A DNA stretch of 63,905 bases, filler included, from Octopus bimaculoides (taxonomy: Eukaryota): assembly GCF_001194135.2 (NCBI RefSeq). It is 6 parts of 6 records of this genome, joined end to end, with 100 filler letters (N's around TTAATTAATTAA, not from the genome) between each part and the next. Parts side by side here need not be neighbours in the genome. Positions count along the whole stretch, not along the records: positions 44,357 to 58,353 come from NC_068987.1; 5 more parts are not named here. One strand, given 5' to 3'. The notes under the pieces were generated by a model. The model was not told where the DNA came from. It saw nothing but the letters and a program-made list of their open reading frames with translations, and made no database searches. Shown here piece after piece: positions 1 to 63,905 of the stretch; the first letter of the stretch is position 1, and every line of letters starts with the position of its first letter. Made by a program: the position numbers and the translations under genes.

Positions 1-55
<55 letters not shown>

Positions 56-235
56 TGCGTATCTATGTAATGGGTTAAACGTAAGGGTACACATGAATTG
101 CTCCTAAAATGTATTGATGTAAAATTGTTTTTATAACTTATCATAGAAACAAGCACAAATATTAATAGAAAAAACAGATAGGTAGGTAAATATGTAGGTA
201 GTTAGGTAGGCATGTAGATTGGTAGGTAGATAAAC

Positions 236-304
<69 letters not shown>
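1..304. repeat. Microsatellite block: (TA)n/(TG)n at 1-60, TAGG-rich stretch, then (GATA)n at 237-304
   Basis: Directly visible tandem di- and tetranucleotides. Confidence 0.95.
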
Positions 305-306
<2 letters not shown>

Positions 307-799
307 GTAGTAGCAGAGTATATACATTGAAAGAAGTTTATTTCGACAACGAAACATTAGTCATCTACTGAAACGATTATATACCAAATGAAAAACAAAT
401 AAAGCAAAAGCTCTAAGATCTGTTCGATGGTACATATCTTTTTCTTCATCTCACGTATTTATAGAGAAAAGTATGAATGTCAAGTTATTTTTTCGAAATC
501 ATTCAATTTTATATAAATCCTTCACAATAGATCTGATGAATTATTATGACGTGTAGATACCGAATATTTAACAATGATAAATATGAAATAGAAAACCCAG
601 TAAAGAATAATGGAGTTAAGTTTCAGATTTCATATATTACTTCAAAAGCATGAAGAGAAATAAAATGATGAAAAAAGAAAAATGAAGCATCAAAAATGTA
701 TTTCGAAAAGATAGAAATAGAATATGGGAACAAGAGAACAGGCTATATAATATTGATAAACTCCTCAGAGATAAGGTAAATTTTGGGTGAGTAATAGGT

Positions 800-2000
800 C
801 GTAAAAATTATTTTTCTCGCTAGCTATACACATGGTGATGGCAAGAAAATAAATGGGAAGATAAAGGAAAGTATTTGAAGCAACATCTATTTTCAGCTCA
901 AATAACAAGTTGAAAATGTTGTCAAAAGTAATATTGCATATATTCCTGTGGGTTAATGTTATCTGATCTGATTAGTTTTCCATACGGCTGCTTTTAAATT
1001 GAATATTGCTGTTGGTGTAGTAGGTTTGGTGAAGTAAGACAATAAGATACGAGTATTTATCTGCTCTGAGGATTGGGGGATATTAAGGAAAGGGGAGATA
1101 TATTTTTGAACGCGTTTGCTGTTCCTAACAAATCAACAATTTTATGCATGTAAAAAATATAGTTGTAAAGTCGAATCCGTTATGGAATTATTCTTGTAAC
1201 TGAGAATGTTAAGCTATGATATATGTAGGACATGTACATTATAATGAAAGCAGTTAATTAAAAGAACTAATTCGAGAGGTGTTGAACATATTTCTTTTTC
1301 ATAAATCAAAATAAAGATATCTTACGATAGGTAATATTATTGAACCCTTCCACTGCGTTTAATAACTGTAGTTGAAGGTCGTAGCTGTCAACCCAACTGG
1401 AACAGATTTTCTGTGGCTAAAATGTATGATGTACATATAACAGTCTCTGTCACATAAGTCGCACTTTGGGCTCACCGTTGCTGTTTCAGTTGTATCGATG
1501 ACTTGCAACCATTAACGTCTGTACCCTATGATGTGTGGACGTCGTTGGCAAGGCCAGAGTGTCTTCTCAGGTGCTTTGCCTGGTTCTATCTCTCCAATGT
1601 AGTGTGATCAATACGATCCAAGCCTGGGAGCTATGGCATGGAGAACATGTTCTTGCCCATTCCACCTCTTTCTGCTCACCTTTCCCACCATCCACTTCAC
1701 TGATGTATTCAAAGGAAGAGCACGCCAGTTAAAATTTGCCACCAGTGTCGACGAAAGTTTGCTCACAACGTCAAAGACACTCTGAAGCTTCGACAGGCGA
1801 TTTTCACTCGGAGTTTCCATACGAAAGAATACCCACGCGTGGGTATCGCAGCAAAGCAGTAGAGGTTTGGTATCGGGGTTTTGCTTCTAGTAGACAAGTT
1901 GCCCCCACCACCAACCAGGCTAAAGAGTTCCATCCTTGAGAATGACGTATTAATTTACCTATAGCTCCGAGCAGAGTAGCTAAGATGAGGTTCCACATTC
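800..2000 (-). mobile_element. Possible highly decayed L1/Tx1-clade LINE, 3' part of ORF2
   Basis: Minus-strand translation gives TLWPC...SPKCDLC (~1450-1570; resembles LW...CxxC of the zinc knuckle) and FNLKAAVWKT (~980-1010; resembles KxAIWKxR). Many stops; by-eye match only. Confidence 0.3.
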
Positions 2001-3839
2001 AGGAAGTCACTTATAGGGGCCCCACTACTGGATATAGATTAAAGTTATACTCAGTGTATAGTAATATTGTAAAAAATATGTCATTCATTAGAAAATATAG
2101 TACACCTTACTTAATACAAAAATTCAATTCCCTCCCCACCACCAAGTTGCTTTCTCTTTACAAAAGTCAAGAAATATGCGCAGTTACTTCACACACACAC
2201 ATACATACACACACACACACACACACACTCACACGCACATAACTATTCGTAACGCGTCACTCGCAAGCAAGACCCCAACCCAATCAAACACACGTATTGT
2301 TTCAGCATTTTCCTTAGTTGATCCCTTCTTACATATTCTCTCCACGTATCTCATTCATGACTTAATATCCCCACTCCAATAACTCCGACTCACTTCTTTC
2401 TCCTTCTATCACCATCGTCCTTGTATCAACTCGAGACTCCAAACTATGAACAAACTTAGATTTCCCTCCCAAAAACTTTGCCTCTGTGATCGTAGGATTT
2501 TATTGAAGTCGTTCAAATTGCAGAGTAATTTCACCTTTCTTTGGAGAACCATAGTAAAATATTCAATAAAATGAAATTCATGGTAACATTATGTGAGCAA
2601 AGATTGGAGAAATGTATATAAATATGGGATTTTAAGAGAAATATAATGTGTTTAGGTTGATATATTGCCATATTTATTATCTCATGAAAGGAACACATGT
2701 AATACAGATATGGGTATTCATGGATATGTAATATAGATATGGGTATAAGTTGTAATGCAAAAATATAAAAATTCAGCAAAATTATTTCCACTTAAGGAAA
2801 AAACTTTATCCTTGTGTCAAAAATGTGGTATCTACATTACATATATAATTACACTTTCCTGTATTTACTCTACCTATAATTGTCCTGCTAAGTTAAACCT
2901 AATATTATGAAATGAATATCATCGTATTCCTATTTCTGTCATCTTAACAATTATTATGCAAAATCCACGCCGTATGTTCCTTGACAGGCATTTTTACATA
3001 CATTAATTGTATTGAATTCATCCTGTCATTCTTTCTCTGGATTCTCTTCCTTGAAATATACATTGCGATCAGTGTTGTTCTATTACAAGGAAATAATTTC
3101 AAGGTACAGGTTATTATATAATATCACTTAATCGTATATCCATTTTGATATATCAACGTGTGCACAAAATCCACTCTACTGCAGAAATGTAGAAAAGGTG
3201 TGTAGGTATTACAGAAACAAAGTGAGTATTATAAGTAAGTATATGGCATTTCTCGAAGAGATGAACCAATACGAAACACTATTTGTATTTCTCTATTCAG
3301 GAGTGAAAATTAATGCTCCATAATATATGAACATTCGAAAATGTAGATATGTGTATATGCATAACAATAAAAATCAGAAGTATAGTGTATGCATGTACAC
3401 GCAGGTGCAGACTCCTGTATAATTTATTATTGTTCGTGGATAACATTCTGCATATAATAGCACTCGATTTATCTGCGTCTCACAGTGATATATATATGAA
3501 GAAGATTACTTGAATAATAGCCGAAGTGTGAACATTTTGATGAAAAAACTTAACCAAGTGAGAAATAGGCAAATTTCATTGGACACGCAAGTATTCTTTT
3601 GACTGCAATTTATAAACTACCCCCGAAAATGTGCGAGATACTGTGATAGTTATGAATATCAATAAATATAAGAAAGCGTTGATAACTCAACCTTTCCGAA
3701 TTCATGTTAAGGCTTTTAGGATGTAACAATTGCTATTGGCAGGTAGTGTACTTATTCATATGAGAGAGACAAGAAGTGAGTGAGCAATATGGTTGTAATA
3801 GAGGCAGAAACAAACATAGAATCAAAGGGGAAACACTCG

Positions 3840-3960
3840 ACTAAAAACAAACATATGAAAACCAGAAACACATAATTATTTAACCCACCGTGAGCCAAAG
3901 ACACAATTATTCAACATATTGTAAACCCCCAAATATATGGTATGTTTCATACACATACAC
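3840..3960 (+). mobile_element. Possible Penelope-like remnant
   Basis: RNT*LFNPP* at ~3863-3893 resembles the RNIIWFNPP motif that follows the RT in many PLEs. Single motif only. Confidence 0.2.
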
Positions 3961-5029
3961 CTACATATGTCATCAGGTTGGCACTGTTCTGAGTAGAAAT
4001 ACCGATTGAAAGACATATGACAGGTATATTCTCTTTCTCTTTAATCGGAAGGAATTTCTTCGACGAACGTTTTTGCTATTTTTTTTTAACAACTGTAAGA
4101 GACACAAACTTGATATAACATTTCCAATCTTTCAGTGAAAGAGGGGAGGTGGCATATTATTCGGTTCATCGATAAGCCACTTGAGAATGGCTACTGAAAA
4201 GGTCATGATTCTGACAGTGCCCCAATATAGCAGGAACACTTGAGCTGAAACGCTTCAGAGAATATAGGAACATTCACACATAAACATATCGTATATATAC
4301 GCCTTGCGTGTGTGTGCGCGCATGCATGTCTATATTTATATATGTGTGTTTGTGTGCCTATGTTTATATGCGTGTGTGTGTATGTGTGTGAGTGATTTTG
4401 CGTGCGTGTATTTATGTATGTGTGTGTGTATGTGTGTGTATGCGCGCACGCGTGTGTATGTGTACACAACAAGAAAAATGCTATCGAGACTTTATCTCAA
4501 TTCTTGGTGAAGACATTTTTCATCAAAATACTCAAGAATTATTAATAAAATTAAATTGTCTTTTAGTTATATGCTATCTTGTGCATACCGTTATTGAATA
4601 AACACAAAGTAACTTCCTATTCATTATATGAAAAAAATGAACTTAACTTGCAAGAAAAATGTCCGCTATCTAACATCTGCCTACCTAAATACAAATATAT
4701 TCGTGTCAGTGCGTGTATGTTTGTATATATGAATGTGTATATCTTTTGTGTTTAATAATTTAAGTTCTTCCTCTGAAGAAGGAAGCTTTTCTTTTCACAA
4801 AGATACAAAATTCCATCAGTGTAATGTAGACAAGGAAAACAATGTCACATTTTAAACACAAGTAAAGTCTTCCGTAGGTCTACTACTCTGCTTACAGATT
4901 GTATTTGCAATGTGCTAATCAGTAGGTTGATTTCTCTTTCGGAAAATCTAGCCTAATCCTGACTGACAGGCATTTACTTACAAAATCAAGTGCTCCAGTT
5001 ATTGGTATAAATGTAAATTGTTATGTATG

Positions 5030-5063
<34 letters not shown>

Positions 5064-7619
5064 TGTATGTATGTATATATGTATGTATGTATGAACGAAT
5101 GTATAGATGTATGGATTATGCATGCATGTACATATGTATGTATGTATGTAATTATTTATGTATGTATGTATGTATGTAAGTATCCGTGTAGCTTACGGAG
5201 AAACAGAAATGAGAGAAATGCATAGAAATATATTATTCATATCAGAACCTGAAGTCCAAGTGACTATGCTGCTACTACTATACTTAGTTTCGAAACTCGA
5301 AACTTACGCTGGCGATTGTCATTTAATTGACAATTTAACCATTTAGTTTTCTGTTGTATCACAAAATACAAATATTCCTATCAGTTTCCTCCTTTCAAAA
5401 ATATTGAATGTAAGATAACAATTAAGATATTGCTCACATTTGACACAAGTATACCAGCCTTGGTTGATAACCACAAATTAATTATATATCCACACGTAGT
5501 TTCCAAGAAATTACAATATTAAAGCATTATTTAGCAGAATATACCTTTCATCAATTTTTCAGTCAACACAAAATATTTTAGAATACTTTCTCTTTATCGT
5601 ATTAAATGTCTGCTGTTATAAAGTAATATTCTATACGTTTATATTTACGGACACCACTATAAATTGAAAGTAAAATACTACACATTAATAATATCATTAA
5701 AAGCAATCTGTAACATACTTATTGCTACTTCTATTTCTCACATCGTACATATGTATTTGCGGCAATAATTTTAAGATAACAATCAGATCGGCAAAGTGGT
5801 TACTGTAATTAGATATCTGACACGATGCTAGATTTGAAGATATGTTCCTCACACGAGAGAGTGAGATCAAGTAAACACCAATACCATAATTCACAGTGAA
5901 AATTTTAGCTACTCTTCACTGTAATGCACATTTTAGGTAGTATACTTTTTATTCATTCCAAAGAGGATTCGCGAAACAAAACAGTTTTCCATATTTCGTA
6001 ATGTATTTGCATTGGTTAGGGATAATGTAATATTTTTTAACTGTAGCAAATGTTCGAACTGAAAACACGTTGACATATTAACTAATGAGTATCCCACATT
6101 TTCATTGAACATGACACATTTTATTTAACCCTGTATGAAAAAACGCTTTCGTTTCAACCCTTAAAAATATTTGTATAATACATTATGTGTCTGTGTGTTG
6201 CGTGCGCGTCAAATTTTGGTTTAGAATACAATATTGAATCACAAGGTCGTTTGCCTACGTCGTAGAACTAAGCTATTAATTGTCCCATCATTCTCGTCAT
6301 TGTTTCCTTTATTTGTTTAGTGAGCTTCGCTGTTATTGTTTAACTCTTGATTTGCACTACTAGTGTGATCAATTCCAATCTAACAGAGATCAGCTCATCA
6401 ATTGTTTTAAACTGAGTGGGTCTAGTACACTATTTTATAAAGCGTTCAGGGTTCACTTGATTTCTATTTGAGTGAGGTCTAAGTAGCAGATAAAGCAACC
6501 CTTTGTAGTCTCGTATGCTTGGTTGTGCTTTCGATATATTAGAGAAAAAAAAGACCATAGAATTCAAATAATTCCTGTCAGCATATATAGATTAATGAAA
6601 AACGCTTTTATGTTTCCTTAAGAGATTTATAAAATAATATAAAACTGAACTGCCATGTATAGCATTAAAACCGTTGAAAAAGTGATATCTAAAGTAAAGT
6701 CAATAAATATTTATAACAGCTATTGTAAATATCTGAGACTGCAGAGAGAAATTAAAACTGACTTTCAAACTTTTCGTAAATGGAATTCCTGTGATAAATT
6801 GTCTTTCTCCTGATTGTCCGTGCTAATTTTTTTTTTTTTGTACAGTTCTTTATTGGGGAAAAGAAATTATACAACACATTAACGCATTCTCAATCAACTA
6901 AAGAAATAATGGATATTTTTCTTGCTTCTTTTTGAGTTGTTAATTTTGGTAATCAGCCATCTTCACCGTTTTCGAAATTTCTGAAGTTTGTAACCTCTTC
7001 CTTCTTTCACTACTTTCGACCCATATGGGAAATGATCTTAGGGTAATGAGGCATCAAACGTACGACTGTAACAAATGTATAAAAAATACTTTTAGCATGA
7101 AGTAGTAGTGTTTGCTATATTATACTATCAGTCCTCGTTAATAAAAGCGCTACTGTTCTTAAACTAAAACCTAAGAGAATACTAATGTTATGCAAACGTA
7201 TGATTTAGTTATTCCTAATTATTTTCGCCATTTTAATTAGTGCCATAACAAGTTGATAATACTAGGACATAGAAAATTCTTTGAAAATTCTTTAAAAATT
7301 CCATTCTTCTATGTCAGACACTACGCTTGGGAGCCTATATACGTTTACGTGATGAGCACGAAAATGTAGCCAAATTATATTAGGTTACATCTGAATTCAG
7401 AAAAACGGTAAAAAAAAGCACATCATAATCTAATTCTACGTACAAGATGTTGAGAAAAAAATTATATATACATATAGTTGGAGTGTTTTTTTTTTTCATT
7501 AAGCGTTGATTATCCAAGGGTTACGCGAATCTAAATAACCAACAACGACATTTAAAGCCGCTCTCAATGGTTTCGAATTTGCTGGTTGTAATCTAATTTA
7601 ACTTTGAAAAGACTATGTA

Positions 7620-8451
7620 CGCGGTCTGATAAGTAACTATCCAGCCTGTTGTCATACTAACGAAGCTAAACCACACAAAGTGAAGTAGCTTAGCATAAAC
7701 TGACCTTGAAATCTAATGTGTATGCGCACTAAGTTTTAGCGTGCTAGCTTACTTCGAATGTTCACAGCAGTGCTTGGTAAGAAGGTGCTTAGTGTGTGAT
7801 CATCACATTGGCCATGACAGAGAAAGGCTTCATGGTGAAACCTGATCATAGGCCTAAACAAAGTCACATAAATTGTATGGAGAAGGGTGTATGAGCCGCA
7901 CACAAGTGTTCGAGATGTTTCAGGCGTTTACAAGATGGCCAAAAAAAGGTCGATATTGACGAAAGTTCTGGAAGACCCGCAATCAGCAGAACTAAAAAAA
8001 AAACATAGCAGATGTGCGTGCAACTATGAGGCAAATCGTCGAATCACGATTGGTGTATGAGACGCATGTCTGCCAAGTTTGCGCCAAAACTGCTTTCAGG
8101 TGACCAAGAAGGCACTCGCGTTTCAGTTGCACGACATCTCCTTGATTGTGTCAAGAATGATGACAACTTTTAAAAACTTTGCGTAGGCCTCTGAGCAGGT
8201 ATCGCCAACTTGTTGACAAAATTTGATGCAAATTCTCTGCTCAACTTGCTCTGTAATGATCAATTCGACAATCACACGCAACACACCTTCATTCCAAGCA
8301 TTGCTGTAAACAGTGGAAGTAAGCTAGAACCTTAAAAATTAATGCGCATCCACAACAGAGTTCATGGTCAATCTGTGCCAAGACGCTTAACGCTGCCTGC
8401 TTTAACTTTGTTACTATAGCAACAGTCCGGGTACGTATTGATCATATCACG
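7620..8451 (+). mobile_element. Internally deleted mariner derivative with a long inverted (foldback) right arm
   Basis: TA flanks at 7618-19 and 8452-53; degenerate TIRs CGCGGTCTGATAAGTAACTATCCAGCCTGTTG vs CGTGATATGATCAATACGTACCCGGACTGTTG. Plus strand encodes LYGEGCMSRTQVFE, SSGRP and MRRMSAKFAPKLL; minus strand of ~8170-8240 encodes EQRICIKFCQQVG (transposase N-terminus). Confidence 0.8.
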
Positions 8452-11112
8452 TATATCGTGATAAAAATATAAAAATATTGTGTTGTTAAGAAATAATTAT
8501 TCCTTGACTACAAGGAATAATTATTTTCTGTGTTAGCTGCTACATTATGAACATCAGCAAAACATATACGATTCTAATGTGGGCACAAGAACAGTAGTTT
8601 GAGTGGGGGAGTTTGGTCAAAGTGCTTGACATATACTTGTTATCGACCATAAAAGTCTAAAACACAACGTTGACCTTTGGCGGTAATAGAAATTTGAACA
8701 TAAATTAGCGCAGGAAGAAATATTGTATGCGGTGTTTAACTACAAGAGAACTGGAAAATGAAGAAGTTAATAGAAAACTCCTATAGCCTAGCAATGCATC
8801 TCAGTCGTTATTATAGATGTAAATGTGTTCCAAGAACCTCAAAATTGACAAAACAAAAAGTCATTTCAAAACAATCTTTTTAGTTTATGCTTAGCCTCAC
8901 GATACGGCAGAACAACTGTCGCTGGCGTTTCTGTTTTCTCAATCCTATTCTGTTTTCTCAATCCTATTCTGTTTTTCTTTCAGCTAGATTGTATGCAAAA
9001 TAATATTAACCAACAAATGCAGGCAATTTGTTTTGCAGACACTCTGCTGTTAAATTGGATGCTATTTCTAGCTAATCATATGACCCTAAAGAAGGCAATT
9101 TGCAACGTAATAGATATTAGATTTATTAAAACTCTTACACTCTTGAGTGGGACTAGGATCATGGAATCTGTTCTTGAAAGATGAATAGGAGTACGTTTGA
9201 CCGCAAGATGTACTGTGTGCATGGATACGCGTTTCACGAATATACAAAAACTGTTTCGTTTTTGGAACTAATTTCTAATTTACATTTGTTGTTTGAAATT
9301 TACATATGCACAAACATTCATATATTCGTATGTTATCACGATATATTCCACGTATAGTGGTTACTAACACAGAACTACAACAATGTTTGCTCCATTTTAC
9401 TAGTCCTAACTATCAGGCCAATTTCTCCCGGGTCCCAAATTACTGCCTTGTCTTTCCAACACTACAGTGTACGCGACTCTCTTGCATCTGTAAAGTGTGC
9501 TCACCCTTCTTCTAGCTTCGGAATGCGTAAATTCTCATAGCCCTATAATGATCTTTGCATTCCTCAAGCCTACAGGGCGGTCCTCTTTTCCCATCTTTTC
9601 TAAGTGTTAAACGTGTACCTACTTGTCATAGTTTTGTTTTGTAACCACATTCGCCCGGCCCTGTATTGTTAATGTAATTTAACAATGTTTACACAGACCC
9701 CTCTATCATTTACTCTACTTCTACCAGCTAAAAATTCCAACTTGTGCACAAGACATTTAATTTTATTTCCGTGTGTGTCAGCCCTTTTTAAAAAATTAAA
9801 ACATGTTAATATTTAATAAAACATTTGACAATATATAAAATCACGCAAAACTTTCTTCTTCCCCGCCTTGCATAAACATTCTTGTCTTTCCAACCCTACA
9901 GTTCCAGGAGTGATTTCTCCTGCTTTCTTTATTTGCGAGTTTGCGTGTTTTCAGCAGGAATATGAAATTTTATGTAAGTTGTTCAAAATTCGAGGAACCA
10001 TTCAAATTTAATGCCCTAGTTGACAACTTAGATTACCTAGAGGGCAGCACCGTTCCTCTATGTACACATAGAAATCTCTTCGATGATGATCAGTATGTGA
10101 AGAATCAATATTCTTGTTTCTATATATCTACAATCTTTACGACATGATTATTTGCTGATGCAGGCAACCACTTTAACAGACGGGTTTTATTTGCTTTTTA
10201 TCACATATAATTGTGATGTAGTATTATTCAAGATTTCCAGTTGCTAAGTGAATAGAAATCTATTTATATAGCTAAAGAATCACCAATATTTGTCCATGAG
10301 CTAACATTGTTTTCGCTATGTTTTATTTGATATCCATCATGTACAATTGTATTGAATTATTGTACGTGTTATCGAGTTCGTTAATTCAACAGAAACTATT
10401 TTCAAAGTTTTAAGAATTACAAATATTTGTCCATGTGCCAGCAATATTTTTATTCTATCGTTTTATTTGTTCTTTATCGTGTATAATTGTGCTGCAACAT
10501 TGTACGAGATTTAGAATTTGCTAACTTTTGAGAAAACATTTTGCGAAATGAAAGAATGATAAATATTTATCCCTCTGCTACTAACATTTTCCCTCCAATG
10601 TATGGACATAATTTTAAAAAACGATTCCAAATCATAAGGAGTCGCTTCTTCTCATAAGAAAAGAGGAGACGTTATGTTAAGTAAGAAATTTATCCAAGTT
10701 AAAGCATATATTTCTACCCACACACTTCAATCACCATTCTGTTCAAGACATCATTATTATATTGCCGAAACTGTTGAAAGTGCGTAAATATTCAACTTTC
10801 GTCTAAACCACACAGAAACATGTAATCTATATTTAGAATTTCAAATTAACTCTTTCAGTTCCAGATTATTAGATTAATCGATAGTCAGGACAGATAGTTC
10901 AATGATTATAGCGTTTGATGCAAATTATAACAACACATGATTCCTTCAAGTGATATAAATTACTCTACGAATAAATGGAAATAACCTTGCGTAACAATAG
11001 TCATATAGATAATTTGGCATCTAGAAGGAGTAATGCCAATAAAATTACAGATAAGCAATTATATTATTGAACATATAATACTCAGAGAGGCATACACAAG
11101 CACACATGAAAC

Positions 11113-11430
<318 letters not shown>

Positions 11431-13924
11431 TATGGTTGAGAGAGGGAAAGGGTAGAAATAGAGAGTTATTAAGAAGGATATATACTAAGAGAAAGAAATA
11501 AGTAGACAGCGAAATTTATCGAAGGATACATAGGAAGATATGTACACGTTGATGCAAATTTATATTAATGGCGATTAATATACCTTTAAGTAATTATGTA
11601 TTATCTCAATAACAATTAAGTAAATTAATCTTGGTAAGCTGCTCCAAGAATAACAAAAGAAGGTAAAATAAGTATCGATGTTCAATTGTAAGAATAGCTT
11701 ATTATTCCCATGTGTAATAATATATTGTAAATGAACAGAGTTTTGTTGCTCAGTTGCTCTTCTCTAACGTTGTATTAACTGTTAGCTAAGCTATTATTTT
11801 ATCTCGTTATTCGATTATATATCTTCTAAATTCAAACATTCGGATTGTTATGCATATGGTTATTTATATTGGTTGCCCATTTGTGCAAGTGAACTGGCTT
11901 ATAATCATATTCAGTGAAATGGATCTCTAATAATATGTGGCTAGATATTCTGTGATGATTTCAAAACGCTTCCATGTCACAAATATTTAGCCTGTATATC
12001 TGACGTGAAAATCCTGGAAAATTAACTCCACTATGTTGCAACACAACAGGAAAGAAGGCGATTATGTAGTATAACAGAGGCATTTGTAACTGGTTCTGAG
12101 ACAGAATGACATACCACAGGACTACCGTAATACTTCATGCGTATAAAATAACGAACAGAAATAGAAACACCTATGCTATAATTTCCATTAAATAATTAAT
12201 GGTATCTAATTTTTTTTTAACTTCTGACAACACTAAAGTATCGAGTCAAGTAATCTAAAATATCTAGTGAAGCTTATATGATAAAGCACTTCTAATAGAG
12301 TTAACACCCTGCTCAGGACCAAGGAATGTTCTTGTGCGTCTCTTTCTCTCTAGAGCAAACGTTTGAAGCAATACTTTTCCTGAAGGTTCTTACCATCACT
12401 TTAGATAAGTTCGAATTCTTCCAGCTCATTCATAAACGTAACGTCATTTAAAAAAAAAAAAATATTTGCAAGCGGAACCGACACTTACACTCTGGACACA
12501 TCGTGAGGTCTACCTATGAATTGGGACAAATATTGTATATCCTTCATCCCCACACCATCTGTCCGTTTCGGGTGGACAACACCGCTTTAATCACCGTTTC
12601 TGCTTCCCATTCCAAATAAATCAATTACCACATAACTAAAATGATTATGTCATATTCAGGAAATAATATAAAACGAGTTGGCAAGTCTTGTCTCTGCTTG
12701 CACCATGTTTAAACTTCAGTCCAACAAAGATTTTAACTATTACTGGAAGGTATATCAAACAGCTTGTTTAAGTCGGCGATACTGAATCCTCATCCCTTAC
12801 CTATAAACGTTGGCTGCTGTCTAGGATAGAATCTATACTCAGAAATTACCAAGAAAACCAATGTCTGCACATTAATAAATAATACAGCCTACTGCGAAAT
12901 TTCTCCGTAATTTTCGAACTTTTAACATTTAAAAAATTTTTGGTTTTCCATCCCTTCACCCATCCTTAAAATCACCACCCTTGAAGATATTATAATGCAT
13001 AGTTATTGACTTTCACACACATTTCGCACACATCAAGCGCATAAGCCAAACTTAGCTATTTTCTCAGAATGCAGTAATTCATAACCTATCAACTAATTAA
13101 TATTTCCTACTGACATAGCAATACTCGAAACACGCTAGGTTTTTTGCTCACACTCTACTAAAATTCAATTGTGGCTATTGAGTAGTTCGATCACTATCCC
13201 ATCGCAGATATTCACCATACTCCTGAATACTACAGTATACGTAAGTATGATCATATTGGTCTGAGATCTCATAATATAACCGGTAGGCTAAGTACATTAA
13301 CATTATATCAATAAGACATTAGAAAACGCGACTTAACCCATCATCATAAGCATATTCCACTACTTCCTTTTAACAGCGAGAAGGTATCAGTAAAAGAATC
13401 ATTCAGAATTTATAAACTGATTTCATTGCGTGCAGACAATATTTACCTCGACTTAATGAGTTTTCTTAACTGATTAAACAGAGGTTATCTTGATGCATCA
13501 CAGACTGCATGTTTTTCCACACACCATTCCCCATTGCAGTACATTTTCCACAGAAGAGGACGACGAAAGTAATCAAAATCCAGCAATACTTGCCTTTTCC
13601 ATTCCAAAACACCTGATAACCTGAACACATTATTTTCTCTGCCCTGCTTCAAGTCACAACCCAATTTTCCTAGATTGTTTATAAAAAGATGGCTGGAATA
13701 TTGTCTTTTAAGATACATAATTTGAATAAAGTACTTGATGTACATATTGAAACGTCTTGATCACACCAATCTGAAGGGATTTCCACGAGAAAAAAAAAAT
13801 TATTAAATAGATCCAGTTGGTTGAACAGGAGTATTGCATTTGCTCACCAATATTTTATTTTTTCCTCTTCAACTTTTATTTATTGGCTATCAATCTCTTA
13901 CCTCAGAGTAAAATTCCCTAATAA

Positions 13925-14321
13925 TGTATTCTCTTCTAATCAAGGCCCTACATTTTGGGGAAGGGTCCAGTCGATTAGATCAACCTCAGTGCGCATCTTG
14001 TACTTAATTTATCGACCCGAAAATGATGAAAGGCAAAGTCGACCGCGGAAGAATTTGAACTCAGAATGTAAAGACAGACGAAATACCGCTGTGCTAACGC
14101 TACTTATTTCTTTATTGGCCACCAGGGGGCTAAACGTAGAGGGGACAAACACGGACAGGCAAAGGGATTAAGTCGATTACATCGACCCCAGCGCGTAACT
14201 GGTACTTAATTTATCGACCTCGAAAGGATGAAAGGCAAAGTCGATCTCAGCGGAATTTGAACTCAGAATACCGCTAAGAATTTCGCCCGGCGTTTCACCA
14301 GAGTTTCTGCCTGGTCGCTGC
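13925..14321 (-). mobile_element. Two tandem family-C SINEs (central module GTCGACTTTGCCTTTCATCC..., Nin/Deu-domain-like) with different 3' tails
   Basis: Both carry GAAAGGCAAAGTCGA...GAATTTGAACTCAGAA. Copy ~13925-14100 has the GGCCTTG...AGAA tail; copy ~14102-14321 has the GTCCCC...GCCAATAAAGAAATAA tail. Confidence 0.85.
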
Positions 14322-15049
14322 TTTGCCAAATAATATATTGCCGAGATGCTGCAGTAATAAGATATAAATATATGGAAGAAGGGCACCCTCTAATAATAGG
14401 AGAAGAAACAACAATTAAAAGTACTTTACTCTAACGGGATTTAAACCAATGCTTTACATTGAAGATAAATAAAAATCACTGACGGATAAAACATGTCACT
14501 TGAATATATACTCACAAAACACTAGAACTGGAATCGATCCTGAGTATAAGCTTCACACTGAAAATTAAAAATAAAAAGAAAGCAACTAGTTTTCATTCAT
14601 TTTCATTGAGACACAGTAGAAAATTTAGAATAATCAAACGGAGAATTGAGGTAATATTTGTGTGTGTGTGTGTATAGATGAGTATGTGAAAGTATATTGT
14701 AATAGGGATGTAGTTTATGAGGTTGCTCGGATGCAATTAATGTTAATGCCATATCATACAATACATAAACCCACTGAAATATCAGCTCCTGAAAAGAATT
14801 CCTTTATAACTGCCGAAGAAGTAACAATTAGATTAGTTCAGGAAGCATCTCAGTATTGTCCTGCCTGATTTAATACATGGTACATGAAGTATACACAATC
14901 TGCTGCTCGACAATAGCTTCAAGACTAAAAACAATGCGAAGATCAGCAATTCAATATAATACGAGTAACGCTATCGAAACGCTTCACTGAGCAGTGTATT
15001 TATAAGTGATAGAAGAGCAGGACAATTATTTATTATACGTGTTCATCGT

Positions 15050-16150
15050 ACATTATTTAAATTTAGCTACTTCAAGTTTTCGGGTCTCCTCAGGCATAAG
15101 GGTTATGTAAACCTAATTGAATGAATTTTCATAATATCAGAAAGCCTAGAACCGAAAGATAAAAAGAGAAGAAATTAGTAAATGAACGACGAAAATTGGA
15201 ACGTATTATCTTAGTTTATTACATCCGTTATTAAAATATCACTTCCATTAGCATTACAATGGATACATTGTTAGGCAGTGTGCTGCTATCATCGGTATAC
15301 TAGGCAGTTATAAGAGAATATTTCAAGGAAGAACTTCTTAAGGAAGTATTGTCGGTAGGATAATTTCTTGGTGAATCGTATTACCGCAATAATGTTGAAT
15401 GGAGATGGTCAATAAATTAATGTGACACTTGCTTTGTACTATGTATTTCGGATACAATATATTAGCTGAAATTTTAGAAGTGAATAATTGTCAGCGTCTT
15501 TAGAATGTGTCCGTATGAGTTATATATCTATTTTAGAAATTCCCTAACAGATATGTTTAGCCAAATATTATTGAAAAAGTTTCTGAGAAACATTTAAAAT
15601 AAGTACTGAGATAGTGATTGGATGGACAGGTCAACAAATATTTCTCTGATTTTGAAAGCTACTTAGTATATCCATCCAATTCCTTTCAATATGTCCATCT
15701 CTGCTTCCTTTATTCTCGTTGTATATTACTTGAAATTCCGTACCAAAACATAAACTCAATTTCCCCATCAACTTCAACAGATAATACATAGGTCTAGACC
15801 TAACACAATACAGCATATATGTTCTACTACCTGCAAACAGCTACTAATATTGCAAATGAATATTAAATTCCAACCGTTTTAGAAAGATACACTTCAGATT
15901 CTATTACCCATGCTTTCCTGTAGTAGTTTCATGATATCCGTTTTAGGTAAAATGACAAGATTTATAGAGAATTCTATTTACTTGAGTTGGGTATATTCTG
16001 TTCTGACTTAGGAACGTTCAATATTTCCACCCAAATTATACATAAGATATTAAAACATGCTCTCTTGCAGACATGCAACAAAGTAGATATCACGTCGTGC
16101 GTTAAATCACACAGCAATAGAGTTATATTCTATAACTGCACATACCCATT
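15050..16150 (-). mobile_element. Decayed Penelope-like element (RT, thumb and GIY-YIG remnants)
   Basis: Minus strand: FT*NGY...G(K)AMG...IFLKRLE (~15870-15950; cf. FNG..Y.Q..G.AMG...N.FM..LE), a degenerate RYVDDI-like stretch (~15820), GHIE...PVHP (~15625-15700) and LIYCIR (~15450). Confidence 0.5.
15063..15099 (-). ncRNA. Degenerate minimal type-I hammerhead-like motif
   Basis: Minus strand reads TTATGC CTGAGGA GACCC GAAAA CTTGAAG TA GCTAA; core boxes are present, with one extra A after GAAA and a bulged stem I. Confidence 0.35.
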
Positions 16151-16369
16151 TCTATATATATGTGTATATCCATTTCAAATGAAGTGTTAACGAATTTCTA
16201 GAGCCATATAATCACAAATACATCTCAGAATAATACCATAATACCTGCTACAACAGATCACTACCAACATTATATAGTTCAGATATAAATTATACCGCAC
16301 CTTCACTTTTTTAATTTCATATCAAAAGAAATGTTTTAATGGAAATGTGTCCATTAGCCGTAACTCCCA

Positions 16370-17735
16370 TATATGATATTGTTTTATGGTGGTGTTATTT
16401 TAACTAAAATCACTGAATGTCTTTACGTTCTTCAGTAACAAACATTTGAATTATATTCTGACAAAATTACTGTAGTGTCGCGCCCATTCAAACGCATCCC
16501 GACAACGCGCATTATCTAAATCTTTTTGGATATAAGGTTTGATGAATTTCATGGGAATGCGTGTTTCCTCGACGACTTCCATGTTGCAGCTCGCTGTAGA
16601 TTATAGGTTTCGCATTTGGGCTATCATCCGAGTGGTACATGCGGACCACAAATCCAATTATTTGTTTGGTCAAAGGTGTTTTGTTTTTGTTTTGTTTTTT
16701 CATCGAAAATAACACGTAAGTTTTAAGCTCAAATCCATTTCTCCAGTCAAGGATAAAATTACCGTGTCGTTCATGTAGCTTCCGCCATCTTCTGGAGAGA
16801 TTTATTATTCTCTCCCCAAAGAATTTCCTCACTTTACAGGCGAAAAACTCTTCCCAGTGATTTTGTTTTTTACATCTTCATGGTGTATAAAGGTTGTTGT
16901 GATTCGTGCGAATTTAGAAGGTGCAGCTAAAGTTCGCAGAAGAGTGCGTTCTGGCATTGTCGTTAGGAAATACACTATCCTTACAATTAGCAATTGCTGG
17001 AACATTCATGTGTATTGCTGCATTTAATTTTCCAGCATGTGACAGTACACAACTGTATTGATTGTCATGTTCGTTGGAAGGAGCTCCAAGAATACAACAT
17101 CCGTCCATTATGACCAAACTGAAAACATAACCATATTTGAAGTACCGCGTTGTAGGTTGTTTGTATTGGTTCGCTATGCTTCCTGCATGATCGTGTGTGC
17201 TTCAAATTATAGACAAGCTATTTATTCGTCTTCTGTTCCCCATTCACTCTAAAGAAGGATCATTTTCTTCAGATATCTGCAGGTTATTCTCATCAAACTA
17301 ATAAGGAAATCAAACATCTACCTGATGACATAACCAATGTAACGGGAGTTGGTATAGACTTACGACTTCATTTTATCGTTGTTAATCACATATGGATGAC
17401 CAGTGTGAGGTGTACAGTGAATTAAAAAAATTCCCGATCGAAATCTAGAAAATTTCTTCTGGCACCTACGTTCCATAGGAGCATCTTCTGCGAAGTCCAT
17501 ATCTTCCAAAAGGTTTCGCCGCAATTTTGCCTATCAATAATATTACTCTTGATTCTCCACTTCCAGGGACGAACTCGATTAAAGTATGAAATATCTCACG
17601 AGTGCTTATGCGCAAGGAAATGTTAACCACATATTAAGGCGCTTGAAGTGCGATTCTAGGAAGGATATAACGTGAATATATATTGTCATTTAAAAGAGTA
17701 TTGAATGTGTTAACTTTGCTCACGTAATCATATAT
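16370..17735 (-). mobile_element. Near full-length decayed mariner transposon (transposase pseudogene)
   Basis: Minus strand, in order: ERRCQKKFSRFRSG, VMFSVW, VFPNDNARTH, HSDDSPNAKP (HPPYSPD-like), IINLSRRWRKLHERHGNF. TIRs not resolved. Confidence 0.8.
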
Positions 17736-18068
17736 AGGTTTTTCAAGATTACAATATCCAAGTTATGTCTTCCATTTTACGACAGTGTGACATAACAGAT
17801 GTAGCATTACCATTATTTCAACCTACAGGATCGAAATATTCCTGATTTTGCAAACGTGACCAAAGCGGAAAAAATGTTCTAAATGAACTATCAAAACATC
17901 GCAAATACAGCTCCAAATTCCTATACTTTTAGAAGAGGTTAGGTAAGAATATCGCAATAAGTGTTGAACCATCTGCAAAGCACGAATACTTTTATTACTG
18001 CTTCTTCGAAAAGCTTCGCAGTATGTCGTAGTAAATGAACTTTGCTCATGAAGAAAAAATCATTTAGT

Positions 18069-18111
<43 letters not shown>

Positions 18112-18210
18112 NNNNNNNNNNNNNNNNNNNNNNNNNNNNNNNNNNNNNNNNNNNNTTAATTAATTAANNNNNNNNNNNNNNNNNNNNNNNNNNNNNNNNN
18201 NNNNNNNNNN
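18112..18210. other. Assembly gap of ~100 bp with TTAATTAATTAA spacer (18156-18167); same construct at 44301, 58398, 60827 and 62570
   Basis: Identical 12-mer centred in ~44 N + ~44 N five times; it has stop codons in all six frames. Confidence 0.95.
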
Positions 18211-18437
18211 NATGTATTTGTGTGTCTGTGTTTGTCCCCCCCCCCATCACCACCACCACCATCGTTTGACAACCAATGTTGGTGTGTTTAAGTTCCTGTA
18301 ACATGGCAGTTCAGCAAAAGAGACCGATAGAATAAGTACTAGGCTTACAAAGAATAAGTCCTGGGATCGATTTGTTTGATTAAAGGCGGTGCTCCAGCAT
18401 GGCCACAGTCAAATGACTGAAACAAGTAAAAGAATAA
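18211..18437 (+). mobile_element. Family-A SINE, 3' half
   Basis: TGTGTCTGTGTTTGTCCCC...AGAATAAGTACTAGGCTTACAAAG...CCAGCATGGCCACAGTCAAATGACTGAAACAAG, matching many other copies. Confidence 0.9.
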
Positions 18438-18669
18438 GCTGTTTCCATTGCTTCCATTGTTTTAATTCTTCTATATCCTTTTTGTTTCAGCCAATACTTT
18501 CTTTGGATTTCTTCATGGAATCTTGTTTATATCTTACCCCCATTGCTAAGAATCTCTAGCCTCGCAAGATTTTTTGCAACTAGTTTACCTGTCCCTGCAG
18601 TCACCTTTCCCACCATGGTTCTCCTTCCGTCTTTTGAGATTTTGATATTTTCACTCTGAGTTGCCAAGA

Positions 18670-19047
18670 GCACCGTTCGAGCGTGATCATTACCAGCGTC
18701 ACCTTCCTGGCACTTGTGCCGGTGGCACGTGAAAAGCCGTTCAAGCGAAGTCGTTGCCAGTGCAGCTGGACTGACTCCTGTGCAGGTGGCACGTAAAAAA
18801 ACACCATTTTGAGCATGGTCATTGCCAGTACCTCCTGACTGGCCTTCATGCCGGTGGCACGTAAAAGCACCCACTACACTCTCGGAGTGGTTGGCGTTAG
18901 GAAGGGCATCCAGCTGTAGAAACTCTTCCAAATTAGATTGGAGCCTGGCGTAGCCATCTGGCTCGCCAGTCCTCAGTCAAATCGTCCAACCCATGCTAGC
19001 ATGGAAAGCGGACATTAAACGATGATGATGATGATGATGATGATGAG
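18670..19047 (+). mobile_element. Family-D retroposon segment (GTGCC-N3-GGCAC units, AGGAAGGGCATCCAGCTGTAGAAAC, (GAT)n tail)
   Basis: Near-identical to copies at 19215, 30245, 40190 and 62660. Confidence 0.9.
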
Positions 19048-19214
19048 TCTTTCCCACTGTTGCAGTGTACAGTAAGCGGTTGCTCATGGTGATGTCATTA
19101 CTTCCTCTATTGTCCGAGACTCGGTCATCTATCTGTATCGTTTTCCTTATTTTGATCTTTGTAATTTTTTTTTTATTAGTGATATCCTTTTTCTTTCAAC
19201 TGGATCATAATCAT

Positions 19215-19440
19215 GGCTGGTGCCAGCGTCCCGTCAATGGTACCTGTGCCAGTGGCATATAAAAAGCACCCACTACACGCTTGGAGTGTTTGGTGTTAAG
19301 AAGGGCATCCAGCCGTAGAAACCTTGCCAAATGAGACTGGAACCTGTTGCAACTCCCTGGTTGACAAGTAGTTTTCAATCAAACCGTCCAACCCATGCCA
19401 GCACAGGAAGCAGACGTTAAATGATGATGATGATGATGAT
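19215..19440 (+). mobile_element. Family-D segment
   Basis: AAGAAGGGCATCCAGCCGTAGAAAC...CAGACGTTAAATGATGATG. Confidence 0.85.
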
Positions 19441-20080
19441 GGCTGGGTAATAATCATGTAATCTACCAGCAATAACCAACACTTCATCAGAAAAGGTATG
19501 TTCTGGTCCCTCATATGCTCAGTTTAGGGGGTTTCTTAATATGGGAGTTTCTGAACCTCCATATTTTCCAAATGAATATTGAAAGCATGAAAACCCTGCT
19601 ATCAGGTCATCATGTCAGACTGCTTGCGAGCAACATCAAAGCTTTCACACCATCTGTTTATGAGATTATCCTGTATATTCTGCCCTTCGTGAATTGCTCG
19701 TTTGACACAGATTTTTTTCCCAATCAACAAACATTCACCTGGAGTAGCCACATATTCTGCCAGGAGCTGGAGTGGACAGGGGTGGGTACTTACATAATTA
19801 ATGACCGTTAGGAGACAAAGCAGCTCTTGTGTCGTTGTTATTGACATCTATTGTTAATGAGATGGAAACCACAAAAGGTAAAAACCTCAAACAATACAAA
19901 CACTTGTCAAGGTGTGTAAAATAACAAAAAGAGAGAAGACAAATGCATTTATGCAGGTGTCTACACCATTCTCAGATTAATATATTCTTTTCTTTATTCG
20001 TTTTCTGCTTTCAGTCATAGACTGTGGTGGCCATGCTGGGATAATGCTTTCAAGGTTTTTACCCTGTTTGAAATCAGCTA

Positions 20081-21246
20081 CAAGATGCATTCCAGAAGTT
20101 TCGAGACTTTTTCAGGAGAGATATCATTATAAAATGTTCAGGGTCCTTGTCACAGCTTCCTTCATTTTTTCAGTGTCTTTGAAATAACTACTTCTTAGGC
20201 TCCTCTTCAGCTTGAGGGACAGTTAAAAGCCACAGGGAGCAAGGTCTGGACTGTAAGGAGGACAAGGGACAATTTTGATGTCCATCTCTGTCAAGTAGTT
20301 TGTGACAAGGATAGTCTTTTACTCTTATTTGTTTCAGTCTTTTGACTGCGGCCATGCTGGAGCACTGCCTTTAGTCAAGCAAATCGACCCCAGGACTTAT
20401 TCTTTGGAAGCCTAGTACTTATTCTATCAGTCTCTTTTGCTGAACCGCTAAGTTACGGGGACGTAAACACACCAGCATCGGTTGTCAAGCGATGCTGGGG
20501 GGACAAACACAGACACGCAAACATATACACACACACATATATATACATATATACGACGGGCTTCTTTCAGTTTTCCATTTACCAAATCTACTCACAAGGC
20601 TTTGGTTGGCTCGAGACTATAGTAGAAGACACTTGCCCAAGGTGCCACGCAGTGGGATTGAACCCAGAACCATGTGGTTGGTAAGCAAGCTACTTATCAC
20701 ACAGCCACTCCTGCGCATTTTGGGACATTCTTTTATTTTTTTACTTGTTTCAGTCATTTGACTGTGACCATGCTGGAGCACCGCCTTTAGTCGAACAAAT
20801 CGACACCAGGACTTATTCTTTGTAAGCCTAGTACTTATTCTATCAGTGACTTTTGCCGAACCACTAATGTTACGGGGACGTAAACACACGAGCATCGGTT
20901 GTCAAGCGATGTTGAGGGGGACAAACACAGACACTCAAACACACACACACACACACATACAATGGGCTTCTTTCAGTTTCTTTCTACCAAATCCACTTAC
21001 AAAACTTTGGTTGTCCTGAGGCTATAGTAGAAGACACTTGCCCAAGGTGCCACGCTGGAGTGGATTAATTATATTTTAGGTAATTTCAATGGGGAAAATT
21101 GATTTATAAAATGAGTAAATCATAAGACGAGTTCAGTCATGGAACGAATTAAACTGGCACTGCGAGGCATCACTGTATTTCCTTAACCTAGGACGGTTCT
21201 AACTGCCTCTCCTAAAAAAGTTTCAAAACTTCTGGAATGCACCTCG
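20081..21246 (-). mobile_element. Internally deleted mariner interrupted by two family-A SINEs
   Basis: TA|CAAGATGCATTCCAGAAGTTTCGAGACTTTT ... AAAAGTTTCAAAACTTCTGGAATGCACCTCG|TA; minus strand encodes PPYSPDLAPCGF at ~20230-20270. Confidence 0.85.
20320..21056 (-). mobile_element. Two tandem family-A tRNA-derived SINEs (~20320-20716 full length; ~20735-21056 5'-truncated)
   Basis: Head on minus strand: AGTGGCTGTG..GTAAG (A-box-like)...GGGTTCAATCCC (B-box-like)...CCTTGGGCAAGTGTC; internal CA/TA microsatellite; tail CAGTCAAAAGACTGAAACA. Confidence 0.9.
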
Positions 21247-22189
21247 TATTTATGTTAATGACCATTATTTATCAAAGGCTGTTTTACTTTCTGGCAGAAA
21301 GGGCTGCAGCTTGAAACGCTGTGTTACAATGGCACACGCAAATACTGGCACACACTCATTCGTGCATGCACACATGCACACACACTCAAACAAATGTCAA
21401 ACTGCTGTTGGAGTGACAACGTAAAGAGCAATAACTATTTATGAAATATCTTAAACTGTTTATGTGTTTTACTCAACAAACTAAATATTATCCAGGTTGT
21501 CCATAAATTACCTTTACTGCAACTTCCACAGTTTATTGTCATTAGTTGTGTGCAACCAATGGAGCCCACATGGTGGTGGTGGTAGTGGAGGTGGTGNNNN
21601 NNNNNNNNNNNNNNNNNNNNNNNNNNNNNNNNNNNNNNNNNNNNNNNNNNNNNNNNNNNNNNNNNNNNNNNNNNNNNNNNNNNNNNNNNNNNNNNNNNNN
21701 NNNNNNNNNNNNNNNNNNNNNNNNNNNNNNNNNNNNNNNNNNNNNNNNNNNNNNNNNNNNNNNNNNNNNNNNNNNNNNNNNNNNNNNNNNNNNNNNNNNN
21801 NNNNNNNNNNNNNNNNNNNNNNNNNNNNGTGGTGGTGGTGGTGGTGATGATGGTGATGATAATGAAGATGGTGATGATGATGATGATGATTCAGAAATGA
21901 GACTAAATCAAACAAAATGGACGCCTGTCTCACTTTAAAGTCGAAACTGGAAAGAAACTCTTTTGTTTTATTAATTCCTGCATGAAATTTCTTAATCTTC
22001 AGCAATAAAGAATTCCATTATAGTTTGATGAAAACAGATGGAAAAATCATTTGTGACAGAAATAATGAGTCTAATTAAGCAAAAGTAACCTATGGGGTAC
22101 AGGTATGGCAGTGTGGTTAAGCAGTTTATTTTGGGATTGCAAATAGTTGCAGGTTTGATGTCACTGAGTAACATTTTTGGTAGATATGA

Positions 22190-22640
22190 TGGTTCACAGA
22201 CAGGATGCTGAATGCACTTTTGTCGAAGGACAGGAAGCTGAAGTCAAGGAGCCGAACAGACACAACGCCAAACGGATATAAAGTCAAACGGACAAGATGC
22301 CGACATATGAAAATTGAAATTTAATCTCGTTAAATCTTAAGTGCCAAATTAGTGAATTGATCATTACACTATGTAAGTAGGAAGGATTTTTTTATTATTG
22401 TATCCGGTCAGTTTTATATCCATTCGGCATTGAGTTCATTCGGCATTGAGTTCATTCGGCTTTTTGTCCATTCGACATTGTGTCCATTCAGCACTGTGTC
22501 CATTTGGCATTGTGACCATTCAGCATTGTGTCCATTCGGCTTTATGTCCATTCAGCATTGTGTCCATTCAGCACTGTGTCCATTTGTCATCATGTCCATT
22601 CGGCTTTATGTCCATTTGGCATCGTGTCCATTGTGTCCAG
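22190..22640. mobile_element. Foldback-like non-autonomous element with inverted subterminal 16-bp arrays
   Basis: ~13 copies of CATTCRGCATTGTGTC at 22431-22640; degenerate reverse-complement units (GACACAACGCCAAACG, GATATAAAGTCAAACG, GACAAGATGCCGA) at ~22203-22305. Confidence 0.6.
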
Positions 22641-22680
22641 TAAAGAAATAAGAAATTAAGAAGATTTAGAAAACGTGCGA

Positions 22681-22998
22681 TAAAAGACCTCTTTCGGTCA
22701 TGAATGACCATGGGATTGCACCTAGAAAGTTCCCCTCCAAAGCACAGGCAAGGTAGTTTATAGAAGACCAGCAGTCACCCATGCATACCAGCCACTGAGC
22801 ATCCACGCCACTGATGCTATCCAAAGGGGCCAATACAGCTTGGTACCAGTGATGTCGCAACTCATTTCTACAGATGAGTGAACTGGCTCAATGTGAAATA
22901 AAGTGTCTTGCTCAAGGACACACTACACACAGCCCAGTCTGGGAACCGAACTCACTACCTCATGATTGTGAGCCTGATGCTCTAACCACTGAGCCATA
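22681..22998 (-). mobile_element. Family-B tRNA-derived SINE (CTTGAGCAAGACAC...TTTCAC core; ...GACCGAAAGAGGTC tail)
   Basis: tRNA-like head ATGGCTCAGTGGTTAGAGC...GTTCGGTTCCC on minus strand; same subfamily at 37240-37555. Confidence 0.85.
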
Positions 22999-23409
22999 AA
23001 GCACAAGAAAAAACCCCTCCAGAAAAGTAAACAGTAAAAGTACCATAAAGAGGAAAGGTTGCACAGGCACATTAGGGATGTTGGTAGGAATTTTCAGGGG
23101 ACATGGAATTTATGAAGGATACAGTGCCTTGACAGCTATCAAATGATGCAAGTTGTGATTTGCAGATCATTTTATAGAGATTAAGTCCTGTTTTGAACCG
23201 TGTGCCACATCAGGTTAATGCTTGTCTCAGCTTTCAATAAAGTGATACAAATGGAAAGCAAATTTCATTCTTTGGATTATTTTCAGAATAAATCTCTGGT
23301 GGAGCTGCCAGCTATTTACAAGTAAGCCGATCATCATCATCATCATCGTCATCATCATCATCGTCATCGTCATCGTCATCACCATCACCATCACCATCAC
23401 CATCATCAT

Positions 23410-23990
23410 CATCATCATCGTCGTTTAACATCCGCCTTCCATGCTAGTATGGGTGGGACGGTTTCACAAGAGCTAACCAGGCAGAAGACTGCACCAGACT
23501 TCTTTGACTGTTTTGGCGGAATCTTTACATGTGTGTGCACACACGCGTGTGTATGTGTGTATGCGTGTGTGTGTGTGTGTCTTTGTGTCTATGTTTGTCC
23601 CCCACCACCACCACCACTGCTTGATGACTGGTGTTGGTGTGGTGATCATCATCCTCATCATCATCATTTAACGTCCGTTTTCCATGCTGGCATGGGTTGG
23701 ACGGTTTGACTGGGGACTGGCAAGCCAGGAGGCTGCACCAGGCCCCAATCTGATCTGGCAAAGTTTCTACAGCTGGATGCCCTTCCTGACGCCAACCACT
23801 CCGAGAGTGTAGTGGGTACTCTTTACATGCATCAACCATTCAGATGGTGGTTTTTATGTGCCATTGGCACGGCGAGCCAGTCAGGCAGCACTGGCAATGA
23901 CCCACGTATGAATGGTGCTTATTGCATGCCACCAGCATGAGAGCCAGTCACGCGGCACTGGTATCGGTCACAACTACAATTTGATTTTTG
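23410..23990 (-). mobile_element. Family-D segments with an intervening family-A fragment
   Basis: CATCATCGTCGTTTAACATCCGC... and CTACAGCTGGATGCCCTTCC. Confidence 0.8.
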
Positions 23991-24019
23991 ATTTTGATTT
24001 TGATTTTTATGTGGGACTT

Positions 24020-24475
24020 ATTTCATTGACCCCCAAAAGGATGAAAGACAAAGTCAACCCCAGGAGCATTTGAACTTAGAATCTAAAGATGAACGAAATG
24101 ACACTAAGTGTTTTACCTAGCATGCTAATGAATCTGCCCAGATTTTGACACAAAGGCCAGCAATTTCAGGGAACGAGGAAGTCGATTATATCAACCCCAG
24201 TATATGACTGGTATTTATTTTTATCAACCCTGAAGTAATGAAAGGCAAAGTTGATCTTGGCAGGTCTTGGATTCAGAATAAAAGACAGACGAAATGCTAA
24301 AAACATTTTTGTCTGGCATGCTAACAAAAATAATAATAATAATCCTTTCTACTATATGCACAAGGCCTGAAATTTGTGAGGAGGGGACTAATCAATTACA
24401 TCGACCCCAGTATTTCACTGGTACTTAATTAATCGACCCCAAAACTCTTCCAGCTTGCTGCCTTGTTATTTATTT
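24020..24475 (-). mobile_element. Cluster of three partial family-C SINEs in the same orientation
   Basis: GATGAAAGRCAAAGT...TTTGAACTTAGAA at ~24040 and ~24235; (AAT)n-CCTTTCTACTA tail at ~24330. Confidence 0.8.
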
Positions 24476-24781
24476 CTGCGCCCTTTTAAAGCCTAGCCAG
24501 GCTCATGGGCCCGGTTTCCTGGTTTCTATGGCGTATGTGTTCCCCACAGCTGGACGGGACGCCAGTCCATCGCAGCTTTACTCAAGAAACAGGAAGAAAG
24601 AATGAGAGAAAGTTGTGGCGAAAGAGTACAACATGGGTCACCACCACCCCCTGCTGGAGCCTCAAGGAGCTTTAAGTATTTTCACTCAATAAACACACAC
24701 AACGCCTGATGTGGGAATCGAAACCGCGATTCTCCAAACGCAAGACCGCTGCCCTAACTACTGGGCCATTGCGCCTCCACA
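24476..24781 (-). mobile_element. Family-B-related tRNA-derived SINE (possibly octopus OR-type)
   Basis: Reverse complement of the copy at 28132; head GGCGCAATGGCCCAGTAGTTAGGGCAGCGG...GGTTTCGATTCCC. Confidence 0.85.
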
Positions 24782-25944
24782 GCTCGCCGCCTTACAGAAA
24801 TAATAATAATCGTTAACTTAGAAAACACTTTTACAAACAAGGCATCTTTTGTAATCAGTCCAAGAAAGAAAATGTAGTAACCTTGACTCGTTTCCCTTTT
24901 GTAAAGTGGTATTTTTACATGAGAAAAAAAAAATAGAAAAATGCTAATTGGATTTCTTTATTTAATGTATTTAATTACTTAGGCATTCACATATATAATT
25001 ACACTGTCTAGCTATTATTATTACATGTGAGAAGGATCTGGAAATAAAATTATTCCAATTCAGCTCTAATTAGAAATTGTGTGAATGTCTCAGCAACACA
25101 GATTTCTGTTGGTAACGAGTTTGGTGACTTAAAAATCCTTGCTGTGTTTCTAAAAATACTCAAATTTTTGATTTAATGCTGCAAAAGTTTTTTAAAGATC
25201 TTCTCTGTGTTAATTTACAAAACACAAGGGAACATTCATAATGTTCTTTAATTCTAGCTGCAATTAAAGTAAGACATGTAATATTACATGTGTTTTACTT
25301 ACAGCATTTTAACAGAGTAAACCGTAGTAGTTCTTAAGGGAAATACTTATGTGCGCAGTGGCGGATTGGCCAGGTTACCAGCTTTCCTGATGGCAAGTGG
25401 GCCCCTGCACCATTAGAATCCATATATGGGACCGCATGTTAGTATCCAAGGGGCCCATCCCCCTCAAGTTTGATAATTTTTTATAGCACATGGGTCAGTC
25501 AGGGGGCACTGGCATTGGCCATGTTCAAATGGTGATTCTTATGTGCCACCAGCACAGGAGCCAGTTAGGTAGGCCTGGTATCAATCACATGTGTGTGGAA
25601 GTGTTTGTGTGTGTGTGTATGTGTATATTTTTTGCTGATGTGTATCAGTGAAGTATAAACATTGACATCAAAACCAAATGAATGATATTTTTCAAAGTCC
25701 CTTGTAATATTTGTTCTACAGTGTTTCATAATTACTTCCTTGTCAGTCTCAGTATCAGAAAGCAAGAGCCAACCTCTGCAATGGTTGACGATCGTTAACA
25801 AGATGAGTTGCTATGGATCACACTATCACAAAGTGAGTATACATTTGACTGGAGACCACATGTGAACTTGTATTCCCATGGAAACTTCAAGCATGAACTT
25901 TAGACCTCAACAGCAAATTACAATAACAGCAACAGTGACCATAA

Positions 25945-26575
25945 TGGAGGTGCCTGGCTTAGTGGCTAGGGCAGTGTTTCTCAACCTTTTTACCCTTGTG
26001 TAACCCTTAAAATAAATTACATATCTCAAGGATCCCCTGCACAAAAAAAAAAAAATGATATGCCATATATTCCTCATATTTTTATGAGTTCAAATTCCAC
26101 TGAGGTTGACTTTGCCTTTCATCCTTTCAGGGATCAATAAATTAAGTGCCAGTTGCATACTGGGGTCGATGTAATCAACTGACTCCCTCCCCCACAAAGA
26201 AAAAATATTATAATAACTAATAATATGTTGTGCATGTATAGTGATATTACGATTATGAAATTAGCATTAACTTATCTCACTCTTTCTCACAGAACCTCAA
26301 GGGACCTTTCGCAGGACTCTGGTGTTCCAGGGAACCCCGATTGAGAAACGCAGTGTTAGGGTGCTAGACTCGTGATTGTAAAATTGTAGTTTCAATTTCT
26401 GGACTGAGCGACGTATTGTGTTCTTGAGCAAAACACTTCATTTCACATTACTGCATTCAACCCAGCAAGCAAAAATGAGTAACCCTGCAAGGGATTGGCA
26501 TCCCATCCAGGAGGGGAATACATTTGCCATGGAAACCAGGAAACTGGCCCTTGTGAGTCAGTATGACTCATAAGG
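25945..26575 (+). mobile_element. Family-B SINE split by a hAT-like MITE
   Basis: Head GGAGGTGCCTGGCTTAGTGGCTAGGG resumes as TGTTAGGGTGCTAGACTCGTGA... at 26354; core TTCTTGAGCAAAACACTTCATTTCAC. Confidence 0.75.
25972..26353. mobile_element. hAT (Charlie-like) MITE containing a family-C SINE fragment (~26085-26195)
   Basis: CAGTGTTTCTCAAC ... ATTGAGAAACGCAG termini; degenerate 8-bp TSD GGCTAGGG/TGTTAGGG. Confidence 0.7.
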
Positions 26576-26756
26576 GTCACTTTACCAACAGCACCCAGGC
26601 CACCCAATGCATTTGCTCTCCCGGTCACCATCTCAGCCTTGACATCAGGTATGGTCAGCATTCCTGAGGGACATAGTGAACACATTGATCGGAACCAGCT
26701 CAACTCACCCTTGCAGATGCCACCACAAGTACAATTAATTAATAAGGGCTCAGTGA

Positions 26757-26990
26757 AGGCGGCGAGCTCACAGAGTCGTTAACAGGCCAGGCAAATGCTT
26801 AACGGTATTTCATCTGCCGTTACATTCTGAGTTCAAATTCCGCCGAGGTCGACTTTGCCTTTCATCCTTCCGGGGTCAATAAATTAAGTACTAGTTACAC
26901 ACTGGGGTCGATGTAATTGACTTAATCCCTTTGTATGTCCTTGTTTGTCCCCTCTATGTTTAGCCCCTTGTGGGCAATAAAGAAATAAGG
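26757..26990 (+). mobile_element. Full-length family-C SINE with the Tx1-like tail
   Basis: GGCGGCGAGCT...TTCTGAGTTCAAATTCCGCCGAGGTCGACTTTGCCTTTCATCC...GCCCCTTGTGGGCAATAAAGAAATAA. Confidence 0.9.
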
Positions 26991-27320
26991 GCTCAGTTAA
27001 TGAAGGTATTCTAGGTATTTCCATGAAGTGCTACAGCACAGCTATGTGTTAACCAATTCATATGATAACTCATTAGGAGCTAAGTTGAGTGAAGCTACTC
27101 AACATAGAATCATTTAGCACAGAAGTCAATTTAGAAAACTAAGAATATTCTACGGCTTTAGTTAGTCATTTCTGAACGCCATTCCACTCCAAGAAGCAAT
27201 GAAGAGATTCTATCACTGATTGCTTGTGAAAATGGAAAATTGATTTTCATATCGCAATCTTAGTTTCAAATAATAACAATGATTTGAACATATGTGTGCA
27301 GAAGCATACATAAATATGTA

Positions 27321-27372
<52 letters not shown>

Positions 27373-27729
27373 ATATAATACAATATGTGGATGCAGATAT
27401 GTATGTGTGGGTGTGTATTTAGTCGTAGAATTTCCTTTAATTATCAAGAAAGCTCTAGAAACATAGATGCATTTTAGATATTCGTAATTACATTTGTATG
27501 CAAAAAGTATATTGATCTACAGAGTCACTATATTATTATTTTTACAAATATGTTACTTATCGTATATTTGTTATGACAGAATCATCTTTAATGACAAATC
27601 CATGTTTCCAAGGTTTTCAATCATATATATGTATATATATATACATAAAGCGATGAAATATCATAATCGATGATATATATAATATATATATATATATATT
27701 TATATATATGTATATATGTATGTATATAT

Positions 27730-27769
<40 letters not shown>

Positions 27770-28131
27770 NNNNNNNNNNNNNNNNNNNNNNNNNNNNNNN
27801 NNNNNNNNNNNNNNNNNNNNNNNNNNNNNNNNNNNNNNNNNNNNNNNNNNNNNNNNNNNNNNNNNNNNNNNNNNNNNNNNNNNNNNNNNNNNNNNNNNNN
27901 NNNNNNNNNNNNNNNNNNNNNNNNNNNNNNNNNNNNNNNNNNNNNNNNNNNNNNNNNNNNNNNNNNNNNNNNNNNNNNNNNNNNNNNNNNNNNNNNNNNN
28001 NNNNNNNNNNNNNNNNNNNNNNNNNNNNNNNNNNNNNNNNNNNNNNNNNNNNNNNNNNNNNNNNNNNNNNNNNNNNNNNNNNNNNNNNACACACATATAT
28101 ACATATATATATGTATGTATGTATATACAGA

Positions 28132-28435
28132 GACGCAATGGCCCAGTGGTTAGGGCAGCGGACTTGCGGTCGGAGGATTGCAGTTTCGATTCCCAGACCG
28201 GGCGTTGTGTTTGTTTATTGAACGAAAACACCTAAAGCCCCACTAGTCTCCGGCAGGGGGTGGTGGCGACCGCTGTTGTACTCTTTCACCCCAACTCTCT
28301 CTCAGTCTTTCTTCCTGTTTCTTGAGTAAATCTGCGATGGACTGGCATCCCGTCCAGCTGGTGGGGAACACATACGTCATTGAAACCGGGAAACCGGGCC
28401 CATGAGCCTGGCTAGGCTTTAAAATGGCGCATAAA
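28132..28435 (+). mobile_element. Family-B-related (possibly OR-type) tRNA-derived SINE
   Basis: GACGCAATGGCCCAGTGGTTAGGGCAGCGG (A box)...GTTTCGATTCCC (B box); tail GAAACCGGGCCCATGAGCCTGGCTAGGCTTTAAAA. Confidence 0.9.
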
Positions 28436-28609
28436 AAAATAATATATATATATATATATGTGTGTATGTATTTTTGTATGCATGTATGTATGTATGTATG
28501 TATATCCCCTGCTGACATGAACCACTTTACAGGGTTTTGAGCTCATAATTCAGAACAATTTAAATAGCAGAGATAAAGTTAATTAATTAGAAAATAATCT
28601 CACCTTTGG

Positions 28610-29150
28610 CTGCAGGTGTGGTTGTGTGGTTAACAAGTTTGCTTTGCAGCCTCGTAGTCTGAGGTTCCATCCCACTGTGTGGCACTTTGGCCAAGTGTCT
28701 TCTACCAAAGCTGCATTTTGGATCTGTTCAATGGAAACTAAAAGAAGCTCATTATATATATTTATTCTTTTACTTGTTTCAGTCGTTTGGCTGTGGCCAT
28801 GCTGGAGCACCACCTTGAATGGGTTTTTAGTCAAACATATCAACGGCAGGACTATTTTTTTAAGTCCTAGTACTTATTCTATCAATCTCTTTAGCCAAAC
28901 AACTAGGTTACAGGGACATAAACACACCAACACCGTTTGGCAAGTGATGATGGGAGGACAAATACAAACACAAACACACACTCATAGATATATATATACA
29001 TATGTACATATACAAATATATACGACAGACTTCTCCAAATCCATTCACCAAATCCATTCACAAGGTTTTGGTTGACCTGCGGCTATAGTAGAAAACACTT
29101 GCCCAAGGTGTGATGCAGTGGGACTGAACCCAGAACCATGTGTTTGGGAA
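28610..29150. mobile_element. Family-A head (+, ~28610-28760) abutting a full family-A copy (-, ~28763-29145)
   Basis: CACTTTGGCCAAGTGTCTTCTAC on plus; AAACACTTGCCCAAGGTG further along. Confidence 0.85.
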
Positions 29151-29924
29151 GCAAGCTTCTTACTACACAGCCATTCTTACCACCTATTTATGTGTGTGTG
29201 TGTGAGTGTGAACATATGTGTACATGTGTGGATGAGTGTGTGTGAATTTATCCTTGTCTTGTCATCGTGTTATAGCTGTAAATGAACATCACTGTCATAC
29301 AAGCAGCGTCCATTTCTTATATTCTGTGGAAACATGTTCTGGCCATGGGGTAGTATTGCTTTAGTTGGAAATAGGTGAGGGTTGGTGACAGGAAGAGCTT
29401 CTAGCTGTAGAAAATCTGCCTTGGTGTATTCCCTCTGATCCATGCAACAATGGAAAAGTGGACATTAACACAATGATGACAATAACAATAACATTGAAGA
29501 TGACAATGATGATGATGACAATGATGATGACGATGATGACACATCTCGGCCTTTAAACCAGATATTCAAATGTGTTTCTGCATATAAACGATGTCTCACT
29601 GCGGAAATAATTTTGGAAACCTGTACAAAAATAGATTTAAAACTATTGAAGACATGAATAAATGGTTGGAACCTCCGCAATCAAAATCAACAGACAGCTA
29701 ATTCCACTTGGTATGCAGGACAGGAATTGGTAAGTTTTGCAGAGTGTCTATATAAAAGTTGCTATAATGTAGAGTAACAAGCTGACAGTCAGTAAACCAA
29801 CACTTTAAAGCCACATACATTGTTGATAAGGAAATCAATTTAGACTTGGAGCAAATAGATTGAAGCATTAGTTAAGATGACAGTGATAGAGTGAGCCAAT
29901 AGGAATAACACACAGTCATGACAT

Positions 29925-30099
29925 AGGCATGACGATGTGGTCAGGAAGTTTGCAGCTGAAGCATGTGGTTCCAGGTTCAGTCCCACTGTGTGGCACCTTG
30001 GGCAAGTGTCTTCTTCTCCAACTCTGGGCCAACAAAAGTCTTGAGTCTTGTGAGTAGATTCTGTTAGGGGGAAACTGAAAGATGCCCATTGTGTGTGTG

Positions 30100-30166
<67 letters not shown>

Positions 30167-30176
30167 NNNNNNNNNN

Positions 30177-30235
<59 letters not shown>

Positions 30236-30437
30236 TGTGTGTGTGGCCGTTGCCACTACTGCCGGACTGGCCCTCGTGCCAGTGGCATGTAAAAAGCACC
30301 CATTACACTCTCGGAGTGGTTGGCATTAGGAAGGGCATCCAGCTGTAGAAACTCTGCCAGATCAGATTGGAGCCTGGTGCAGCCATCTGGTTAATCAGAC
30401 AACCCATGCTAGCATGGAAAGCGGACGTTGAACGATA

Positions 30438-30495
<58 letters not shown>
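29925..30495 (+). mobile_element. Composite SINE: family-A tRNA head, (TG)n, family-D 3' segment, (GAT)n
   Basis: GGTTCAGTCCCACTGTGTGGCACCTTGGGCAAGTGTC head runs, across a 10-N gap inside the TG tract, into GTGCCAGTGGCATGTAAAAAGCACC...GGAAGGGCATCCAGC. Confidence 0.75.
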
Positions 30496-30497
<2 letters not shown>

Positions 30498-30693
30498 GAA
30501 ACAAAAGACAGAAATATGGTAACAAAGGGATCAAGAAATTTTCATCACAATTACATGGTTTCGAATTCTATCCCAGTGCATGGCACCTTTGGCAAATGTC
30601 TTCCTTGTGCTTGGGTTGCAAACTTCATGACCACATAGTGATGCCAGTGAGTGTATGTTATTTCTGCTGGCTCACTCACATTGATGCTGAGTG

Positions 30694-30777
30694 AATCCTA
30701 GAATGAATCAATGGGAACCATAGAAGATCAATGAGAATCCTAGAAGACCAATGGGAATGCTAGAAGTTCAATGGTCA
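30694..30777. repeat. Degenerate ~20-bp tandem repeat, 4 copies (AATCCTAGAAGATCAATGGG)
   Basis: Directly visible. Confidence 0.7.
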
Positions 30778-31359
30778 GGAGCACCAAGCTCTACCAAGTG
30801 AGTAACTGCAATGCATCCTATGGGTGGCGTCCATGGCTGTGCAGTCAGCTAATGAAAGATTCTCTATGACACAAGCTCCCAATTCAAGTTCATAATCATG
30901 GAATTGGATGGCGACAGAGAGTCATGGGAATCAGCAAAAGCAGTGAAAAAGAAAAACGGAAGAAGTAAAGATTCACCAAATCAAGATTTTAATGTATATG
31001 AATATGGGTTGGTTTGGAAACAGGCACCATGGTAAATAAAGCAGTGGACGAGCATTTGCCATTGTTGGTAACAAAAGGGGTTAACAGTATTACACACACA
31101 CACATGTGCATGCTCACACGATGCACATGCACACACACATATTCACACACATTCACACATACAGATGCACATTCACATGCAAACACACAGCCATGCAAAC
31201 TAGATTTCAGACAGAGTGATAATTTATGGACAACTGCAGAGTTTATGGGCAAAATGAGATGGAAGAAGTGATGCTGCATGCTTCCAGAAAAACAGAATAT
31301 TCTTTTTGAGAATAGTAAAGTGATACTTAAATCTAATAAAGAGATTAATGTAGGGTTGA

Positions 31360-31396
<37 letters not shown>

Positions 31397-31904
31397 TCAT
31401 AATAATAGCCAGATGGATTAGATGTCAGCCAGTTGGATGGAGAAAAGAGAGAATTTGTGATCAATCAGTCATTGTATAATGTGTCATTTATTAAGTCATT
31501 GAACTCTTCCCTCTTGCTTTACCTGGCTGGAAGTCAGTTAAGAAAGGAAAAAGAAGATGGTAGGGAACTAAAACAGGCATACACAGAGACAAATGGCTAT
31601 TTACAACACTGAAATTGAATCTTCCCAAATGAGAAAAATGTTTCTTTGAAATTAACAAAGGAGAGATTAAGTGGTTGTTTTAAATAATTTGCTAGCATAT
31701 AAGATACATCCTCGCATAGGATGAATCATTATTTTACAAGTATATTCGGTGGGGAAAAACAAATTTAATCTGCAGGTCTATATTTAAGAGATGAGGAATT
31801 ATGTACATTATTTACATTATTTACATGCCCACGGGCATATGGCGAAGTGGTTGAGAGCACAGGCTACTAACCCCAAGATTCCAAGTTCGATTCCAGGCAG
31901 TCAT

Positions 31905-32295
31905 CATCATCATCGTTTAACGTCTGCTTTCCATGCTAGCATGGGTTGGACGATTTGACTGAGGACTGGCAAACCAGATGGCTGCACCAGGCTCCAATCT
32001 GATCTGGCAGAGTTTCTACATGAAAAATACAAGAAACTCTTGAATGCAATGCTGGGTTTTGGTTAGAAGTTTAGTGAAGATTTTATCTCCTCTGGCTCCT
32101 GTGCCGGTGGCATGTAAAAGGCACCCACTACACTCTCTGACTGGTTGGCATTAGGAAGGGCAATCAGCTGTAAAAACACTGCCAGATCAGATTGGGGCCT
32201 GGTGCAGCCTCCTGGCTTTCCAGACCCCAGTTGAACCATCCAACCCATGCCAGCATGGATAACGGACGTGAAACAACGATGATGATGATGATGAT
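31905..32295. mobile_element. Inverted pair of family-D segments (~31905-32020 minus; ~32095-32295 plus)
   Basis: CAATCTGATCTGGCAG vs CTGCCAGATCAGATTG; CATGGGTTGGA vs TCCAACCCATG. Confidence 0.85.
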
Positions 32296-32619
32296 GAATA
32301 TATCATAGAAACTCCTGCCTATCATTGATCTTATGGAGGAATTAATTTTGCTCAAAAGCAAAACAAGTTTTACCTTAAGTTTTACTTCCCAAGAACCTAT
32401 CAACAACTTTAATCTGTTGCCAGGTTTAATAACCCCACTTTGTTCATGGGTGCCTTTTGCAGGGCCCACTTTGTTCCAAGTGACGGTTCATGACCTCATG
32501 ACTAGGGCCTTAAGTCATAAGCATGAGGTTGTAGATTCAACTCCTGGACTGAGGAGCAAAAGCTAGCCTTAAGATGTATACACACACACGCTCGCACACA
32601 CGCTCGCACACACATATAT

Positions 32620-32872
32620 ATATATGTATGTATATGTATGTGTGTGTGTATATGCTTCTGTGTCTGTGTTTGTCCCCCCCCCAACATTGCTTGACAGCCA
32701 ATGCTGATGTGTCTGCATCCCTATAACTCAGTGGTTCAGCAAAATAGACTGATAGAATAAGAACTAGGCTTACAAAGAATAAGTCCTGGGGTCGATTTGC
32801 TTGACTAAAGGCAGTGCTCCAGCATGGCCGCAGTCAAATGACTGAAACAAGTAGAAGAGTAAAAGAAAAGAC
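32620..32872 (+). mobile_element. Family-A SINE, 3' half
   Basis: GAATAAGTCCTGGGGTCGATTTGCTTGACTAAAGGCAGTGCTCCAGCATGGCCGCAGTC. Confidence 0.9.
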
Positions 32873-32873
32873 T

Positions 32874-32915
<42 letters not shown>

Positions 32916-32959
32916 TTGTGTGTGTGTGTTCGTATGTGAGTGCATATGTGTATGTGTGT

Positions 32960-34470
<1,511 letters not shown>

Positions 34471-34554
34471 CACCATCACATGTATGTGTGTGTATGTGTG
34501 TGTGTATGTGTGTGTGTGTGTGTGCATGTGCGTGTGTGTTTGTCCTCCACCACC

Positions 34555-34765
34555 ACTGACATCTGGTGTTAGTTTTGTTTATGTCCGGAGTTAGAGGAAG
34601 AATTCCAGGCAGGGAAGCTTAACCTAGAATTGAAGGGCTTTAAGGCAAACCTAGCAAAGATGAAGGATTTTACGAAGTAGGAAATAAGACAGGACCCTAA
34701 CCCCTCAGGGAAATGGACTTGCTGGATGTGCAGAAAAGGAGTAGATATAAACTTTGTATGCAACC
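34555..34765 (+). mobile_element. RTE-type LINE fragment (end of RT and cysteine-rich insert)
   Basis: LKGFKANLAKMK...PSGKWTCWMCRKGV resembles KGLKVN..KTK...SGKWPC.VC.KGV seen in invertebrate RTE ORFs. Confidence 0.55.
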
Positions 34766-34774
34766 CTTAATATA

Positions 34775-35006
34775 TATATCTTTATTGCCCACAAGGAGCT
34801 AAACATAGAGGGGGCAAACAAGGACAGGCAAAAGGATTAAGTCAACTCCACGAGCCCAGTGCATAACTGGTACTTAATTTATCGACCTCAAAAGGATGAA
34901 AGGCAAAGTCGACCTCGGCAGAATTTGAACTCAGAACGTAGCGGCAAACGAAATACCGCTAAGCATTTCGTCCGGCGTGCTAACGTTTCTTCCAGCTCGC
35001 CGCCTT
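34775..35006 (-). mobile_element. Full-length family-C SINE with the Tx1-like tail
   Basis: TCTTTATTGCCCACAAGG...GATGAAAGGCAAAGTCGACCTCGGCAGAATTTGAACTCAGAACG...CCAGCTCGCCGCC. Confidence 0.9.
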
Positions 35007-35704
35007 GAGACCCAGGCATTTCTGCCTGATGAAGTGATTAAGGCTGACTTCTGGATCCTGGGTCTCATGGAGATGACAAAAGAACAGGATGTATGCAATA
35101 TAAGGCTCTCAAAAAGGGCTGCCCTTCTCAGTGAGACTGAATTATGCTCCTGTACACTACCCAACTAGATCATCTCTCCGTCTCTCTTTCTCTCTCTCTT
35201 GTCCTTCCCTTGTCAAAAGCATCATCATTAGGTCCTGCCTCTTGCCCATTACCCTGCTCTCTTCTACATCCCTCTATCTTCCCAACTCATGGCTTATCGA
35301 TCATCTACCCTTTGACCCTATCCAATTTTTGACGGTTGCAAATTGCTCCCCCCCCCCATTCTCTCACCTTCTGTCCGCCATACAATCTTACAAACTACCC
35401 ACCCACATTTTCTCACTTCGTGCCTTATGGTGAGGGAGGCAGGGAGGTCACCTGGGCATCACATCACCATTATCTATCTCTTTGCAGCTTCTACTTATCA
35501 TATTTTTCTTTCCTCTTTCTCTCTTCCTCCTTCTAAATATGAGTAATGATGTACATCCTCTGCAAGAATCTGCACTGACCCCCATCATGCTCCATCTGCC
35601 CCAGATATAATATATATTATTACTTTTTTTCTTTTCTACCTGAAGACTGTCTGGTAGAACAGAATAATTAAAGAGTCCAGTTTCCCTACAAACCTTATCT
35701 TTTT

Positions 35705-35953
35705 TTTTTGTGCCCTTTTAAAGCCTAGCCAGGCTCCTGGGCCCGGCTTCCCGGTTTCAATGGCGTATGTGTTCCCCAGCTGGACGGGACGCCAGTCCAT
35801 TGCAGCGTTACTCATTTTTGCCAGCTGAGTGGACTGGAGCAATGTGAAATGAAGTGTTTTGCTCAAGAACACAACGCATCGTCCCGGTCCAGAAATCGAA
35901 ACCACAATCTTACGATCATGATGCTGACACCCTAACCACTAGGCCACACACCT
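35705..35953 (-). mobile_element. Family-B SINE with the GAAACCGGG...GGCTAGGCTTTAAAAGGG tail
   Basis: GTGAAATGAAGTGTTTTGCTCAAGAAC core with a tRNA-like head; tail shared with 24476 and 28132. Confidence 0.85.
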
Positions 35954-36654
35954 CCACACAAACCTTATCTAGTTACACTAAAATGGCTTCCATTTTTGAT
36001 GCTGTTTCACCTTATATTTTATTTACATGCCAGAAGGGTTTGCTTCTGTCAGTCCATCATTTATAATGATGAGGGTTCCAGCTGATCCAATCAATGGAAC
36101 AGCTTTCTTGTGAAATTAGCATGCAAGTGGCTGAGTACACCATAGACATGCGTACTCTTATGGTGGTGGTGGTGATGGCATCAGCGGCGGCAGTGGTGGT
36201 GTTGGAGACTCTGATCCAGTAAAGCCATGATCAAAAATTTCTCCATCCATGACCCTCCTGTATTGCCGCATTATCCAACATGCATTTTGTTTTTCCAAGT
36301 CAGTAGAAACAGTCATTTGAGGGAGAATTGGCTGTTATTTACAGTAGCTTCTACAACCACACAGAAGCTCTACTGAAGAAAGAACAGAATAGTTCTTGGA
36401 GTGGTTCCAATATTTTCATACTTCAAATAAATGTTAGTTAATTCCTAAAGTCTTCAAGACATTTCCATATTCAAATATTTACAAATCCACCGTTTCTTTC
36501 TTGTCTTTTAGTCTCTTCATCTTCTACCTCATGGAGACAGGAGTATTTGCAGATAAAACTAAAATACCAATTCCATGTGCAGCCAAGAATGTTGGCAAAA
36601 GATGGTGTATTTCAAAATATGGTTTTGCTTATCAATTTTATCGGATATTTCTTT

Positions 36655-37000
36655 TGGGGTTTGGTATAGCTGTGCGGTTAATAAGCTTGCTTCCCAATGG
36701 TATGGTTTGGGGTTCAATCCCCATGTATAGTACCTTGGCCAAACATCTTCTACTATTGACCATGTCCACCCAAAACCTTGTGGAAGGATTTTGTAAATGG
36801 AAATTAAAATGAATCCTGTTATACATGGTTGACCCAAGTATTGGCTTAGTATTTATGGTGTTGGATTTATAATCATAAGATTGTGGTTTCAATTCCTGAA
36901 CCGGACGTTGCATTGTGTTCTTAAGCAAGACACTTCATTTCACACTACTCCAGTCCATTCGGCGGGTAAAAATGAGTAATCCTGTTACAAACCAGGGTCT
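36655..37000 (+). mobile_element. Family-A head followed by a family-B fragment
   Basis: GGGTTCAATCCC...CCTTGGCCAAACATCTTC, then TTCTTAAGCAAGACACTTCATTTCAC. Confidence 0.7.
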
Positions 37001-37239
37001 CATCTAGTGAAGAATATATGAGCCAGAGTATTGTGGTGAAATTTTGACACCTCTGTGGGATAGCAAATCAACTGCCCTAAACCATATGAAAGCACATGTA
37101 CACTGTCAGCGAAGGACAGTGTGGTGTGTGCAGGCGTTTTGTGAAGACAGTCGTAGAAGTCATCAAGAAGAGATATTGTTTGTTACGTGTTGTTTCTGAT
37201 TTATATTTGTAGTGTTATAACCTTGTTATTATTATTTTT

Positions 37240-37555
37240 TTGGGATCCTCTTCGATCATGAATGACCATGGGATTGCACCTAGAAAGATCCCCTCCGAGG
37301 CACAAGTCTGGGCAAGGTTGTTTATGGAAGACCAGCAGTCGCCTCCCCATGCCACTGATGTTATCTAATGAAAAAGTAAAGGTCGATACAGCTTGGCACC
37401 AGTGACGTTGCAACTCATTTCTACAGCTGAGTGAACTGGAGCAACGTGAAATAAAGTGCTTTGCCCAAGAGCACAACAGGCAGCCTGATCCGGGAATCAA
37501 ACTCACAACCTTACAATTGTAAACTCAATGCTCTAACCACTGAGCCATGCGTCTT
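37240..37555 (-). mobile_element. Family-B SINE (same subfamily as 22681)
   Basis: TCATGAATGACCATGGGATTGCACCTAGAAAG shared with 22697. Confidence 0.85.
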
Positions 37556-37679
37556 CACTTACCTTGTTATAAGTCCATGTTATAAAGTGGCATCTACAGT
37601 GAGTTCAAAGACGGTCATAACACAGAGAAACCATGAAACTGGCCCTATGTCCCTTGCTGAGTAATGGGAGCTGACCATA

Positions 37680-37990
37680 CATGTGTATATGTGTGTGTGT
37701 GTGTGTGTGTATGTGTGTGTATGTGTGTGTGTGTGTGTGTGCATGTGTATGCATGTGAGTGTATGTGTGTGTATGTTTGTGTATGTGTGTGCATGTATAT
37801 GTATGTGTGTGTTTGTGTGTGTATGTGCGTGCATGTGTGTATGTGTGTGTATGTGTCTGTCTGTTTGTGTGTGTGCATGTATATGTATGTATATATATAT
37901 GTGTGTGTATGTGTGTGTATGTGTGTGCATGTATGTGTGTGTATGTGTGTGTATGTGTGTGCATGTGTGTTTATGTGTGTGTATGTGTGT
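37680..37990. repeat. Complex (TG)n/(TGTA)n microsatellite
   Basis: Directly visible. Confidence 0.95.
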
Positions 37991-38369
37991 TAGTTCTTCC
38001 TTCTCTTGACTTTACCTGAGAGTCGTAAATGAGTGTCGCCATCTTGCAAATGTTGTCTTTCATTTCTAATCTTGTGTAAAAACATGTCTGGTCAGGGGTA
38101 AACATTACCCTATTTCGAAATAGAAGGTCGGTGACAGAAAAGGTATCCAGGTATAGAAAATCTACCTTAACAAATTATATCTATCCTCACTCCAGTGTAG
38201 GGGACACCAATACATAGGATCCCAGTGAATAGGACCCTAGTATATGGGACACCAGCCTATAGGACACCAATACATAGGATCCAGTGAATAGAACACCAGT
38301 ATAGAAGACAACAGTATAAAGAAATACCAGCCTATAGGATACCTGAAATCAAAGGTATAAAGATGTTTT

Positions 38370-38900
38370 ACATCATTATACCTTTGTCTTGCAATCTTTA
38401 TACATTTGTCTTGCAATGCTACTTGGAGGTCTTCTAAGAGCATTACCAATCCAGCCCATTTCCTTTTCAGAATTTCTTGATTGATGGGAGTTTGGTTTGT
38501 TCTATCCTGCAGACTTCTGTTTGAAATTTTGTCCAGCCACCACATCTTCAGAACATTCTGCAGACATTTGTTGGTGAAGGTCTGTAGATTACTCATAATG
38601 ACTTTGGTGACCTTCCAAGTCTTTGACCCATAAAGAAGAACAGTCTTGACATTGGAATTAAAGATGTAGAGCTTTGTTTCGAGGGAGATGGCTTTGAAGT
38701 TCCAAACCAGTCAAAGACTGTTGAAAGCATACCAAGCCTTGCCAATCCTGGACCTCACATCCTCCTTTCTTCCACCTGTCTTTGAGATAATGCTGCCTAG
38801 ATACACAACCTATGCCAGTCAAATATTCTTCCAATTCCACAGCTATTGTGCAACAGTGAATTATAAATTTCAGTGATATCAAGTTAGCAATATTTGGAGT
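38370..38900 (-). mobile_element. RTE-clade LINE fragment (post-RT region)
   Basis: VYLGSIISKTGGRKEDVRSRIGKAWYAF; VKTVLLYGSKTW; NLQTFTNKCLQNVLKMWWLDKISN...TNQTPINQEILKRKW. Confidence 0.85.
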
Positions 38901-40189
38901 TAGCCATTGAGTATTTTGGACAACAATACAATACCAATGTAAATAGGAAATCATTGACCATACGACTGATTAGCTGGTACTCTCTAGATCTGGTCATCTA
39001 TGGCTGTCTAGTAGACTAATCATCAATAAGATTAAATGAGTACAAAGTTTTCTTTGATAAATGTTTTTATATAAGTAGTAATTTATATTCATATAAGTGC
39101 TAATAATACTCTCAATCGATAAACTGCACAGTTTTTATATATGAACTCTAGTATTAACATGCTATCTTTTTGGCAGTGTAATGTGAATTTACATATAATG
39201 ATTTTATATATCATCATTGACGCTTTTGTTGTCGTTATCATTGATGTTGTTGTCATCGTCATCATCATTTAATATCCAACTTTCCTGCTGGTATGGGTCG
39301 GATGGTTTGACAGGAGCCGCTGCATGGTTTTTATAGCTGAATGCCTCTTTTTAAAATCAACCACTTTACAAAGTGTATTATGTGCCTTTTTTTTTGTAGC
39401 ACCAGCACTAGTGAGGTCACCAAGTAATTTGCAGGACAAAGTAAGAAAAAACCCCTCTTGAGTGAGTGGAGTTGTAGTAGAGAGAGAGAGAAGTGGCTTT
39501 ATGCCAGGTGGTGAGAGCTTAAAGTAATAGAGAGGCCAGTACAGGTGTGCTACTATAGAAGAGATACGTGGCTACTTTACATTATATAAGGGTAGATGGG
39601 ATTAACTATAAGGAGGATAAAGACAGTGGTAATGAAATGTCAAAGCATTAGTAGCATAACTAGATGGGGTAAGAGGGAGGGGGACATGCCCTGGGCACAA
39701 ATTGAAGATTAGAGTGCCTCATCAAAAGCAAGGAAGATGGAACTTTAAACAATAGTATTTTTTTCTTTTTATTACATCTCATATCACACATTAGGTTTTT
39801 TTAACGTCTCAATCATCGAAGCTGGTGCGATAAACGATTAAAATAAGGTTTCGTAAAAGTAAACCTTCAAAATATATATTTTATTCAGATAAAGTGTATC
39901 TACCATCAATCATTGTTGTCTGACCCCATATCAACCTTAACTAAGTAAACCTATGGTGAAAGGCACTCTAGATGTGGCCATCACATCTCTTATTCAGATA
40001 GTGTGTATCCTCTGCCAGTCATTATTGTTTAAGCTCAGGTCAGCCATGGTCAAACAGACCTATGAACAAAAGCATGCTGGCTGTGACCATTACCATTTTG
40101 TTGTTGTTGTTGTTGTTACTAAGAGTACTCTTCAATCATTGGGCAATAAACTGTGCTTGAGATGACCTGTTGAGTCTAGTAAAGTAATT

Positions 40190-40550
40190 GTTGTGACCGA
40201 TGCCAGTGCCACCTGACTGGCCGTGTGCCGATGGCACGTAAAAAGCACCATTTAAGTGTGGTCGATGCCAGTGTTGCCTGACTGGTCCCGTGCTGGTAAC
40301 ATGTAAAAAGCACCATTCGAGTGTGGTCAATGCCAGTGCCGCCTGACTGGCTCCCATTTCAGTGGCACATACAAAACACCCACCACACTCTTGGAATGGT
40401 TGGCGTTAGGAAAGGCATCCAGCTGTAGAAACTCTGCCAGATCAGATTGGACCTGGTGCAGCCTCCTGGCTTGCCAGTCCTCAGTCAAACCGTCCAGCCC
40501 ATGCCAGCATGGAAAGCAGACGTTAAACAATGATGATGATGAGGAGGAGG

Positions 40551-40599
<49 letters not shown>

Positions 40600-40615
40600 C
40601 GACGACGATGACAAT
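40190..40615 (+). mobile_element. Family-D segment with about four 5' repeat units and a (GAT)n tail
   Basis: Repeated GATGCCAGTG...GACTGG...GTAAAAAGCACCATT units, then GGAAAGGCATCCAGCTGTAGAAAC. Confidence 0.9.
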
Positions 40616-41438
40616 GCATCTAAGACTCCATTATTCCATGTGTTCTTCTTTATTCTAAGACAGTAGAATGTAATTTGAGGAAAATTTGGCTACTACTTCA
40701 TGCAGCTAGAATGGCCACATAGAGGTACCCCTCAGATCCATCTCCTATGTGTTTTTGTTTAGTGCAAGGTGAACCAGACCTATGCAGACCCAGACCTATG
40801 ATCAAAGTTGCTCCAGTTCTGACCATCCCCTCTTTACGCAGGTATTGAGTACCTAGGACTTTATTGCTTCTTTTTTTAAATTTTTCTCATGACAATACAA
40901 TGTAATTTGAGAGGGAAAATTTAACTGCTATTTCTAGCAAGTCTAGCGACTTACATAGAGACTCCCTTATTCTATGTTCAATATCTAAATAGTGTAAGTT
41001 GTATTGTTGGTAATTCCTGGTATTTTATCTCTTCTGTGAGTTAAATCTGTTCACGTTACTAAGCTGCAATGGCTGGTTATACCTTGAAGGATGTTGTTGA
41101 TGACGATGATGATGATGATGATGATAATGATGTTACTTGGAAGTAGAGAAAGGGAAGATGTGGAAGACGCTATTTTTAATCTGCTTGGTGCCAGGTTTCT
41201 AGGTGTTTAATATTGGAGGAGTTGTACAAATATACGGGAATGATGGCTTGAAGGGGTGGTGGGTGGTAAACTTGATGTTGCAGCTGTATGTGGTTGGGTT
41301 TTGTGAGAAGGGAGGGGTTGCGAAAAGGGGTCGTGTGTTGGTGAAAGTAACACTGCAGTCATTGAATGGGGCCTCCACCTGGTTGATTGACTTGACAGAA
41401 ATAATAACCATATCCCCCTCAGTTTACATGCTTCTGTC

Positions 41439-41580
41439 TTAACCCTTTTGTTTCCAAATTTCTATTGAAATGCCTTTTGTTTCAAATAATTTTGGAAATA
41501 ATGGAAAATTTTGTGAAATAATTTTGACATTATTAAGCTGGTGTTTGGGACATAAATTAACATGGAATTTTGGTGGGAGG
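41439..41580 (-). mobile_element. Partial piggyBac-like MITE related to the 59.2-59.9 kb copies
   Basis: TTAA|CCCTTTTGTTTCC start; aligns by eye to the reverse complement of 59682-59905. Confidence 0.6.
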
Positions 41581-41584
41581 TTAG

Positions 41585-41875
41585 CATTGGTGCTGGTGCC
41601 ACATGAAAAGCACTGGTGCTGGTGCCACATGAAAAGTACTGGTGCTGGTGCCACATGAAAAGCACTGGTGCTGGTGCCACATGAAAAGCACTGGTGCTGG
41701 TGTCTGTGTCGCATAAAATCATGGGTACTGGTGTCACATGAAAAGTATTGGTGCTGCTGCCACATGAAATGCACTGGTGCTGGTGCCACATGAAAAGCAC
41801 TGGTGCCGGTGCCACATGAAAAGCACTGGTACTGATGCCACATGAAAAGCACTGGTGCTGGTGCCACAGGAAAGG
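41585..41875 (+). repeat. 26-bp minisatellite (CTGGTGCCACATGAAAAGCACTGGTG, ~11 copies) continuing into a family-D tail to ~42010
   Basis: Directly visible; the 26-aa periodicity of the track ORFs equals 3 x 26 bp. Confidence 0.9.
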
Positions 41876-42139
41876 CACCTAGTATATTTTGAAAAGTGGT
41901 TGGCATTAGGAAGGACATCCAGCCATAAAAACCAGCCATAAAAAGCATGCCAAGACAGACAATGGAACTTGGTGCAGCTCTTGTCTAACCATTCAACCCA
42001 TGAAAAATTAATGTTAATGATGATGATGATGGTGGTGGTGGTGGTGGTGGTGGTGGTGGCAATGNNNNNNNNNNNNNNNNNNNNNNNNNNNGGTGGTAGT
42101 GGTGGTGGTGGTGGTGGTGGTGGTGGTGGTGGTGGTGGT

Positions 42140-42720
42140 GTCATGTGGTTACTGACACAATTCCACAGTGACTTGATCATTAATACAGTTCCAATATAAT
42201 CTAGTCACTGACACATGTCCATGGTGACCTGGTGACCGACACAGCTCCACTGTGGCCTTGTCACCAACACACTTCTGTTCTGACCTGGTCACTGATACAG
42301 ACCCATTGTAACCTGACCACTGACGCACTTCCTTTGCGACCTAGTCACTGGTACAGTTCCAGTATGACCTATTCAGTTGCACAGTTCCACCAAGTCCTGA
42401 TCACAGATACATTTCCATATTAGTGACCAGATCAGTATCAGAGTTACATTGTGACCTGGTCATGACAGTTCCACAGTGACCTGGTCACTGACACAGTTTC
42501 ATCATAATCTGGTTCTGACACAGTTCCATTGTGACTGGTCACTGATACAGCTCTATTGTGACCTGGGCTCTGACACATCTTCATTGTGACCTGGTCAATG
42601 TCACAGTTTCCTTGTGTCCTAATTACTAACAAAGTTTCATTGTGATGTGGTCAATCGCACAGTTCCACTGCGACCTAATAATGTAAACACCTTTTTGCAA
42701 CTTATTGTGACCTGGTTGCT
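42140..42720. repeat. Degenerate ~28-bp minisatellite (ACAGTTCCATTGTGACCTGGTCACTGAY)
   Basis: Recurrent GTGACCTGGTCA and CAGTTCCA motifs. Confidence 0.85.
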
Positions 42721-42824
42721 GAACCTTTGACTCCTATTTCTAGCTCATTGCACCCTTTGGTCACTTTTAGTGACAGTGAGTTATTTCCTTTTTGGTTTTA
42801 AATTGCTTCCAGCTACCTTTATTA

Positions 42825-42866
<42 letters not shown>

Positions 42867-42921
42867 GTATATATAAGAAATATACTGGTAGAAGGGGAAG
42901 ACTGTGAAATTTGGTTTGATG

Positions 42922-43400
42922 TTATCTGCACATTTTTCTGTGTTCACTGAGAGGAATTTGCCTGTATTGTGGGAAACAGATTTGCTCTTTATGTAGAGTG
43001 GTTTTCTGTCTCAAGGTCATACTCGTCTGTCCAATATAGTTGTGTCCACAACCCAAGCATGTTATTACATAAATTAGGATTTCAGAGGCGCAAGTGAAAC
43101 TTGTTTCAATTGTGAACCTCTGTCCTTGTTTTAAAAGGAAAACTGAGCCTTCAATGAAGTTGGGGCAGGTTCTACAGTTTGGGCATCCAGATTTTTTAAC
43201 TGTTGGGTTCGTGGTTTTGCAGAGCTTCGCATTTGTTAGTAGTCTCTTTAGCGATTTGTGTTGCTTTTTGCATATGTTGAGTTTGAGTGTTTTCAGGATG
43301 TCGTTCATTTTTGGATCTCTAGTTAGTAAAGGAAAATTTTGCACAATAGTGTTGAATGCCTCACTGTATCTGGGGTTGTGCATTGATATAAACAGTAGTG
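42922..43400 (-). mobile_element. Penelope-like element GIY-YIG endonuclease fragment (153-aa ORF)
   Basis: CPNCRTC...FTCASEILIYVITCLGCGHNYIGQT...LHK: CxxC linker plus LIY...C..C...YIG, diagnostic of the PLE endonuclease. Confidence 0.9.
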
Positions 43401-43456
43401 TTTTTGAGATGAGGCGTGGTGTTATGCTTTGTTGTTCTTAGTGTTTTTATGTCACG

Positions 43457-43695
43457 AACGACATCCTGAAAATGCACAAACTCATCAAGTGCAAAAAGCA
43501 ATACAAATCGCCAAAGAGACTACTAACAAATGCAAAGCTTTACAAAACAACCATGAAACCAATGGTTAAAAAATGCGGACGCCCAAACTTCCTTGAACCT
43601 GCCCCAACTTCCTTGAACGCCTGGATTTCCTTTTCAAACAAAGACAGAGGTTCACAATTAAAACTAGTTTTACTTGTGCCTCTGAGAACTTAATT
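43457..43695 (+). mobile_element. Inverted, diverged partial copy of the adjacent Penelope fragment
   Basis: AACGACATCCTGAAAA...AAAGAGACTACTAACAAATGC...CAGAGGTTCACAATT matches the minus strand of ~43070-43305. Confidence 0.85.
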
Positions 43696-43844
43696 TCGAT
43701 ATATTAAAAATTATATTAAAACTATGTAAAGTGTGTGTATTTTCCATTTTTAATTTCTTATATATATTACAACTCACCATGTGGGGATAATCGAAATTCC
43801 TCTTTTTCTGTTACTATATATATATATATATACACACACACTCT

Positions 43845-44256
43845 TTTACTCTATGGCTTGTTTCAGTCATTTGACTGCAGCCATGCTGGAGCACTGCCTT
43901 TAGTCGAAGAAATCGACCCCGTACTTATTCTTTGTAAGCCTAGTACTTATTCTATTTGTCTCTTTTGCCGAACTGCTAAGTGACGGGGATATAAACACAC
44001 CAGCATCGGTTGTCAAGCAATGCTAGGGTGACAAACACAGACATACAAACACAGACATACAAACAAACACACACACACATATATATACATATATACGGTG
44101 GGCTTCTTTCAGTTTCTGTCTACCAAATCCATTCACAAGGCCTTGGTCGGCTTGAGGCTATAGTAGAAGACACTTGCCCAAGATGCCACGCAGTAGGACT
44201 GAACCCAGATCCATGTGGTTGGTAAGCAAGCAACTTACCACACAGCCACTCTTGTG
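43845..44256 (-). mobile_element. Full-length family-A SINE
   Basis: Same head, microsatellite and tail as 20320-20716. Confidence 0.9.
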
Positions 44257-44425
44257 NNNNNNNNNNNNNNNNNNNNNNNNNNNNNNNNNNNNNNNNNNNN
44301 TTAATTAATTAANNNNNNNNNNNNNNNNNNNNNNNNNNNNNNNNNNNNNNNNNNNNGTTTGCAATAATACTTTTCCATTATTAGATTCATCTGATTAGAC
44401 TGATGTACAAATATGTTAATTATTG

Positions 44426-44489
<64 letters not shown>

Positions 44490-45011
44490 CATTTATACAT
44501 GGGTTTGTTTTGATATTAAGATTGAAAATAATCAACCTTCTTTGTAAAAACTTTTGGATCTGAGTTTTCAGCCCGTAAACAAACATCGAGCCCGCACTTA
44601 TGGCCCGAACATCTTAGACAATAACAGATCATGTGGTCATGCGTGACCTGTCTCTGCGTAAAAGGGGCAAAGGTTACAACTTAAATAGCTGCGATCATGA
44701 TATTACTTTATTGAGAAAGCCTTGGGTTAAATGACAACAGCAATAATGTAAATAACAAACTAAAAAAAAACAACCAACAATTAGATATATGAAATCATAC
44801 AAAACTCCTTTGATATGAAAATCACATTCTTAGGAAACTCATTTATCAAAATATTTCAATCGTCAACTGTGAACAATAGCGACGTTGTTATTCGTTTCCA
44901 TCGAATCAATCAATGCCTGACTCCCTTTCTTCTGGTGTGCGTGAGTAACAATAGGATGTCTGCAACTCGATGGACATCGATTACGGAGCACTTGTTGGTG
45001 CAACTTCGAAG

Positions 45012-45620
45012 GGATCTTTTTTAAAACGGGGGCCACATTTTTCATTAACGAAACACTTTGAAACTTGGAACACTGGTAGAATGTGTCATATAAAACATCT
45101 TTTTCTCTTAGTCTTCTTTAAAAAAAAAAGAAATCCATAAGTTATTCCATGTTAAAGTTGTCGTATTTCTGTAATTTCAACCAATCACTGACGTCCATTC
45201 AGCCGATATACATTAAGTGCCGACTACATAAACAAACGATTCTGAAACAATTAACCCTAACCCTAACCCTAACCCTAACCCTAACCTAGGGTTAACCTAG
45301 GGTTAGGGTTAGGGTTAGGGTTAGGGCTAAAGCAAATTTAAAATGAAAAAAGCAAATAAAACGAAGCTATGGAGATTAAATACACTTTACACCGCTTAAT
45401 CAGCCAAAGGAGTAAATGTAAACAACTGAATACTTGTCAGTGATTGGTTGAAATTATCGAAATAAGACAATTTTTTACATGAAATAAATTCGAATACAAA
45501 AATATTTTTCTGTTCTATAACACAAAATAGATAAGTATACGAAGTTTGAGAGTCTTTCCGTACCAAAAACACTACGTAAAACATTAATGAAAAATGTGGC
45601 CCCCGTTTTAAAATAGATCC
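45012..45620. mobile_element. MITE, copy 1: GGATC TIRs, 8-bp TSD, internal inverted repeats, central telomeric palindrome
   Basis: TSD CTTCGAAG (45004-11 and 45621-28); 37-bp TIR with 1 mismatch; internal IR 45158-45202 / 45426-45470; telomeric repeats 45252-45326. Confidence 0.93.
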
Positions 45621-45935
45621 CTTCGAAGATCAGTTTTTATCACGTCTCAAAGACTACGCTTTCTCTTCAGATGTAGAAAATACTTGCTGCATTGATATCG
45701 GTAACTCAGTGTTTTCTAGGAAGGAAGCACTGCTTAAACAAACACAAATATGAAACACCACATCCGAAAGACAGATATTAATCCAAGTGGGAAACATCCA
45801 TTTAAAATCTCCTGATATCAACGCAACACCTATAACCTCCGCTACGCACAACTTGATACAGGCAGACTGTCTTCATACACAATTTCACAACCCTCTCTCT
45901 CTCTCTCTCACTCACTCACTCACTCTCTTCTCTCA

Positions 45936-45999
<64 letters not shown>

Positions 46000-46029
46000 C
46001 ACACACACATATATATATACACACACATA

Positions 46030-46427
46030 TATATATACACACACATACACACAGGCACCTACGACGGCCTTCTTTCAGGTTTCATCTACCAAATCCATTG
46101 ACAAGGTTTTGATCGGTCCCAGGCTACAATGGAAGGCACGTACCCAATGTGCCACTCTGCGGGACTGAACCCGGAACCATATGGTCGGACTGCAAGTGTA
46201 CATCTATGCAAACTTACAAATATATACATTCATAGACATAATACACAAATATTCTGAAGCTGATGACGAGAATCTTCCTTTATTAATATGTTTATATGTT
46301 AAACAGTTTCTTTTCTTGAGTTTCAATTTGGCAAACCTTTGCTTCCAAATGGCACTCTTCCACCCAAACGCTGCTCTTATGGCGCTGGAAACTCAATTAA
46401 CGAAGCTTCAAGATTTTAGTTATCTAT

Positions 46428-46491
<64 letters not shown>

Positions 46492-47040
46492 GCACACGAA
46501 TGTAGATATGTATATGTATTACATGAGTGTGTTTCTTCGTACGTGAACGGCAATGCATACATGGGAACGGGAAATGTTTAACATCCCTGCGAAGGGATGT
46601 AATTAAATCCCTAATATTTTCTTTTAGGTATTTGAGTGAATGATATTGAGTGAATGAGAAGTTAGCAGGCATGTTATCTGAATAATACGCCTGTATACGT
46701 ATAGACACACACGCACACACACGCACAAACACTCATTTACTAACATATATAAATACATGCATATACACATACCCATACATACCCATACATACCCATACAT
46801 ACATACACACATACCCATACATACATATTTTATCTTTTATTTGTTTCAGTCATTGGACTGCGGCAATGCTGGAGCACTACCCTCAAGGGTTTAGTCGAAC
46901 AAATTGACCCCATTATTTTTTTAAGCCTGGCACTTATTCCAACGGTCTCTGCTCCCGAACCACAAAGTTACAAGGACATAAACAAACCAACACTGGTTTT
47001 AAACGGTAAGGGAGAACAAGCAAAAACACAAAGACACACA
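46030..47040 (-). mobile_element. Family-A fragments (head ~46030-46200; tail ~46830-47040)
   Basis: GGGACTGAACCCGGAACCAT and GTTTCAGTCATTGGACTGCGGC. Confidence 0.75.
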
Positions 47041-47187
47041 CACTCACACATACACATAGAACACACAGAACGACACAAACACAGGTCCACGTGCACACAG
47101 ACACACATACATGCGCACGCTCGCACGCACGCACATGCACGTGCGCGCACACGCTCACACACACACACACACANNNNNNNNNNAAAA

Positions 47188-47740
47188 AAGCGAGGAGACT
47201 GATCAGCGCAGAACAAGTACAATGCCACCTCTCTGCTTAGCACTACCGGCAACATTTACGTTAGAATTGTTCTGGATCGTCTGCTGGATGTTGTGAGAGA
47301 AGTCGTCCCAGAATCTCAATAAGGCTTTCGGCGGTCACTAGGAACGATTGACAGGATTTTCTATGTAAGGCAACTCCAGGAAAAGGCTCGTGAACAGCAG
47401 CAGTTACTCTTCTTCATCACCTGGGACCTTCGCAAAGCCTTCGGCAAGGTTCTCTGATAAGCGATGTCGTCTGTACTCCGTCGCCTTTGTTTCCCCTATC
47501 ATTTCGTCGACCTCATCATTGCACTCCATGACGGCATGGCACAACATGTCTGCACGCAGAATGCACTGTCTGAGCCATTCCCCATCTCCGGATGCCTGAA
47601 AAAGGGCTAACTTCTGACTCCAAATTCGTTCTCTATCTACCTGGCGGCGATGCTCCACGAGATCCAGCGCAACTCTCCTGGTTTTCACATCCACTGTCAT
47701 CCGGAAGGTGGATTATTTCAACCTCGTGCGCCTGAAATAA
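47188..47740 (+). mobile_element. RTE (BovB-like) reverse transcriptase fragment, pseudogenised
   Basis: KRGD...YNATSLLSTTGNIYVRIVLDRL...VPESQ*GFRR...IDRIFYVRQLQEKAREQ...WDLRKAF...LIIALHDGM...SEPFPIS...FSIYLAAML. Confidence 0.9.
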
Positions 47741-47757
47741 AAAGAAATAACAGGCGC

Positions 47758-47914
47758 ATACTTAAGCTTTCACACTTATTATACACACCGTTAATGGAAA
47801 TACAATTATCAATGAGCGAACCTTTGTCCCTCTATACGTAGTCGCTTGACCTGTTCTAAAAAGCAACTCTATATCTCTTAGATCACTGAAAGTGTACAGT
47901 TTTGGAAAGGAACA
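47758..47914 (+). repeat. 157-bp direct repeat, copy 1
   Basis: About 9 mismatches to 49618-49774 by manual alignment. Confidence 0.9.
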
Positions 47915-48124
47915 TGTAGGAGCATATGGGCCTTTAAAATTTAATTCAATTTTATTTAATTCTTTATTTATGGGGACCATGTGACCAATAGGAAGATCTC
48001 TATTTTACTGTTTCAGTGAATTTGTGTATATACATGTGTAGGTATATGTATAATTATGTGATCACGTGATTGACCACATGATCGGATTTTGTTATACATT
48101 GCTGGTAACAATGCGCTTCCCATC

Positions 48125-48343
48125 GTTTCAGCTTTCGAATAATGGGGACCACTGGTTAAGCGAACAACCCACTATTCCTGCTGTTCGGAAGGATATTCCG
48201 TCCCAGAGTGAAGCAGTTATTGCTGAGTGAACTGGAGCAATGTGAAACGAAGAGTACCGGCTGGTGCAGGAATCGAACTCACAATCACTAGATCTAGCGA
48301 CGAACGTGAGTGCAACACCCTAACCACTAAGCCACGCGCCTTC
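48125..48343 (-). mobile_element. Family-B-like tRNA-derived SINE
   Basis: GCGCGTGGCTTAGTGGTTAGGGTG...GAGTTCGATTCC head on minus strand; CTGAGTGAACTGGAGCAATGTGAAA core. Confidence 0.75.
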
Positions 48344-49617
48344 ACGGACTTGTATGTGAGTGTACGTGTGTGTGTACACATGCACACACATGTATGTAGA
48401 TTAGTGTACACGTGTAGAAGCGATGATGTATGTAGATATCAAACGAATTGCTGTTAAGAATGTCATTAAGCATCCAAAGACAAGTTGATGTTGTTTGTAT
48501 GTGTCAGATTGGGAAGTGAGAGGGGGAGATTAAGGTAGCAGAGTAGGGGTGGGAGGGAGAGCAAAAGAGGGGGAGGAGAATAGTATCAAAAATGGTGGGA
48601 AATAGAAACCTACTCACAGAATCAGGATGGGTGGGCCTTCGCTGTGAAATGGTTATGTGTGTGTGTGTAGGAGTGCGTGTGTATGTGAGGGTGCGCATGT
48701 GTGAGGGGATTGTAAAAAAAACCTCAATCTACGGTCTCTCCCCTCCCTCTTCCAACAACATCAATTTTCCTAAACTCGCGGTCACCACCTCCTCTACCAA
48801 GTCCCCCCCCCACACACACACACAATCGCCACCGCAGTCACCACCACTGCGATCTACAAAAACCTGACAGAGGCCACCTGTGCTGGAGTGTTAAAAAAAT
48901 GTTAATTAAGCTTCTTTTTTTACGTTTTTTATGATAGGAGACGAGGTTTTAAACTGTCCGACATAATAATATATTGAGTGACTACCCAGATATATACCCC
49001 AGTTATCCTCCACCCTGATAACCAGTTAGACATCCATCCATTTTGTTATTTATGTATGAAGCCATCGACGGCCATCAACGTCGAACATTGTAACAACTGC
49101 ATCGTTACTTTTGCCCACACCCCCAACGACACCATCACCAACAAACCAACCTATGTACCTCAACCTGGTCCCTCGACATGCTAAAAAAAGCAACCAAATT
49201 TCCAGTAGATTATACCGTAAAGTTTTAGAAAAAGAATAATTTGGAGAATATGGGGCTGGGATCTTTATCCAGAGTAAAACGACTGGATGGTCACCACTGG
49301 AACCCCTTTCATCATAAGTCTACTTAATCAATGTTGGGCTTCGGCTAAGCAACAATAACAAGAAAATCAATACTTATACATCAACGCCATTATTCATGAA
49401 GCAACATAGCAGCCAAATCTCCCTCAAAACCTCACTGCTGTCTGGTGGTGCTAGATATATTGTGTCTGGAGAAAATGGAGAAAATGGAGAAAATCACTCG
49501 TTGAATGTTTTTGATCATAAGTCTTTCATCCTAAATCTATTCAATCAAGACTGACTTTATGTCAACACATAAACAACAGCAACAACAACATTAGTCATGA
49601 ACTAACATGGGGTAGAA

Positions 49618-49774
49618 ATACTTAAACTTTCACACTTATTATACACACCGTTAATGGAAATACAATTACCAATGAACGAACCTTTGTCCCTCTATACGTA
49701 GTCGCTTGACCTGTTCGAAAAAATAGCTCTATATCTCTTAAATCACTGAAAGTGGACAGTTTTGGAAAGGAACA
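49618..49774 (+). repeat. 157-bp direct repeat, copy 2
   Basis: Lies 1860 bp from copy 1, in the same orientation. Confidence 0.9.
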
Positions 49775-49974
49775 GTGATGGATTGGATCTGTAGTCTTCG
49801 AATTAGCCTTCTCCTTTCTTCTTTTCAGAAGCCTAATATCTCAAGATTGGTATTTAGGCAGTGTGTTACATATCACAGGGCCCCAGTAATTGCCGGTATA
49901 AACCTGAACTTCTAATCTAGAGTAACTGCAGATTTATGTATGTATGTATGCATGTATGCATGTATGTATGTATG

Positions 49975-50005
<31 letters not shown>

Positions 50006-50212
50006 GTCTAGTCATTGCGAGATAACAATCTGATCTCGTATATGTATATATATATNNNNNNNNNNNNNNNNNNNNNNNNNNNNNNNNNNNNNNNNNNNNN
50101 NNNNNNNNNNNNNNNNNNNNNNNNNNNNNNNNNNNNNNNNNNNNNNNNNNNNNNNNNNNNNNNNNNNNNNNNNNNNNNNNNNNNNNNNNNNNNNNNNNNN
50201 NNNNNNNNNNNN

Positions 50213-50288
<76 letters not shown>

Positions 50289-51173
50289 TTTCTCGTTATG
50301 GTAAGATCAACAAAAGACACTCCTTTCAGTGTCATTTAATGTACACAGTAAAAAGAGACGACCTTCTATTAGTTTCTTGCTGCGGAAACACGAGTCTAGG
50401 TATGTTTTCTCCAAACCATACCTCAAATTCAGGCTCAAATTCAGTTTTCAAAACAGGACACTGGTAAATTCATATAAAAGAAATAACAGTCAGTAAAAGG
50501 GAAGTTTAGCTTAGATAATGAGAAATTATAATGATTTTATATAATGGGAAAATGTCTTGTAGAATTAAGCCTGCAAGCAAAGAATACGTCAGAGATGCGA
50601 TTTAGTACAGAGGTTTCATATTGGCATAGTATAGGGAGCGATGCGATTACTTGCAATTTAAAGAGTTCCACCTAAGTTATTGACCAGGACAATATTTAAG
50701 TGTGCCCTGGGTCTTGGGGTATAGTATGGAAGTAGGAAGGGAAGTAGATTGTTCAGACGTCCTGTTTGAGAAAAAGCTCCGGTGTGTATCTTAGCGCCAT
50801 TTGAAGCTGATTACAACTCCAATATAGACCTCAGCCTAATAGGAACGTGAAGTTGTGACCGTACATTTATACTCAAAGTTGTAGAGACTCGAAAATTACA
50901 ACTTTTCCAATAACTGAATTATCTTTCGTGGTCCTTACCTTGCGTCGCCGGTATCAAAGTGAGGGAATTTTGCATATTTAAGAGAAGTAAGTCGGGTTTA
51001 TGACTATTTCCTCCTGAGCCGAGACTATCGGCACTTGGAGGATCTGCGTCGACAGCAGAAACTATGGCATTTCAGTATAATTGGATAATGTAGCCGTAGT
51101 AGCATGCGTTGAAATTGATTGTGGGTTGGAAGCGTTTCAAATGGTGTTACTATTAACACGGTTATGAAAGAAG

Positions 51174-51249
51174 CCCGATTAGGGATTCTTCGAGCTCTTT
51201 ATTAGGTGCCCGATTAGGGATTCTTCGAGCTCTTTATTAGGTGCCCGAT
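51174..51249. repeat. Perfect 35-bp tandem duplication
   Basis: CCCGATTAGGGATTCTTCGAGCTCTTTATTAGGTG twice, then CCCGAT. Confidence 0.95.
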
Positions 51250-51649
51250 CTTATGCCTGTTAGAGGCAGTGTTTATAGATCTCAGATTTGGAGTGGAGGA
51301 ATATTCAATTTTAATAGAGTTTATTAAAAATGAAATAGTACTTATGCTCGTGTGGGGAATTGGAGTTGAGAATATTGAAGAAAAGTGAAAGAAAAAATTT
51401 AACATAAAGGGAGAACAGAGGTGCGAACCATAAGATCTTACGGCTTCTGTCTGTCAATGGTGATCAGAATTTATTCCGCGTCAAGGTTGGCCTGGTTACG
51501 ATTCTTCTACATAAAGCGTCAGCATCGCGGAGGTGTAGTGGAGGGAGTCGGCAGGTCGAAGAGTAGGGGTAAGTTTTAGGGGCTTAGTATCGCTGCAAGG
51601 AGTTGGAAGTTCTAGTTCGGTTTTCATTTTTGTATTGAGGATTTAGGAG

Positions 51650-52243
51650 GGATCTTTTTTAAAACGGGGGCCACGTTTTTCATTAACGAAACACTTTGAA
51701 ACTTGGAACACTGGTAAGATGTGTCATATAAAACATCTTTTTTCTCTTAGTCTTCTTAAAAAAAAAGAAATCCCTAAGTTATTCCATGTTAAAGTTGTCG
51801 TATTTCTGTAATTTCAACCAATCACTGACGTCCATTCAGCCGATATACATTAAGTGCCGACTACATAAACAAACGATTCTGAAACAATTAACCCTAACCC
51901 TAACCCTAACCCTAGGGTTAGGGTTAGGGTTAGGGTTAGGGCTAGGGTTAAAGCAAATTTAAAATGAAAAAAAGCAAATAAAACGAAGGTATGGAGATTA
52001 AATACGCTTTACATCGCTTAATCAGTCAAAGGAGTAGATGTAAACAACTGAATACTTGTCAGTGATTGGTTGAAATTATCGAAATAAGACAATTTTTTAC
52101 ATGAAATAAATTCGAATACAAAAATATTTTTCTGTTCTATAACACAAAATAGATAAGTATACGAAGTTTGAAAGTCTTTCCGTACCAAAAACACTACGTA
52201 AAACATTAATGAAAAAATGTGGCCCCCGTTTTAAAATAGATCC
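51650..52243. mobile_element. MITE, copy 2 (same family and orientation as 45012-45620)
   Basis: TSD TTTAGGAG (51642-49 and 52244-51); GGATC...GATCC termini; (TAACCC)4 TAGGG (TTAGGG)4 at 51889-51941. Confidence 0.93.
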
Positions 52244-52568
52244 TTTAGGAGTTCTAAGGGAATCTTATTGCAGCAGTTCTGGTTATAGCGAGGAGCAAAA
52301 TTATCGAAAATATCTTCCTTAGCAGTGAGGTTAATTATTCTAATGGAAATTCCTTTCACTATACTATTTAAAACGGATTTAGGATGATTAAATTGGATGC
52401 TGATGTATTTTAGGGATTCATTCGGTTTATGATAAGGTTAGAGGAAGCTAGATCCTAGGTCAAGAGTAATGTTCAAGTAGTGGCTACTTTGATGCGACCT
52501 TCAAAAGTGACCGAAAGGGTTTAGCTTTTGAAAAATTTGTAGACAGTTTTCTCGATACGCTTAATGGA

Positions 52569-52618
<50 letters not shown>

Positions 52619-52646
52619 TGTGTGTGTGAGTGTGTGTGTGCGTGTG

Positions 52647-52677
<31 letters not shown>

Positions 52678-52993
52678 CTATACGTATAATTCCATGCATT
52701 TAGGGTTTTGCATAGATGGCGTGAATTTGTTGTTCTGGGCTCGAGTCCTCTGAGTGTTTCTATACCCATCTGCGCATGTGTGGTTTATGTCTTGTGGCTT
52801 GTAGTGATTCATGTTACAAGGTACTAAAAAGGCATGATAGTCATGGATGGAACGTCTTTCGTGATAAATTTGCTCGATCAGATTTACCCTGGTACTTAGC
52901 AACAGCAAACCTTCAGTACCATTTCTAAATCACGACCACCACTACTACAATACAAAGTACAAGAACTACTACAAGTAGTAGTAGTAGTAGTAA

Positions 52994-53049
<56 letters not shown>

Positions 53050-53559
53050 TCACAGTAGCAATGCAAACAATACCACTATCGGTGTTGTAATTACAACTGT
53101 TACCCCTCTACTATTTATCAGCTGTACCACCACAATTAACGACTAACGCCACCACCACCACCATTGTATACCAACAATGCATCTCCTACTATCACCCTAC
53201 CATTGCTTGTAATATAAACCATCAGTTTGATCACCACCATCGACTGTACACCAGCAGAGAACACCTCTGCATGCCACTACCATCACAACCACCGCCATCA
53301 CTGTATACCATCGCTGTTACTACCACCACCACTAATCCTCCTCCTCCTCCTCCCCCACCACTCGTACCATGGCACTACCACTGTATCCATTTAACGAAAG
53401 CCAGTAGATCTAATCTAATAACTGAAGTGACACTGGCCTGTCTTCAGTTTTGAGAACTTATTCAATTATCTGACATAGAATGGAAAACGTTGCCCTCGTC
53501 TGCTTGGCATGGTTTCTCATAAACCACACACACGCGCACATACGCACACACACACACAC

Positions 53560-53601
<42 letters not shown>

Positions 53602-53819
53602 GTATCCACCAACATTACACGTCACTCAAACATCACAAACACTTCAATAGATGCATTTACATACGAACAGTAATAAATTTATCGATTTATATATATTTTA
53701 TATCTATATTTATATATATGATTTCATAAATTTGATAATTTATGTATGTGTGTGTGTGCGTGCATGCGGCTATTTGTGTGCGTGTATGTGGATGCATGTA
53801 AGTGTATGTATATGTGTGT

Positions 53820-53866
<47 letters not shown>

Positions 53867-54187
53867 GGGAGAGTGCAAGAGCATTGATTGTACAAAGAAT
53901 GGTACAGACGCAAATCAACAACTTAGAGATAAGTCTAATCCATTACACCATTTCGATATGATTTGGTAGCTGAATGGCAACTGTGCCACTGTCTTTGTAT
54001 GGAATTATATACATTACGCTCCCAAAATACATGCGTGTGTGTGTGTGTATTACATTTATACATATATATGCATATATACATATAAACTCGCACATATATG
54101 CATATGTGTATATACATATATACACAGACATCTATAGAAATATATACATGCATATATATATACATATATATATATATATAATATATG

Positions 54188-54233
<46 letters not shown>

Positions 54234-54379
54234 TATGTATGTATGTATGTATATTATTTACATATTGTAATGTGAGAACATTGCATCCGATTATACACAC
54301 CGGATATCTCTGACTCATTAGTGATGTATCCTATTAAATATTTATTGATTTCTATAAACCTTATCTAGATTTGAATTTA

Positions 54380-55190
54380 AGTCTTGTTTCGGTTTGAATT
54401 TTTCGTTGAGTACTTCTTCGTGTGTTGAAACGAAGAAATGAGATGATTTTTGGCAGCTTTACATGTCACGTGATATGAACATTGCAGAGAACATTGGCAG
54501 CTCTCCTGCGTCAGATGGTTTTGGCAACTTCCCGTATTTTGTGACATGGAGGTAGCAGAGAACATTTGCAAAAATTGACAGCCTTCCTGTTCCACAAATT
54601 TCATTCAATCACAGCGCAACATATATTTTAAATGAAAGTCCGTATTACAATTAAGGTCAAAATTCACTCCTTTGCTTATGATCTCCATGACGAGGCAATG
54701 TAGTTCCCTGTCGATACTCTGGACAGGATAAAATAGAATCCATAGTTTTACTTTAATAAAAGCCTCGCTTGCTGAATTGATCTTTTGCAATTGTATCGAG
54801 TTAATTTCGCTGTTTAAAGAATTTATCCAGAATAGAATTGCGTTTTGCAGATGATATTTCTTCGTTCTAAGTTTCCTTCTTTTTGACTTTTTGACATTGC
54901 TTCTAACTTTTATAGGGCTCCATCAAATATTGTAGGGATGTGCCCAAACCAGTTTCTCTTCGCCCTTAATATCAAACATCTTTCGCATTACAACTGCCTA
55001 AAAGAACATTCAACGTTTGCTGAACTTTCTTTTCTTGATTATTTTCACTCTGGTGGCCCAAACTTTTTCATCGTTTGGGATATAATCCGCTCTCACTATC
55101 AATTTGCCAAAGACTTTATGTTTAAGGTGTCTATTGTACGTCCTTTTCACCTATTGATTTTAGCGATGCAATCAGACTGGGGTCATTGCC
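54380..55190 (-). mobile_element. Possible decayed hAT (Tip100/ZMYM-like) transposase fragment
   Basis: SILSCPEYRQGTTLPRHGD (cf. RQG.ALRGH) followed by ATSMSQN (cf. ATY.S..IQN). Weak; many stops. Confidence 0.25.
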
Positions 55191-55303
55191 GTTAATCGGG
55201 TCAGCTATGAAACCGAAGAACAAATACAAGCCAAATATTGAGAGGGAATTGTCTTCGGTTTGAGAGAAACATTCTGAGGATGTCTGCTACGTTCTGCTCA
55301 CAT

Positions 55304-55304
<1 letters not shown>

Positions 55305-55386
<82 letters not shown>
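55305..55386. repeat. (GATA)n microsatellite abutting the Tx1-like 3' end
   Basis: Directly visible. Confidence 0.95.
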
Positions 55387-55869
55387 TGTTTCTTTATTGG
55401 CCACACAGGGCTGAACACAGTGGGGACAGAATACAGAGTAGAGCTTTTCTTTTTGGGAAGAAGAGAGAAACAAAAAATGGGTCGAATTTCGATCAAAAGG
55501 GATCGTGGAAAAAAAAGGGGGGGAAAGGCCGATCAATAGGAACGTGTATCACAGAAATGTCAATGTAAAAAGGGAAAACAGATTAGGTTTGTCCGTGGAA
55601 AGAAAAGCCTACGGAAATGACCACGGTAACCTTGGGCAATAATGTCATGCAAAAAAAATAAAAACGCATTACAGTAAGTGACTCTCTTTTTTCCTTTCTT
55701 CTTTTTTTTTTTGTTTCATAGGATTATGCTCAAGCTGGCTTCGTCATTCACACGTGCCATCTTTGCTGCATTCACCCATCTTTTTTTGAAACATTCACTA
55801 GACAAAACTTCCCTCTCTACTCTCACCTTCCTCTTCAAGTGATACTTGATGAAGTTGATGAGAGATCTC
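55387..55869 (-). mobile_element. 5'-truncated Tx1/L1-clade LINE: ORF2 C-terminus, 3'UTR and AATAAA
   Basis: SLINFIKYHLKRKVRVEREVLSSECFKKRW...SIIL* (E...F...W C-terminal motif), then ~330-bp UTR ending GCCAATAAAGAAACA(TATC)n. Confidence 0.7.
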
Positions 55870-56620
55870 GGACGAGTTAGTGCACCAACTTGACTGGCAC
55901 TGTTTGGCATGTTTTTTTATGCTCAGCCTTCGAGTCTTTACAACGGATCTTGGATCAATGCGGTACCATCACTCATGCCCAGCACTCAGCTTGACTGCGA
56001 GTGTCTGCGCATCGGCGTTACCTTGAGATTTGTTTTCCAGATCTGTATGATTCGTGAATGCCGCCTCCACCGCGGATCCACTCTAGGTTCTGTCGACCGC
56101 TACCCACTGTCACGCTGTTGCGAGCTAGCCGCCTTCCACGCCATGCCGCCCTTACACGCCCCAGGCTTCCCTTCCCAGCTCCAACCAGCGAGGGGACAGT
56201 AAAAAGTTTGATGGTATGGCAATTTTCCCGATCCGTAGCGGTAGGCCCCTCACCTGGCATGTCACATGCGGTGATACCTTCTCCGGGCGTCAACCGGATA
56301 TGTTCGATTACCGACCCAGGCTCCGCTGCTCGTCAGGCTGAGAAAAGCCAACTGTCAGGGTATCAGTTGCTCTGTGATGGGTTTGTGGTCGAGCCTGTGG
56401 CAGTGGAGACCTCCGGTGTTCTTCGCCCCTTGACCATAACCCTGCTCCCCGTTATCGGGGTGGAGATTGCTGCCCGCAAGAGCAAGCTCCGTTAGTCAGA
56501 GTGGCTTCCCCAGTGTATCTCGCCCGCTATCCTCTTCCGGGGCAACGCCTTTTCCATTTTGTCTGAGGCGGTCTGGCTTCCAGGAAAATGTGTCAACAGG
56601 CCAAAGTATTTAATTAATAA
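55862..56620 (+). mobile_element. CRE-clade non-LTR retrotransposon 3' fragment (CCHC knuckle and restriction-like endonuclease)
   Basis: Across frameshifts: GSWINAVP...LRIGVTLRF; YPLS...RHAAL; GDSKKFDGMAIFP..SGRPLTWHVTCGDT; AARQAE...EPVAVETSG; AILFRGNA (cf. RPDG.T..PW..G..L.WD.TC.DT, P.AVET.G, AIQRGNA). Confidence 0.85.
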
Positions 56621-56869
56621 ATGCCAATAGGCTGTTGCGGGAGAGAGGTGTGGGAGTGGAAACAAATTAGTTTTTAATAGTTTAGAGGTTTGTAGACGTC
56701 TTACTTTAATTGAAAGAACGCAGCTATGTAAATGATTGAAAGAAATATGTGATAAATTAATCTAAACTACGCTTATGACATACATACATACATACATACA
56801 TACATACACATACAGAGAGAGCGAGATGCACAAACATATAAACATACAAACACGCCCATACATACGCAT

Positions 56870-56901
<32 letters not shown>

Positions 56902-57144
56902 TTATGGTTTGTATAGCAGCTACATAAACCATAAATGAAGCGAGGTAGAAAATATTGATGTTGAAGATATTTTCAAAAACTCAAATTATGAAAAGATAAC
57001 CTGCACAAAAAGCAACATTCTATCTAGTATAGTGAATGAAAATTGCTAAATAGCCAGTGTCCAGTCTGAGATGACCTTTCAAAATGATGACCTTATCATC
57101 TCGTGTTAACTTCGCAAATACAAACCATCCATGCATTCAAGCAC

Positions 57145-57211
<67 letters not shown>

Positions 57212-57689
57212 TGAGTGTGTGTGTACGTGATTGTGTGTGTGTGTGAGTGTGTGTGTGTATGTGTGTGTGTGCGTGTGCACGTGAGTGTGTGTGTACGTGT
57301 GTGTGTGTGAGAGAGTGTGTGTGTGTATGTGTGTGTGTGTGCGTGTGTGTGTGTGTGTGTACGTGAGTGTGTGTGTACGTGAGTGAGTGTGTGTCTGTGT
57401 GTGTGTGTGTGTGTGTGTGTCTGTCTTTCAGACTACAGCATAAACACCCACATTGTCCCGTGTCTGCTCTTTTCGGTTGTTAATATTTTGTAAACATCTT
57501 CCACGCCATTGAATAGACTTGTCACGCTTGCGTAAGCAGAGTCACGTAACATGGATCCTTACACACACACAACATTAAAGCCAACACTACTGGCTCTGCA
57601 CATATTACGCACATGAATGGATGGCCACATGTAGCTGTCACACACACCTGCACGCGCGCACACACACGTTTTTTTTTTTGTTTTATCTC

Positions 57690-57900
57690 TTACTTGTTTC
57701 TACCATTAGACTGTGGCCATGCTGGGGCAACACCTCGTACAAATTTTTAGTCAAATGAATCGACTACGTGACTTAATTTTAAAATATGGTACTTGTTCTT
57801 CCGGTCATTTTTGCCGAACTGGAACGTAAATACGACATCGATTGTCAAGCGGTGGTGTGGGACAAACACAGACACATACGCACAAGCATATATATATATA
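57690..57900 (-). mobile_element. Family-A SINE, 3' half
   Basis: GACTGTGGCCATGCTGG...TTTTGCCGAAC...GATTGTCAAGCG. Confidence 0.75.
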
Positions 57901-58106
57901 TCCTTTCCTTCCTTGGCTTTCGCCAAGTAACACACGCTACCACTGTCTCTCTCGGTTCCGTGCCTCATCGCGTTCATACACACATAATTTTTCTCGTCTG
58001 GCCGTAAAGCCTTCTGTTTGTTTTCCTGTCTTGTTTTTCGTCCGCCACTACATTCCTCCATGGCTAGATTTAATTTGCGTATACAGATTTAATCTGCGAT
58101 CCATGG

Positions 58107-58166
58107 GACGAGCCGTTTTAACGTTGCGTCCTGCCCGAAGCTCGTCGAAACGCCGGTGTTAAAACG
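58107..58166 (+). ncRNA. HDV-ribozyme-like pseudoknot (probably degenerate)
   Basis: Interleaved perfect stems GACGAGC/GCTCGTC and CGTTTTAAC/GTTAAAACG enclosing TTGCG-TCCTGCC-CGAA; J4/2 consensus not matched. Confidence 0.35.
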
Positions 58167-58680
58167 TGGGTAGCTGAAGAAGTAGAATGTTCTCTATGTG
58201 GCTCGTGTGTTCTCGTCTACGTTTGTGTGCAATGTCCTGTACCCAGATATGCACCTATACATACAGGTGGATGTCGGTATGCACATACCTGTACGTATAT
58301 ATGCATATACTCATTTACTTTTGTTTTTATATATATATATATATATATATAGANNNNNNNNNNNNNNNNNNNNNNNNNNNNNNNNNNNNNNNNNNNNTTA
58401 ATTAATTAANNNNNNNNNNNNNNNNNNNNNNNNNNNNNNNNNNNNNNNNNNNNGTTGTTGTTGTTGTTCTTTTAGCCCTAGGTCGTCCCTCTCTGAGCAG
58501 ATCTTGGTCCATGGCATATGGTTGATAGGTTATTGATTAAAGGCTCAGTACAGGGAAGTTGATTGATTCATTGATGCATAGTGACCCCGTCGCTAGGTCC
58601 TTGTTGTGCTTTAGGTGGGTCTGCAATGTTTGTTTTCGTATATGTATCTAAATTGCGTGTGTGTGTGTGTGTGTGTATAA

Positions 58681-58718
<38 letters not shown>

Positions 58719-58816
58719 GTGTGTATTTGTGTGTGTCTGCATAATATAGTATATATATACATCTCTGTAGATAACACACACACAAACACATATTAGAAGA
58801 TGAGAAAAAGGCTTAA

Positions 58817-59036
58817 CCCTTTAGTGTTTAAACCGGCCATATCAGGCCAAAATTTTCTTCCTGTTTTATGCTCAAACCAGTCAGCTCTGACCTCTCACAC
58901 CTACCCTACAAAGTCATTCTAAAAATAAACAGGGACATCATCAAAATCTCAGAGATACAAGATGCTGTACAATTAATTTAAAACAATGTAATTAAACAGG
59001 CTTTACGTATGACAGATTAATCTGAATGCTAAACGG
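58817..59036. mobile_element. piggyBac-like MITE (220 bp)
   Basis: TTAA|CCCTTTAGTGTT ... AATGCTAAACGG|TTAA. Confidence 0.75.
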
Positions 59037-59245
59037 TTAAAAAAATCCAAGCAGATATAATGCACACACAAATTTAAATGAATTTGTTCAGCTATCTATA
59101 TCCAGCAATCAGAAACCAGTAAATGTAAGTGGAATACACATCCATGGTTATTCCTCATCTATGACAAACAGGTCTGAACATCATTTAGGAAGAATTTCAA
59201 GAAATTTGCCAACAAAAATACATGTAGAGAAAATCACGTCTGTAG

Positions 59246-59905
59246 CCCTTTCGTTACCAACCTGGCTGAAACCGGCTCTGGCTCTGAGTACAAATGTCTT
59301 GTTTTCATAAGTTCTGAATTAAAATCTTCCACCAAACCTCAGTCACAATTTATGTTCCTAACACTAGCTGAATGATAACTAAGTTATTTTACTAAATTCT
59401 TTGTTATATTTAAAATTAATTGAAAGAAACACAGAGCNNNNNNNNNNGGCTGAAACCGGCTCTGGCTCTGAGTACAAATGTCTTGTTTTCATAAGTTCTG
59501 AATTAAAATCTTCCACCAAACCTCAGTCACAATTTATGTTCCTAACACTAGCTGAATGATAACTAAGTTATTTTACTAAATTCTTTGTTATATTTAAAAT
59601 TAATTGAAAGAAACACAGAGCACCTCAACAGAAATATGTTAACAAATGGGTCAAAATATATAATAGAGAAACAATTCTTAACCCTTTTGATGCCAACCTG
59701 GTTAAAACCACCTCTGGCTCTCTGTAGTACAAATGTCTTGTTTTCAGAAGTTCTGAATTAAAATCTTCCACCAAACCTTAGTCACAATTTATGTTCCTAA
59801 CACTAGCTGAATGATAACTAAGTTATTTTACTAAATTCTTTGTTATATTTAAAATTAATTGAAAGAAACACAGAGCATCTCAAAATAAATACAGTAACGA
59901 AAAGG
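59246..59905. mobile_element. piggyBac-like MITEs of a second family (59246-59650, inflated by a gap-flanking duplicate; 59682-59905)
   Basis: TTAA|CCCTTTTGATGCC ... GTAACGAAAAGG|TTAA for the last copy; CCCTTTCGTTACC start for the first. Confidence 0.8.
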
Positions 59906-60882
59906 TTAAATGTAGAATTCACCATATAAAGCTGATAATTGTTTCTGTTGTATCAACACATTTAGATAGAGAAAATATAATTCAGATTAATATATCTGAA
60001 AATACATGTTAACCCAAGGTTTTCAAGGTGGTCCAAAATCAGTTAAATTTGGAGTCGACCAAGGAAATATTTCCAGTACGTGAACGCATACAAAAACAAA
60101 GTTAAGAAGTATAATCTAAGAAAAGCTATTTTTGTATTCAACTGTTGGTGACATCAGTGGATAACGAAAGAATATAAACTAAAGACATGAAACAGAGACT
60201 CTATGTGATGATAATTAGTTATCTATTTATTAAATATTGTAAACTTTTTTTAGAAAAATTGTGCTTAATATCTAATATATGAAAAATTGTCTGTCGTTTA
60301 GAAAATTAGTGTTTAAGGCAAAATATAGTGTATCAATGTAAGGTAATAAGAGGATCATTAGTTTAATTACTTAGGTTCATCTTCTACAATTTGGAAATTT
60401 AGATTTCATAATCATTTTCATTCGTTTAAGTATAGAAGGAAAAGTAATTCTACAAATCTTAGTAAATGCATTTGCGACTTAAAAGATAGGAATATTAAGT
60501 ATGATTTTAAAGCAGTCCATTATTTGTTCTGCCCAATTGTACAGTATTGGCAATTCTACATGTGATTAAATGTATTATATAATTACTTCTGAATTAGAAT
60601 TATTAAATTTTAATGGGAATTTTACAATGAAATGCCGTCACAAATTTCTGAAGGTGTTTAAACATTTCAATTCTTAATTATAATTGCTTTTCATATAATA
60701 AAATCACTACAATTGTTTCCACACATCATTACACCCACAAGGTCTTTACCTAAAGCTTATTTAACTACACACACACACACACNNNNNNNNNNNNNNNNNN
60801 NNNNNNNNNNNNNNNNNNNNNNNNNNTTAATTAATTAANNNNNNNNNNNNNNNNNNNNNNNNNNNNNNNNNNNNNNNNNNNN

Positions 60883-60914
<32 letters not shown>

Positions 60915-61838
60915 AGAAACAAACACACATAACTATTTTCTTTTAAAACTTCATTGCATGAGATTGATACCATGAAATTCCTCGAATTGAGCTCTATCAT
61001 CTAAGCTTAATTAAAATATAGTTTGTTTCTAAAATAAAAAAAGATCCATCTTTTTGCCTTACTTATATTATTTTTCATGATATTTTACATCACATGTTTC
61101 TTAATACATTTTGTTTTTGCATGGGAACAAAACCCTGAAATTCTGCATACTTTCTTCTATCATTGAAGCTAAGATAAATATAGTATGCCTTTAAAATAAA
61201 AATTAAAAAACGTTATTTAGATCTAAACTTGATTGGTGGCGTTAATTCCTCTCCTATATCGTTCTCACAAATTTTGATGTAAATTTTTTTCTACTGGATC
61301 AAATCTCAATTTTTGTAATGCCAAGATATAGCTAGGGACAAGTCCTCTTCAAAAGAAAAACCCCGAAGGGTGCTGCGTGTGAGTAAATTGCGGCCTTAAG
61401 AATATCATTAAACTACTACAGTAGTTGAATGGTACATAGATACATATATTTACGCATACATTTAAATAGTGACGCATGTTTTTAACGAACTTAAATCCAC
61501 AAGTACATTTAAAATATTTCCCCCTGTTGAGTTTCGTAAATGGTTATTATACGACAAAAAGAATCTAGCTAAAAAACAAACGAGAAAAGAAAACCATTTG
61601 CCAAAGAGTGAAAGAAGAAAGGAAGTAAGAAATGGAGAAACACGAAAACATTGATAAGAAAATTCATTTCGGAAATTTTGATTTAGGTCAGTGAAATATT
61701 TCTTCGTGTGTGCGAGAGTGTGTGCACATGTGTGTAGGTGCGTGTGCGCATGTGTGTGCGTGTATGTGTATGTGTGCGTACATATGTAATTTTAGACATG
61801 CTTACAAAGTTATACGCGAAGGTGCGTATGATATATAT

Positions 61839-61872
<34 letters not shown>

Positions 61873-61925
61873 NNNNNNNNNNNNNNNNNNNNNNNNNNNN
61901 NNNNNNNNNNNNNNNNNNNNNNNNN

Positions 61926-62171
61926 AATTTGAACTCAGAATGTAACGGCAGACCAAATACCGCTAAGCATTTCGCACGGCGAGCTAACGTTTCTGCCAGC
62001 TCGCCGCACTATATATAGCAAATTGACCCCACCACTTACTCTTTGTAAGCCTAGTACTTATTCAATCAGTGTCTTTTGCCGAACCACTATATTACGGAGT
62101 CGTAAACACATCAGCATCGGTTGTCAAGCGATTTGTGGGAGAAATACAGACACACAAACATATACACACGC

Positions 62172-62235
<64 letters not shown>

Positions 62236-62935
62236 GGACTTCTTCTGTTCTCGTCAACCAAATCCACTCACAAGGCTTAGGTCGGCCCAAAGCTATAGTA
62301 GAAGAAACTGGCCCAAAGTGCCACACAGTAGGACTGAACCCGGAACCATGTGGTTAAGAAGCGATCGACTTACCTCAGCCACTCATGTGCTTATATATAT
62401 TGATATTAATAGAGGTGACAAAATGTTTCGATTTCCGAGACGTTGGAGCTTATCAAACGTACGAAACTCTCAGCCTTTCAATCACTCTGCTTCTTCTGGT
62501 AAATATTAATAAAAATACGCGTGTTNNNNNNNNNNNNNNNNNNNNNNNNNNNNNNNNNNNNNNNNNNNNTTAATTAATTAANNNNNNNNNNNNNNNNNNN
62601 NNNNNNNNNNNNNNNNNNNNNNNNNGTCATAAGAATTTAGAAACTTCGACAGAACGTGAAATCATTCGATTTCCTGGCTCTTGTGCGGGTGGCACATAAA
62701 ATACACCATTTTGAGCGTGGCCGTTGCCAGTACCGCCTGACTGGCCTTCGTGTGGGTGACACGTAAAAGCACCCAATACACTTTCTGAGTGGTTGGCGTT
62801 AGGAAGGGCATCCAGCTGTAGAAACTCTGCCAAATCAGATTGGAGCCTGGTGTTGCCATCTGGTTTCACCAGTCCTCAGTCAAATCGTCCAACCCATGCT
62901 AGCATGGAAAGCAGACGTTAAACGATGATGATGAT
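61926..62935. mobile_element. Family-C head (-), family-A copy (-, ~62010-62390) and family-D segment (+, ~62660-62935)
   Basis: Match the other copies in the window. Confidence 0.85.
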
Positions 62936-63364
62936 GTGAAACTCGAATTAGAAAACTCTATAACAATCCGTTCTTTTATAGGCATAGGGCCTAATAAATC
63001 TCTATAGTTAGCATCATGTAAGTACGGGGATAAACAGTTAAACATCGTCATTCATCTTTCCACATACTGCTGCACTTCATACGGAAGTTTTTCGTTCTCC
63101 AAAGTTGTCTTGGTGTATAAGTCGGCCTGTGGTTTTTCCTTTTTTTGCTTTAATATTTTGTTCTGGAAAATTCGACTTATATGCCAGAAAGCACCGACAG
63201 TTTTCTTCACAACCACGCAATATTAATGGGAGCAGTGGAACCAATTCCCTAACGCCCATTGTACTGCACGTATGTATTTTATTGACCATGTACCGGAAGG
63301 ACAAAAGAGACCTAAGGCTAGAAATGTTTGTTGTGAGAGAGTACTATTGTTATTTGTACCAAAT

Positions 63365-63841
63365 AACAATAATAATAATCCTTTCTACTATAGGCACAAG
63401 GCAGGGATTTTGTGATGAGGAGGATAGTCGATCACATCGACCCCAGTACCCAACTGGTACTTACTTTATCGATGCCGAAAGGATGAAAGGCAAAATCGAC
63501 TTCGGCGGAGTTTGAACTAAGAACGTAGCGACGGGCGAAATACCGCGAAGCATTTCGTCCAGCGTGCTAACGGTTCTGCCAGCTGCCACCTTAATAATAA
63601 TAATAAATTATTATTATTATTATTATTATTATTATTTCTACTGAAGGCACAAGGCCTTGAAAATTTTTTTTTGTGGGGGGGGGGACTAGTCGATTACATC
63701 AACCCCAGTGCGTAACTGGTACTTATTTTATCCACCCCGAAAGGATGAAAGGCAAAGTCGATCTCGGCGCAATTTGAACTCAGAACGTAAGGACGGACGA
63801 TATGCCGCGTGTTACTGATTCTGCCAGCTCGCCACCTTTGC

Positions 63842-63884
<43 letters not shown>

Positions 63885-63905
63885 GTTTCTGATTTAGGCC
63901 CGAGG
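63365..63905 (-). mobile_element. Head-to-tail stack of family-C SINEs with (ATT)n tails (two full copies and the tail of a third)
   Basis: (AAT)n-CCTTTCTACTATAGGCACAAGGC...GATGAAAGGCAAA...CTGCCAGCT repeated. Confidence 0.9.

What the first reader, a model, noticed from the sequence alone, without database searches (positions are those of the whole stretch)
45004..52251. Young MITE family carrying a central telomeric palindrome inside nested inverted repeats
Seen: two ~96% identical copies (45012-45620 and 51650-52243), each with its own perfect 8-bp TSD (CTTCGAAG; TTTAGGAG), so both arose by transposition. There are three nested symmetric layers: 37-bp TIRs starting GGATC; a 45-bp internal IR pair (TTGTCGTATTTCTGTAATTTCAACCAATCACTGAC..., containing CCAAT and, in the left arm, TGACGT); and a core (TAACCC)4-5 - CTAG - (TTAGGG)4. 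The array length differs between copies, but each arm keeps at least four G-tracts. Established: TTAGGG is the general molluscan telomere repeat; four tracts suffice for a G-quadruplex; GG termini with 8-9-bp TSDs fit Merlin better than typical CAG/TAG-ended hATs. The polarity is opposite to a chromosome-fusion scar. Inference: a non-autonomous, possibly Merlin-mobilised element that spreads short outward-facing telomere seeds, which could bind shelterin-type proteins, form cruciform or G4 structures, and explain interstitial telomeric signals.
Basis: partly seen in the sequence, partly recalled or inferred. Interest (0 to 1): 0.82.

Follow-up and report, generated by a model that had tools for sequence, protein, structure and literature searches.

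The report
Octopus MITE with telomere-repeat palindrome
Two recent insertions of a ~600-bp non-coding jumping element, probably moved by a Merlin-type transposase in an octopus genome, carry a head-to-head block of telomere-type repeats at their centre; the element is real and unusual, but nothing found here shows that the telomere block has a function.

Summary
There are two copies, at 45012-45620 and 51650-52243. They match at 579 positions with 12 mismatches; 16 of the 21 gap columns lie in the telomeric core. Each copy has its own perfect 8-bp TSD, GGATC...GATCC termini, ~37-bp TIRs, an internal inverted repeat and a central (TAACCC)n(TAGGGT)n block. In copy 2 that block is a perfect 50-bp palindrome. 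Neither assembly gap touches a copy.

The Merlin guess gains support but is not proven. On an Octopus bimaculoides contig, a DDE_Tnp_IS1595 (Merlin) ORF runs through Merlin 3' sequence straight into a 98-bp terminus that is 96% identical to the MITE's right end. That copy has no left end. Two other octopus Merlins checked here start with GG and make 8-bp TSDs.

The functional idea is not supported. A sister family on the same contig has perfect TIRs and a perfect TSD, but its telomeric arrays are decayed and lie in the opposite order. So neither intact arrays nor an "outward" polarity is needed for mobility. An unrelated inverted-repeat element in O. sinensis has a one-orientation array at its centre.

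Most likely this is a passenger telomere-motif microsatellite, made palindromic by template switching and changing by slippage. Repbase/Dfam and genome-wide copy counts could not be checked.

The parts
45004..45011 (.). Left target-site duplication of copy 1 (CTTCGAAG)
   Evidence: Identical 8-mer at 45621-45628; homology between the copies stops exactly here
45012..45620 (+). MITE-A copy 1 (609 bp), GGATC...GATCC
   Evidence: 98.0% identical to copy 2 over aligned bases; no ORF above 62 aa, and that ORF has no homologue
45012..45048 (+). Left TIR of copy 1 (37 bp)
   Evidence: 36/37 complementary to 45584-45620
45142..45192 (+). Left arm of the internal inverted repeat, copy 1 (contains CCAAT and TGACGTC)
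   Evidence: 52 nt, 86.5% complementary to 45436-45487
45252..45326 (.). Telomeric core of copy 1: (TAACCC)5.8, an 11-bp tandem duplication TAACCTAGGGT x2 at the centre, then (TAGGGT)4.8
   Evidence: TRF rows 45252-45286 and 45298-45326, 100% matches; read directly
45436..45487 (-). Right arm of the internal inverted repeat, copy 1
45584..45620 (-). Right TIR of copy 1
45621..45628 (.). Right target-site duplication of copy 1 (CTTCGAAG)
51642..51649 (.). Left target-site duplication of copy 2 (TTTAGGAG)
   Evidence: Identical 8-mer at 52244-52251
51650..52243 (+). MITE-A copy 2 (594 bp)
51650..51686 (+). Left TIR of copy 2
   Evidence: 24/25 complementary, then a 1-nt indel
51776..51829 (+). 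Left arm of the internal inverted repeat, copy 2
   Evidence: 55 nt, 85.5% complementary to 52058-52112
51889..51950 (.). Telomeric core of copy 2: (TAACCC)4.3 and (TAGGGT)6.3 sharing the central TA; 51889-51938 is a perfect 50-bp palindrome
   Evidence: TRF; self-BLAST 100% over 50 nt on opposite strands
52058..52112 (-). Right arm of the internal inverted repeat, copy 2
52207..52243 (-). Right TIR of copy 2
52244..52251 (.). Right target-site duplication of copy 2 (TTTAGGAG)

Best explanation
This is a young family ('MITE-A') of ~600-bp non-autonomous cut-and-paste DNA transposons in an octopus genome, most likely Octopus bimaculoides.

How it moves: a transposase supplied in trans, most probably Merlin (IS1595-like DDE), binds the ~37-bp GG-initiated TIRs, excises the element and reinserts it with an 8-bp staggered cut. 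Shown: two independent insertions with perfect TSDs. Inferred: which transposase does it.

What the centre is: a short telomere-motif hexamer microsatellite carried as a passenger. It probably entered the non-palindromic central loop of an ancestral inverted-repeat element as a one-orientation array, for example by telomerase-assisted repair of a break. It was then made palindromic by an intra-array template switch (quasi-palindrome 'correction'). That would give C-then-G in MITE-A and G-then-C in the sister family MITE-B. The array now changes by replication slippage. Shown: unit-number changes and an 11-bp tandem duplication between the two copies. Inferred: the origin.

What the centre does: it forms the tip of the long hairpin or cruciform that the element can adopt. 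Nothing indicates that it is needed for transposition or serves the host.
For: Mobility and youth:
- Perfect, different 8-bp TSDs, unrelated flanks and 2.0% divergence between the copies.
- No coding capacity.

Merlin as the partner:
- Merlin is defined by TIRs of 24-462 bp starting 5'-GG and by 8-9-bp TSDs (PMC8101967).
- O. bimaculoides has the largest set of Merlin proteins among protostomes, 191. Merlin is recently active in O. vulgaris (PMC13282606).
- The 8.7-kb Merlin in L001/L003 starts GGCGATG and has perfect 8-bp TSDs, GCAAATCT and CAAGGCTT. The L005 Merlin starts GGTACT.
- In L004 (O. bimaculoides) the order is: ORF P0006 (Pfam DDE_Tnp_IS1595, E = 5e-17); a 3' UTR homologous to the L005 Merlin up to 4276; microsatellites; a 37-nt Merlin subterminal motif at 4468-4505 (30/37, 0 of 500 shuffles reach it); and then, directly, 98 bp that are 96% identical to the MITE-A right end and finish ...GATCC at 4602.

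The array as a passenger:
- MITE-B (L004 5575-6284) has arms 87% identical to MITE-A, perfect 29-bp TIRs and a perfect TSD TAACGTTG. Its arrays are decayed and lie in the opposite order.
- Slippage-type differences separate copy 1 from copy 2.

Origin:
- The perfect 50-bp palindrome of copy 2 is flanked by 58 and ~110 nt that are not inverted repeats of each other.
- An unrelated inverted-repeat element in O. sinensis (L005, about 7050-7760) has a central array in the G orientation only.
- Every telomere-like array found in the 105 kb of octopus DNA sampled lies inside such an element.
- Telomerase-mediated insertion of TTAGGG at internal breaks is established in mammals (Nergadze 2004, 2007, as listed in PMC6410037).
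Against: - No complete autonomous element was found with both MITE-A termini around a transposase. The L004 Merlin is truncated about 8 bp upstream of its ATG. Its terminal 98 bp show no detectable similarity to the termini of the 82%-identical O. sinensis Merlin (z <= 1.5). A truncated MITE fused to a truncated Merlin therefore cannot be excluded.
- An 8-bp TSD is shared with hAT, P, some Mutator elements, Novosib and Zisupton. Both window TSDs happen to fit the hAT target pattern nTnnnnAn.
- The origin scenario is inference from three states (n = 4 elements). The C-then-G order cannot arise from simple two-sided telomerase healing.
- MITE-A's arrays are perfect while its arms are 13% diverged from MITE-B's. 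This could reflect recent renewal or selection rather than slippage homogenisation.
- Only about 22 kb of the presumed host genome could be examined.
Confidence: 0.6

Rival explanations
1. The MITE is mobilised by a hAT transposase, or by another superfamily with 8-bp TSDs such as P, Mutator, Novosib or Zisupton. On this view the Merlin ORF next to an A-type end in L004 is a chance juxtaposition of two truncated repeats in a repeat-dense genome.
For: - An 8-bp TSD is the hAT hallmark.
- Both window TSDs (CTTCGAAG, TTTAGGAG) have T at position 2 and A at position 7, the hAT target pattern (sequence; the pattern is from my own knowledge).
- hAT and Mutator have more recently active families than Merlin in O. 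vulgaris: 21 each against 2 (PMC13282606).
- The L004 Merlin lacks a left end, and its terminus is unrelated to that of its O. sinensis relative.
Against: - The termini are GGATC, not the hAT YARNG (CAG/TAG).
- The MITE-B TSD TAACGTTG does not fit nTnnnnAn.
- In L004, Merlin-specific subterminal sequence (30/37, 0 of 500 shuffles) abuts the A-type 98 bp with no remnant of another Merlin end after the terminus. A chance fusion would need two deletions, one ending exactly at the MITE tip.
- Two octopus Merlin families verified here show GG starts, and one shows perfect 8-bp TSDs.
Confidence: 0.2
2. The telomeric core is a selected cargo: paired, outward-facing telomere seeds that recruit TRF/shelterin-like proteins, form G-quadruplexes or cruciforms, seed new telomeres after breakage, and account for interstitial telomeric signals.
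For: - In both MITE-A copies each arm keeps at least 4 perfect units although unit number differs.
- TTAGGG is the experimentally determined cephalopod telomere motif (Adachi 2014, cited in PMC13218726).
- MITE-A's arrays are perfect while the arms have diverged 13% from MITE-B.
Against: - MITE-B inserted with perfect TIRs and TSD while carrying decayed arrays (about 3 intact G-tracts on the short side) in the opposite order.
- The unrelated L005 element's array is also decayed.
- With n = 2 copies at 98% identity, retention of the arrays says nothing about selection.
- The adjacent complementary array pairs with the G array in the predicted fold, which competes with G4.
- 24-36 bp is far below cytological detection.
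- No binding or expression data exist.
Confidence: 0.07
3. The whole element arose in one step as a palindrome. A single transposon end was broken internally and healed by telomerase. After replication, sister-chromatid (telomere-to-telomere) fusion or fold-back produced TIR-arm-array|array-arm-TIR, which a transposase could then mobilise.
For: - The inverted homology is collinear: TIR, subterminal segment (z about 4) and internal IR.
- MITE-B is palindromic nearly to its centre and has exactly the arm-to-G polarity this model predicts.
Against: - MITE-A has the opposite polarity (arm-to-C), which healing plus fusion cannot give.
- In MITE-A the 58 nt and ~110 nt next to the arrays are not inverted copies of each other.
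- Each arm of MITE-A matches its counterpart in MITE-B better (85-87%) than it matches its own opposite arm (81-82%). The arms therefore differed before the families split, and before the present arrays formed.
Confidence: 0.12

Closest known systems
Merlin-superfamily non-autonomous elements (MITEs) of animals (Feschotte 2004; survey in PMC8101967)
   Same: 5'-GG termini, a TIR length within the 24-462-bp range, 8-bp TSD, small size, no ORF, and a host (O. bimaculoides) unusually rich in Merlin transposases. One Merlin copy ends in the same 98 bp.
   Different: A central head-to-head telomere-motif palindrome and a second, internal inverted-repeat pair. No such core came up in the papers I could search. 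A complete partner with both ends was not found.
Short interstitial telomeric sequences inserted by telomerase at double-strand breaks (Nergadze et al. 2004, 2007; reviewed in PMC6410037)
   Same: A few exact TTAGGG units at an internal site, with no subtelomeric context. This is a plausible source of the ancestral array. The one-orientation array in the L005 element looks like this class.
   Different: Those insertions have a single orientation and are not mobile. Here the array is an inverted pair and rides on a transposon, so one acquisition is copied to many loci.
Fusion-type ITS (e.g. human 2q13, head-to-head TTAGGGn-CCCTAAn)
   Same: Two telomeric arrays in inverted orientation. The sister family MITE-B has this G-then-C order.
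   Different: MITE-A is C-then-G, is only 50-75 bp long, is bounded by TIRs and TSDs, and exists in multiple copies. It is not a chromosome-fusion scar.
Foldback-type transposons (Drosophila FB, Galileo) and hairpin-forming MITEs
   Same: Extensive inverted homology allows a long hairpin or cruciform (z = -12 to -15).
   Different: The arms are not built of tandem subrepeats, the inverted homology is interrupted, and TSD length and termini differ (FB 9 bp; Galileo 7 bp, P superfamily; from my own knowledge).
Telomere-bearing elements of ciliates (Oxytricha TBE1, Tetrahymena Tel-1)
   Same: Transposon-like elements physically associated with telomeric repeats.
   Different: In those elements the repeats are at the outer termini in chromosome-end polarity. 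Here they are internal, at the axis of symmetry.

Membership tests
MITE (non-autonomous TIR DNA transposon) | Short element (<~800 bp) bounded by terminal inverted repeats | tested here: met
   609 and 594 bp; TIR 36/37 complementary in copy 1
MITE (non-autonomous TIR DNA transposon) | Target-site duplications that differ between copies | tested here: met
   CTTCGAAG and TTTAGGAG, both 8/8; flanks unrelated
MITE (non-autonomous TIR DNA transposon) | No transposase coding capacity | tested here: met
   Longest ORF is 62 aa, with no homologue among 5.8 billion proteins; no Merlin tblastn hit anywhere in the piece
MITE (non-autonomous TIR DNA transposon) | Multi-copy, homogeneous family | tested here: inconclusive
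   Seen: two full copies, one 98-bp end in L004 and one sister-family copy. The genome-wide copy number could not be counted.
Merlin superfamily | TIR begins 5'-GG (PMC8101967) | tested here: met
   Both ends of both copies, and of MITE-B, read GGATC
Merlin superfamily | 8- or 9-bp TSD | tested here: met
   8 bp in 3 of 3 complete elements. Octopus Merlin controls in L001/L003 also give 8 bp.
Merlin superfamily | An autonomous relative with the same termini that encodes a DDE_Tnp_IS1595 transposase | tested here: inconclusive
   In L004 an ORF with PF12762 (E = 5e-17) continues through Merlin 3' sequence into 98 bp that are 96% identical to the MITE-A right end. The copy lacks its left end, and only one such locus was reachable.
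hAT superfamily | 8-bp TSD | tested here: met
hAT superfamily | Short TIR with terminal YARNG (CAG/TAG) motif (my own knowledge of the family) | tested here: not met
   The termini are GGATC
hAT superfamily | Target preference nTnnnnAn | tested here: inconclusive
   Met by the two window TSDs, not by the MITE-B TSD TAACGTTG; n = 3
Fusion-type interstitial telomeric sequence | Head-to-head arrays in the order (TTAGGG)n(CCCTAA)n, at a unique locus | tested here: not met
   The order is (TAACCC)n(TAGGGT)n, inside a mobile element present at two or more loci
Telomerase-inserted short ITS | Array in a single orientation at a break site, not flanked by a TSD of its own | tested here: not met
   Two inverted arrays. 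This class may describe the ancestral state only (inference from the L005 element).
Foldback elements | Long inverted arms made of tandem subrepeats | tested here: not met
   TRF finds no tandem repeats in the arms; the inverted homology is interrupted

The most novel reading that the evidence does not exclude
In octopus genomes the centres of hairpin-forming inverted-repeat transposons are recurrent sites of breakage and telomerase-assisted repair. The captured TTAGGG tracts are then made palindromic and copied around the genome by Merlin (and other) transposases. Most interstitial telomeric sequences in these genomes would then be transposon-borne, and some could act as TRF-binding or telomere-seeding sites at rearrangement breakpoints.
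Probability: 0.15. Interest if true: 0.7.

Novelty: new variant of a known kind. Interest (0 to 1): 0.42.

Why it matters
If confirmed genome-wide, this would be a clear sequence-level example of a mechanism that reviews only mention as a possibility: interstitial telomeric repeats spread by transposition rather than by chromosome fusion or local break repair.

It would also give cephalopod genomics three practical things. First, a curated Merlin-type MITE family with a candidate partner. Second, a warning that short TTAGGG palindromes in octopus assemblies are transposon cargo, not fusion scars or misassemblies. Third, a natural series for studying how palindromic centres evolve: one-orientation, G-then-C and C-then-G.

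As it stands, this is an ordinary selfish element with an unusual passenger. No host function is indicated.

Tried and rejected
1. Recovering more copies through proteins. The 62-aa ORF of the right arm has no homologue, and ten window ORFs are not in the protein collection.
2. Exact TIR 27-mer scans of JGI metagenome contigs and GTDB genomes found nothing.
3. A 20-mer from the internal IR gave three hits that proved to be chance matches with no other similarity.
4. Reaching the host genome through the LINE reverse-transcriptase fragment at 47184-47760 gave only a mantis-shrimp protein and one ENA protein.
5. The O. bimaculoides v1 Merlin protein P0012 is not on record in the contig index.
6. 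ENA contigs carrying Merlin genes (L009-L011) share nothing with the MITE or the piece, so they come from other organisms.
7. I tested whether the MITE-A termini resemble the TIRs of the O. sinensis Merlin that is 82% identical in protein. They do not (z <= 1.5). An ungapped 15/23 match of the first 23 nt is not evidence.
8. My first impression, 'the whole element is one degenerate palindrome', was rejected for the inner segments.
9. The left internal IR is 44/45 conserved between MITE-A and MITE-B. I considered this as a sign of constraint and rejected it: expected by chance at about 0.15 once the number of windows is allowed for.
10. Rfam gives only sub-threshold miRNA-hairpin matches on the core (mir-1258, 41.8 bits against a 74-bit cutoff). 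These are low-complexity hairpin resemblance, not membership.
11. Literature searches found no description of a MITE with a telomeric palindrome. Repbase, Dfam and most subscription papers are not covered by these searches.

Full report
**1. Observation**

Reading the piece directly and aligning the two regions confirms two copies of one element: 45012-45620 (609 bp) and 51650-52243 (594 bp).
- They share 579 identical positions, with 12 mismatches and 21 gap columns. That is 98.0% identity over aligned bases. BLAST reports 94% when gaps are counted.
- Sixteen of the 21 gap columns are in the telomeric core.
- Homology stops at GGATC on the left and GATCC on the right in both copies.
- Immediately outside lie perfect 8-bp direct repeats that differ between the copies: CTTCGAAG at 45004-11 / 45621-28 and TTTAGGAG at 51642-49 / 52244-51.
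- The flanks beyond are unrelated. These are two separate insertions, not a segmental duplication.

The TIR is 36/37 complementary in copy 1. An internal inverted pair (52-55 nt, about 86%, with a 21-nt perfect core TAATTTCAACCAATCACTGAC) lies about 130-180 nt from each end.

TRF reports (TAACCC)5.8 plus (TAGGGT)4.8 in copy 1, and (TAACCC)4.3 plus (TAGGGT)6.3 in copy 2. In copy 2 the two arrays share the central TA, so 51889-51938 is a perfect 50-bp palindrome. Copy 1 differs at the centre by a tandem duplication of the 11-mer TAACCTAGGGT, one lost C, and unit-number changes. These are all slippage-type events.

As single-stranded DNA the copies fold at -117 and -125 kcal/mol (z = -12 and -15). 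All inverted blocks nest, and the telomeric block sits at the tip.

**2. Assembly gaps**

The gaps at 47174-47183 and 50056-50212 sit in CA/TA/GT microsatellites between the copies, at least 1.4 kb from either one. No feature of the finding crosses them. Only the nominal 6.6-kb spacing and the relative orientation of the copies depend on the scaffold.

**3. Refinement of the 'three nested layers'**

A global alignment of each copy with its own reverse complement suggested homology along the whole arm. Segment-wise tests give a more limited picture:
- The ~110-nt segments between TIR and internal IR are weakly but significantly inverted copies of each other (score 19-20 against a shuffle mean of 11, z about 4).
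- The segments between internal IR and core (58 nt on the left, ~110 nt on the right) are not (z = 0.4-1.6).

The telomeric palindrome is therefore an isolated palindrome within a non-palindromic central loop.

**4. Coding capacity and context**

The longest ORFs in the element are 46-62 aa, and the 62-aa one has no homologue. The surrounding piece is repeat-rich:
- a decayed LINE reverse-transcriptase fragment;
- SINE-like units that match O. sinensis DNA at 74-76%;
- many microsatellites.

No Merlin coding remnant occurs in the piece.

**5. Reaching related sequence**

Direct pattern scans failed. The route that worked started from the literature. PMC8101967 states that Merlin elements have TIRs of 24-462 bp beginning 5'-GG and 8-9-bp TSDs. 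It also reports that O. bimaculoides has 191 Merlin proteins, the most among protostomes. I took one of them (KOF79200.1) from its S1 Appendix and used it as a query. I then fetched the genomic loci of three octopus hits:
- L001, L003 and L005 from O. sinensis;
- L002 from O. vulgaris;
- L004 from O. bimaculoides.

**6. What the loci show**

(a) Controls.
- The 8.7-kb Merlin in L001/L003 has ~355-bp TIRs that start GGCGATG, and perfect 8-bp TSDs (GCAAATCT, CAAGGCTT).
- The L005 Merlin (protein P0018, 82% identical to P0006) has 42-bp TIRs that start GGTACT.
- Octopus Merlins therefore behave as the published definition says.

(b) L004 carries a Merlin ORF, P0006, at 3223-4056 (Pfam DDE_Tnp_IS1595, E = 5e-17). 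Going downstream:
- The 3' UTR is homologous to the L005 Merlin up to 4276.
- About 190 bp of microsatellite follow.
- A 37-nt motif at 4468-4505 matches the L005 Merlin subterminal inverted repeat (30/37; 0 of 500 shuffles reach that score).
- Directly abutting it, 4505-4602 is 96% identical to the last 98 bp of MITE-A and ends ...GATCC.
- Nothing Merlin-like follows the terminus.

The simplest reading is that this Merlin copy ends in a MITE-A-type terminus, which makes it a relative of the autonomous partner. There are two caveats. The copy is truncated about 8 bp upstream of its ATG, so no left end is available. And the 98 bp are not detectably similar to the termini of the O. sinensis relative.

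(c) L004 5575-6284 is a 710-bp sister family, which I call MITE-B.
- Its arms are 87% identical to MITE-A, including the internal IR.
- It has perfect 29-bp TIRs (GGATCTTTGGGGTTTGACGGGCAACATTT) and a perfect 8-bp TSD (TAACGTTG).
- Its centre holds decayed telomeric units in the order G(~6)-spacer-C(~13), the reverse of MITE-A.

(d) L005, at about 7050-7760, holds an unrelated inverted-repeat element. Arm-to-arm score is 42 against a shuffle maximum of 22, and there is no similarity to MITE-A. Its centre is a decayed array in the G orientation only.

(e) I scanned all 105 kb of octopus DNA in hand for three or more telomeric units with at most 2 mismatches. Arrays turned up only inside these four elements.

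(f) No MITE-A or MITE-B copy occurs in the 83 kb from O. sinensis and O. vulgaris. Together with the 96% match in L004, this suggests that the window comes from O. bimaculoides or a close relative.

**7. Interpretation**

*Mobility.* Cut-and-paste insertion with an 8-bp stagger is shown. The enzyme is inferred. Merlin is favoured by the termini, the TSD length, the host's Merlin load and the L004 continuity. hAT is disfavoured by the GGATC termini, although both window TSDs fit nTnnnnAn and the MITE-B TSD does not.

*The core.* TTAGGG is the experimentally determined cephalopod telomere motif (PMC13218726, citing Adachi 2014), so the identity of the repeat is not in doubt. Its significance is.
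- MITE-B shows that an element of this lineage inserted cleanly while carrying decayed arrays in the other order.
- Intact tracts and the C-then-G polarity are therefore not required for transposition.
- Any head-to-head pair contains both orientations, so 'outward-facing' has no special mechanistic meaning for telomere seeding.
- Two copies at 98% identity cannot show selection on the array.

*Origin (inference).* The observed states are G-only, G-then-C and C-then-G. In MITE-A the perfect palindrome is flanked by non-palindromic sequence. Both points fit a two-step history:
- A one-orientation array is acquired in the central loop. Telomerase-assisted break repair of the kind documented in mammals is one way (Nergadze 2004, 2007; listed in PMC6410037). 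De novo microsatellite growth is another.
- An intra-array template switch then makes it palindromic (quasi-palindrome correction, a mechanism I cite from my own knowledge).

A one-step origin by sister fusion of a telomerase-healed half element predicts the MITE-B polarity. It does not predict MITE-A's. It also conflicts with the finding that the arms had already differentiated before MITE-A and MITE-B split.

**8. Comparison with what is known, and novelty**

The element meets the tested definition of a MITE. It meets two of the three Merlin criteria, and the third (a partner) is inconclusive. It is not a fusion ITS, a simple telomerase-inserted ITS, a foldback element in the strict sense, or a ciliate-type telomere-bearing element.

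Reviews mention transposition by mobile elements as a possible source of ITSs (PMC6410037). Four literature searches found no described MITE with a telomeric palindrome. The recent O. vulgaris repeat annotation (PMC13282606) lists Merlin and MITE families without mentioning telomeric content. Repbase, Dfam and the genome itself could not be queried, so the novelty is provisional.

**9. Verdict**

This is a real, young, probably Merlin-mobilised MITE family with an unusual telomere-motif palindrome at its centre. The functional story is unsupported and is partly contradicted by the sister family. Interest is moderate.

Noticed in passing
L004:5575-6284 (O. bimaculoides LGKD02092233.1): Sister MITE family (MITE-B): 710 bp, perfect 8-bp TSD TAACGTTG, perfect 29-bp TIR, arms 87% identical to the window's MITE. 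Its telomeric arrays are decayed and run G-then-C.
   Followed up: yes
L005:7050-7760 (O. sinensis VCDQ01004827.1): Unrelated inverted-repeat element (~140-nt arms; score 42 against a shuffle maximum of 22). Its centre (7398-7490) is a decayed (TTAGGG)~15 array in one orientation only. Boundaries and TSD were not resolved.
   Followed up: partly
L005:10778-11249: A 472-bp MITE with perfect 44-bp TIRs (GGGCGATGTTTCG...) interrupts the Merlin transposase ORF of L005. Its TIR matches the termini of the 8.7-kb Merlin of L001/L003, so one Merlin family's MITE has inserted into another Merlin.
   Followed up: partly
L001:4266-12990 and L003:4253-12991 (O. sinensis): Large (8.7 kb) Merlin element, 99.6% identical between two chromosomes. 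It has ~355-bp TIRs, a second internal 344-bp inverted pair, and perfect 8-bp TSDs. The same element is present in O. vulgaris (L002).
   Followed up: partly
L010:5936-9196 (ENA ERZ26222911 contig, organism unknown): Three 104-aa DDE_Tnp_IS1595 gene fragments spaced exactly 1473 bp apart, downstream of a 268-aa Merlin gene. A Merlin fragment appears to have been amplified as a tandem repeat.
   Followed up: no
window 47758-47914 and 49618-49774: A 157-bp direct repeat pair, 94% identical and 1860 bp apart, lying between the two assembly gaps. It could be two copies of a short dispersed repeat or the ends of a small element. Not characterised.
   Followed up: no
window 47184-47760: Decayed LINE reverse-transcriptase fragment (Pfam RVT_1, E = 3.5e-11, several stops) that begins right after the 10-N gap. 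Its closest database proteins are from a mantis shrimp and an ENA assembly (53-54% identity), not from an octopus.
   Followed up: partly
window 51173-51249: Perfect 35-bp tandem duplication (2.2 copies of GCCCGATTAGGGATTCTTCGAGCTCTTTATTAGGT), 400 bp upstream of copy 2. The unit happens to contain TTAGGG once.
   Followed up: no
window 45255-45329 and 51887-51951: The telomeric core gives sub-threshold Rfam matches to miRNA precursor families on both strands (mir-1258 at 41.8 bits against a cutoff of 74; also MIR5185 and mir-7973). This is a hairpin resemblance only, but it shows the core would fold like a pre-miRNA if transcribed.
   Followed up: partly
window 45953-46196 and 46829-47058: SINE-like dispersed repeats that match several places in the O. 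sinensis locus L005 at 73-76% identity. This supports an octopod origin for the piece.
   Followed up: no
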